From contig NC_086373.1 in assembly GCF_036588685.1 (NCBI RefSeq), positions 23,746,001 through 23,810,000 of the forward strand: DNA of 64,000 nt, read 5' to 3'. The notes below the pieces were generated by a model that did no database searches, was not told the DNA's origin, and saw nothing but the letters and a program-made list of their open reading frames with translations. A program made the position numbers and the translations under genes. The DNA comes from Mytilus trossulus. Lineage: Eukaryota. Shown piece after piece: positions 1 through 64,000 of the stretch; position 1 is the first letter of the stretch; the number at the start of each line of letters is the position of its first letter.

Positions 1-68
1 GTAGTGTTCTGACTAGATTTCAAAGTTCCACCAGAAGATGGTTTCAATCCTAATATCCATACTAAATG
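1..68 (-). CDS. MON2: MON2 exon 17, truncated by window edge ([17 protein letters not shown]...)
   Basis: ttccag acceptor at 69-70, conserved motif. Confidence 0.92.
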
Positions 69-3000
69 CTGGAAAGAGAAAAATATTCAATTATACTAGC
101 ATACATCTTAATCAAAATGTTGATGGGTGCTTTTCTGAATACACAAATCTGTTTTCAGCAAGGTTTTAAATGCAAACAATACTTAGAGAATAAGGAAAGT
201 TTGTCTTCTTTTATTGAACTGTATAACTGCTGAGTGTTTAATGATCTGATTTTTAAAAGTATTTCTTGTCTAAATTACTTTTCAAATCTATCTAGAAAGT
301 AGAAAATTTGTAAGGGTTCCGCGGAACCCAGTGTCTCGCCTATTATTGCAGTAAATCGCAGGCTCAACAACAATGAGGAAAAACATCAATAAAAATATTC
401 CTCTTGTTACTATTTTATGATTGTAAGAAAATCTAAGTCCATTTAAAAGTAAATTACAGAAAAAACGGAGTAATCTTTTTACAAACTTTACTTCTGGATA
501 CAATCTTATGATCATAAATAAGCTTCTGTCCAAGTTTGGTACAAACCCAGGATAGTTTAAAAAAGTTATTAAAATTCTAAAAACTTTAACCACAGAGTGA
601 ATGTAATGGTTCCCCGCAGAAAAACTAAGTCCATTTAAAAGTAAAATATGGAAAAAATGGATTTATTTATTTACAAACTTTACTTCTGGATACTATCTTA
701 TGATCATAAACAAGCTTCTGTGCAAGTTTGGTACAAACCCAGGATAGTTTAAGAAAGTTATTAAAATTCTAAAAACTTTATTCACAGAGTGAATGTTTTG
801 TTTCCCCGCAGAAAAAACTAAGTCCATTTATAGTAAAATACGGAAAAAATTGAATTTTATTTTTACAAAAATTACTTCTGGATATTATCTTATGATCATA
901 AACAAGCTTCTGTCCAAGTTTGGTACAAATCCAGGATAGTTTAAGAAAGTTATTAAAATTCTAAAAACTTTAACCACAGAGTGAATGTTTTGTTTCCCCA
1001 CAGAAAAAACTTAAGTCCATTTATAGTAAAATACGGAAAAAATGGAATTTAATTTTTTTTAAATTTACTTCTAGATACTATCTTATGATCATAAACAAGC
1101 TTCAGTCAAAGTTTGGTAGAAATCCAGTATAGTTTAAGAAAGTTATTAAAATTTCAAAAACTTTAACCACAGAGTGAATATTTGTTGACGCCGCCGACGA
1201 CGACGGAATGTAGGATCGCTTAGTCTCGCTTTTTCGACTTAAGTCGAAGGCTCGACAAAAATGGATATGCTAATTAAGCAATTACTTTGATTTTATTATG
1301 TGGTGTTTTAACGCCACTATTAAGCACTGCTTTTGGGCTATTTTGTGGTAGCCAGTTTTTGTTGGTGGAGTCAACCTGAGTGAATTAAGCAATTAAAATT
1401 AAGATGTATTGCTGGAAAAATATCATAAAAAAGTAGCATAGAAAGAGTGCCATTAAGGGGGCTCCTGGGTATAAATCAACTTTTTTTTTTAATATATGAT
1501 TTTGCCATTTTTTTCATTAAATTAACTTTATCCTATACCTAACAGAAAAATAAAATAAAAATATGGGGTCACTGTTCATTTAAGCTCACAATCTGCCTCC
1601 GAAAGAAGCATACATTTTTGTTAATGTGATTTTTTTCTGTTGTACTAATATAAGGTAATATTGAAATAAAAAAATAACTTAATTACAGAAGTCCCATAAA
1701 TTTTACAATTATTTAATTTATGTACAGCTTATTTGAAAACAATAATAAAAAATATAGGTCAACGATGAGCTAAAAAAGATATTTCAAATTTATTGCCAAA
1801 AAATGGCATTTTTGCACCAAAGGGAGATAATTTGAAGCTTTTTCAATGATATAAACATTTTAAAAGTCATCTGGGGCCAAACTGATTCGGTTTTTTGGGT
1901 TGATTTTTGTACCATTTCATAAAGTAATTTCTGATAGTGCAATAAATAAAATTTGAAATGAAAAAATAAAGGTTTAATTTTTTGCTGAAAATTTTGTACC
2001 CATGAGCCAACTTAAGTTGTGATTACACACATGTGAGAAACACATTCAGCACATATAAGAACATTTAATTCAATTTTTGTAAAATCATTTAAGAGACAGA
2101 GTAATGAAACATTGGCAATTGTTTTCTACTTTACAATTTCTAATTTTCTTTACATGACTTTGTAAGTAGAAAAACAATCGAAACCAGATGCTTCGCAGGG
2201 CGTAGCTTTATACGACCGCAGAGGTTGAACCCTGAACGGTTGGGGCAAGGATGGACACAACATTCAAGCTGGATTCAGCTCTAAATTTGGATTGTGATTA
2301 AATAGTTGACACAGCATAGGTTTCTGACACAGAATGAATGTGTTCTAATGAACTTAAAATTTTTGTTTTCTCTTAGAGCAATTCACTATGCTGTTCAATA
2401 TTAATCCTCTCAAAATAATGTTTGAAGAAATTTTCTTTTTATTAATGAAATTTCAAATGAGAAAAATTGAACCCAATTTTTTAATCACATCCCCCTTTCC
2501 CTTATTCCAAAACTAATCTCAATTAAAATATTCTAATGGAGTTTGCAACAATAACTACTCATTTAAATACATCATAAAATAAACTGTAAATAAAATGTAA
2601 AAAAACTGCTTGTTATCACTGAATGGTAAAGATTATTTAAATTTATCAGTTGGTAGTAAAAAGTGAATATACATTGTATATTGTATATAACAAAGATTTA
2701 AGTTGATTCTGGACAAAGAAAGATAACTCCAATTAAAAAAAATTCTTGCAATAAGATATTTCTTGCTTACTATTTTGGACAAAGAAAGATAACTCTAATT
2801 AAAAAAAAATCTTGCTATTTCACAATATTGTGAAATTAGATATTTCTTGCCATTGCACAATACTGTGCAATTGAAAAGACTTGCTATTCCACAATACTTA
2901 ATATAATAATTTTAGATCCTGATTTGGACCAACTTGAAAACTGGGCCCATAATCAAAAATCTAAGTACATGTTTAGATTCAGCATATCAAAGAGGCCCAA

Positions 3001-6000
3001 GAATTTAATTTTTGTTAAAATCAAACTTAGTTTAATTTTGGACTCTTTGGACCTTAATGTAGGCCAATTTGAAAACGGGACCAAAAATGAAGAATCTACA
3101 TACACAGTTAGATTTGGCATATCAAAGAACCCCATTTATTCAATTTTTGATGAAATCAAAAAAGTTTAATTTTGGACCCCGATTTGGGCCAACTTGAAAA
3201 CTGGGCCAATAATAAAAAATCTAAGTTCATTTTTAGATTCAGCATATCAAAGAACCCCAAGGATTCAATTTTTGTTAAAATCAAACTAAGTTTAATTTTG
3301 GACCCTTTGGACCTTAATGTAGACCAATTTGAAAACAGGACCAAAAGTTAAGAATCTACATACACAGTTAGATTCGGCATATCAAAGAACCCCAATCATT
3401 CAATTTTGATGTCATAAACATTATGTTTAAGTTTCATTGATTTCTATTTACTTAAACTAAAGTTATTGTGCCAAAACCCAGAATAATGCTTATTTGGGTC
3501 CTTTTTTGGCCCCTAATTCCTAAACTGTTTAAACCAAAACTCCCAAAATCAATTCCAACCTTTCTTTTGTGGTCATCAACCTTGTGTCAAAATTTCATAG
3601 ATTTCTATTAACTTAAACTAAAGTTATAGTGCGAAAACCAAGAAAATGCTTATTTGGGCCCTTTTTGGCCCCTAATTCCTAAAATATTGGGACCAAAACT
3701 CCCAAAATCAATACCAACCTTCCTTTTATGGTCATAAACCTTGAGTTAAAATTTCATAGATTTCTATTCACTTTTACTAAAGTTAGAGTGCGAAAACTAA
3801 AAGTATTCGGACGACGATGACGACGCCAACGTGATAGCAATAAACGACGAAATTTTTTTCAAAATTTGCAGTCGTATAAAAATAATGGATTGCAAAAATG
3901 CTGAACTTGGCATCTACTTTTAAATGACAATACAAAAAAAGTTAAGAACTTCATTTTAGAATCTATTTTACCATCAGGAAAATGATATCAGAATTTAAAC
4001 TTCTTGTTAAAAAAAACCAAAAAACAAGGTAAGCCAAGATTGAAGAGGTGAAAGCAACAATTACAAATCATGAAGAAGTAGATGTATTGACATTTCAATA
4101 AACTGTGGTACTTTCTTTTTATTAATCTTTTTATGGTTTAACATTAATAATAACCATGGCTGAGTTCTATGAAAGTTAGGTCATATTTAAATAAATAATG
4201 ACATTGCCAATGCCCTCACAAAATACAACAATAGAATGTTACTGCTATAACATTTCTCATTAGCTGTTTTTCACATACCTGTAATGTGGTAAGTACTAAA
4301 TGCCATGCTGTACCTAGTATGCCACCATGACAGTGTGCCACTGATAGCAGTGACCTCATACACTGGATGTTTTTAGCTGTTAACTGTAAAAATAAATAAT
4401 TATATTTGAACAATATTATCTACCATATCCATAACTGGTCTACTCTGCAATTTTGATTATCTCCCCTTTAACATGTAGACTGGAATTAAATCCATTTAGC
4501 ATATTTCAATGGTTAAAAAAGACTTCATAAGTCTGTTTGCCATATTTCTTATAAAATTTGTGGTTATGAAAGCTAAATAAAATATGTTAAATTTTAAATC
4601 ATGTGTCTTCTGGCATCTATGACTTAAAAAAAGCCGGAAACAATTGGTCTAGATCTTTCTAAATAATATGGGCCAATCGTTGAGAGATGAATGTAATTTA
4701 TCAGTAATACATTCATCTTATCGAAAAGAAAATAATGTGTTTCGTCATATTTCCTTTTTTTTTTTTTACAACTACAGAATATATTTTGCTTAATTCAATA
4801 TTTTCAACTTTGCAATATAAGGGGAGATAATTCAACTAATGAAACTATAAAAAAAGAAATTTGTTAAGAATTTACCAATTTTGTTTTGTATCAAAAACAC
4901 TGTGACCCAAATATTTTTTTTATTTTTTGAAAGCAGTTTATTGAAGCAACCGTCTCATGCTTTCTCTTAAAATGCTAACAGGTGGAAAATGTGAACAGGT
5001 ATAGTGATGTCAATAGCTTACATAGTTCTAAGAGCCAGGAAAACTTGTATTGTTTTTGTTACATTAAATTTAACCGTAAGAAATTTTAAATGAGAATCAA
5101 TCTGTATTAAACATTACCATGACTGGTCCTTGATGTGCACCAACAGGCAGGGATGCAGTAGGTAGTGGAGAGCCAACAGCTACAACTTGACTCCTCTCTA
5201 TAGCCTCTGATCCTTGTGTCTGTAAATCTTGACTAGCAAATCTCATGTGACCTAAAAAAACAAAATTAATATTGATAATATATTTTTTAAGATTTCGTTC
5301 AGTGAGTACAAGCAACTGTAAGTAAGTGGCAGTAGACATTGCATGTTGAGTCAGTGCAAATCAATATGTCGTAAAAGACAAAACCACTGGGAGAACGGTC
5401 ATTTTAAAATTGCAAAGCTTTATGTAGGACAGTGTATATCTGCCCATCTGAAAAGACTAAACTATATATATACCCTTGGAGCTTAGAACAGTCAAGAGTA
5501 TAATGAGGAGGTAGGGACATTTTTAAATATGACTGTGTACCAACCTTTCTGAGAAGACTGAGCTATACTCTGTGAGTTTAGTACTGTCAGCGTGTAATGG
5601 GGAGGTAGTGAGGCTTTACATAAGGCAGTGATAAAAGCATCTCTAGGCGTTGTCATTTCAAGCTGTCCACATAAATTAGCATATGTCTTCATGGCCTTTA
5701 ATACAGCTTCTGTTGCACTTTCATCAGTACTGAAATCATAAGAATATGTTTTCTACAATACACCATTGTTCATACCTAGTAGTCTCAGGTTTTCTTGAAG
5801 ATCAATAATAATATCTTTTTTGTGAATAGTAATTAAAAATTTCTACACATTTTAATAAAAAAAGAAGTAGGATTTTCCCTTCTTAAATACATAATAACTA
5901 TGTTACTAAAGAAATAATTTTTTATATAGTTTTTTACACCTAACTTATGGGAAAATAACAAGAATATAGAATTCGATAATAATACAGTGTATTTAAAATG

Positions 6001-9000
6001 TAAGTTTGAAAATATTAAGGAAAATGGGAGTTGTATGGCTATATTTATTATACAGTGCCTACGAAAATGTCAGAATGTTAACTTATTAAAAAGTTGAAAA
6101 AGTAAGATGCACACTTCATTAAATACTTTATTCATCTATAATAAATCAATAAATATAAAAATTGCAACCCTGAATGTATAAAACTCTACATTTTTTTCTA
6201 AATGAATCAACTACAGTTGAATTCATCAATAAATATTGCAAACATTTATAACCTTCAATTGTTTGCCTTCTCTCACTTTGATCTTACTCTAAACAATATA
6301 AGTAAATCAAAATAGTCTGAATAAACTTTGATTCACTTCTCACTTATTACCATGTGACCAATATTAATTTACAGGTCAAACTTAATAAACCCTAATCTAA
6401 AAAAAACAAACATGTGAACTTTGCTTTATAAAATTACAATCTTGACCTTTACTTCATAAAGATTTGAAATCATATAATTCTTTTGAGCATTATATATGTT
6501 TAATCTTTTTTAAATGGGGTGTGATATGATAGCCAATAAGACAACTCTCCCTATAGACCAAATGACAGAAGTATAAAGCTACTACAATGTATAGAGCTCT
6601 GTAAGGCCTTCAACAATGAGTAAAATCCATACCAAATAGTCAACTTTAAAAGGCTCTGGTAAAACAGAACAACATAAGAACAAACTGTACATAACAATAA
6701 ACAAACAAAACATATGATAAACAGCAACAAACTTGAATCTATTTACCATAGGGAACTAAAAATAAAACATTACATTGCGATTAGTATTTAAAGGCATTAT
6801 TTTGAATCAGAGCCACAATAGTATATAGTTGGTTTAGTTACAGTTAAGGACAAAGGAAGATAACTTCAAATCTTTAAATAAACTTTCATAGTAGCATCAT
6901 CATGATCATTGTTGTTTTCAGAAAAGATGGAATACATGTACCATGCACAACTTATGAAATTCCCTTGACAAGTATCATCATTTTGTTACTGGAATATATA
7001 TATCAAATATATATTTTGAGAACAATTTTCTTGATTCTGTGTACAACACGTATATATAATGTGAATAAATCTCTTGATAAGTACATGGTCTGAGTACACA
7101 GTTATCTTCCCTCAATTTCGGTTGTCCACAGATACAATTCCCTTTAATTTCAGTATATTTTTTCTTAATATTTTTCCGTCTTCCCTTTAAATTATTTCCT
7201 TTTTATTTGCTTTTATGTGAATGTAAAGTCATCTAATATAATTTCTTTAAAATTTCTTTTTGAAATTTGGAGCAGAAATGAGTGATTTAGTTAAGTAAAC
7301 ATGGGTGTAATTTCCTCTTTTCAGAAACTCTCTGGCTCAACCCATACTGGTGTCATTGTATTATTTTGTGTTGCCAAGAGAAAACGAGCCAATGAAGTTT
7401 TCTATTTTTTTGTTTGTGGTTAATGCCAAACTTCATGTACACAAAATCTTGGTGGAAAAGCACAGGTGTGATTTTTTTTTATTCATCATTATGTTATAAT
7501 AGGCAGATAGGGGAAAATAACTGTGTTCTAGGACCACATAGAAAGAATGAAATAAATGTTCACCTCAATGCAATAAATGTTTTTATTGTATAGCAATATA
7601 ATATTTCCCACAGAACGTAACCAAAAGTTAGCGTGCAACAAATTCTAATATTGCACTAGTGCAATAAATCTTCAAAATTCATGACGTCATCAACGTTTAA
7701 ATCTTAGTTTAAACCAATTTTTACTTTTAAATATTATATTGCTATACAAAAAAAGGGTTATTGCATGAATATTGGGGAATATTGTCCCTCGTAGAACATA
7801 TATTGCGCTCGCAAGCTTGTGCAATATAAAATTCTACTCGGGACAATATTCCCCAATATTCATGCAATAATCCTATAATACTCTCTAAAGTAGTTAATCA
7901 AGCCAGTCACATATAAGGGTTGTAATTGCATGACTGAAATTTTTAACTAAAATTCAGGATTAGAATCCCATGTTTCCATTTTAAAAGTTAGTTGGATAAG
8001 TGACTTTTTTTCTTGCAACTTAACACTCTAATCAATATCATTGTTTACTTAAAATCGTGGTTTCAGACTCTGAACTCTGACAGAGAAGACTTTCAAAAAA
8101 GTTTATGACCAACTAGGACAGCAATTGATGGATTGAGCCTTCTGAAGTATGTGAGCCAAAACACAATTACAATGTATGAATTAATTAATAAATATACTGT
8201 GGATTCATTATTATTCCTTGGATACCAATTTTGCTGGGGTTGTGGATACAGAAGAATCACAACTTCAAATGTTCAACGAATTACAAATTATTATAGGCTT
8301 TGTATGCAGAGATAGGCATAAAATCAAATATCCACGAAGATACAAGTTTTCCTCAATCCATGAAAATTTATACCCACAAAAATAAATGAATCCACAGTAG
8401 AATAACTGCATGCATTTTTCAGTTATCTTATTTTCATTGATAACAAAAGGTTTTCTAAGTTTATGAAACGGATAATGTAAATTAAGGTTTAGGTAAATGA
8501 AAAAATAATATATCTAACATATTCTATAATATGGGATAAATAATAGTGTTTCCTATAATACTGTAACCCTCAAATCTCACCAAAAGACAATATCTAAACT
8601 TCTACAGAAATAAAACCTCTTTAATTTATAAAATCTTACATTTCCATAACAAAGCTGTTTTAAAATAGACAATTTAAATGTAACAGCTATTATATAGAAG
8701 TTTTTATACCAAAACTGTGTTATTTGTATGGTCAAAACTGATGAAAAACAACCATCTTGATCAACTGTGAAGCCTTGGCATTCATGTTAAAAATATGTTT
8801 CACTCTAAACTTGATTTTATACTTCATTGTAAAGGAATACATTTTTTACCCAAAATATTATCTTCTATATAATTAACAACATTGCCATTTTGAACCAATT
8901 ATTATACTTTTAATATAAACTATCTATCCATGACGTATAAAAGGATAGAATATTTGTTGACAGCTGTATTTCTACATGTTTCGAAGCTTTGAAAAAAATA

Positions 9001-12000
9001 ATTGTATGGTGCAAGACTATCAGTTATAAATAAGCATTTAAATTTCAAATGTTCTGGATTATAAGTATATTTCTTGGTTTCATACAATTACCTTGCATCT
9101 AAAAGCAAGGAAAAGGCTGCTAACATCCCACACCAAGAGGAATTAATCAATTCTTCTTGTAGCTTTCTCTCTTCGTCTAAAATAATAATGGTAATATTAA
9201 ATTAATTTAAATTCAGGGCATATCCTAAGCTAAATAAAATCTAATAATCCAAAGTATATCTTTTATATTTATATTTCCCCATCTGCATTCTTTACCCTTC
9301 TGGATTGAAATGAATGCAATAATGACAAACTTGAAGTGACAGATTAAAAGTTATTACACTGGTGTCATTTATATCTTAGTTTGTATAACATTTTATTGAT
9401 ATTATGAGAAATATCTGGTTAATAGCAAGTATGTAATTTTCTTATGTTGTTTCTGTATTGTTTCATTTATAAACATTGTTTTGAGGATAAAATCGGCTGT
9501 AATTAAATAGTGTCACTAGTCCTGTCAATAAATTATATTTTCCTGATTCATGCTAACTCTTTTTGTTTGTCATTAAACAATATCAATTTTTCAATATAAA
9601 TAACCAACCAGTAATTTGTTTCTTGGCTTTAGGTTTGTTCTTTCCTGGTGTAACATCTTTAGTTTCTCCCTCTATGATGAACTGTACACTTCTGTTAAGT
9701 TCTAACAGACTATAGAATGCTAGTGACATACCATATCCATCCTGTACAGCCGGTGGGTCAACTCTGTCTAACAACTCTAATCTAAAATTGTATAATTTAC
9801 AACTTCTAACTAAATATATCTGTGAAATGAAAAATAACCCTACTAGATAACAAGAATATTTGTAATTAACTTCCAAACAGAAAGGGTATACCACATATAT
9901 TTTAAAAGTGCAATTTACTTCCTCCATCATCATTACCATTATAAGGTATACTTTAACATTAATAATCAAATTTCCTGTATCTATCTTATGACCAGCTGAT
10001 TTTTACTGTCTTACAAAAACCAAAAAAAACATGAATTCTAGGACTGTGAGGACCATCAACTAGAGGCTCTAAAGAGCCTGTGTCGCTCACCTTGGTCTAT
10101 GTGCATATTAAACAAAGGACACAAATGGATTCATGACAAAATTGTATTTTGGTGATGGTGATGTGTTTGAAGTTCTTACTTTACTGAACGATTTTGCTTT
10201 TTACAATTATATCTATCATGAACTTTGCCCATTAGTAACAGAGAACTATATTTGGTAAAAATTTACATAAATTTACCAAATTAATGAAAATTGTTAAAAA
10301 TTGACTATAAAGGGCAATAACTCCTTAAGGGGTCAATTGACCATTTAGGTCATGTTGACTTATTTGTAGATCTTACTTTGCTGAACATTATTGCTGTTTA
10401 CAGTTTATCGCTATCTATAATAGTATTCAAGATAACCAAAAACTGCAAAATTTCTTTAAAAATTACCAATTGGACGGCAGCAACCCAACAACCAGTTGTC
10501 CAATTCATCTGAAAAATTCAGGGCTGATAGATATTGACTTGATTAACAATTTAACTTCTTGTCAGATTTGCTCTAGATGCTTTGGTTTCATAGTTATAAG
10601 CAAAAAACTGCATTTTACACCTATGTTCTATTTTTAGCCGTGGCGGCCATCTTGGTTGAATGGCCAGGTCATCGGACACATTTTTCAAACTAGATACCCC
10701 AAAGATGATTGTGGCCTAGTAGTTTCAGTGGAGATTATGTAAAAGATTACTTAGATTTATGAAAAATGGTTAAAGATTGACTATAAAGGGCAATAACTCC
10801 TAAAGGGGTCAACTGACCATTTTGGTCATGTTGACTTATTTGTAGATCTTACTTTGCTGAACATTATTGCTGTTTACAATTTATCTCTATCTATAATAAT
10901 ATTCAAGATAATAACCAAAAACAGCAAAATTTCCTCAAAATTACCAATTCAGGGGCAGCAACCCAACAACCGATTGACCGATTCATCTGAAAATTTCAGG
11001 GCAGATAGTTCTTGACCTGATAAACATTTTTATCCCGTCAGATTTCCTCAAAATGCTTTGGTTTTTGAGTTATAAGCCAAAAACTGCATTTTACCCCTAT
11101 GTTCTATTTTTAGCGGTGGCGGCCATCTTGGTTGGTTGACCAGGTCACGCCACACATTTTTTAAACTAGATACCCCAAAGATGATTGTGGCCAAGTTTGG
11201 ATTAATTTGGCCAAGTAGTTTCAGAGGAGAAGATTTTTGTAAAAGATAACTTTAATTTACGAAAAATGGTTAAAAATTGACTATAAAGGGCAATAACTCC
11301 TAAACGGGTCAACTGACCATTTTGGTCATGTTGACTTATTTGTAGATCTTACTTTGCTGAACATTATTGCTGTTTACTGTTTATCTCTATCTATAATAAT
11401 ATTCAAGATAATAACCAAAAACAGCAAAATTTCCTCAAAATTACCAATTCAGGGGCAGCAACCCAACAACCGATTGACCGATTCATCTGAAAACTTTAGG
11501 GCAGATAGATCTTGACCTAATAAACATTTTTATCCCATGTCAGATTTCCTCAAAATGCTTTGGTTTTTGAGTTATAAGCCAAAAACTGCATTTTACCCCT
11601 TTGTTCTATTTTTAGCCATGGCGGCCATCTTGGTTGGTTGACCAGGTCACGCCACACATTTTTTAAACTAGATACACCAAAGATGATTGTGGCCAAGTTT
11701 GGATTAATTTGGCCAAGTAGTTTCAGAGGAGAAGATTTTTGTAAAAGATTACTTTAATTAACGAAAAATGGTTAAAAATTGACTATAAAGGGCAATAACT
11801 CCTAAACGGGTCAACTGACCATTTTGGTCATGTTGACTTATTTGTAGATCTTACTTTGCTGAACATTATTGCTGTTTACAGTTTATCTCTAACTATAATA
11901 ATATTCAAGATAATAACCAAAAACAGCAAAATTTCTTCAAAATTACCAATTCAGGGGCAGCAACCCAACAACCGATTGACCGATTCATCTGAAAATTTCA

Positions 12001-15000
12001 GGGCAGATAGATCTTGACCTGATAAACATTTTTCCCCATGTCAGATTTGCTCTAAATGCTTTGATTTTTGAGTTATAAGCCAAAAACTGCATTTTACCCC
12101 TATGTTCTATTTTTAGCCGTGGCGGCCATCTTGGTTGGTTGACCGGGTCATGCCACACATTTTTTAAACTAGATACCCCAATGATGATTGTGGCCAAGTT
12201 TGGTTTGATTTGGCCCAGTAGTTTCAGAGGAGAAGATTTTTGTAAAAGTTAACGACGACGGACGACGACGGACGACGGACGCCAAGTGATGAGAAAAGCT
12301 CACTTGGCCCTTCGGGCCAGGTGAGCTAAAAACAAGACAGGTGCATTTTTTATAATATCTAAAGCCCCAGTCCCACTAGACCACAATCCAACACCCTCAC
12401 CACGATCTAAAATAAATTCAGATCGTGGTGAGGTCGCTGTATGAGCTGCATAAACATGTTAATTTTCGTTGCTTTCACAATGCTACTACGTCCTTATCAT
12501 GCTTCTACAACGATCCCGCTATGATTATACCATGTCATCACCGCGCTTGTTCTACGACTTTTTTCAAGATCTTTCTGCGCTCATCCCTTTCTCACTACGA
12601 CCATACCATGAGTTGTCCGATTGCAAAATGATCGTACCAAGCTTCTACTGTGATAAAAACATGTTCCTACCACGTTTATCTATGTTCATACTGCGATTCT
12701 ACTAAGTTCTATGCAATAACGTCAACATCCTGTTCCACATAAATATTGTTCCATTCCTTATATTCTGATTAATTCATGGATTTCTTGGAAACAACACAGT
12801 CATGCCACCAAAATCTTCCAGAACACGTGGGTGTGGTGGTAGGAGTAGATATAGAGGCAGAGGGAGCTCTAATAGAAAGGAATCCTGATCTAGCTGAGAT
12901 GTCAAACCGACCAATGCAACCAGAATCACAATCTACTGCTGGTCCATCAAGCTCAAATGATGATGTTTTAGTGAACAATAGCAGGGATGACACAGATGTG
13001 TCAAGCATGGTTGAGCCATTGGAGAAAAAGGACAAGAGGTCCAAATTACATGCACACAAACAAAACATGAAGAGCTTTTATATATGGTCTCTAACTACGA
13101 CCTGATTTTGCCACGACGGCACCACTATTGTTTTGAACATGTTCAAAGTTGGCCACGCTCATCATGATCTTGAAGATCTCACCATGACGATATTACGACT
13201 AACTGCTATCTACATGATCGCACTACGATCGTCAAAATGTGCATTTTTTTCACAGATCGTAGTGTGATCGTAGCCTAGTGGGACTGCGGTATAATCACTA
13301 ATTGACAGTGACAACTATTCACCTGCAGAACTGTTATTCCTTAAATAACTGTTTTATTTTTAAGAATTATTATCCTTAAATCAGAAATATATGGTTACTC
13401 CCTAATATAAGTAATACATTATTAAAATTTTAGATTTTGAATATTTCAAGGAAGAAGGCATTATTGAACATCTTCTTTCAATACCGTGTACTAAAACTTA
13501 TATCAAATGAAGATGTAAATCTATGTAGTTATATTTAGATAAAAAACTTACAACATAGATTTAGTCTGACCCTGAGGCACAGTTATTGCTAGAGGAATCC
13601 ACACTCCTCTGTACATGAAAGCTGCTTGTGGAGTAACACCTCCTCCAACAGGCATCCCTCCCACCAAGGCTGGAGGTGTCCCTTGTATATCAGGAGCTTT
13701 GTTTCCTTAAAATTATTAAAAGCATTCTTTCACAAGAAACTATCTTTCATTTGTAAAACTTTTTATATGTAAAACTTCACACTTTTCTTATCTAGTTTGT
13801 CAACCTTGTATATATTATCTCTCTTCAAAATTAAAATAAACTATTAGTTGTGCAAAACAATATGTTCAAGGGACTACTACATGCAATTAGATTTCAAGTT
13901 TAGTGTTTTTATTTGCACATGTATAAATGCTGTGTACAACACAAAATGTTCATTTCTGTTAAATTAATTTTAAGAATGCAAGCGCACACAAAACAATGAC
14001 GAGATAATCAACCAAATGATGGTAGTTGCTAATAGTGGTAGAAGTAGAATGATCATCTGATGTGGTTCTACATGGTTCACTTAATATCGATTTTTTTTGG
14101 TGTGATGTAAATTGACAATGACAGACATTTTCAGGTTGTTGATTTGTGGCTGATTGATGTTCTATATCACGATGTTCTGATATGCTGTTTATTAGATGGA
14201 AACAAATTAAATCAACATTAATAATGATGAACTATTTCATATTATGCTATTGACATTCTGTGATTTAAAAGATTTAATCATAAGAAAACATACCTTTATT
14301 TTCAGGTGCTTATCCATACTACCATTTATTGTATAGAGACTACTAAGGGCCAGTACAGTTTTCTTCTTTTGAGATTTGTCGCTATCATTACTAAAATCTA
14401 TTTTTTCAAAAAGATCCAATTTAACTGTTTGAAATACTATTGTTCTTGCCTTGTTCTGAAATTTAACCTTTAATACTATATAATACTCACCACTCTGAGA
14501 ACCCTGACCAGTAGATGTTGTCATAAACTGTGACTGTATATATGATCCTAAACCATTTACCATGTCACGAAATATTTTTGTGGAATGTTGTTTCATATCA
14601 TAACTCTGACAAAAACATCTTCAAAATGAAACAAAAACAAAAATTTAATCACAGTCTACAATTAATAACAGCTATAAAAAGTACTTTATGTTTAGGTTAA
14701 CCAAAAACTGACATATTATACTAAATCTAATTAAACTTCTAAATATTAAAGCTTTCATTTTAATTGATAACTACTAGGGTAGCTTTTTCATTAATAAAAG
14801 AAAATAAAAGCATGTATATCTTTTCATGAACAAACTTAAAAATTCTGCAAATGTATTTTTTTTTTTTTAACTCTCTTGATTTAATGAGTGCATTAGGAAT
14901 CCAATTCTTTGAACTTCTATAACAACTTTCTTGGGTCCTTTATAGCATACTATTAAAAATGTGGGTTCTTTTATCACACATTTACTATTGATATGCATAT

Positions 15001-18000
15001 TTTTACATTTCATAACAGTCAAACCACCTAATTTATAAAAAAGAAGATGTGGTATGATTGCCAATGAGACAACTATCCACAAAAGACCAAAATGACAAAC
15101 ATTAACCCTTAGACTGCTGCATTGATTTCTATTGTACTTTTGTGTAATGCTGAGTAAAATTTTAATCACTGATGAAATAAACATGTTCACTTACAATTGC
15201 TGTATCTTTGTAAATATTGAATATTCATCAATAAAAGTTATATAAAAAAGTATTGTTAGATTCTGTATTTTTTATTTATTTTATTTTTGTGTGAGTCTCT
15301 GGTCATTTTTTACCTGTACAGGTGCGAATAGAGGTAAACAAAGGTAAACTTATTTTTTCATGTTTTATTACGAATCCATCAATGTAAAAGTATCCATGAC
15401 TTCAGAATTGAACCAATATAGTTAAAAATCTCTTTTAAGAACTAAGTTCCATTGTGATTATCGAAAAATTAAAGTTTCTTCTCAGACCAACAGCCTTTTT
15501 TATGCAAATATTTTCCGGTATTTTCCTCCAACTTTCACTGCGCCGACTTTTACTTCCATGTACAAATATATTTATACGACAAGTTCATTGTTAAAGCTTT
15601 CATCAATATATAATCTTGACAAACTTAAAGTTCGGGTCTATCGATGTCAGTCAATATTGATTCACATTTGAAAGGCGAAATGATAAACATCGCAAATCCT
15701 GTTTCATGTCATCCATTTTGAACAAGGTCTGGGAATCCCCGTAATTCTCGCTTTAAAAGTCTCCTGTTTGCAGTTTTGATAGAATATTTCTATTTCTGGC
15801 TATTATATCTTCGGTTCTCGTTCAAATCCTTTTAATCGGCCGCCATTGTTAAATCGTTATCATTGAAATACTTCTGAACGTGTTGGTTATTTCTCCAAAT
15901 AATGTCCGCCATTTTGTCACTTTTTTCATCAAAAATTTTCACTTTCGGTTTATCGCTTATACCTCATTAAAAGTCAAGAGACATTTGAAAGAACGCAGAT
16001 TTTTAACCAATCAGAATCCTTTCAAGTCGAAACTACCGCAATCTCATGAATATTGACTCCGCCCATTCCATGGTAACTGTGTAAACAAACGAGTTACGGA
16101 AAACGACTATAGTAGCGAGTAGCAGTAGCGGACTGTCTTATCGGAATGATAATAGTGGCGTGTAGCAGTCTAAGGGTTAACAACTATAGGTAACCGTACG
16201 GCCTTCAACAATGAGCAAAGCCCATATGGCATAGTCAGCTATAAAAGGCCCAAATAAAACAATGTAAAATAATTCAAACGAGAAAACTAACGGCCTTTTT
16301 TATGTAAAACTAGAGGCTCTCAAGAGCCTGTGTCGCTCACCTTGGTCTATGTGAATATTAAACATATCATCCTAACAAAATTGTGTTTTGATGATTGTGA
16401 TGTGTTTGTTGATCTTACTTTACTGAAAATTCTTGTTGCTACAATTATCTCTATATATAATGAACTTGGCCCAGTAATTACAGTGGAAAATATTTTCGAA
16501 AATCAACAAAAATTTACTATAAAGGGCAGTAACTTCTAAAGGGGTCAACTGACCATTTTGGTTGAATTGACTTATTTGTAAATCTTACTTTGCTGAACAT
16601 TAATGCTGTTTACAGTTTATCCCTATCTATAATATTATTCAAGATAACCAAAAACAGCAAAATTTCCTTAAAATGAAAAATTCTGAGGCAGCAACCCAAC
16701 AACTGGTTGCTCGATTCATCTGAAATTTTCAGGGAAGATAGATGTTGACATGATAAACAATTTAACCGCATGTCAGATTTGCTCTTAATGCTTTGGTTTT
16801 TGAGTTATAAGCCAAAAACTGCATTTTACCCCTATGTTCTATTTTTAGCCATGGTGGCCATCTTGGTTGGTTGACCGAGTCACCAGACACATTTTTAAAC
16901 TAGATACCCCAATGATGATTATGGCCAAGTTTGGTTTAATTTGGCCCAGTAGTTTTAGAGCAGAAGATTTTTGTAAAAGTTAACAACGACAACAGACGAA
17001 GTCGGAGGCAAAGTGATGAGAAAAGCTCACTTGGCCCTTTGGGCAAGGTGAGCTAAAAAGTGATCAAAAAACAAATATGTAACACATAATCAAACGACAA
17101 CCACTGAATTACAGGCTCCTGACTTGGGACAGGCACATACATAAATAATGTGGCGGGGTTAAACATGTTAGCGGGATCCCAACCCTCCCCTAACCTGGGA
17201 CAGTGGTATAACAGTACAACATAAGAACGAATAATATGACTATATGATAACAACTTTGTGTGATGTCATGGAATATTTAAGGAAAAACAGTACTGTAATT
17301 GAAGGATTGCAGCCAACTTTTTGTCCTGTAAATGGTAATATTGAAGATATTCAAAATGTACAATAAAACCATATTATTATCATACCTTATCAACTCTGGT
17401 TGTATACTAAGTTTGTGTAAGACTTCAAGAGCTAAACATCTCTGCCAACTAGGTTTTTCAGGGTCTAAAAATTTCACTAACAGCGATAAGAATATTTCAC
17501 ATTCTGTTGTCTGAAATGGCAAAAAACATTGGTTCATATACTTAACATACTGCAACGTCATACTTTGTTAACTTGAATTAGATTCAGAAGGATAGCTTTA
17601 CACTAACCTGACAAATGGTCTTCTAACTGCAGTGTCTGGGACAATTAAAAGGTGAGAAAAGATTATTTTTAAGTATAAGGCTTTTATAAAGATACACAAA
17701 ATAGTCATACAAAAAACCCAGATATTAGTATTGATAGTGACAAACAAGAATGTGTTCCAAGTACATGGATGCCCCATCGACACTATCATTTTCTATGTTC
17801 AGTGGACTGTGAAAATGGGATAAAATCTTTAATTTGGAATTAAAATTACAAAGATCATATCATAGGGATCATGTTTACTAAGTTTCAAGTTGGTTGGACT
17901 TCAACTTCATCAAAACTACCTCGACCAAAAACTTTAACTTGAAGCGGGAGGGATGAACGAACAAACAGACAAACGAATAGTCCGAAAATGGATGCACAGA

Positions 18001-21000
18001 TCAGAACACATAATGCCCATGGGGCATAATAAATGGGGCATAAAAAAGGAAAATTGTATACAAACCAACAATGAGTAGTATTTCTTGATCAATGATGAGA
18101 CGATTCTAAGTAACCTCATCACTATAGGGTAAAATGGCTTCTCAACTGGTGCTGGCGATGGAGGGGGAGGCAACCCCTGTCTGTATTTCAGACTTGGTGA
18201 GAACAGCTTTATAACCAGTGGACATACTCTTTCTTTGAGCAAAAAACTGAATTCTGAATGCTGAAAAACAGTACATAAAATATATAGTTAAAAATCAAAC
18301 ATGGATAATGTTCATGTTGTAGGTTAGTGCTACATTGAATAAATAATTAAAAAGTTAGTTGACCTCTCTTCTTCTTGCTTTGTTGTTCTCGATTGAAAGT
18401 CAAAATATAATATAAGGTGAAATTACCTTTCAAATAAGTATATCTTTACATAACATATATATTCTCTTCAATATGAGGTTTAATTTCGTAACCTGAAATT
18501 ATCTCTCGTTTTCATCTTGAGAAATTTATCAAAAATTTTCAATGATCATTTGTAGTCAGTGAAGACATTTTATAACCTAGAATTCCTGTTTAATATACAT
18601 GAAATGTAGTTCTACCCATACAATGTTTGACCTATTAACTTCTGAATAAATATTAGTACTCACTGTGTGAAATATTTCAGGAAATGCTGTGAGAACTGCT
18701 TCTAAGAGTTCAAGGCCAAATGTTCTGGTCATTTCTGTCATCCCAACTAACCAAAAAGGCTGGTCTGCATTTACTAACTGACAGAGGTCCTGTACAAAAA
18801 ATCGACTGCATTTTTAACAAACTATCTGATGAATTTTCAAAATTAGAACCATGCCTTCTTCTATATGTGCCAGTACTAAGTTTGATGCTTGTTATTTATT
18901 GGTTTGTTGCTGTCAATCTCTTAATTATTTATTGTTTTGTACAATTATCAAGTCATTCATTTTCTCATTGGTAAAGTGTTCAACATTCTTCATTTTGGGG
19001 TCTTTTACAGTTTGCTTTGCAGTAATGGTTTTGCTCATTGATGAAGACCATATGACACCTTACAACTACTCACCTCCTTTGTTGTTAATTCTCTGGTGGA
19101 GAGTTATCTCATTTGCAATCATACATCTTTTTTATTTTTATAATTCATAATAACATAACAATGTAGGAATGATTCTTTGAAATACAGTATCTGGTATAGA
19201 TTTCACCTGCTTACAACAACATGAAGGTATCATCACAACAAGGCTATAAGAAATGTGGTAATGTTTATTTGCTTTACCAAATTAAACAATACTCAAGAAT
19301 CACCACAATGTTGGCTGGAAGAAATATGGTGATGCTATACCTATCTAATACATTAAGTAAGAATCACCATCACAAGGCTCTAAGGAATGTGGTGGGGTTT
19401 ATTTACCATACCTATCTCAAACCATACTCAAGACCTCTACAACTCTGTAAGGAATGTGGTGATGTTTCTTGGAACAAACTTACCTGAAACAATAAGTAGG
19501 CATCACCTCCACAAGGCTGTAAGGAATAAGGTGATGTTTCTTGGAACAAATTTACCTGAATCAATAAGTAGGCATCCCCTCCACAAGGCTGTAAAGAATG
19601 AGGTGGGGAACAAACTGACCTGAAACAATAAGTAGGCATCCCCTCCACAAGGCTGTAAGGAATGAGGTGGTGTTTTACTTCCAATCTTTAATTCTTCAAG
19701 TTTCATTTGTTCTAGTGGTGCTGAAATAAATCAGAGAATAATTTATATTGTAGGTTCAGCTATGTTTAATTAGTTCAGTTTATGTACGTACCATAATTAG
19801 AAGAAAGTTACTAAAAAAAAATGGGTCAAATAGTAATATCTACTGATGCCATCCTATCCTGTTGCATTCCCAATATTCACCATTTTATAAGCAGGATCGT
19901 CACTTCCATTGCACCAGTCAAAAGATAAAATGCAGTTTAATAATTTCAAAATGCTTTCTTTTCAATTTTCGTAAGACAAATTACAATACATGTATATGCA
20001 AGTAGAAAGGAAGGGGTTAGACAAGGATAAGGGAATCTAGGAAGAGGTTGGAAGAGGGGGGAGTAAAAAAAAGTAATACTGCAAAAATTTTCCTTTACCA
20101 CTTTCTGTCTTGGAGTGAGGGGAGATGGATGTAGAAATCAGGAACCCACTGTCGACCCCCATTATAGAAGTTGTTAGAACTAAAAATAGGAAAATAGGGG
20201 GAAAAATGAGGAAACAACACAGTCATCTAACTTATGCCTATGTTGCTGACTGGGAGAAATCATCACCTTCAGAAATTCATATTATTTTATCTTAACAATT
20301 GCTGGAAAAAAATGGGATTCACTTTTTTTTTGGTAAAGGGAGATAACTCCTTTTTTTATATTTTTATTGAATATTTTTTAGATAACATAACAAAAATTAC
20401 ATTTTTGAAACGTATTAGAATATTCTTTACTTTTTATTTATTCATGTTCTTCCATACTCTCTTTCATAAAAACAAAACAAAATTGAATCATCTACTAAAA
20501 TATTTTCAATTTTTCAAAATGGTCTTCCTATCTCCAGAAAATTTCCTCAAACCATCCAGATATAGATCCTTTGAAGAAACACAACAATGTCCTTTTTAAA
20601 TCATCCATTTAGTAAATTCACATTGCGATAAGACGTGTCACGGTTCTTGTTTATCCCAAATTTATGTATTTGGTTTTGATGTTATGTTTGTTATTCTCGT
20701 GGGATTTTGTCTGATGCTTGGTCCGTTTCTATGTGTGTTACATTTCAATGTTGTGTTGTTGTTCTCCTCTTATATCTCTTATATTTAATGTGTTTCCCTT
20801 GGTTTTGGTTTGTTGCCCCGATTTTGTTTTTTGTTCATGGATTTATGAGTTTTGAACAGCGGTATACAACTGTTGCCTTTATTTATTGCTTTTTATCTTA
20901 ACTGAATCATTTCCTGATTGAATGCAATATGAAAAAAACATCAATGGAAGACCTTTAAAGCAGTCAGCCTTGTAACAGTATTGGACAACATTTGTGCAGC

Positions 21001-24000
21001 GCTACACAAATTTCTAAAACTAATGATAATGACATACCTTGAGACTTGACTCTATCTTCTGATAACACTCTTTCAAACACGATGCTGACTAACTGTTTGA
21101 TGGTGGCAGCAGCCGTGTTGATTGTTGTGGAGTCTTTTGCGAAGTGGAGGCGAAAACATAATACAAGTGCCTGAAAAAAGGAAATAACAATAACATATTA
21201 TTCAACATTAATTTTGATTGAAAACCAGGAATTTAGTTATAAATTAACTGTTTGCCATTCAACCAACGTTTCAAAATCTCCTTTGATTGTAATTTTAGAA
21301 ACAAATAATTATTACAAGCAGATGACAAGGCACAAAAAAAATATTTAGTGTTTGCATCAAAACTTTATTTATTTATTTCATTGATAACATTTGTGTTGTT
21401 CAACTTTCCTTCTTGGTTTTATACACTTTTGGTATGTCACAATTTGTTAACCTTACCCATAACCAATTTTTATAAAGAAGCAATGCTAATTCCAAGTTAA
21501 TTTTTCTCAGTGTATTCTGCCATAATAAGTACACAATATATTGTTTTTTAAAAAACAATGGAGCAGGCCATCGAAGTTTATGGTAGGTAAAAACAATTTC
21601 AGAAAACACAAGCAACTCCTAATTTGACTTTTTAACCAATACCTTAGCCAATGATTCATGCTGTACAACTGAATTAGTTGTTATTAATATAATAGCTGTC
21701 TGTAAAACTTTCAACTCTTCCTGTCCAGACTCCATCAGATTCCATAACATACTTATAATACTATCTGCAGCAGTCTGAAATATAGCATAGCTTTTAAAAA
21801 CAAGTGTTTAATAACTTCTGGGGTCATTTATGTTTGGTGTCAATACACATTTTCTATGAATTATAATATTAAATTTCATGAACAGTTGAGAAACAAATAA
21901 TGTATTTTTTTTAAAATCATATACTTTCCAGTTTTGATTCCTGGTTCTATGAAATAAATGAAAATGAGGATTAAATTATGTATTTTCATTCATCTAACAG
22001 ACACACATTTCAAATCATTACCCTAGCATTAATTAAGGGTATTTAAGTATCGTTAAATCATTAACATCCCCTTAAGACATTTTCAGATAAATATATAGCT
22101 TGTCTTTCTTCTTATCTTGATATTTAACAATGAAAAGGCTATTATTTGAACTTGGAATTATTTTTAATTATGGAATTAGCATAATTTTTTGTGCTGGAAA
22201 TTTTTAATAAATTCCATGTTTTTTCTGTACTCAAATGCTCTGTGCTGCGCACAACACTTTCTATTACAAAGAAGATAGTACATTTTTAATAGAATGAACT
22301 GTGCCGCACACAACACTATCTTACCAAAATAAATTGTATGGAAAGTGTTATGATCCGCTCAAAACATTATAACACAATTTTTTAACAAATAAAAATGGAA
22401 TTTATTAAAAAATTCCAGCACAAGAAATTATGCAAATTCCATAATGAAAAATAGTTCCAAGTTCAAATAATAGCCTGTAAATGATAAAAATTTAGTAGTT
22501 CCAAGTACAATGTATCCTTCATCTATAATCTAATATTCATGTGTAGAATGTGTTTCTCTTAGATTTCACAAAAGAGAAACTAGTAGTTGGTTGAATTTTA
22601 AGTAGGTAAATGTCACCAAACAACAAATGAAAAGGCATTTAAAGAAAATTTTGTGAAAATCTTTCTTACAGCCTTGATCAGAATTTGGACAATTCATAAC
22701 TAGATATAATTTTTAGGGATGTCAACTCAGTGAAGATTTATTTATCTATTACTCGTTGGATTTACCGAGCGATACTTAAGTACTCACTCGGTAAAACATT
22801 TACAAAATGAAAACACAAAATTATACTTTTTCATGTACACATATTGTGGATTGTTGTCTTATTATAGTAAAGCCTTCAACATAATTACTTGGACTAGATA
22901 ATAGATCAAGGAATTTAATACCATAATTAAAACCTCATTTACTACATGTACTAATTAAGTAAATAGGTAATAATCTAATCAAGTAATCAATTAATATCTC
23001 AAGAAAAACTATTACTTAAACAACAGTATTTGGGATCCTTAGAAAATCACATTGTATGATCAACCAAGGGGTTATGATTAGAACTTACTGATGCCATTAA
23101 CCATTTTTCTGAGGATTGACACAGTGTGCAATTAACCAATTTGTTCTTTTTTCAAAAATAGTATTTTGTCAACATTTTCTGGGACGTAGTGGTTTCTCAA
23201 ATTTGTTAGGTAACTAACAGTCCTGCTGATGAAAGTAAATATGCTCTGAGTGTACAGAGATGGGAGTGAATAAGATGAAATAAAACGTAAGCCTTGAAAA
23301 AATTATCGTGTTCATGTATTGTACATGTTCCTTTTATTGGAGAAATTTTAAATGACAGTTAAAGCAAAACATTCGAATAGTATTTTAATTTTTATTGATT
23401 TTGATTAATGAATAATGATTTCCCGGGAGGCACTCTAAAAAAAAACATTTTTGTGTTAATATGCTTAAGAAAGTAACAACATTATAACAAGAGACTGATA
23501 AGTCGAGTATCATTTTGGTAATCGATACTCTGTACTACCGAGCAATACTCAAGTACTCGATTGACATCCATAATAATTATTCAAAGGTGAGATTCTCCAA
23601 AAAAGAAAGATCTATAAAGTGTCTTAGATATATTATTTTTTTTTATCATTACAGGTTCAGGAAAACAAATCTGTAAAGTGTCTGAGAACTTACCATTGAC
23701 ACTGCTTCATGTGAGATTAACCTCTGAACCCCTCCCAAACAAATCTGCATAATTTTGGAATTTTTTGTATCACATCCCATTACAAAAGGTTGAACTATTT
23801 CTGCACTAGCTGGTATCAGACCTGTTAAAACGAAAGTAGAATTATTTGAAACAAAACCTCGAAAGTGTTTAGGTGTTTTATGTTCTACTAACCAGTGGGC
23901 AAACAAAACTAACATTAAAGTATATATGTATGGACACCATCCATGAATTATGATAATAAATTTCATGAACAGTTGAAAAACAAATACTGTATTTTTTTTT

Positions 24001-26793
24001 AAATCATATACTTTCCAGTTTTAGTTCTTCTAACCAGTGGGCAAACAAAACTAACATTAAAGTATGTATGTATGGACACCATCCCATGCTTGGTTACATC
24101 CATTAGACTGTGGGAATGTATCAAATCTGTTACAGCTGATTGCATTGAATGTAGTAAAGGTTAAATCTTTGATTTAACTTAGCTTGCTTGCTAGCTGAAC
24201 AGTGAAGTCCTTATTAGGTAAGGTTAACTAGTTACTGCCCTCCTTTTGAAGTAGCTTAGTCCAACAGACAAGTAGATTGGTTACCTGTCGAACTAGTCTA
24301 CCGGTACTCTTAAAGGATTGTAGTTTACCTAACCTAATAATGACTTCATGGTTCAGCTAGCAAGCAAGCTAACCAAATATATTACCTTTACCTACTTACT
24401 CAATGCAATCAACTGTAAGTAAAATTGTGGAAGATGTCTTCAAGATTCCTAATTGTTTTAGAACAGAAAAAACTATGATACAAGTTGTAGGTTTAGAACA
24501 AAGTAGATCCTGGTTCCACCTGTTACTTATGTTTGCCAAAAAACAGCACAAAGTAAGAAATATAGCAGTCAACCACTAAAAGGTTTAATTTTAAAGAGAT
24601 TTCCCTCAAAGTAAACTCGTACAACTGTATGTATGGACACTGACTTTTTTATTGAGATTGGAAGTAAGTACATTTGTTTTACTTTCCTCTTCTTATCAAA
24701 ATCTTTCTATACAAGAAATATATACAAAACACATAAATCTTTTATCCATAATTTCACTGTGAAAAATCCTATTTCTTACCTGCTATGATTCCTTCATTTT
24801 TAGCAGTTATTGTCCTTAATTTCAACTGTATTTTTTCTGAAATCTGGAATAGAAAAGCAAATACATATAAAAGTCTCATATTATACTTCTTGATGCTTTT
24901 CCTATAGAAAATTTATCTTCAAATAGGGAACTGTGAGATGTAGTGAATAAGGAAGAGATTAATAAATGGAGTTTTATACATTTGTTGTAATTCAACTCTT
25001 AAAGTGTGTTTTCTAAAAAAGCCATTACTAATTTGTGAAAATATTCATCACTTTAAAATATACAAAACAAACTTCCTTTCTTACATGTATAACGTGAGGG
25101 TACCCAATTTGCACCTATTTTGACATTTTTTTAACCTTTGTTTATTTCTGCTTCAGACAAAAGTTTCCATTATGTGTTTATTTTGTAGATGTATCATTAT
25201 TTACAATATGGTTTCACCAATTTAATTTTGAATCCATATAGAATCATAGAAAAATTTATCTAAACTGACCTCCAAACCATCAATGATTCAGTAATGAGGA
25301 GTACCCAAATTGAATCCATGCTTAAATTTGCATCCTCAAAGTGGAATTACATAGCCTTTGTTTAATTCTTCAAATATTTTGAATAATTGGATATTAGTCA
25401 ATGTTTACTATTCATTTTTTAAGAAATGGATACTAGTAACATACATTGTATTTGCTACATGTAACTTTATAAGGATGACGTTTTGATGACGTCCAATGGT
25501 GACGTTTCCATACATTTAGCTTTTTCAGTAAACACTTCATCTGTTGATAAATACTGTGAACGTGTTGTGTATATCTAAATATTTATATACTTTTTATGTT
25601 GAAAGACGTGCATAGCATCAAATCATAAAAATAAAAATTGTTTAGTCTCTAGGAAATCTCGTAAGATTTTTTGCTGCTGTAATTGTAAAATAGGTGCAAT
25701 TTGGGTACCATCACGTTGTGTTAAGGGCATACGATACAGATTCCGTATTTACAGTTTGATGAAAATTTCCATGTAGGCTATTTTTTGTCTCATTAAATCC
25801 AATATGTAATAATAAATATACCTTCTTATGCTACTTTTTGAGTTAAATGAGGTCGAAATTTTGTATATTTGCTCAAAATTTCAGATTTGTGGCTGTATTT
25901 TCTCTTTCAAAAGAAAACCATAACTTTTTTGTTTCAAAAGATAAACACAAATTGTTTTTTGTTAAATATTTTGTTATTTTGTATTTTCTAAGTATCCTAA
26001 ATTATTATGCATTTTTTATTCAGATTATCGAATGGTCATGAATTAAGAAAAAAACATAATTTTTTGTTGTATATTTAATAAATTTTTTCTAAAAATGCAC
26101 AATTTACAGTTTTATAAAATTTGGTCCACATACATGACATAATTTCCCTGCAACAATGAAACAAAATGTCTTTTTAAAAAATAGGGGTCCATGCACTCGT
26201 GTTCAAATTCAATAAGTTTGAGTGAAAAAAATCAGTTGAAAAATGCATCTTTTTTTTATATGTCATAGCTTGACGTCAGGAAAATAGCATTTTACATTTG
26301 CAATATCATTACCTTCCCTGTAACTGTATTGTATGCCCTTAAGTAAAGCTTGTTTTGCTGCAGCAAAAATACCACAAGCTGTCAATATCACAACTAAATA
26401 TAGCTGCTGAAACCCTAGCTCTTAGGTCGTTATGATATTTTTACTTTAACTGTGAAAAAATATCAGCATGGTCCGTAAATTCTCTATATGTCCGTCTCTC
26501 TAGCTAGAATATATATATCTGAATACTGTTGTGGTAATGAATTGTGGCCAATCTTAGGTACATTTTGTACTGTCTCTTCCTCTGACCAAGGAATTCAAAA
26601 ATAGATTACATTCAGTAGGGATTGAGAGGCATGTTATGTTCACAGTTATAGTCATAGTTATTGAGCTGTATATGTGTACCTCTTTGATATTTGGATGTTT
26701 CTTCTTAGCCTCTGCAGAGAGTCCTCTCAAATCAGTCTGCAAGTTCTCTACCAGTTTCTTAGCCACAGTTTGGTCTTTTATTGGGGAAGCCAT
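1..26793 (-). CDS. MON2: Protein MON2 homolog (Sec7/Arf-GEF-related Golgi-endosome scaffold); spliced gene, 17 coding exons in window, 3' part outside window
   Basis: Spliced translation matches recalled MON2 motifs in order: [150 protein letters not shown]. All introns GT-AG with consistent phases. Confidence 0.96.
307..1256 (-). mobile_element. Helentron-associated non-autonomous element (HINE/DINE-like) with 4 x ~192-bp central tandem repeat
   Basis: Palindrome GGGTTCCGCGGAACCC plus subTIR at the left end; units anchored at 434, 626, 819, 1012; (GAC)n tract, stem-loop TTCGACTTAAGTCGAA and A-run at the right end. Confidence 0.75.
1288..1380 (-). mobile_element. 3' fragment of tRNA-derived SINE (related to 57811-58050)
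   Basis: Reverse complement ...ctccaccaacaaaaactggc...gtgcttaatagtggcgttaaaacacc resembles the tail of the 57811 copy. Confidence 0.45.
1457..2011. mobile_element. MITE with TTAA TSD and G-starting TIRs (Kolobok-like)
   Basis: TTAA|GGGGGCTCCTGGGTATAAA ... TTTGTACCCATGAGCCAAC|TTAA, imperfect ~19-bp TIR. Confidence 0.65.
2184..3877 (-). mobile_element. HINE-like element carrying two different internal tandem arrays (260-bp and ~160-bp units)
   Basis: SubTIRs TATACGACCGC / GCAGTCGTATA, (GAC)n tract at ~3810, terminal stem-loop, A-run flanks. Confidence 0.72.
4279..4383 (-). CDS. MON2: MON2 exon 16 ([35 protein letters not shown])
   Basis: ttacag acceptor, GTATGT donor, 105 nt. Confidence 0.94.
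5118..5251 (-). CDS. MON2: MON2 exon 15 (...[10 protein letters not shown]...QGPVM)
   Basis: ttttag acceptor, GTAATG donor. Confidence 0.9.
5545..5729 (-). CDS. MON2: MON2 exon 14 ([12 protein letters not shown]...[19 protein letters not shown]...)
   Basis: tttcag acceptor, GTTGGT donor. Confidence 0.92.
6515..6735. repeat. Decayed copy of interspersed repeat family A
   Basis: Similar to 15035-15105 plus 16181-16309 (atgatagccaataagacaactctcc...ggccttcaacaatgag). Confidence 0.6.
7084..7538. mobile_element. MITE with ~30-bp imperfect TIRs and TA TSD (Tc1/mariner-like)
   Basis: TA|CATGGTCTGAGTACACAGTTATCTTCCC ... GGGAAAATAACTGTGTTCTAGGACCACA|TA. Confidence 0.65.
7586..7874. repeat. Multi-hairpin foldback element
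   Basis: Perfect 21-bp IR at 7586-7606/7729-7749, followed by a ~120-bp near-perfect palindrome at 7754-7874. Confidence 0.75.
8197..8397. mobile_element. ~200-bp MITE with TA TSD
   Basis: TA|CTGTGGATTCATT ... AATGAATCCACAG|TA. Confidence 0.75.
9092..9176 (-). CDS. MON2: MON2 exon 13 ([21 protein letters not shown])
   Basis: ttttag acceptor, GTAATT donor. Confidence 0.92.
9609..9781 (-). CDS. MON2: MON2 exon 12 ([22 protein letters not shown]...)
   Basis: ttttag acceptor, GTTGGT donor, phase fits exon 13. Confidence 0.88.
10039..12327 (-). mobile_element. HINE-like element with 4 x ~500-bp central tandem repeat
   Basis: Left end CTAGAGGCTCTAAAGAGCCT palindrome plus GCTCACC subTIR; units at 10303, 10779, 11279, 11781; (GAC/GACG)n tract; AGCTCACTTGGCCCTTCGGGCCAGGTGAGCT stem-loop plus A-run. 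Confidence 0.85.
12363..13291. mobile_element. Internally deleted PIF/Harbinger-like element
   Basis: TAA|AGCCCCAGTCCCACTAGACCAC ... GTAGCCTAGTGGGACTGCGGTA|TAA; CACGAT/TACGA subterminal motifs; frameshifted coding relic inside. Confidence 0.72.
13552..13705 (-). CDS. MON2: MON2 exon 11 (...[19 protein letters not shown]...)
   Basis: tttaag acceptor, GTAAGT donor, conserved motif. Confidence 0.9.
14491..14618 (-). CDS. MON2: MON2 exon 10 ([29 protein letters not shown]...)
   Basis: ttgaag acceptor, GTGAGT donor. Confidence 0.9.
15106..16176. mobile_element. piggyBac-like non-autonomous element
   Basis: TTAA|CCCTTAGACTGCTGCA ... TGTAGCAGTCTAAGGG|TTAA (15/16 TIR match, CCC termini). Confidence 0.85.
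16309..17054 (-). mobile_element. HINE-like element, same family as 10039-12327 but with one central unit
   Basis: Same termini (CTAGAGGCTCTCAAGAGCCTGTGTCGCTCACC ... GGTGAGCTAAAAA). Confidence 0.85.
17386..17510 (-). CDS. MON2: MON2 exon 9 ([20 protein letters not shown]...)
   Basis: tttcag acceptor, GTATGA donor. Confidence 0.92.
17744..18042 (-). mobile_element. Short HINE-like element
   Basis: ACAAG start, ATGCCCC / GGGGCAT subTIRs, (GAAC/GAC) microsatellite, A-run. Confidence 0.6.
18066..18260 (-). CDS. MON2: MON2 exon 8 ([22 protein letters not shown]...YYSLL)
   Basis: tttcag acceptor, GTTTGT donor, 195 nt. Confidence 0.92.
18664..18789 (-). CDS. MON2: MON2 exon 7 ([30 protein letters not shown]...)
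   Basis: gtacag acceptor, GTGAGT donor, 126 nt. Confidence 0.94.
18850..19140. repeat. Decayed family A copy, opposite orientation
   Basis: Ends ...ggtggagagttatctcatttgcaatcatacatctttttt. Confidence 0.55.
19225..19672 (-). repeat. Tandem array (64-72-bp units) of the MON2 exon 6 3' end plus donor
   Basis: Three near-identical units (donor junctions 19620, 19556, 19484) and about four progressively degenerate units further into the intron. Confidence 0.85.
19620..19720 (-). CDS. MON2: MON2 exon 6 ([11 protein letters not shown]...[13 protein letters not shown])
   Basis: tttcag acceptor; GTCAGT at 19619 is the only one of three repeated donors that keeps frame with exon 7. Confidence 0.88.
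20625..20885. repeat. Interspersed repeat family C fragment
   Basis: Reverse complement of ~53966-54215; ends GAACAGCGGTATACAACTGTTGCCTTTATTT. Confidence 0.75.
21038..21170 (-). CDS. MON2: MON2 exon 5 ([13 protein letters not shown]...VFERVLSED)
   Basis: tttcag acceptor, GTATGT donor. Confidence 0.92.
21643..21774 (-). CDS. MON2: MON2 exon 4 ([25 protein letters not shown]...ESLAK)
   Basis: tttcag acceptor, GTATTG donor, 132 nt. Confidence 0.92.
22135..22477. mobile_element. Foldback MITE with ~80-bp TIRs
   Basis: AGGCTATTATTTGAACTTGGAA...ATAAATTCCAT mirrored by ATGGAATTT...TTCCAAGTTCAAATAATAGCCT. Confidence 0.75.
22714..23572. mobile_element. hAT-like non-autonomous element
   Basis: TAGGGATGTCAA ... 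TTGACATCCATA TIRs; 8-bp TSD ATAATTTT/ATAATTAT; subterminal ACCGAGC.ATACT.AAGTACTC repeats. Confidence 0.72.
23694..23821 (-). CDS. MON2: MON2 exon 3 ([19 protein letters not shown]...EAVSM)
   Basis: taacag acceptor, GTAAGT donor, conserved motif. Confidence 0.92.
24133..24415. mobile_element. Almost fully palindromic MITE with TA TSD
   Basis: TA|CAGCTGATTGCATTGA...TTAGCTTGCTTGCTAGCTGAAC mirrored by GTTCAGCTAGCAAGCAAGCTAA...TCAATGCAATCAACTG|TA. Confidence 0.75.
24780..24843 (-). CDS. MON2: MON2 exon 2 ([21 protein letters not shown])
   Basis: ttccag acceptor, GTAAGA donor, 64 nt, phase fits neighbours. Confidence 0.85.
25090..25718. mobile_element. MITE with ~35-bp TIRs (probably TA-targeting Tc1/mariner/pogo type)
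   Basis: AACGTGAGGGTACCCAATTTGCACCTATTTT vs AAAATAGGTGCAATTTGGGTACCATCACGTT. Confidence 0.75.
25725..26338. mobile_element. Kolobok-like MITE with TTAA TSD
   Basis: TTAA|GGGCATACGATACAG ... CTGTATTGTATGCCC|TTAA (14/15 match). Confidence 0.78.
26680..26793 (-). CDS. MON2: MON2 coding exon 1 (MASPIKDQ...HPNIKE)
   Basis: ATG at 26793, donor GTAC at 26679, phase 0. Confidence 0.9.
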
Positions 26794-27402
26794 GACAAAG
26801 TCTTTTAGTTTGTTTTTAAAAATATATAAACTACGTTTCTATCTGCACATTAAACTAAATGGATAACAAATAGGTTATTTTAGGACATGATACATAAACA
26901 CACTGGAGTTGTATATTACTGAAATTTTACTCCTCACGACCTCTAAGACAATTAAATCGTTTCTTGTGTCATATCAGATTATTACAAATTGGTCTTATGT
27001 TTTAATTCACTATGGACTTTTTCATGACAATGTCTACAAGGTTTAATAACAGCAGGACAGGATTTCCAACATCATTTTCTCATTTATCGGATGTTGTGTG
27101 TCACAATGAAGGGAGACAACTTTAAAATAAAATTGCTTACAATGTCGACCCTATAAACAATCGCCACGTAGTTTTATATGCTGCTTGAAAAGGTTGCCTC
27201 GGCCTGTAACAAACTCGGTCAACCACTATTGAAATAAAAAAATAAAGTGACCAAAATCGACCTATAATTTGTAGAGTAGGCTGTCTGCTGCCTTTTTTTT
27301 TACTTTTGTTATTTATTGTTTATAATTAAAATCAAAATACGAATTTATGAGATGATGATAAATATTTTTTTTTTAAAATACTGAAGAAATGTATTGAAAT
27401 TT

Positions 27403-27442
27403 CAAGGATTTTTATAGTCTACAGTAACTATACAAATCCTTG
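27403..27442. mobile_element. 40-bp palindromic mini-element with CA..TG ends and 7-bp TSD
   Basis: GAAATTT|CAAGGATTTTTATAGT...ACTATACAAATCCTTG|GAAATAT. Confidence 0.55.
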
Positions 27443-27729
27443 GAAATATTAAAACTTCAAATTAAGAAAGTAGTTAAAATGATAATTTCGATTTAATTAT
27501 TCTTTAATTCATAGTTTTCAGCGACCAAATTTCCAGTTATTAAAGGTCCTAAATATTACTTCTCGCCTGTCGATTTTTTTTCTTGATTTTTTTTCTTATT
27601 CGCAATACTTGAGCCGATATTGAGAAATATTATGATTTTTATAAACAAACCATAAGAAAGAATAAAGAGATAAATAGTAATGATTTTATCTGACCTTAAA
27701 AAAGTATTTTTCTACTTCCTATACTAAAA

Positions 27730-27774
27730 CAGAGACATATAATACTATATTATATATAGTATTATATGTCTCTG
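27730..27774. mobile_element. 45-bp palindromic mini-element with CA..TG ends and perfect 7-bp TSD (P-element-like)
   Basis: ACTAAAA|CAGAGACATATAATACTATA ttata TATAGTATTATATGTCTCTG|ACTAAAA. Confidence 0.7.
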
Positions 27775-28514
27775 ACTAAAATAGTAACTGTTTTCCGTAC
27801 ACATTAAATTTTACCAGCAATGGATATTGAGAAATTGTGAAAATGTAATTTTTGATCTATTTATTTGAAAGTAGAATGCTTCTGCTACACAAATATGGGC
27901 TGATTTTGACAATACTTTGCACATATATTGGGTACTAATATCATTAAGTCATGCTAAATTACTGAAATCATCACACAATTTTAGCATTTTGGTTAAATCT
28001 TAGACGGTTCCCGTCTTAAATGAAAGTGGCCGCATTCGTGTTCATTCATAATATTGAAATGTAAGTTGTATTTGATAATAATACATAATATATTTAAAGG
28101 TTGAGGATGAACACGGATGCGGCCACTTTCATTTATGACAAAAACCATTTGTAAAGTGACGATTTTTTGCATATTTGATAGATTTTTCATATCTAAGCTT
28201 AAATCGGAGCGGTTTTAACGACTTAACCAGTTAAAATCTTGCACATGAACTAATTGAATCAACTGAAATAGACACTTAAGTGTTTAAAAAGTGTCCAAAA
28301 TCTTTCGTTAGATTAACCTATTATTTTAGGCCAAAATCGGCCCTTACCGGACCTACTCCTTTTATACCAGAAATGGATATTGAGAAATGCAGTTCCTTTC
28401 ATAAAATTTGTTGTGTGAGGAAAATACAAGATACTATATCGTGCTGGCAATCTGATAAGTCAGAGACTTTTCCAAATGATGTTTGTTGCAGTTGTGGAAA
28501 TGCATGAGCTATCG

Positions 28515-28785
28515 CGTGAAATATGTTTAACACCGCCACATTATGAGTGTGTATGTCCTAGGTCAGAAGCCTGTGATAATATTTGTGTTCCGCTATTTGT
28601 TTTATCATTAAAGTCAAGTTGTTGGTTTTCTCGTTTTTTAAATTGTTTTACACTTTGTGTTGCCGTGGCGTTTAATAGCTTACATTACGGAACGGGGTGT
28701 CACAGTCTCATTGTTGAAGTACATACACGTCTTTTGGTCGATGTTGGGTAGTAGATTCATTGGCAATCCTACTATCTACTTATTT
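28515..28785. repeat. Decayed family A copy
   Basis: tgtttaacaccgccacatt...gtcagaagcctgt...cattggcaatcctac. Confidence 0.5.
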
Positions 28786-28804
28786 TTACAATACTATTAC
28801 TTGT

Positions 28805-29193
28805 TTATGCAAGGTTCTTCAACCGACCGGCAGTAAAACGCTTGCCGAAGTGGGGCTTACCAGTTTGGCTGTGCGGGATGTATTAAGTTCGCAGTCACGT
28901 CCGGTAAGAATGAGGACATTAAATCCGATGTCTCGTGTTTAGAGAGTGTCACGCTCTTTGCTCGATAATAACCCTTGCAATAACTCTCTGAGGGTCCGTA
29001 GGTAGGCCTGTTGCAAGGCAAAATTTCTGATGGCATTTTACAGCGATAGTCCAAATTTCCCCGACTATCATCCTAAATGGCTTCTATTATGACAAGACCT
29101 ACCTTTTGTATTTATAGTAAACTTGTTCTCGTCCTGAATATGCATGAAATATTTGCCACTGGACGTTAAGCAACCAACAATCAATCAATCAAT
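28805..29193 (+). mobile_element. 5'-truncated SINE with a Meta-domain-like core and (AATC)n tail
   Basis: GC-richer body with ggacattaaatccgatgtctcgtgt...; tail ...ggacgttaagcaaccaacaatcaatcaatcaa; family assignment from recall only. Confidence 0.55.
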
Positions 29194-29695
29194 TAACTTT
29201 GAAAACAAACGAGTCACATGATCGAAAATTTGTGAAACAAAATGTAAGCTTAGAGTAAATTCAAAATATATTTTTAGTTTTTATTAACAAAAGTGAAAAC
29301 GATTTCTGCGTAACTATAGTTACCATAACAGAAACGTAATCATTTGTGATATTTTTCATTTACATAATGTATATTTACACAGGTCACGGATATATTTATT
29401 TATAGTAGACAAGTTAACTTATATATAATAAGCTCAATGCTTTAGTACATAAACACTTAACATCCTGTTAAAAAAATCAATCTTAATAATACATATATGT
29501 ACATTAAATTATTGATGAAAGGAAGTACATGGTTTTCCAAGCAAGAGGCATAAAAAGTCAGTTGTTAAGCTTAGCCAGAGATCGAAAAGGTATGATTAAT
29601 ATGGTTACCTTAAAACAATGCGAAACAAAAATTAAACGGATATTTCTATATTATGTATAGGGAATATACGTGGCATTGAAGTCAAACAGCGTGCA

Positions 29696-29781
29696 TGCCA
29701 CAAGCGGGGCTCGAATTCACAACCTCATGCAGTATACCATGCTAATGATTCCATAGTTGAACTATCCAAACCACTCGCTAC
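29696..29781 (-). mobile_element. tRNA-derived SINE head fragment
   Basis: Minus strand has A-box-like gtagcgagtgg and B-box-like gaattcgagccc. Confidence 0.45.
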
Positions 29782-29903
29782 GTGTAATGACTATAATGAA
29801 ACTATAGTTAACTATAGTTAACACCAGACTGTGAACTATCCAAACCACTCGCTACGTGTAATGACTATAATGAAACTATAGTTAACTATAGTTAACACCA
29901 GAC
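29758..29903. repeat. Perfect 72-bp tandem duplication (period 74)
   Basis: 29758-29829 = 29832-29903; contains (AACTATAGTT)2. Confidence 0.9.
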
Positions 29904-30761
29904 AAATATGTAGTTATTTAAGTCAAGCTTTTGAAGCTCGTAATAATAATCTAATGTCAGTTGGTCTACCATAAGTATAATACTATGTAATACTGTGATA
30001 TTATATATATAATTGGTACTTCAAATGTTTTCTTTATGTTGTATTTGCATAAATTGTCATGTTTAATGTGTTTATATCTTGGAATACGCATTGTATCATA
30101 TGTGCTTTGTCCAATAAAATATTTGAATTTGAAAAAGATATGTATGTTTTCGAATGGTTTTTGTTGTGTTTTTTCAAGTTCTGGTAGTTTTGTTTGTATT
30201 CGTATCATTATTGTTCGTAAGGGATTTTTTAATGAGAAACAGTTAAGCCTAATCATTTTTACGACTCAACGATAATTAACCTATACCGATAATGTACAAG
30301 AATAGACTTTATAACGATTCCATATATCAAATAGTGTAATAAATAATTACTAAGGAACGACAAATCGTGACAACTTCAGCATTATCGTAGTACTGAAGAA
30401 CTGAACATCGGATGACCGCAAGATCTGGTGGATAGTCGAATCTCTATACCTGAAAGTTAGGTTAAGGTACATTGATATATTTTTTTTTCTGCGACGAGTT
30501 CCAGTGGATGATCAATACAATAAATGACAGCGAAGTTAACCTCGCCTATTTTAGTGTTATATTCATTTGTTATCAGTATAATCTGGTTTGTTGTTTTATA
30601 TATAGCAGATCCGCAGAGCAGATCATCTGTCGAGATATGTTTCCGCATGCGTCAACACACATTTTTGGTGTTGATAATGTGTTACTGATAGATATATTTC
30701 TCCAATACATGAGTATTAGCCTTTCAAAAAGGGCTAGTCGTCTCTTAGCTGATGAAAATGG

Positions 30762-31470
30762 AAATAAAATTGAGAATGGAAATGGGGAATGTGTCAAAGA
30801 GACAGCAACCCGACCAAATAAAAAACAACAGCAGAAGGTCACCAACAGGTCTTCAATGTAGCGATAAATTCCCGCACCCGGAGGCGTCCTTCAGCTGGCC
30901 CATAAACAATTATATACTAGTTCAGTGATAATGAAAGCCATACTAATTTCCAAATTGTACACAAGAAACTAATATAAAAATAATACAAGACTAACAAAGG
31001 CCAGAGGCTCCTGACTTGGGACAGGCGCAAAAATGCGGCGGGGTTAAACATGTTTGTGAGATCTCAACCCTCCCCCTATACCTCTAACCAATGTAGAAAA
31101 ATAAACGCATAACAATACGCACATTAAAATTCAGTTCAAGAGAAGTCCGAGTCTGATGTCAGAAGATGTAACCAAAGAAAATAAACAAAATGACAATAAT
31201 ACATAAATAACAAAAGACTACTAGCAGTTAACTGACATGCCAGCTCCAGACTTCAATTAAACTGACTGAAAGATTATGATTTCATCATATGAACATCAGG
31301 CACAATACTTCCCGTTAGGGGTTTAGTATCATACCATCATAACATATATGAGAAGAACATAACCCGTGTCATGCCAACAACTGTTTTTAGAATAAATGTC
31401 TTTAGTTCCGACGCAAAGACCTTATCAGTGACTCAATATTAACGCCAAAATATGCAATCTTTAATGACTT
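30762..31470. repeat. Interspersed repeat family B (SINE/retroposon-like)
   Basis: Terminus AATAAAATTGAGAATGGAAATGGGGAATGTGTCAAAGAGAC is also seen inverted at 35133-35172 and 48971-48996; shares core GGCTCCTGACTTGGGACAGGC with family A. Confidence 0.7.
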
Positions 31471-33949
31471 AAAGTACTCTCGCTTTGTAGATTAATTCAT
31501 TTCACTAGAATAGCCCCGTGCATCAATCAACAAATTTTACCAAACACTTGAGGTCACACGTTATCGTTTAACGTTGTTGTCTACGAAACTCCAGAAGATT
31601 CGGCTATTTACAGATAAAAGTTGCCTGTGTACCAATATCATGAATATGCATGATTAATGACCAAGCAAAATCTAATTGCTAAAATAGAGAGGACAAAACC
31701 GACACTCTACGGGATTGAAAGACATTTACTAGGTTTGGATTGTCCTAACCAATCAATAAACTTTGATTATTCAAGTCTCGTAATATCTTCCAATCAGGTA
31801 GTAAGAAGCATTCACGCACTGACTGTCCATCGTCCAATTCTTAATATCGTCTTCAAGGAGACGAATAGACGACGATAGCAAAAAAAAATCATTATCATTT
31901 ATCTATGATCTTAAAAATATTTCATGAGTATTCATTGAAGACCTGCGATATGGAATGTTAGGTGGCACTCAATAATATCAGCGTATTTATACGAAAAACG
32001 TTCGCTTATTATAAATCAAAAGCACAAGCAAATTTCTGAGGCAACATAACACCGGTTTGACCTCTCAGGGTCACATCCGATGTAAATATACAACAACAAT
32101 CTATCAGGGAGTCGAAAGATCAATAACATTGTGGTGATCAAATTTAGTGACCGAGAAGTGTACATATCATTCCAAAAAATATATATAGAATATTTCAATG
32201 AGATCTTAACAGATTTGCCTTTAATAAAGCAATAGTTATCGCTGAAAAAGTTATACTGTTGTTTTCAAAACCCGAAGCATTCTGTTATCAGTTACAATCA
32301 CCATACTAGTTATTCTAAGAAAGTTGTTCATTTGTTGCTCAGTTTTTTCAAACAGCATTTGTTTAAAAGTGAAATTATACAATCAGTTGCCCAATAAATC
32401 GCATGTATTTGACCTTATCAAATCTTTGTTCAGCTTCAAGTTAGAGTTAATGTTAACTCATAATATACTGACCGACTTAAGAAACGAAACACTAGATTAT
32501 TCTTTGTAATTCCCATTTTCAAATATTCATTTTTTTTGTTAACAAACTTACGAACAGAAAGTTCTTTCATTATTTCAATGTTTTAAAAAAAATCCAGGTC
32601 GGAGGTTGAATTGATGACGTCGTTTTCAACGTTCAAATATTGTGCTATACACTAAAACCCTGGTTGTCCCTTCCCCAATGAACGTATAACCGTCACAATA
32701 CTGCCTGTAACAAACGCCAAAATTATTATCAGAAAGGTCAACCAATTCTGTTCGGCACGTTTTGGGTTCTGTTTTTCACTTTCTTATTTTACCGTTGTTC
32801 CACCAATTGCAATGGGTTTTGGCAATTGTTCGGTTGAAACTTTAAGGCTTTAAATGTTTTTCTGCTGTCAATTCCTTGGCAGTTCAGTTAATAAGAAACA
32901 TTTATGGAATGAATCTGTGCAAAATGGCATTCAGCAATTTGATTAGCATTTGACGGCGTTGCGGCCGTAGTTCTGTCTCGAAAATGACGTTGCGTAATCA
33001 AATTCTATTGACGTTGCATTGTCACTACATGTTGAGATGGTCATTGATGGTCTTCAACAAATCACTTCTACCGGTATCATTGTCGAAAGGACAGTTGAAC
33101 GAGTTTCTGGCGTCAAATTGTCTGATTGCAGCACGTTCACGTTTTCCTGTTTGCAGTATTCTAAGGGGTTGATTCAGTTTTTTATTCTTCAGTCTTTGCA
33201 ATTTGGGGATGCAACATTTTTAACTGAGTTCAGTGTGTCCAAGAATTGAAAGAACTGTTTCACAAAGAAAACAAATGAAAAAAATCTTTTATTGGCTCGA
33301 AATTTCGCTTTCTGAAATTCTTGCGATTTCAATTATTCGGTATGTTTAATAACCATAGGTAAGTCAGATGTTGATTTTTTCAAAGGAGAAAGAAGCATGA
33401 TAAGCATGAATAGTAGTTGTATGAGGATCAAACTTGATTTGGTAAAAAAAAATCTACAAAATGAGTGTTGCGTTTCTTAAGTCAGTCAGTATACGAACAG
33501 ATTGCTGTAAAAGATCTATTTGGAGTCCACAGACTTGGATGTAGGAGAAAACACAACATGCGAGTTTTTTTGGCAGAGTATGCTTGATGATATTTACTGC
33601 AGTGACACCTTTTTAAGTAAATTGCATCTCTTTTGATTTATTATCTATTAAAATACAAACCGTACTGCTCACCTGCAAATGATTGCTGACCATTCTTATA
33701 CGAAGTAGAAAAGTCACGATAAATAGTAATGCAAATTAATATACTAAGAATTTGAATTTGATACTATAAGCTGGTAGAGCATCCATTAAGGATAGAAATA
33801 AGCTAAAAATATTGATAGGTCATGGACGTCCTTTTCGAGATATTTGAGATTTAAAATATGGCGGGAAAAGGCTGGCTTGAACTTTTTGCATTGGTATTAT
33901 TTAGGTCTCAAAATAAAAGAAAGAAAATCAACGTGCTACTTCACAAAAC

Positions 33950-35610
33950 GCCTGTCACCTTAGCCGGGCACTCTTATTCTGACTCCGAGTTTACCAATCT
34001 TTGCTCTTACTACTAAATGCCGCGGTCTTAGTGGGGAAGCAGCTGATACTAATTATGACGGGGGCAAGGGGTTTAACTGTTATGGGACAATTTAATTCTT
34101 TGTTATCTGTTATTCTGAAAATATATTTGCTGTTAGCTGTTATTGGCTTATTCTTTGTTAGCTGTTATTGGGCTTTTAGTTTTTTTGTTATATGTTATTG
34201 TGATAATGTATTTGCTGTTAACTGTTATTGGAAATTGGAATGTTAGCATTTTTTGGACAGCAAATTTTCGGTAGAAATGAAAGGCGATTGGACATTGGGG
34301 TCTACTACTAGTTATGTTGTTCCCGTATTCAGAGAAGGATTCCATTAGCATATACCCATCAAAGAAGTAAGGTCCAGGACAATTACAGTATATCTTATGA
34401 TTATCTTTTGTAATTAATTCCATTTTTTGGGAATATGTATTTATTATTATCGTATTTTTTTGTATGAGGATAATGATCCTTGTGTCCCGTATCCTCATAT
34501 TAAATCAGAACAATTCTTAATATGACAAAAAGGAAAACGTATGGCCAGGAATATTTGACAAGAATCTCAATTAAGAACTAGGTCCTTACAACCAGTTAAC
34601 CTTTTATATAAAACGGTACATTGACTCAGCTCTGATTCTTTTCAAAGCAGAACCAAACACATTGTACAATGAAAGTTCCAACCATGTACTGGGTTCCGAG
34701 GCTGCACATAGCTCATTACAAACAAAGATTTATTTTGTCTTCAAGCCATTGTTCCCCTACTTAACTATATATTCTAATTACCAGTATACTTGGTGCAATC
34801 AAAAGCCTGATAAAAAAATGTTCAAACTGAGCCTTTGAAAATAGTGGAATAAATCACTTTTGGAGTGTCAAAATTGTTACCAGGTACTTGATAATTTACA
34901 TGCGTATAATTGGTGCTTTTGATTTTTCTACCCTATATACTACTTTGCCTCATAGTTTTATTAAACACAAATCACACATCTCATTAAATTGGCATTTAAA
35001 AAAGTCAGAATGAGAATATATATTTTCAAACTCTTTTAGGTCATTTTTTAGTAACAACAAACACAAGAACTATGTCAATTGGACCTGCTTTGATACCATA
35101 ACTGCCCTTGAATTTTAACTAGATACCATTTTTGTCTCTTTGACATATTCCTCATTTCTATTCTCAATTTTATTACACACTGAAAAAAAGACGGGGAGCT
35201 CGCGTCAATAGATATAAACAATTTCCTAAAGTTTTATGCAAATTGGTTAAAGAATGTTGGAGTTAATGTTCGACATGTTGACGACAGACGGACAACAGTA
35301 CTCCATAATACTTAATATATTAAGTAGTAAACACATTCTAGATACATTTTAAAAACATGTTCATAGAAAGTGGAATTCATTACAAAGGAGTATATATACC
35401 CGTAATAAGAAACACTGGATTTGTCACTCAAGGACCAGACTTATTTAATATTTCATTTACTGTTATCTGTTTTTGTCCATTTTAATTCCTGGTTATCGAT
35501 TATAAGCCAAATCAATTTGCTGTTTTGCTGTTATTGTGACCCCTTGCCCCCTCTAATTATCAAGCCATTGGTTTGGTCTAGCCCACGCTACCACGATATA
35601 AGCGAGGGGA
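33950..35610 (-). mobile_element. CORE-SINE-like fragment split by the 34057-35553 insertion
   Basis: 33950-34056 reads on minus as ...gctgcttccccactaag...agtaagagcaaagattgg..., and continues at 35554-35610 toward a tRNA-like head. Confidence 0.45.
34057..35553. mobile_element. 1.5-kb TIR element with G-rich termini and 7-bp TSD
   Basis: TAATTAT|GACGGGGGCAAGGGGT ... ACCCCTTGCCCCCTC|TAATTAT; many (C)TGTTA subterminal motifs at both ends. Confidence 0.62.
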
Positions 35611-36116
35611 TTATTCATGAACAAATGCAATGTTATGTCATATTGATTTCACAACATTCAGTCGAGTCAAAATGTAGAATGATCTAAAACACTGATACAA
35701 AATATACCTGTAAAACATATGTTATCAATTATGAAAAAAGATCAATATGGATTTCAGCAGCATTACCGCTAAGGTATAAGGATGAAATGATTTTGACGGA
35801 AAAGATGTTGAAGCCCTGGCCACCCGGCCGTAAATGTCAGTTTGGCCAATTACTAAATAGCTGACATAATTTTGATATATTTATGACCATTGGACGTGAA
35901 ATTATTAATTGTCAGTTCTGTTAATCATTGCATCTTGGGTTGTGTTTGGTACATCTATTGGTTCAAGTTTTACTCGAAATAATAGTAACATTGCATGCGT
36001 GAATTTTGCTAAGATTGGTATAACATTTTTTTCTCATTCATTGACTGTCGTTTCTGCTTATAATTAACTTATATTGGATATTTATAAGAACTATAACATG
36101 TTGCAACAGAGATTAT

Positions 36117-36325
36117 AAAAAAGAAGATTTGGTATAATTGCCAATGAGACAATTTTCCACAAGAGACCACAGAAATTAACAAAAATAGGTCACCGTACGG
36201 CCTGCAGCAATTATCAAAGCCCATACCACAAATATATATATAGTGAGCTATAAAAGGCTCCGAAATGACAAATGTAAAACAATTCAAACGAGAACTTTGA
36301 ACTAACAGCCTAATTTATGTACATA
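36117..36325. repeat. Family A copy (terminal portion)
   Basis: aagaagatttggtataattgccaatgagacaa...ggtcaccgtacggcct...caattcaaacgag. Confidence 0.7.
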
Positions 36326-37594
36326 GAATGATTGTTCGTTCTGATGAACATACCTTCAGCAAATAAAGGTGATAGCGCTTATAACATATTTATGAAATTT
36401 GCAAGTTATTGGTCGGTTTTCAGTCATTCAATGAGATCATGTACCGATCTATTGTATGGTACCTTATTTTGTATGAATAAGGATAGATAGCGTATGACTT
36501 TTAATTCGGATGACCCACTTATACTTAATTAATTATAAACCTTATACCTTTTCATTCAATGCAATTTCAAAACAAAATGTTAATTGTAATTGCAATTTTT
36601 GGACTATCATATTGCTAAAAAATTAAAACAGAGTTTTTGTCATCAATGCCTGAGGCTTTTCTTTGTCCATTTCCGGTACGAGAGTTTCTGTAGATTTTAT
36701 GCAATATTATACTCGAAACAAGTTCCTCTATTTTTGTTTCGATATTTTATCTTACACAACATCTTCTTAACGCTTTATGTAAACCTAGACATGGAATTTT
36801 AGTCATATGAAACGAATGGCTGGTGAAAAATAATGTTTATCCAATCAGTCTTAAACCAATCCATATATATATCATATTAAACTTATGATTTTATAATTTT
36901 TTGTGTATCCATATCGTATAATCGTAAAAAAAATCAATATTTCGGCCTGTTAAGATGTGAAAATATGGCAGCTAAATAATTGTAGTGCTTTGAAGACGTA
37001 ATTTACCGATTGTCACCTTAACTTGAGGTAACAGTCAACAAAGAAGCATGTATTTTGAGCACGTGTTTATCAGATCCATGCATATTGCGATAACCGGATG
37101 TTACGAGAAAGGTCACCCTGAGTTTAATGCATACGGAAAACATATCGGCGAATTTTTTACTGGAAGCAAGCAATTAAAGAAAGTAAATTTCTTCTAAATT
37201 TGGACAAATTATAGATTTTATTGAGAAAAAAAGTGTATGTTCAGAAGTTTTATAATAAAAACTAGCCATTTAGTAGTAAAAAAAACATATGCATCATTTT
37301 ATTTAATTTGATATTTCTATGACTTAAAATCTTTCTGTCAAGACTTCAAAACCTTATGGAAATAAAAGATCATATTCTATTCTATTCATACTATATCTTC
37401 TTTTTATATTATATGATTTGGTACGTCGAATGACCGCGGCATTTTCGTCTTCATAAGTCTCGAGTCAAAACAGTTGCAAAGCAAATTAGATATAACGGAG
37501 TTAAAGAATAAAAACTGTTCAAAAATATAAGTTAATGTTGAAAGAAGGCAAAATGACGAATGAAAATTTTTCTAAGTTTCTCAGTTTTTGGTGA

Positions 37595-37758
37595 ATAAGT
37601 ATGGTTGTTATACAAGGGTATATGTGTTGCTATCTATAAGTATGGTTGTTATACAAGGGTATATGTGTTGCTATCTATAAGTATGGTTGTTATACAAGGG
37701 TATATGTGTTGCTATCTATAAGTATGGTTGTTATACAAGGGTATATGTGTTGCTATCT
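37595..37758. repeat. Minisatellite, 4 x 41 bp, perfect
   Basis: ATAAGTATGGTTGTTATACAAGGGTATATGTGTTGCTATCT at 37595, 37636, 37677, 37718. Confidence 0.95.
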
Positions 37759-40357
37759 GATAAGATTACATGACGATGAAAGTGTATCTTCTCCTTTGTT
37801 AAGTTGTCTTAACTGTAACTTATTCGATTCGGTGATTTTACTTAATTAATAAAGTCTTTGTTATTTGTGCAGTATAAACATTCGAAAGCTTTGTTTTAAT
37901 ATAAATCACGCTGTATACACATTAATTTATCATTTAAAACAATAACAGACAGCAAATATCACTGCTTGGTACGACATGTCTTAAACTTCTCTTTGCATGT
38001 TTTTTTTAAAGCAGTTTCATTTTACAATATCAATAATAGTTCTTCTGGAATTTCAGAACCTGCGTGAAATTTTTGCAATAGGAAAAAAGAAGGATATTAA
38101 TCAATAAAACAATAACATGAATAAGTCAACGGCATAAAGGAAAATTATACATTAGGGCTGCTTATATAGAATATACCATTACTTAATTGCAGAGTAGTAG
38201 ACATACATAAGTAGTATAATATTACAGGACTTATATTGGATTTATGATGAGGATAAACAATAAGTGTATTTATTCACAAATATTGATAAGATTCGAAGCT
38301 GTGCCATAGCATGTTGTCTTACTTCAAATAGAAATAATATGCTGTAAATAATTTGCTTATTAATATGAATTATAGTAGGTAGTAGACGAATTTTATATAA
38401 TTCTTAACATCACTTATAATTCTGTATTGGATTTTGTTTTATTATATATATTTATATGTAATGCAATGTTTTAATGTATATTATTGAGAGATGAGACTTG
38501 GATAAAATATTGAATTGCCTTGAATTGAATTTGTAAAAGAGGCCTCTCCAATCTCTTTACTGTTTTGTGTACCGTATAAATATTTACCAAGTTGACACCA
38601 GATTGACTTTTTCACATTTTTTCCTTCTTGAATATATCAAGAAAAAGCACATTCCCGTTCGTACACTTTTAAAGGTTTATAAACAAGTTTGATAATATAA
38701 GAAACGATCTCCTCTTCATATGATCGTTCCTTATTACTTCCATAGAAACAGGGAGAAGTATCTAGTAGCAATTACAGTATAACAGACCAGATCAACCAAT
38801 TGTGCCTATAAGCATTGCTCGTCGTGTTCAGATCATCTCTTGACAGTATTTACCTATGTTCTTACTTTATCTAAATTTGGATATCGCTTTATTATACATG
38901 AAGCCGAAAATGGCCCCGCTCCCTCGCACCAAGCAAAAGGGAAAGATCAAAAGTTAACTTGGTTGATTAACTCTTCATCTTTCAAAGTTTTATGAAAAGA
39001 AAGTTACTTTATGGTGTGTGACAATGATAGAAATTTAAACAAAGTCATTTTGAAAGATTGTTGACTCATTTCCACTTCAGGCATTTTACAGCTTGGACAT
39101 CACACCCTCCAAACAAATAACAGCGATGTACTCAAGTGAAACTAACATATACCATCGATTACTATTATCATTGATTTTTGTACGCATAAAAATAAACAAA
39201 TATTAAACCGGTCGAGGATTAAAAGTATAAATACGCAAGGGTAAGTGAAGTAGGATATATCGATGATGCAAGTCCTCACTTTACTCATCCTTATAACGTC
39301 GTGCTACATTTTAAACTTCAAATTTGTTTTATAATTCATTAAAAGTCATGATCACATGTTTAACCCATAAAAATATACGGTTGAGGAAACACCAAGAATA
39401 GTTCCTTAAATACCAGTGAGATCAATTCAGGCCACAAACCAACAACATGGCTAATAACTAGTTAAATAGCTTACTTATTGAATGTGAAACGTAATATATA
39501 GTGTTTCTGGATTTATATACAAACTGTAAATAACAGGTTTCATATAGCTTTTGATAAGCAGGTAAGTCCTATCAAACAGAGAGCAAGATACACTGAAAGT
39601 AATATCGGTATCACTTCAGCTAGCAATAACTAGCAAATGATGTCAGTTTTTATATATATTTCTAAGCCACTATATGTGTATAATGTAGGTTATTTATTTC
39701 AATGGCGAATGCTTTAGTTCAATAAAACTTTTTCACCAAAGTACCTGTACTGCGACAGATTTTGGTGCTCATGTAGTTAAAAATAAAAATGGTTTCATAA
39801 TATTACTTTTGACAGTGCATATGAACTCATTAAAGGTACAACGTGACTACGGGTAATTTAATTTCTTCTGTGAAACTTAATATTAAAAGATCTCATTTAT
39901 AGAACATTTAAAAAAAACTTAAGCTGTATCCAATTATTTGACACTGAAAACTGCGTCAATTCATAATAAATTCATAATTTTGTCCAAATTAAGGAAAAGT
40001 GGATAAAATTTAATATAAAACGGTCGTTAAGCATTTCAATAAAGTTTTCATACTGCTATATTGCTTCAAATAGTTTCATTGACATTGTGATTTCCTATAA
40101 TTCTATTCAAATTAGATTTGAATTTTAATCTGATATCATATTGTTATAAAATATTAAATGTGGGTTGAATCCTTACGGGAATAATCCCATTTTACCATTG
40201 ATGATGATACAGTATGGTGGATAAATAATCTCTGATATAATTTGAAATGATACAGCTGATCAATAATACTGACAGGTAAAAATTATTGATCGATTGTTGA
40301 CACAATTTTCAGGTGTGTAAATTGTGTGCTGGAACTACCAAAGAGCAAGAAAACAAG

Positions 40358-40670
40358 ATGGCACGATTACAACAATTTGGATTACTCTTACACAAGAACT
40401 GGATACTACAAAAACGTAAAGTGTGTGTTACTGTTTTTGAAATTTTAATGCCAGTAGCTTTTGGTCTGTTACTGTTAGTTATTCGAAATCTTATAACGAC
40501 AAACGATTTCCCAAACGGGAAAATATGGGATGCATTCAAGCCTTCGGATGCATTATCAAACTTGTCGAAGACAGAAATTCTATACGCTCCAAACAATGCA
40601 GTACTTAATACCTTAATGGCTGGCGTCAAGGCTGACATGGACGCAGAATTTCCAGGATTTTTAACTGCAG
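40358..40670 (+). CDS. ABCA3: ABCA3-like coding exon 1 (exon begins 40313 after an acceptor, so an upstream non-coding exon is implied)
   Basis: ttttcag acceptor ending 40312, ATG 40358, donor GTATAC 40671. Confidence 0.9.
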
Positions 40671-43600
40671 GTATACTTTTATTAAGCAATCACAATGTAA
40701 TGTACAGCTTCCATATACTACGCCCACAGGTTTAATATTCTAACAAGTTGCACATTATTTACGGTTATTATAAGAAGCGATACGAACCAAAAACCATTAA
40801 AAAAATCTAAGAATAGGCAAACATTCTTTTAAAAGCGGGATCGTTTTCTTTGCAGTCATATATTAAGCAACACGACGGGTTCCCCATGTGGAGCAGGATC
40901 TGATTACCCTTCCGGGGCGCCTGAAATCACCCTAGCTTTTGGTGGGTTCGTGTTGCTTTTTCTTTAGTTTTCTATGTTGTGTCATTTGTACTATTGTTTG
41001 TCTGTTTGTCTTTTTTTCATTTTTAGCCATGGCATTAACGTTGTCAGTTTTATGAATGTTCGATTTATGAATTTGACTGTCCCTCTGGTATCTTTCGTCC
41101 GTCTTTTTTAACGCAATTTACAATTGGGTCAAGTTCAAGATGGAGAGGCTCTTAAAAATTATTGTTCTTAACCACCCGTTGTCTTTGTATGGTTAACGGT
41201 TTCTATTAAGTATATTCCAAGAGTGTAAATCGAATAATTAGATTTTGTTTTGTTACAATTTTCTCAAAACCACAAAGTGCTGAACTGGTTCCGTTTTTAT
41301 ATATATGTTATTTTGGCATACACTGCATATTGTTTGTCATTCTTTCTTCTCCTGCAGTATATACACCGTTACATGAACATATCACCTGGTCAAACTGAAG
41401 AGATTACTTACACAGCTATTGTATTGTTAACAAACCACAGCTTTTTACAACGTTTAGGTGTTGGTGTGCTTCTACTAAGTTTTAATTTCACTCATGTTTT
41501 CCAGTTACTCCATATGCGTCTAACAGTGATATAGAAACCTATCATACCAATAACCCAAGTAAAGTATTAGCTGCTGTAGTGTTTGATGAATCAGCAACAT
41601 ACACTACTTCTGTACCAAACGATGTCAAGTATTCTCTTAGGGTGTCGCTCCTTGATGGGGATACGCGATGGAGAACAGACCGCACATTCCCGTTCGTATT
41701 GACAACAGCTCCAAGAAACAATGACAAGACTGGCGGAGAACCGGGTATGTATTTTATGTTAGAAAATCCAGTATTTACAATTATTCATTGGTACAGAAAC
41801 TAAAGATAGTAAAAATACCAGAACCAAGTGCCATGGAAGGCAAAAAGATGCGAATAATGAATGATTATCATAATCTGTTTGCTATAAAAAAAAAAAAAAA
41901 ATGTTGATCGGTGTTGACTTTTTTTGGCATATCGTAGGCTTTCCCTTACATATTTTAGACCGTCACAAATCTGGTCATGCGTCTTTCGTGAACATTGCAT
42001 GGGTTCCAAACTCGGTAGTTAACTAAAAGGACAGATGAGACTAACGCCATAAGGCTGCATTACTTTTAATACAAAATACAGAAATATGCAAGCATATGCA
42101 TTCGGTGGCATAACCAGTTTAGAGCAACCTACATATTTTGCACTTTCAAATATACTAGTAGTAGTTGTAAAAACATTTAAAAAAAAAATGCAGTCCTCTG
42201 GCTTTCTTATTTGCACTGGTCGGTTTTACTTCTCAGACACACTGGTGTTTGGAGATATATTTTTAAAAATGGATGAATATACATGAATTTGTAGTTTATT
42301 TTGAAATGCCAGTACGCTTATAATGTCAGAGTTTGCCATATCCCAATAATACAAAGAAATACATAACATCTCATTTACGTAAAAAAGAGCACTCAACACG
42401 GCTCTAAATTTGTCCCATAACCCAACTAGATATTTTTCTTCTTAGAAAGCAGTCCTCGTATAGTAAGGCAATAATAAAACGGGATATTGCAAAAAAATTG
42501 TTTCGCTTTATTCACAGAGTATGGAAAAACAGGATTTCTATACATCCAGTATTTGGTTAACAAAAATATCATGGAGAATGGCGGTTTAACATTGCCTAAT
42601 GATCCTCTGCTTGGAACAACAAATAATATTTTCCTCCGAAAAATGGCTTTCAAGCCGTATATAGAAGATAACATGCTGACAACTGTGCAGACGACATTGC
42701 CATTGTTTTTTGTTCTTGGATTTATACTCTATGTTATTATGTTGGCGAAGAATCTGGTTTACGAAAAAGAAATGAAACTAAAGGTGAGTCTTCAGTGGTG
42801 TAAATACACAAACACCGGCATGTCCTGTCATTTTATTTGGTAACATTGTATCCTTTCTGTTGGCACTAAGGAGTACATGTTCAAGTAAGTCAATGGATAA
42901 ACAACTATCACACACGTGGAAGGTTTAAAAGCCATTTTCTTGGGGAAATGCCTGTACCAAATCAGGAATATGGTCGCTGGTTTTTTACTTTTTCCGTTGA
43001 TTGATAGGGTTTGATTTTGTCGGTATTTAAGACTTTTTATGGACTTTCATTTGTTGAATTTGTCTTGGATTTCGATTTTTTTTATATACCTACAGCCTAG
43101 AATATGTTTTAAATTTTGGTTATCTGCTGTATTCGTACAACTCATGACCTTATTATTAATACAAATTCAGAAGTAAATTTTAAAATCCAAGCTTAGTAAG
43201 TTAATATTGAGACAATTTTATCAACTCATTATTAATTTAATGTACTTCCTTCGTCTGTTTAAACCCCCATTTGTATTACGTAGTTGTATGTCAAAAAGTG
43301 GAACACGACGATCAATACCATAGTCTTTAAATATTTATTTAAAGTTAAGGCAAATATTACAATGAATGTTAAAATGGACTGCATGAACAATATTTAAAGG
43401 TAGTTACTGTTCTGTCTAGATTTAATTTAGATGCTGTTATTTTAGTCTTTGTATTTAACCCCTGGCAATTTGGCAAATACCATTAAGGTCGAAATATATG
43501 CATTAAAGTCTTTTGCCTTTTTTTGTTTTGTGGACGCTATAGTAGTTTTAATTTGGTGATATTGTCATTGACCCGGTCATTGTTTTATAATTAAAAAATA

Positions 43601-46600
43601 AACGTTTACACTGAGTGTACATTATCAACATATGATCAGGCAAAGCATATGACTGGACTCGGTGAGGGTGATTTTTTTTATCATTAACTACATTTTCATA
43701 ACACACTTCCAAAATTCCCCGTTTCGCGCTGACTGAATAATATAGTAATAACATGGTATACGCCAATAAGATAAATGATGGATTGCAGCTGCGCCGACGG
43801 GGATTATTTTGGTACCCGGGGATTATTTCTGTGGTACCGCAACGGAAGCCGGATTGGCTCAGACCAGATGAACGGAGAGCAAATGCACATGTACCCTCCT
43901 TTCTTTCTTTATTCTTTTCTGTTAAATCAAATGAGTTAAATCATATATACTTCCTATATTCTAGTTCTATATATTTTTATATTAATTTATCTCATAAAAT
44001 TACTCTTTTTTTGTGCCCACCGGAAGCGCTGAGCATTGTCCAATATTAACATTTCAACGTACGATGTCAGTGGTGGATCCAGAAATTTCATAAGATGGGA
44101 CCCACCGACTGTCTAAGAGGGAACCCGCTCCAGTCATGCTTCAGTGGTTCCCTTTATAATCTTTATCGATAATATGTTTATTATTCTCACTATCTGTTTA
44201 CTTGCAATTGTCTTCTTTTATTGACTAAGAAATTATTAACATTATCCCACTTTTCGCTCGTGTCTGTTCCAATGAAGCTGAAATTAATTCATCCATTCAT
44301 AATAGTCAACAACTTTTATTAGTATGAATACTTGGAGATGTGGAATATACATAAGTGAGACAGCAGTCTAACAAAGACCGCAGTTATCTGGAGGCAAAAA
44401 ACACTGCCTATAACAATACGAAAATGTATAATATAATACGTCAACTTTTACTTTAGGAGCTCAAAGAGCAGAATGCATTTGATATCTTAGATCCCGATAT
44501 GAAATTTAAAGACGGCAGAGGATTACTTAATTTTCTTTTATCTCTATGTATATGAATTCTTCTTTAATGAAAGGTAAATTCTTAAGTAACTGTTCGCTTT
44601 GTATTAACCCCCCCCTATTCAGTCATTAATGTAAATAGTGAGAGAGAAGACAGAAAACTATATTGATTTGTTGTATACTTGTCTGAACAATTAATATTAA
44701 TAAGGCTGGATTCTAAAAACTAATGAAGTCAGTAAAATGAACGTACATTAAACACATATGGTTGTACATAAGATCAAATACGATAATGATTGATTTTATA
44801 TATACTTACATATATAACCTGTTTGAGGGATAGGTTAGTCATACGCCAATATTTAAATATAATATACATGTCAGAATGTAGAATGGCAATCTTTAAAACA
44901 ATATAAGGACATTTCAGTGCATTTAAGTGCAGTTACTAACTACGTCTATTTCATGGAATATATACATGTCAGAATGTAGAATGGCAATCTTTTAAACAAT
45001 ATAAGGACATTCCAGTGCATTTTGGTGCAGATACTAAATTTTTCATGATATATATAACTGGCTGTTCAAAGTATTTATGAATTTGCTGATTACGAAACAA
45101 TGTTGTCATACACTCTAATATCGGAAGCTGTATTCCACACAGTTACGTCATCAACATTTTGGGAAGATATATTCTCTGTAATGTCATTCGTAAATTAATA
45201 CGGAATTTCAATGCAGAAAATTGAAAGAAACCTTTTATTATTGTTCAAAACTATAAGTAGAACGTTGATATTAACTGTAAATATAAAGTTAAAATGACTT
45301 GTTTGACATCCCCGGTTAATCTAGTATAGTGTCCGTCCACAAAAGTTAGGAATCTTTTCAGCGGTTGTTTTAATCTTAATCTAAATATAGTGTCCTCTGG
45401 AAAATGTGGTATTTTTTGCCGAGCTTTTATATCCTCTATTAAATTCAATCATTGACAACTATGTCTAGACTCGGGGCGATTAAGACACTGTCAATAATTG
45501 ATGACCATCTGTTTTAAGTGTATTTTTATGAAAAATTTGCCATGGCTGGGACTATGTTAGTATAATACAATGAAAAAGGAATTGTCTCCAAAGGTTACGA
45601 AATTCATACCAACTTTAGAGATTTCCTTATGATATTTTAAACAAATAATGCTGTAAATTGTCAATGTACAGATAGTCCCATGCAGTCACCTGCAAAACAT
45701 AGATTATCATGATTATGGTCACTTAGGAGATGAATGCGTTTTACCAATGGTAAAGCATTTAAATGTTCATTCTATATTTACGATTAGTTCCCGTATATGT
45801 ATATATACAAAATTGACTTAAATGATTTTGGCTGTTTTATATATTTTGGGGGTTTAATGAGTGTGTATTTGTATTTCTAACCTTCTATATAGCTCACGCG
45901 TGCACTTGACGAAAACCTTTTCAGTAACAAGTGTCATGCTCCTTACAGATCTCCTCTTCGTGGTTTGATTTGTCAATTTTCGTTTTGATATTGGTGATTT
46001 GAATTCGATTTTCAAAAGGACTTTTCAGACTTTGTTCTTGGTCTCGAGCGTACAAAATAGAAGTCATTCTATAATCACGATCACGTGTCGTGTACAGTGA
46101 AATCGGTATCATACATCTGTATTGCTTGGAAAAAAACTGACACAGATACCAGCTGAAATGGTGAAACTATGTTTATGAAGAAGATATACGCATGGAAAAG
46201 AAAGGATATGATGTATAAATTATTTAAACAAAATCACACAGAACAATACAATTAAAGGAACAGCGCTTTTGTTGGTGTTCTGTATCATAATGTAACAGCG
46301 AAGTCTTTTACATATAAAAAAATTAAAACTCTCACCCTATTTAAGAATGCAGCTATATATATATATATATATATATCATATGTCAACCAACTTCTACACG
46401 GAAGAACACAACTGCTGGGTGATACCAACAAATAATATATATGGACTAGTATAGATTTTACCTGACAAAGATATTTTTGTGAATACTGTCATGAACTGCA
46501 CAACAACCTTAATACAGGTTACATTAAATGATAGGGATATCGGTGGTCGAGTGGTCTTTGTTAAGTTCCAATACTGTATCGTGAGCCTATCAATACCGAT

Positions 46601-49600
46601 GCTGTGAGTTCGAACACCTCACATGGCAAGTGAGCTCGATTCTAATCTTTCTGGCTAGGAATGTTTTCCTGCCTTAAGGTCGATGCTTCTTTCCGGGCGA
46701 CTTTTCTGTTTGAAGGTTCCTCGTATACCTTCAAGGACGACTTATGTTCTGAATTCAAGCTCTAGTCTATTTCAATATATTGTTACATAAAAAAGATTAG
46801 ACTGTACATAATACCTTTGTAAGAGATGTAAATATTTAAAGAAATAAGATAATAGAGAGATTTTCTTTAAATTATATCAGACATTGAATCAGTCACGTAA
46901 TCTTTTCTAAGCGTGAAACTATTGTTGAATTATCCTTAATGGTTCACCCTCTAGGGAAATTTTTTAATCAGCGAACACATTTTTTATACTCATATCAGTT
47001 TACATTGAAACATTGTGATAAATGCCACTTTTACTTTCTATAAGGGCTAAGCTTTGTAAATGCAAACGGTGGATTTAACCAGGTTTTAAGTATTACCTTT
47101 CCCTCATTTGAATGGAATTTACTTCCGTTTAAATAATTTCTTTGAACAAGAGAAATTGACCATTTACCTAAACTGAACAAATCTGTATTAACTTATAAGC
47201 ATACATATAGACGTGTGAAATATAGATAAAACAAGAAACAGATGTAATATATTCAAGCTAAAAGTCCATGTCATCAGCTTTAAAGACTGTTAAATCAAAT
47301 TGCTGTAGACACCCCTATGTAACCTACTATTGGAACGACAGTTACAATATAATCTCTGGTTTCTCCCTAATTGCTATTAAAAACAATAGTCTTGGCTTTA
47401 GTGTACATCATATGTTATAAATTGCGTCCCGATTGTCGAAGTAATGATGGCTTTTGCAATCGTGTTCAGCGAATTCTGATGTGTGTAACCTATTGCAGCA
47501 TCTTCCGTTCCTGTGACCGGGTGAGGTAGATTTGAGGAATTCAGCCGGACCTCTAGTTTACAATTTGATTGGTTTAGAAAGTTTAGTTTAAACACCGTTC
47601 AATGACATGCAATTGTTTACATCGTTAGTCGTCCGGTTGACAATCATTCCACATCTCCTATTTTTTTTAATATATTTAAAAGAGATAATCAAGTTTTTAA
47701 CATAATAGACAATATCCGAATCTACAAGTGTACGTATAACGTGAAGATGTCCACTTTACAGTCCCCCTGAAGACATACGATTATAGTATACTGAACTGGC
47801 TATCATAATCTGCAGGTCCTACCTTTAGAAAACGCTGAAATCGAAGGACTACACATACCTGGATTTATATCTACAAATTTTCGGGCTATATATTATCTTT
47901 TATTGCCTTTGTAATCTACTTTTTTAATAATAGAATAGAAAAGGTGCCGTCATTATCCAGACGTTTGTAACTTGTAGTTTTACACGTTTCGCAGTGTGAA
48001 GAAAAACATACTGCATTTGTACATTCTAACATGTGTACTTGGTTTGAAATAAAGAGTGGGGAAATTTAGACATAACGTTTCTTTTGAGTCTTTTATTTTA
48101 TATCCAGGGGTTTTCTTTATTGTTTTTTCTTTTGTATTTAACATGTATGAACTATGCTTTCTGTGCTGTACTGATACAGAGTATACATGGTTACACCCTT
48201 ATCAGATTTTCTCACAGTATTTCGATCAAAGCATAACTTCAGGGACGGGCCATTGAATTTTGAAGACAGATCTCCAAACCTTTTTAATTACATCTTAAAT
48301 ATAATATCATAGGCTGTGTTTGAAGTTTGGTCCGAGTTTATAACGTTGGGTTTCCAGATCTGCGAGCTTGATTTAGAAGTTGACTTTTGTTTTTATAATT
48401 TTTACGACTTCTTCTACAGTTATTTATTTTGATGGTTATATTACTCATATATTAAAATGTTTGTATTTATTTATTAGAAATGGATCCTGTGTTCTCGAGT
48501 TCATGTTTGGCAGTCGGCAAATATAATATTTGTTTTATTATCACGTGTACTATTTATAATATCAAAATTTATGGGATAATTCTCTACATTAGTTTACATT
48601 AGTAAAGTGTGTACCAAGTCATATGATCCATTTGGTCTTTAATCGGACCATAGTTACTGATGTAGTTTTATTTAGCGCTTGTTAGTGACCTAGTAAACAT
48701 CTCTTAATAATTTCATTTCGGTGATTGTAAATTTAATTTCCCCCAACGGAAACACAATTACCCGGCTTTGGAAAACCTCTTTATTTAGTGTTGGATCTTG
48801 CTGTTGTTGTTATATTAAACCAACCCTCAATGAAAAAGCCTTAAGCCATGCATACCCAAAGCGGATGGTTGGTTCAGAAGTTTTGAATTGCGATTTTTGA
48901 AATACTGTTATACAAAAGAACCACAAGGAAACCTTTATTCCTTTTTGTAAATACATATTCAAAACGATTTCCCAAATTTCCATTCTCAATTTTATTGACT
49001 GTACTTTAGCAACACAAAATATTACTACTATTGGGGGGTGTTTAACTTCCTCGACTAGCCGTGAAGGTCTCGTGGTAAGGACACAATTTCAAGTAAGCTT
49101 CAAAATTGATTCATTGTTAATTTACTAACAAAACTGTGCTGAATTGTTGATTAATGCTCAACTTCCAGTTGCAAACATAACAGGAACAGCAGATTAAAAG
49201 TATGGTAATGTTATTTGAACACTCGTCTAATAATTTTCACCAAATATACTGTTAAATAAAGGTATATAGGGAGAAAAAAAAATTCTCAGACGAGTGCCTG
49301 TGGATTTAAAGATCTTTAAATATGACCCCTGAATTGTACAAGACTGCCTACATGCTAATCCGGGTTCTTATGTGTTAGTTCACAAGTTCACCATAGGAAG
49401 ACATGCTACCCTATACCCTGACACATTATTACGACTCCAAAACAACCAAAAAAGTTCCGGATTGTTTTTTATTATTGCTTTTCTTAATTAAAAATAAATA
49501 AATTAATAGTTCATTACAATTTGATAGACTATAAAGATATAATTGTAAATTTTCCAAATAAATTTCATGACACTTAGAGCAGCAACGGCCACAAAAAATA

Positions 49601-52600
49601 ATCATTATTGTAATTGTTGTTAAAAAGTATCGACAAGAAGTTAATATAGAATGTTTAGAGCTGATTGTTATGTGCTGGTAAATGCCAAAATTTGTGAATC
49701 TCCCTTGTTAAAACATTAACACGTTGTTCTGAATGTGTAATAACTATAATATCAGTATAAATGAAAATAGCTGGTAATTAATTGTATATGTATATATGCA
49801 TTCATAATGCTGAAGAGAACAAAGATTATTGACACAACAAGTCACTGTATTGAAAGGCTAACTGTTCATTTATAAGCAATTGATTTGCGAGGCCATACCA
49901 TATTTAAATGAATTGTCACTTACAAAACCATTATTGATTCCATAAAATCTATGATTAAAATTGTATTCTGTCAGCAACTTCAAAGGAATTAATATTGTCC
50001 ATATTATTTTATACCAGTCAAGGGAGTTTAGATATAACTAATATTATCGTTTATGATTCTCATTTGGTTTTTTTCAGGAATCTATGAAACTGATGGGAAT
50101 GCACGTGTCGATGTACTGGTTGTCATGGTTTATATTTTCATTAATATACATGGTCCTTGCCTGCATCTTCTTCACGATCTTTTTCTCCATTAAACTGAAA
50201 GGTGTTGCAGTGTTTACAAATTCCCAGCCATCTATAGTATTTGTGTTTTTGTTGAGTTACGGGTTATCGCTGATAGGATTTTCTTTCATGGTCAGCACAT
50301 TTTTCCAGAGAGGTAATGCTATAAAAATGCATTTTTTTCTGTCATATAATACAAAAATAAGAAGATGTGGTATGATTGCCAATGAGACAAACTCTCCATC
50401 CAAGAAACCAGAATGACGTTGACATTAGTCCCATTTTTTAATGTTCAGAATTCGAAACGTATATATGCTATCTGTAAAGATATATTTACTGTAAATTGAA
50501 ACAAGGAGTTTATATAAAACTTTTTATTTTCGTGCAATTCATACCATTTAAAAGTACTTTATGATTTACATGTTAGCTGAAATTATTAAAAAATAAATCA
50601 AAAAGGTTGGAAAAAGACGATCAAAGTTTATAAATTTTGAAATAGATGAATTCTTTCAATACTGATACAGTTACCATTAATTTATCTTAATTAATTCAGC
50701 AAGCGTCGCAGCACCAGCCGCCGGAATTATATTCTTCTTGGTATATTTCCCGTACTTTTTCCTGAACCAGGACGAAACGTTTGCCAGTATGACCAGTATG
50801 CAAAAGGGACTAGCATGTGGCCTTAACAATGTTGGAATGGCAATAGGAGTCAAATTAATTGCCCAGTATGAAGGAACAGGTACATTGTTTTATAATGATA
50901 ATAACTTTTTTGGTAGGGGCCGTCCATTGTTTTATAATGATAATGATGATAACTTTTTTGGTAGGGAAATCTGTTCAGACTGTTGACAATATCAGACATA
51001 GAGTACCGTTATGGGTGTTTGGTTTAGGGGAAGACTAAAGTATACAAGAAATGCGTCCACGTCCGTTTTTGCACAAATTTGTCTGTTGCACAACTGATAA
51101 TAAATATTACTTCCTCCCCTGTTACCAGTGTGGAAACCTTAATTAGTTGGATACGCAGGTCATGTTTCCATTTCCTGTATCGTTATATCGTTTAGAAGTT
51201 TGGTTGGGGTAGGCTATTTAAGTACACTTGGCGTTAACGTTCTTATTCGTGCTTTCTTTCTGTAACACACCTCAAATACTACGGACTTCTTCATAAGAAT
51301 TTTTAAGTAGCGCAGCACAGTACCAATTAGGCACGGATTCTAGTATATTTTTAGTTTTCCAGTTTATACCTTTAAATTTCAGGTGAGGGCTTACAGTGGA
51401 CTAACTTTGTTAATCCTCCTACTGTGGATCAGGACTTTTCCATGCTGGCAGTTATACTTATTTTACTTCTTGACACAGTAGTATATATGCTGATTGCTTG
51501 GTACGTTGATGCCATTTGTCCAGGAGATTTTGGAGTTCCACAGCCACTTTATTTCCCATTCACGGTAAGTTGTATCATCAAATGCCAACAAATTAATCAT
51601 CTTTTTCAGTTAATGTAACGGAATGATTTGATACTTGTCCACATAATTTAATATTTTTTCATGACAAAAAAACAATTGACCTAGAGAATAACGCATGAAC
51701 ATTATTTAAAGTCGAAATTTTAACAAATATAAAACATATGCATTTCATACTTAGGTTGATTCGTTTTGATAAAAATTCTATGAAATCATTCGGTATAAAA
51801 GTATTTTGAACTTCGTTAATTTGATTGAGACAATAGTTACGAGTCTTTTTAGACCAAACTTGCGTCTGGCGTCTTCAATTACAATTGAAAATCGTTAATT
51901 TGACTATTAAGAATACATTTTTCTATTTTGCCTTAGAAAATGAATACATAACATGTAAATGAAAATTATTCTAATTATCAGTTTAGCTGAAATGCATGTA
52001 ATGCGTATTATGAAAAAGTGGGAACAACCAACATTTGACGAGGGCAATCAAGAGTACGAATAATAAAAAAATGACATATTTTTTTAGATGATCAGATGAT
52101 AAGACATTTTATTTGAGTGGGCATTTAAAAATATTTGTTTTACTGTATTTTGTTATTGTCATTTGTAGAAAACTTACTGGTGTGGTCAGGAACATGCAGA
52201 AGATTTCGACGATCTTCGAACATCACATACAGCTAATCCAGATTTATTTGAAAGAGAACCAAGTGGTCTAAAAGTTGGAATCAGCATTGAAAATCTCCGG
52301 AAGGTACGTTGACACACAATACTCGATATCAATGGAAAACGTATCTTTTTGTAGGGTGATTGATATCCAGAATCCTTATTTACAATTTTTTTTTTATTAC
52401 ATTGCTGTATGTAACCTCAAGCAAAGTTGACATTATAATTTGGTTGTTCTAGATATCATTCTATATTAATTGAACATACCAGACGCCCATGGGATTTTTC
52501 ATTTTGAGCTAGTCTTCACCTTTTTTCTCCAACTTATCGTCAATGTAATCCTCGAATACTACTGAACACATTGGAGTTTTACTTGACATGAAAGACATAA

Positions 52601-55600
52601 CGGATGACTGTATTTGAGCAGGAAATTGTAACCCAAATGAGCACCTGAATAATAACCGGTTCGTGTTGTTCAATCTTTACTATACTGTATAATGTATTAT
52701 TAACTGTTGTGTTTCTTTTTAAATTTAGATATGGTATTGTCCGTCTAATTTGACTTATTTTTTATTAGCCCCTATGCTTTTTTCTTACCTTTTTCATTAA
52801 GTTAAACATGATCGTGTGCTTTGATGTTTTACTGAAATATCGACAGAAAATTACATTCCTGATAATAAACTGTGTACAAATTAGTCACTAAAAGTCTCTA
52901 ATTTTCCATTGAAATGTACTTTTGGTGTTTATATATCGATCGGTTTTTTTTAAAATTAATTTATGAAATTTATGAAAATTCCAACGAAACATTTTCAGGT
53001 CTATGGAAAGGGGAAGAAAAAAAAGGTTGCTGTTGAAAATACCACTCTCAATGTGTTTGAAGGTCAGATAACAGTACTTCTAGGTCATAATGGTGCAGGA
53101 AAAACAACAACTATGTCTATGTTAACTGGTGAGTCAACAATGGAATAAGGTTAACTTTTTTTTAAAGTGAGATTCAAGCTCTCTAAAAAATGTGCTGTAT
53201 CAGAATGTTTGATCTAAATAAAATTACAATATTATGTTATCTAAATAAAAGCTGAGTTAATTGAAAGCATGGTGCCTTTTCCGTTTGCATTCTTCCAGTT
53301 CCACAAGCTATTACTTTCATTAATGTGAAAGTAACAAGCATTTTTCTCTTCTTTCAGGCTTTATACCACCAACAAGAGGAACAGCAAAAATAAATTCCTA
53401 TGATATAAGAAAGGACATGACGAATGTAAGACGTAGCCTGGGGCTATGTCCACAGCACAACATACTCTTTGATACGCTCACAGTCAAAGAGCATTTGATT
53501 TTTTACGCAAAGGTAACCTATAAGTTTCGTCTTCTGCGTTTTTGCCTTTGCAACGTCATCTTTATTTAGATTTATAATTATTATATTAAAATTGTACATG
53601 TTCGTCCGTCAGGGTTTATCCCACCTTGATTAGATTCAGGTTGTGTTGGCATATCCCAGATACTGTAATCAGTGTGTTATGGATATGGAATGATTTTAAT
53701 GTGTACCTGTACTCTGGAAAGGTTCATCTGATCATGGTTTCATTTTCATGTTCATGAGAGAAACGTTAAGCTTTCGAGGTTGAATTCGATTTACAAATAC
53801 TAGAAGGAAAACGTGTACCAAAAACCAATCCGCTTTAATCAAAAAGTAAATATGTGTATCCAAATCCATTCTGCGTTTTTGCTTTATGAAATAACCAGTT
53901 AGCTTAAATAACACAAGTAATTACGGTTTTAGGATAACATTCATTATTAGAAATTTAAAATGTTCAATAAAGGCAACAGTAGTATATCGCTTTTCAAAAC
54001 TCATAAATCCATGGACAAATAACAAAATCGGGGTAACAAACTAAAACCGAGGGAAACGCATTAAATATAAGAGGAGAACAACGACACACCACCGAAACGC
54101 ATAACACACACAGAAACGGACCAAGCATCAGACAAAATCCCACGAGAATAACACATATAACATCTAAACCAAATACATGAATTTGGGATAAACAAGTACC
54201 GTGCCACGTCTTATCTTAATATCTCAAAAATAAGAGAAAACAAACGACACAACATTAAAATGCAACACACACAGAAAAGAACAATAATATAACAATGGCC
54301 ATCTTCCTGACTTGGTACAGGACATTTTTAAAGGGGAATAAAAATGGTGGGTTGAACCTGATTTTGTGGCATGCCAATCTGTTTTAAAATTGAATAATTT
54401 AAGAATAAGTGATCATGTTCAAGAGATCGGTGATATCGTGATTTTGTTTTTTATAAATATTTTATGCTTTTTGAAATATATATCATAAACACATAACCAT
54501 CATATAAATATAAGATACCAATTTATCTAAGAGCAGACACCAACTTGTACATGACTTTCCATGCGTCAGATAGATTTGTGAAACGTTCTTAACTAGGGGC
54601 AACAGCAGATTTTACCATTTGATTAGGGACAATTTCCTGTCTTAATTTTCCTAAGAGCATACATATGTCATAAACATTTTTACCTCAGTAGTTGAACCTC
54701 TCTGTTTATATCAATAAATATTTTTTGATATTAACAGATGAAGGGCTGTCCAAGTAACCAAATTTCAAAGGAAGTGGACGAAATGGTAAAAATAATTGGT
54801 CTGGAACAGAAGTTAAACAGATATTCAATGACATTATCTGGTGGGCAGAAACGAAAGTTATCAGTTGGAATCGCATTGATAGCAGGCTCAAAGGTAGGAA
54901 CCTTGTTGGAACAACCACTTTACAAGCATGGGTTAGGAATACATAGCAATTACATTGAAACTATTGCAAACTCCCTTCTCCACAATTGATTGCTTTCCCA
55001 TATAAGTGGAAAATCATATTCCCAATGCGAAACATTGTGTTATAAATGTTTATGCAATACCCTCATAATGCTTGATCGTTTAATTATTGAATTTAGACCA
55101 TCAAATTTTAAAGAAAAATCGGATAGATTATTTGTAAAAAGACAAACTTTATTTGGAACAATAAACATGACACACAGTAAGTTATATTTACTCTTTCGAT
55201 TATTTGTGTTTAAATAAAGGCAACAGTAGTTTACTTCTGTTCAAAACTCATAAATCAACAGAAAGAAAACAAACCCGGCATTTGCTATACAGGCAACAGT
55301 ACAAGTATACTGCTGTTCAAAAGATATAAATCAATAGAGAGAATACAAACCCGGCTTTGGCTATACAAGCAACAGTACTAGTATACTGCTGTTCAAAAGT
55401 CATAAATCAATAGAGAGAAAACAAACCCGGCTTTGGCTATACAGGCAACAGTACTAGTATACTGCTGTTCAAAAGATATGAATCAATAGAGAAAATACAA
55501 ACCCGGTTTTGGCTATACAAGCAACAGTACAAGTATACTGCTGTTCAAAAGATATAAATCAATAGAGAGAAAACAAACCCGGCTTTGGCTATACAGGCAA

Positions 55601-58600
55601 CAGTACTAGTATACTGCTGTTCAAAAGATATAAATCAATAGAGAGAATACAAACCCGGTTTTGGCTATACAAGCAACAGTACTAGTATACTGCTGTTCAA
55701 AAGTCATAAATCAATAGAGAGAAAACAAACCCGGCTTTGGCTATACAGGCAACAGAACTAGTATACTGCTGTTCAAAAGATATAAATCAATAGAGAGAAT
55801 ACAAACCCGGTGTTGGCTATACAAGCAACAGTACAAGTATACTGCTGTTCAAAAGTCATAAATCAATAGAGAGAATACAAACCCGGCTTTGGCTATACAA
55901 GCAACAGTACAAGTATACTGCTGTTCAAAAGTTAGAAATCGATTGGAGAAAAACAAATCTGGGTTTCAGACTAAAATCGAGGGAAACACTTCAAATATAA
56001 AAGGAAAACAATGAAATAACAAAACACAGAAGTGCAACAAAAACAAAAAAAAATAAACCAATGCAACATACATATTAACGAACTATCATATAACAACTGC
56101 CATATCCCTGACTTAGTGAAGGACATTTTAAAAGGAATAGTGGGTTCAACTTGATTTTGTGGCTAACAAAGTCTATCCTTCATTTGCTTAATGGGATTAT
56201 CCTGTTCACTGCTTTGATCATAATATTAAATAAAGAACTAGCTTGTTATTATCATTACCCTTGGTGTAAAAAGATACGTTAAATGTGAACTGCAAGTATT
56301 CAAAAGTATCTGCTGTGCTATAACATAGTAATGTGTATATTGCTAGTTTGTAATGCTTGATGAACCTACATCTGGTATGGACCCAGCCGCTAGACGACAA
56401 ACTTGGGATGTCCTACAGAAGTTTAGAAAAGATAGAACATTAGTTCTCACAACACATTTTATGGACGAAGCGGATCTTCTTGGAGATAGGATCGCTATAA
56501 TGGCTGATGGTGTAGTGAAGTGTTGTGGAACTTCACATTTTCTCAAGAAGAAATATGGTACGTTAAAGTAGCAGCTACTTTGAACAGATTTGACAGCAGC
56601 ATTTGTACAAAAGAATTTCAAAAACAGAAATGATATTTCATATGGTTTTTTTTATTTACAAACACGTCATATTTCTTTATCGTTGTATTTCAATAGAATG
56701 TTATGCATTAATTTCAATACGCTATAAAAGGCTTTTTTTCATGTGATATTTGTGTTTGTCGATTTTATATTAACAAGAATGCACACGTTGTTATCATAAA
56801 CAAACCTAACTCGTAATTGAAAGTATAAGTAAAACGGAAGTAAGTTTCTTACATATCCGACAATGTCGCAAACGCCTAAGCTGCTAACGAAATATCATGC
56901 CTGATTATATGCATTTTTTGTTTGTATTTAAAGGTGCAGGATATCACCTTGTAATGGTAAAGAATCAGTCTTGTAACGTTGGTACAGTCACACAACTTAT
57001 TCAGTCTCACATACGTACTGCAACGCTAGAAAGTAATATTAGTGCAGAACTATCATACTTGCTTCCATTTGATGAGTCGAGCAAATTTGAGGACCTGTTT
57101 AAGGATGTTGAGGCAAAGAAAAGTCAGCTTGGGTTAACAAGTTTTGGAACTACTGCTACTACTATGGAAGAAGTCTTTCTTAAGTAAGTGTGAAAGTAAA
57201 TCTTAAGGACACCGACAAAATAACTGGACTCAGTAACGTAAAGTTTATTTTCAAGTAAACGAAACCGAACATTATGAAAAAAGAAAAAAAGAGAACAGAA
57301 ATCCCAGAAAATCTTTATGAAAAATCAACACAGGGTGTTGACAGGGTGAACTTTTCATTATATATACACTTCATGTACCAATCAATGCCATGTGAAGTCC
57401 AGGAGGAGGTTAATCTGATATGTATGTAAGAGTCAGTGATATATGATCTATGATGATAAAACATGTAAGAGTTGCCTCTGTCAAGTATATTGATTTAATA
57501 AGTATTGAAACAACCTTTGAATGGATTTTGCTTAACTTGTATATATAATAAATCCAAATGCAGGCTAAAAAAAAGGAACAACGTGTGAATCATGAAATTT
57601 CTTCTAATGGAAAGATTTCTCTAATTTGAAATGATCTTGAATCAATTCATACAAATGTCCCAAGACATATCGTTACTGCAACAGACAATCTCCTTTACTG
57701 TGAATTAAGCTAGGTCTCAGAGGAGTAAGGTTCACATGGTGTCTTTATGTTACAATAGAGCAAAGTAAATCAAAGTCCCGTAACTCTTTCACAACTTCAA
57801 ATTTCTTTTCGGCCCTTGGTGGCCAAGTGGTCTATAAATTAGTTCATCTATAGTCAACACTGACGTTGTCAGTTCTAACCCCGTAAACGACTTGTTCATT
57901 GAACTCCAATTTTAGGATTATTAGTTTTCCTGCTGAATGTGTGCTGATTTCTCGGGGTATTCCGACTTCCTCCCCAATAAAATACTGGTATCAATATAAT
58001 AGGCATTAGTGCTGAAATAAGCATTTATCAACACATTATCAAGTCAATACAATTTGTCTAAAACCACTGCTTCTTAATCCATTTAAAGGGTTGGTGCATC
58101 TGCTACTGATGACGACGAAAAGGATCAAAACGGTGAAGCAAATGTTCTTTATCAAAATCAAGCTTTTGCGCATGACGAGAAAAGACCAATGAGTGATATT
58201 AGTGCAATTGTTGATACAAAGAATGCTCCACCACTCGAAAGTAAAATGAATGGCGATTCAACAGAGAAAAGATCAAGTTTTAATGAAACGCCACCATTAC
58301 CCAATATAAATGGACAGTCTAAATCCAACAATGTAACGCAAAATGGAACGTATAACGGTACGTATAGAGTATGAATATCTTAATGAAATTATTTAAGTAA
58401 TGAAACCATGAAGGTAATTAGAAATCGATACTGTACTACACATGTCAATAATTTGTAGTTTGTAATGCTTTGTTATATTAGGAGGCAAGATGGAAATTCA
58501 TAAGAGAGACTATTAGGTTGAACACCAAACAGACAAAGCAATATCAAGCAAAACTATTTCAATAGAATAAATGTTATAAAAACCCACAGACTTCGCTACA

Positions 58601-61600
58601 ATTGTATTTTTCAGTTGCGTTTTGTTCAATATGAAAGTTAAAGGTTGATATTCTATTGATGATAGTTACAGAAGTTAACTCTATTTCGAATCATTATGCC
58701 TAAAAAACGAAACCGAATGGAAAACAACTGTCATAGATCTGACTTGGCACAGACAATTTATAGAAATGTTATGTATTATAAACGCTATAAGTTTTAATAT
58801 TTAGTATTTGAGTAGATTAATCAATTTATGGATATAAATGATACGTCGTTTAGAACTACATAAAGTTAAATATGAAAAAAATGTATCTACGTCAACTTAT
58901 ATCAGAAAGTTTACTCAATTATTATTTTGCAGCATTTAACGAGAACATCAAGAAAAATGGTGGATTTTCCTTGACAATGCAGCAGTTTTATGGAATGTTT
59001 GTAAAGAAAATGATTCAGACATGGAGAAACCGTGTGGTAACCTTAGTGCAACTGGTGATGCCGGTTCTTTTTACTATCTTTGGATTGCTCGTCGTGGAAT
59101 CCTCACCGGGTAATACCGCAGATCCTGCCTTAGCTTTGGAGTTATCTTCTTTTGGTTCCGGTTTAACAGCTATTTGGGATGATGGCACTGCAACCACAGG
59201 TGTTGAATTCGACATTGCCAGTAGATATGCAACTTCTATAACTAGCAGCGGTAATACCGCTTTAGATGCCAACGCTCCATCCAATATCAGTACATACCTT
59301 ATGGATAAAGCTGGTACCGTGGGATTATCAACATTCAACACAAAATATATGATAGGCGCTTACCTTGCAACAAGTAACAGTTGGGTAGCCTATTTTAATG
59401 GCGAGCCGTTCCATGCACCTGCAATTTCTTTAGCATATATGATGGATGCAATTTTCAAATACGCTATGAGCAGTAATACATATTCTATCAAAACAACAAA
59501 CTCGCCTTTTAAACTTACAGTAGATGAGAATGAACGAGCTAACTTCTTTACATATATTGGAACAGCCTTTTCACTTGCCTTTCAGATTATGTTCGGAATG
59601 GCGTTTTTGACAGCCACTTTTATCATTTTCCTAATCAAAGAACGATCATCTGGAGCAAAGCATATCCAGAAAGTTAGCGGAGTTGGTTCTTTTGCTTTCT
59701 GGGCATCAAATTTTCTATGGGATTTGATCAATTATCTTATTCCAGTTCTGCTGATATTGATTGTTTTTGCAGCATTTCAAACAGAGGCTTTTGTGGATGA
59801 CGGTCGCCTAGGGATTGTTTTCCTTATATTTTTATTATATGCCTGGAGTTTCCTTCCATTCACGTATACTTTCAGCTTTTTTTTCTCATCAGCTCCATCT
59901 GGAATGGTTGCTATGACTATGCTGAATATCATTATTGGTAAGCAAAGATTTTAAAAATATCTATATATACAAGTCTATATAAGTCTAAATTGAAAACAAC
60001 GTTAAAACGTATGATTGCTTTGGACAAAAACCGCAAAGATGGTTAACCAGAAACATGAGGTGCAAAACTAGTACACCATATCCGGATTTCGACAATTAAT
60101 GTCTCTTCAGTGATGTTAGGGATGGAAACGGTATTTCAGAAGGCCATATAATTTACCTTAATTTAGGATAGACTCTAGAATTTTAAAGAGTTGAAATATG
60201 ATGAACGAATTATATAAACCGGAGTAGAAATATAAAACAAGCCCATTCGAAAAAATATAAACAAGTCTAAATTGGAAACAACATTCGAACCTATCATTGG
60301 GTTGGATAACTGTGCATCTAAAACAAAATTCGTGGAAAAGGGTCTAAATACAGCACAAACAACATTTTCCAAAAAACTAAAAAGCGGAAAAAGTATATTT
60401 TAACAAAACGCATTGAACTATTATATCTACAAGATTAATAGTATAAAATGCATATAGCATTTTCATATCTGTGATAAGATTCTTAATTATTGTATCAGAC
60501 TTCGGCTTAAATTTATTGGCTATTCTGTAATATATTAGTATTTTTTCACAGTGGTTAGTCTTTTTTTTTTATTGTTGAAGAAAATAGAAGTGTTGGCGTA
60601 AAACTGTTTATATCCTGTGTACAGTTCATTTTTTATATTTTATCCCATACTAGTAGATTTATCAACCTTAACATTTTTTTTAAATGAGGAAGTTTTTAAG
60701 CTTGATAGTCTAAATTAAACGACACAGCTCATTATAAATTCAAAAGAAAATAAACCCACATCATATGTAGATCAACTTGCAAGTGAACAATTATAAGTAC
60801 AAAGATTCATTATGTAAACTATTACCACGCAAAATAAGAATGTCTAACCATAGCTGAAAAGACATGGACATTTGTTTTCTTTTTTGATTATGTACTTGTT
60901 AATAAAACATCAAAACTTTTCCAGGTCTTGCTACACTGATTGCAGTATTTGTCCTCAAAATACCCGGATTTAATACATACAATATTGGTAGCTCCTTAGA
61001 CCTTGCATTCGCCATGTTGTTTCCTAACTACTGCATGGGAACTTCATTAATGAGCATGTATGTCAACTGGGGATATACCAAAGCATGTACTGAAAGTGGA
61101 TATCCAGCATCCTGCCAGTCAAGTAAGTCTAGATGTGGTTTATAATTATTATCATGGGAACGGAAAGTGAACACATTTTATTATATATGTGTAAATAAAC
61201 ATCGTCTGGCATAAGTTATGTCTACTACATTATCACCAGCCCACTAGTCAGCACTTTATTGACTTAAATTAGCATGAGTATGGTATTGATACAGGACAAT
61301 AACTTTGAATTTTGGGATCCTCAATTTCGTACTTTATTTGGCCTATTTAACATTTTGTGTAGACGAAATGCACGTCTGGTGCATATTATTTTGATCCTGG
61401 TACCTAAAAAAATATGTGTTTGGTTCAAATAAATGGTCAATATGTCAAATGTATAAATGTCCATATGATGGGATTCAGCTGATCATGACCTTATTTTGGA
61501 AAGTTCGAGTTCTAGGTCAACTTAAGGTTTATGACCCCTTCTGTGGACATTTTTGTACGATTTTTTTAAACTTCAATTGTATCAAAACTACAGATATAAT

Positions 61601-63471
61601 GAATAATAGAGATAGGCCATTTTGTACATATACCAAGGGAAAGTTGATGCAAAACATTTTTATTTACTGTGTCATTGCATTAAATAAAAAAAAGAGTACG
61701 TTGTGGCAAATAAACCAAGATTTTTATAGAATATCCACAGCCTTTAACAGCCAGAGATTTTTGTTACAAAATTTGAAACATAGATTACTCACTTGCTTTT
61801 CTATGATGTGCTAGTGTTTATTTTTTACAAAAAGTTCTAACCAACCTGTTTATTTCATAATACCTCGTGCTGAGTTACTTAAGTCGAGTTCACCCTTAAA
61901 GGTGTACTTGATTTGGTCCACATTTTTATTTGTTTTGACCGCGAATAATTACATTAATAAACTTGTTTTAAGGAAATCAATGCTAGCACTGCATGCTATA
62001 ATCATATATGTATCGGTCATCAAATTGCCAAATATGAGAGTACAAGGATAAAGGCTGTGGATTTTCTATAAAATTTCCATATGTTTAGCATTGAATCAAC
62101 ACTAGGGTACATAATCCTCAATTTGTAAAATACACTTATTGCAACTATAACTGATTTACAGATGTCACCTAGTCTTTACCATTGCTAATTTTCATTACTC
62201 ATCGTTACGTTTTCTTCGTTCACTTGACTCATCGAATACCTTTATTCCAAGAAACTATGTTATATTATCTCTAAAAGAAAGAAACCCGAACTCATGGGCT
62301 TCTACTCGATGTGCGGTTGTAGCAAAATATTTTATTAGGTTATAAAAGAGGGACGAAAGATACCAAAGGGACAGTCAAACTCATAAATCTAAAAGAAACT
62401 GACAACGCCATGGCTTAAAATGAAATAGATAAACAGACTAACAATAGTACATATGACACAACATAGAAAACTAAAGAATAAACAACACAAACCACCCCAA
62501 AAACAAGGGGTGATCTCAGGTGCTCCGGAAGGGTTAGCAGTTCCTGCTCCTCATGATAATAAATTATGTTGTTAATTCTTGTTTCTGAAAAACAAACCTT
62601 TTCTAAAAAAAATATATACATTATAAAATAACAAGGAGCCTAAACCGGTAATAATTGCGATCCAAAATAGAGAATTGAATCTTTTTATACATTTAAATTA
62701 TCTGTTTTGAATAACTTGAACTTATTTTAATAACTCGTTTCTCTTTAACCTTCCTACAGGCTGTGATCCGAATGGCGGTGATATATGCTTCCCAAACTCT
62801 TCTAACTATCTCGACATTACATATCCAGGAGTTGGTCTTTACATATTGTTCCTAGTTGCACAAGGAGTTGTTTACTTTGCTATTCTGTTTATGATTGAAA
62901 ATGATGTATTCAGTAAATGCAAATACAAAGTCAACAATGGAAGTAGTACATCGGTCTCAGATTTACCATCGGATGAAGCCTCTATTGAAGGAAAACAAGA
63001 AGATAATGATGTCGCCGAGGAAAAACATAGAATAAATTCTAATTCTGTCACTCATTTAATGGAAACAGATTCTGTTATTGTCAAGAACCTTACGAAATAT
63101 TATGGTAGGTTTCATGCAGTCGATGGTATCAGTTTTGGAATTGCACCTAACGAATGTTTTGGACTGTTGGGACAAAATGGTGCCGGAAAAACCTCCACAT
63201 TCAAAATGTTGACCGGAGATGTTCCGCTTACAAAGGGTAATGCCTTCATGAATAAATATGATATAAAACAACATATGAGACAAGTTCAACAAAATCTTGG
63301 TTACTGTCCTCAGTTTGATGCTCTCATTGATCAGATGACAGGAAGGGAAACTTTGTATATGTATGCTCGGCTGCGTGGAGTTCAAGAGAACCAAATTAAA
63401 GGTGTGGTTAATGATATAATGGATGTGATGATGTTGAAGAAATACGCCGATCGGGAGTGTGGTACTTACAG
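40358..63471 (+). CDS. ABCA3: ABC transporter subfamily A, ABCA3-like lipid transporter; 16 coding exons in window, C-terminus outside window
   Basis: N-terminus [21 protein letters not shown] resembles ABCA3. EKE-x-KLKESMKLMG motif. NBD1 has [28 protein letters not shown] and [11 protein letters not shown] motif; TMD2 with [12 protein letters not shown]; NBD2 has GQNGAGKT and YCPQFDAL. All introns GT-AG and in phase. Exact orthology needs a phylogeny. Confidence 0.93.
40864..41110. repeat. Interspersed repeat family D (retroposon 3'-end-like)
   Basis: Inverted copy at 62342-62555; decayed copy at ~52605-52790. Confidence 0.7.
41505..41744 (+). CDS. ABCA3: ABCA3-like exon 2 (ECD1; ...WRTDRTFP...GGEP)
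   Basis: ttccag acceptor, GTATGT donor. Confidence 0.9.
42518..42783 (+). CDS. ABCA3: ABCA3-like exon 3 (GFLYIQ...[10 protein letters not shown])
   Basis: tcacag acceptor, GTGAGT donor. Confidence 0.92.
44862..45050. repeat. Tandem duplication, period 98 bp
   Basis: tatacatgtcagaatgtagaatggcaatc... at 44863 and 44961. Confidence 0.85.
46355..46376. repeat. (TA)n microsatellite
   Basis: About 11 TA units. Confidence 0.9.
46541..46705 (+). mobile_element. Decayed tRNA-derived SINE (5' part)
   Basis: A box TGGTCGAGTGG and B box GAGTTCGAAC; similar to the 57811 copy. Confidence 0.55.
50078..50312 (+). CDS. ABCA3: ABCA3-like exon 4 (ESMKLMGM...STFFQR)
   Basis: tttcag acceptor, GTAATG donor. 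Confidence 0.92.
50700..50879 (+). CDS. ABCA3: ABCA3-like exon 5 ([18 protein letters not shown]...YEGT)
   Basis: attcag acceptor, GTACAT donor. Confidence 0.9.
51383..51564 (+). CDS. ABCA3: ABCA3-like exon 6 (GLQWTN...[15 protein letters not shown])
   Basis: tttcag acceptor, GTAAGT donor. Confidence 0.92.
51836..51872 (+). pseudogene. Inactivated hammerhead motif remnant
   Basis: gttacga GTCT tttt AGAC caaa cttgcg TC tggcgt: stem II intact, both core boxes mutated. Confidence 0.45.
52169..52303 (+). CDS. ABCA3: ABCA3-like exon 7 (KTYWCG...[19 protein letters not shown])
   Basis: ttgtag acceptor, GTACGT donor. Confidence 0.92.
52999..53128 (+). CDS. ABCA3: ABCA3-like exon 8 (NBD1 Walker A GHNGAGKT)
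   Basis: tttcag acceptor, GTGAGT donor. Confidence 0.94.
53358..53512 (+). CDS. ABCA3: ABCA3-like exon 9 (Q-loop [12 protein letters not shown])
   Basis: tttcag acceptor, GTAACC donor. Confidence 0.94.
53966..54375. repeat. Family C copy
   Basis: AATAAAGGCAACAGTAGTATATCGC terminus; core TCCTGACTTGGTACAGGA at 54305. Confidence 0.75.
54738..54893 (+). CDS. ABCA3: ABCA3-like exon 10 (signature [10 protein letters not shown])
   Basis: taacag acceptor, GTAGGA donor. Confidence 0.94.
55212..56165. repeat. Family C-related copy whose terminal segment is amplified into a 76-bp minisatellite (9-10 units, ~55220-55930)
   Basis: GCAACAG anchors at 55220 then every 76 bp from 55293 to 55901; element body continues to ~56165. 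Confidence 0.9.
56347..56557 (+). CDS. ABCA3: ABCA3-like exon 11 (Walker [15 protein letters not shown]-loop TTHFMDEAD)
   Basis: tgctag acceptor, GTACGT donor. Confidence 0.94.
56934..57183 (+). CDS. ABCA3: ABCA3-like exon 12 (regulatory domain, GAGYHL...TTMEEVFL)
   Basis: ttaaag acceptor, GTAAGT donor. Confidence 0.92.
57811..58050 (+). mobile_element. Decayed near-full-length tRNA-derived SINE
   Basis: A box TGGCCAAGTGG, B-box-like cagttctaaccc, core tttctcggggtattccgacttcctccccaataaaa, (ATCA)-like tail. Confidence 0.55.
58089..58357 (+). CDS. ABCA3: ABCA3-like exon 13 (acidic/Asn-rich linker [11 protein letters not shown]...NGTYN)
   Basis: ttaaag acceptor, GTACGT donor; its phases (2 in, 1 out) are required to join exons 12 and 14. 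Confidence 0.82.
58933..59937 (+). CDS. ABCA3: ABCA3-like exon 14 (1005 nt; ECD2 and TMD2)
   Basis: ttgcag acceptor, GTAAGC donor; [14 protein letters not shown] and [12 protein letters not shown] motifs. Confidence 0.94.
60073..60116 (-). ncRNA. Minimal type I hammerhead ribozyme (Penelope-like element/retrozyme type)
   Basis: Minus strand reads ACAUCA CUGAAGA GACA-uuaau-UGUC GAAA UCCGGA UA/ UGGUGU: intact core, 6-bp stem I (one G-U), 4-bp stem II, palindromic mini stem III, AUA cleavage triplet. Confidence 0.75.
60925..61122 (+). CDS. ABCA3: ABCA3-like exon 15 ([10 protein letters not shown]...FPNYCMG...)
   Basis: ttccag acceptor, GTAAGT donor. Confidence 0.9.
61190..61405 (+). mobile_element. 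Decayed retrozyme/PLE-associated repeat retaining the 3' half of a hammerhead (AGAC GAAA TGCACG TC TGGTG at ~61361-61381)
   Basis: GAAA-stem III-UC-stem I strand present, CUGANGA half missing; a second degenerate ...CGTCTGGC copy at ~61204. Confidence 0.5.
62342..62555. repeat. Family D copy (inverted relative to 40864-41110)
   Basis: aaaagagggacgaaagataccaaagggacagtcaaa...gtgctccggaagggttagcagttcctgctcc. Confidence 0.7.
62760..63471 (+). CDS. ABCA3: ABCA3-like exon 16 (last TM and NBD2 up to the signature, ...CGTY)
   Basis: ctacag acceptor, GTAAAT donor; GQNGAGKT and YCPQFDAL motifs. Confidence 0.94.
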
Positions 63472-64000
63472 GTAAATGCATAATTATACACAAATTATAC
63501 GAAAACTGCTTCACAAATTTCTTTAGATTAGTAAAACCAAGTCGTATTCCTGACTTGGTATTGGCATTTTCCGGAGTGTTACACCTGGTTTTAGAGCTAA
63601 CTACACCCAACTTGCATGACAGTTGTTTATAGTCCATTATATTGACAAAATTTGGGGAACAACCCAAACAAACATACTTGGTTAATGTAGGCAACAATTA
63701 GGATTCAATGGCCGAAATTGTTTAAACATAAACCAAAGGCATGCAACTCAACTGACTAAAAAAATCATACAAACAAACAAATAAGTCTGACAAAGACGCC
63801 AACATAAAAAAAAAGTTTGTTGAAAGTCAATTTGAAGAAGACCTCAACAAGATATTTTTACCTAATAAATACATTATATAGTATACACTTTCTGGTTAGA
63901 ATCAAAACTTGAATGAAATGATAAAAAAAATTAACGGATCAATTTCAAGTTTTTGTGATACTTATAAAACGATCTCGATTTCAACTACTTTACACACATA

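What the first reader, a model, noticed from the sequence alone, without database searches (positions are those of the whole stretch)
60073..60116. Apparently intact minimal hammerhead ribozyme antisense within ABCA3-like intron 14
Seen: the minus strand reads ACAUCA-CUGAAGA-GACAuuaauUGUC-GAAA-UCCGGA-UA/UGGUGU. All conserved core nucleotides are present, stems I and II pair, and stem III is only 2 bp closed by a self-complementary CCGG, with predicted cleavage between 60079 and 60078. Established: this type I topology with a palindromic mini stem III is typical of hammerheads in Penelope-like elements and animal non-LTR retrozymes, which usually cleave as dimers. Also seen: the motif lies between two ~45-bp direct repeats (AAGTCTAAATTG.AAACAAC... 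at 59981 and 60263, 282 bp apart). Inference: this may outline a monomer-plus-overlap retrozyme-like unit, of a different family from the one at 61190.
Basis: partly seen in the sequence, partly recalled or inferred. Interest (0 to 1): 0.7.

Follow-up and report, generated by a model that had tools for sequence, protein, structure and literature searches.

The report
Intronic copy of mollusc hammerhead retrozyme
This is one shortened copy of a non-coding repeat found thousands of times in this animal's genome, whose units carry a predicted self-cutting RNA fold and which is likely pasted into TA repeats by a Penelope-type jumping gene; this copy lies backwards in an intron and is likely a passenger, so it is an ordinary member of a known class.

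Summary
The hammerhead at 60073-60116 (minus strand) is real: stems of 6/4/2 bp, palindromic loop 3, predicted cut 60079/60078, 0 like it in 300 shuffles. It is the canonical metazoan type I form, not the 'minimal' one. It is one of 3,843 exact motif matches in the genome, in tandem units of 534-577 bp: a non-LTR retrozyme family. The 282-bp spacing is not a monomer; it comes from a deletion of about 256 bp in this copy. Loop 3 covaries as a palindrome (CCGG 3,011, CUAG 703), which fits dimer cleavage. Insertions share one fixed 3' end, run into (TA)n and have ragged 5' ends, a Penelope-like footprint. An intact (TA)n-targeting Neptune-type element has a similar terminus (10/12 nt) but no alignable repeat, so it is only a candidate driver. 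This copy is old (23 private substitutions in 384 nt), solo and antisense in a spliced intron, so host pre-mRNA cannot be cut by it. The scan noted such systems before in other genomes. New family member, ordinary locus.

The parts
60073..60116 (-). Type I hammerhead motif, canonical metazoan architecture; predicted cut between 60079 and 60078
60080..60087 (-). 8-nt palindrome (stem III plus loop 3) that can pair between two copies
60037..60420 (-). 5' part of the retrozyme copy: end of one unit and start of the next; 5'-truncated at about 60420; 19-bp deletion between 60311 and 60310; 23 private substitutions in 384 aligned columns
60031..60036 (-). Junction of the internal deletion (about 256 bp against the 538-bp subfamily) at a short microhomology; at single-copy depth in a DNA run
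59970..60036 (-). 3'-terminal segment ending at the family's fixed end, with a 10-bp duplication of the last letters
59962..59969 (-). (TA)4 tail or target remnant
   Evidence: family pattern
60253..60309 (-). Internal copy of the family's end site (second direct repeat)
59938..60924 (+). Host intron of an ABCA3-like gene (GT..AG, 987 nt), spliced out in 4 of 4 runs

Best explanation
The motif is the intact hammerhead of one 5'-truncated, internally deleted copy of a high-copy non-coding tandem repeat, a non-LTR retrozyme that was likely retrotransposed into a TA run by a Penelope-like element and now likely sits as a neutral passenger, antisense in the intron of an ABCA3-like gene. Shown: family, unit size, fixed 3' end, (TA)n flanks, ragged 5' ends, palindrome-keeping covariation, splicing of the intron. 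Inferred family life cycle: tandem transcripts self-cleave, probably helped by pairing of two loop-3 palindromes, into 534-577-nt monomers that would be circularised; a (TA)n-targeting PLE protein would nick TA DNA, start reverse transcription at a fixed site about 365 nt downstream of the cut, run across the hammerhead (round a circle or along an uncut multimer) and stop at variable points. Host pre-mRNA carries the reverse complement, so it cannot be cut in cis; this solo copy cannot release a unit-length monomer.
For: 3,843 exact motif matches, control 0. Arrays of up to 14.7 units. 181 of 211 ungapped copies in fetched loci keep core and stems (overlapping loci may count some twice). Loop 3 is CCGG in 3,011 and CUAG in 703 of 3,843. 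The double hammerhead is the co-fold minimum (-24.7 against 2 x -8.1 kcal/mol). 46 of 70 blocks in hammerhead-selected loci end at one site, 40 of those before (TA)3 or more; the other 24 ends are scattered. 1,523 exact end-plus-TA termini genome-wide against 2,732 internal copies of the site. 54 of 82 independent 5' junctions follow (TA)3 or more; lengths run from 32 bp to over 4 kb. 44 of 82 span the whole hammerhead. Seven young arrays have within-array distance 0.000-0.005 against 0.006-0.023 to the nearest other array. An intact (TA)n-targeting PLE is in the genome. Internal RT start in a PLE: PMC11167929. Family sequence is in contigs of 4 of 4 RNA or RNA-guessed runs while unique intron 60435-60875 has none (weak, no strand).
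Against: No cleavage, circle or stranded RNA was observed; only contigs were available. No alignable homology between the monomer and the 3' or 5' ends of the two neighbouring PLE families (best E 0.35), so descent from a known pLTR is not shown. 5' ends do not pile up at the predicted cut (6 within 205-226 against 2.8 expected, P about 0.06). Four arrays (L034, L066, L080, L119) are as varied inside as between, which one circular template would not give. The CUAG change may be a single event in one subfamily. 0 of the copy's 23 private substitutions fall in the 44-nt motif (P 0.056), slightly more conserved than pure neutrality predicts.
Confidence: 0.88

Rival explanations
1. The units are the terminal repeat (pLTR) of an autonomous Penelope-like element not yet found, and the arrays are copied from linear, uncut tandem transcripts; there is no circular RNA stage.
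For: The insertion footprint is that of PLEs (PMC8557442 passages). In the anole PLE uncut RNA was the main substrate (PMC11167929). Xenopus retrozymes are homologous to pLTRs (bioRxiv 10.64898/2026.07.22.740005). Some arrays are heterogeneous.
Against: In the fetched loci screened (L031-L150) no RT frame was seen to continue from the unit in its own orientation; the PLE frames found beside it have their own ends and min-type hammerheads. Young arrays are each near-identical inside with their own unit length. Only a small part of several thousand copies was read.
Confidence: 0.2
2. The host has kept this particular hammerhead, for example to cut an antisense transcript of the ABCA3-like gene.
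For: 0 of 23 private substitutions lie in the 44-nt motif (P 0.056). Both junctions of the insertion are in DNA runs under several organism labels, so it is old and shared.
Against: Not significant; 3 of 10 relatives also have 0 private changes in the motif. No unique intron sequence on either strand is seen in 4 runs. The active monomer fold is disfavoured. Introns hold about 43% of Xenopus retrozyme copies, so the place is ordinary.
Confidence: 0.04
3. Plain satellite DNA spread by DNA-level recombination, with a chance or dead hammerhead.
For: One array shows a three-unit higher-order pattern, a sign of later unequal crossing-over.
Against: One fixed end with TA tails at 1,523 places, ragged 5' ends, an intact core in most copies and compensatory changes against the sister family.
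Confidence: 0.02

Closest known systems
Metazoan non-LTR retrozymes (Cervera and de la Pena 2020, PMC7229834; passages and section 14)
   Same: Non-coding, low-GC (34%) tandem repeats with one type I hammerhead per unit, thousands of copies, co-occurring with PLEs.
   Different: Unit 534-577 bp against 150-450 bp (mussel 350-390 bp) in that paper. Whether this hammerhead is one of its two mussel families could not be checked (supplement unreadable). The circular monomer is only weakly more stable than 30 shuffles (-119 against -110 +/- 6 kcal/mol). Circles and cleavage are untested here.
PLE-derived retrozymes of vertebrates (Li, Clavereau, Pollet, bioRxiv 10.64898/2026.07.22.740005; parts 1-3 of 5)
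   Same: Meets their definition of an active family (two or more consecutive units with a complete hammerhead); unit size inside their 51-972 bp range; solo, dimer and multimer copies; intronic copies common.
   Different: No pLTR homology found here; the parts read do not describe a fixed 3' end or TA targeting; this copy is a solo and would not count as active.
Penelope-like elements, Neptune/Nematis type and Naiads (PMC8557442 passages; PMC11167929 parts 1-2 of 4)
   Same: Fixed internal 3' end, 5' truncation, partial tandems, inverted neighbours, insertion into (TA)n.
   Different: No RT or GIY-YIG coding; one end point only, whereas the resident PLE has two, 87 nt apart; canonical rather than min-type hammerhead.
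Minimal hammerheads (min-HHR) of PLE pLTRs (PMC4209133 passages)
   Same: Palindromic positions 15.2-16.2 and loop 3; predicted dimer mode.
   Different: Stem II is 4 bp, stem I 6 bp, no extra nucleotide before stem II: canonical, not minimal.

Membership tests
Type I hammerhead ribozyme | Core CUGANGA, GAAA, UH with three helices, stem I open | tested here: met
   0 in 300 shuffles
Type I hammerhead ribozyme | Covariation of helices among relatives | tested here: met
   Within family mostly invariant, with G-U/A-U and C-G/U-G one-sided changes and one two-sided change in loop 3; the sister family changes both sides in stems I, II and III
Type I hammerhead ribozyme | Self-cleavage after H17 | not testable with these tools
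   No raw RNA reads offered; 5' junctions near the cut inconclusive
min-HHR of PLEs | Long stem II (7-8 bp), short stem I (4-5 bp), extra nucleotide before stem II | tested here: not met
   4 bp, 6 bp, no extra nucleotide against the definition
Non-LTR retrozyme | Short tandem repeats with one type I hammerhead per unit | tested here: met
   (family); the window copy itself is a solo
Non-LTR retrozyme | Non-coding, low GC | tested here: met
   GC 34%; the longest open frame seen in a unit (205 aa) has no Pfam match
Non-LTR retrozyme | Dispersed insertions with retrotransposition marks | tested here: met
Non-LTR retrozyme | Expressed as linear and circular monomer RNA | tested here: inconclusive
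   Family sequence in contigs of 4 of 4 RNA or RNA-guessed runs; contigs show no strand, ends or circles
Non-LTR retrozyme | Target-site duplication | tested here: inconclusive
   A 7-bp AT-rich direct repeat flanks this copy (60423-60429, 59957-59963); no empty allele among the joints listed (15 of 79 shown); TA targets hide duplications
PLE-derived retrozyme | Homology to the pLTR of an autonomous PLE | tested here: inconclusive
   None against two resident PLE families; other PLE families of the genome not screened
Autonomous Penelope-like element | RT plus GIY-YIG open frame | tested here: not met

The most novel reading that the evidence does not exclude
The family is not a piece of its driver's terminal repeat but a mimic: it carries only a short copy of one of the two reverse-transcription start sites of a young, intact Neptune-type element, is copied round a circular monomer from that one site (hence one-armed insertions), and shares the trick with a SINE-like repeat in the same genome. 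That would name both the enzyme and the cis signal for retrozyme mobilisation in an invertebrate.
Probability: 0.25. Interest if true: 0.62.

Novelty: new member of a known kind. Interest (0 to 1): 0.3.

Why it matters
The locus itself matters little: it is an old solo copy on the wrong strand to affect its host gene. The family matters somewhat more. How animal retrozymes are copied is still a proposal in the papers read (PLEs are called a strong candidate in PMC7229834; homology was shown only in Xenopus in the 2026 preprint). This genome offers young near-identical arrays, one sharp end point and an intact candidate enzyme, which makes an in vitro template test simple to set up. Similar TA-targeted systems were already noted by this scan in other genomes, so the footprint is not unique to this family.

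Tried and rejected
282-bp monomer: rejected. Rfam scan, gathering and E up to 10: no hammerhead model hit. Search for an autonomous partner carrying the unit as its terminal repeat: open frames and PLE motifs screened in loci L031-L150, none joined to the unit; blastn of the unit against ends of two resident PLE families gave nothing below E 0.35; a profile search for a PLE helix-turn-helix family was not possible as the library lacks it. Pile-up of 5' ends at the cut: 6 observed, 2.8 expected, P about 0.06, and TA microhomology just downstream confounds it. A second fixed end, as noted for other families: not found; 24 off-site ends are scattered. Empty allele: not among the joints listed; 64 joints were not shown. 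Locus-specific antisense RNA: one 179-nt contig matches this copy closely in one run, but it does not cross the deletion or a flank, so it is not counted. Summed contig depths were not used as expression levels. Extended stem I with tertiary contacts: no stable extension under constraint. Rows dropped before counts: L045-L050 were merged with L044 (one insertion carried inside another repeat); 11 of 93 termini were dropped as duplicate, compound or cut-off before the count of 82; 10 gapped copies of 221 were left out of pair counts. My notebook gives 27 of 30 PLE loci ending in TA; the correct count is 26 of 30.

Full report
Observation. A descriptor scan of both strands of the window finds this motif only, with stem I 6 bp, stem II 4 bp and stem III 2 bp closed by CCGG; 300 dinucleotide shuffles gave 0.023 loose hits per window and none at these stem sizes. 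The predicted cut is 60079/60078. Rfam misses it. By PMC4209133 (passages) this is the canonical metazoan type I architecture, not the min-HHR of PLE repeats.

Host context. The upstream exon matches ABC2_membrane_3 and best matches ABCA3 among solved structures (E 7.7e-48). Contigs of 4 of 4 RNA or RNA-guessed runs join 59937 to 60925, skipping a 987-nt GT..AG intron. The gene is on the plus strand, so pre-mRNA carries the reverse complement of the ribozyme. Run labels point to a mollusc; a bivalve host is my inference and was not tested.

The family. A DNA search of the own genome (1.30 Gb) had 2,771 candidates, 40 scored, 115 matches at about 75-88% identity, many in tandem. An exact 32-nt pattern matches 3,843 times, control 0. 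Units are 534-577 bp (607-608 in a variant) in arrays of up to 14.7 copies. The window copy covers 60420 down to about 59970. It is collinear with the family from 60420 to 60036 and then jumps about 256 bp ahead at a short microhomology to the last 60 or so bases before the family's end. The two direct repeats are therefore the same site in two successive units, and 538 minus 256 gives the 282-bp spacing. The deletion junction stands at single-copy depth in run X1 (30.9 against 36.9 in the flank) and in a contig of run X2, a different organism label; both outer junctions are crossed by contigs in runs X2 and X10 and the 3' one in X5. The copy has 23 private substitutions in 384 columns against 10 close relatives, plus a 19-bp deletion: it is old and shared.

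Structure evidence. Among 221 copies in fetched loci, 211 were ungapped and 181 of these keep core and stems (overlapping loci can count a copy twice). Variation sits in loop 2, at H17 (A or C) and in the centre of loop 3. Genome-wide, that centre is CG in 3,011 and UA in 703 of 3,843 matches, 129 for all others. Both keep the 8-nt palindrome, and these letters are unpaired in a monomer but paired in a dimer. This may be one event inherited by a subfamily. A sister family in the same genome changes both sides of pairs in all three stems and again has a palindromic loop. By ViennaRNA the active monomer fold is -2.1 against an inactive minimum of -8.1 kcal/mol, while two copies co-fold into the double hammerhead at -24.7. 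Against an obligatory dimer, PMC7229834 (section 14) reports about 0.1 per min for a cloned mussel repeat and calls a 2-bp stem with a tetraloop the usual invertebrate form.

Insertion footprint. In loci chosen by the hammerhead, 46 of 70 blocks end at one site about 365 nt downstream of the cut, 40 of them before (TA)3 or more; the 24 other ends are scattered. Genome-wide there are 1,523 exact end-plus-TA termini and 2,732 internal copies of the site. For 93 termini on contig C1 chosen by that pattern, 82 gave independent 5' junctions: lengths 32 bp to over 4 kb, median 492; 54 follow (TA)3 or more; 36 stop short of the cut and 44 span the whole hammerhead. The template thus often runs across the cut site, so it is a circle or an uncut multimer. 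5' ends near the cut are only slightly enriched (6 against 2.8, P about 0.06). Seven young arrays are almost identical inside (0.000-0.005) and further from the nearest other array (0.006-0.023), each with its own unit length, as one monomer template would give; four arrays are not, and local homogenisation gives the same picture. Opposite-strand neighbours occur both tail-to-tail (6) and head-to-head (3). Fixed internal start, 5' truncation and TA bias are PLE traits (PMC11167929 parts 1-2; PMC8557442 passages).

Candidate driver. A PLE with C-terminal GIY-YIG and the CX2-5CxxC linker of Neptune/Nematis type (clade by motif only, no tree) lies beside several copies. It is young and has intact 928-aa frames. 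Of 30 loci, 26 end in (TA)n at one of two sites 87 nt apart (11 and 15), and 6 of 29 other than the query locus hold the retrozyme within 1.5 kb. Its ends do not align with the unit (best E 0.35). Its first end matches the retrozyme end at 10 of the last 12 letters, which 4 of 351 other TA-adjacent ends reach; a SINE-like repeat also scores 10, the second PLE end 8, two Naiad-like ends 5-6. I noticed this likeness before designing the score, so it is a lead and not a test. Naiads, which also target TA, are frequent around these loci and remain an alternative driver.

Expression. Family sequence is in contigs of all four runs laid, while unique intron 60435-60875 has no cover. Three of the four are only guessed to be RNA, and contigs show no strand, ends or level, so this is weak support for transcription of the family and none for this copy.

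Host use. None of the 23 private substitutions lies in the motif (P 0.056), but 3 of 10 relatives show the same, no antisense transcript is seen, and introns are a common place for retrozymes (about 43% in Xenopus). I give host use about 4%.

What is known. The element fits non-LTR retrozymes (PMC7229834; bioRxiv 10.64898/2026.07.22.740005, parts 1-3 of 5). Its unit is longer than the mussel repeats described (350-390 bp); the supplement that shows those hammerheads could not be read, so overlap with them is open. Six paper searches listed no description of this family or of a fixed TA-tailed end in retrozymes, but the library lacks most subscription papers. Earlier notes of this scan describe similar TA-targeted retrozymes in other genomes; none lies near this place.

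Verdict. Observation confirmed, interpretation partly supported. New member of a known kind; interest 0.3, carried by the family's clean footprint and a testable candidate enzyme, not by this locus.

Noticed in passing
L152-L179 (G000, several contigs): A young intact Neptune/Nematis-type PLE has two fixed TA-tailed ends 87 nt apart, and 7 of 7 head-to-head pairs among 30 loci join one arm of each end, as if the two cut strands start copying at different sites. Many copies have a changed first core nucleotide in their min-type hammerhead.
   Followed up: partly
L142:620-762 (minus) and many other loci: A short repeat with letters like tRNA promoter boxes (my reading; ARAGORN finds no tRNA) ends in (TA)n with a terminus like the retrozyme's (10 of 12) and is often nested against it. 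A possible PLE-mobilised SINE; one paper search found nothing.
   Followed up: partly
window 61190-61420: Degraded copy of a sister hammerhead repeat family on the plus strand in the next intron; only the 3' half of the core is left near 61360-61382; intact relatives exist elsewhere.
   Followed up: partly
window 31286-31350 (minus): Rfam SECIS_1 hit above threshold lies in sequence like the 3' end of a Naiad-type element in L072; selenoprotein Naiads of clams are described in PMC8557442.
   Followed up: partly
L044-L050: One retrozyme insertion (one unit plus about 40 bp) is carried inside another young repeat present at seven places with 97.5-99.6% identity over 2.5-3 kb.
   Followed up: no
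L054, L063, L064, L084, L115, L044: Several 5' ends fall at unit positions 539-543, 30-35 nt before the end site, the size of the PLE 'tail'.
   Followed up: no
L088:2562-2620 (minus): Another related hammerhead with the same 5' core but a different palindromic loop 3, changed on both sides at its outer pair.
   Followed up: no
window 61722-61746 and 62049-62073: 25-nt inverted repeats at 96%, 302 nt apart, possibly the ends of a small DNA transposon.
   Followed up: no
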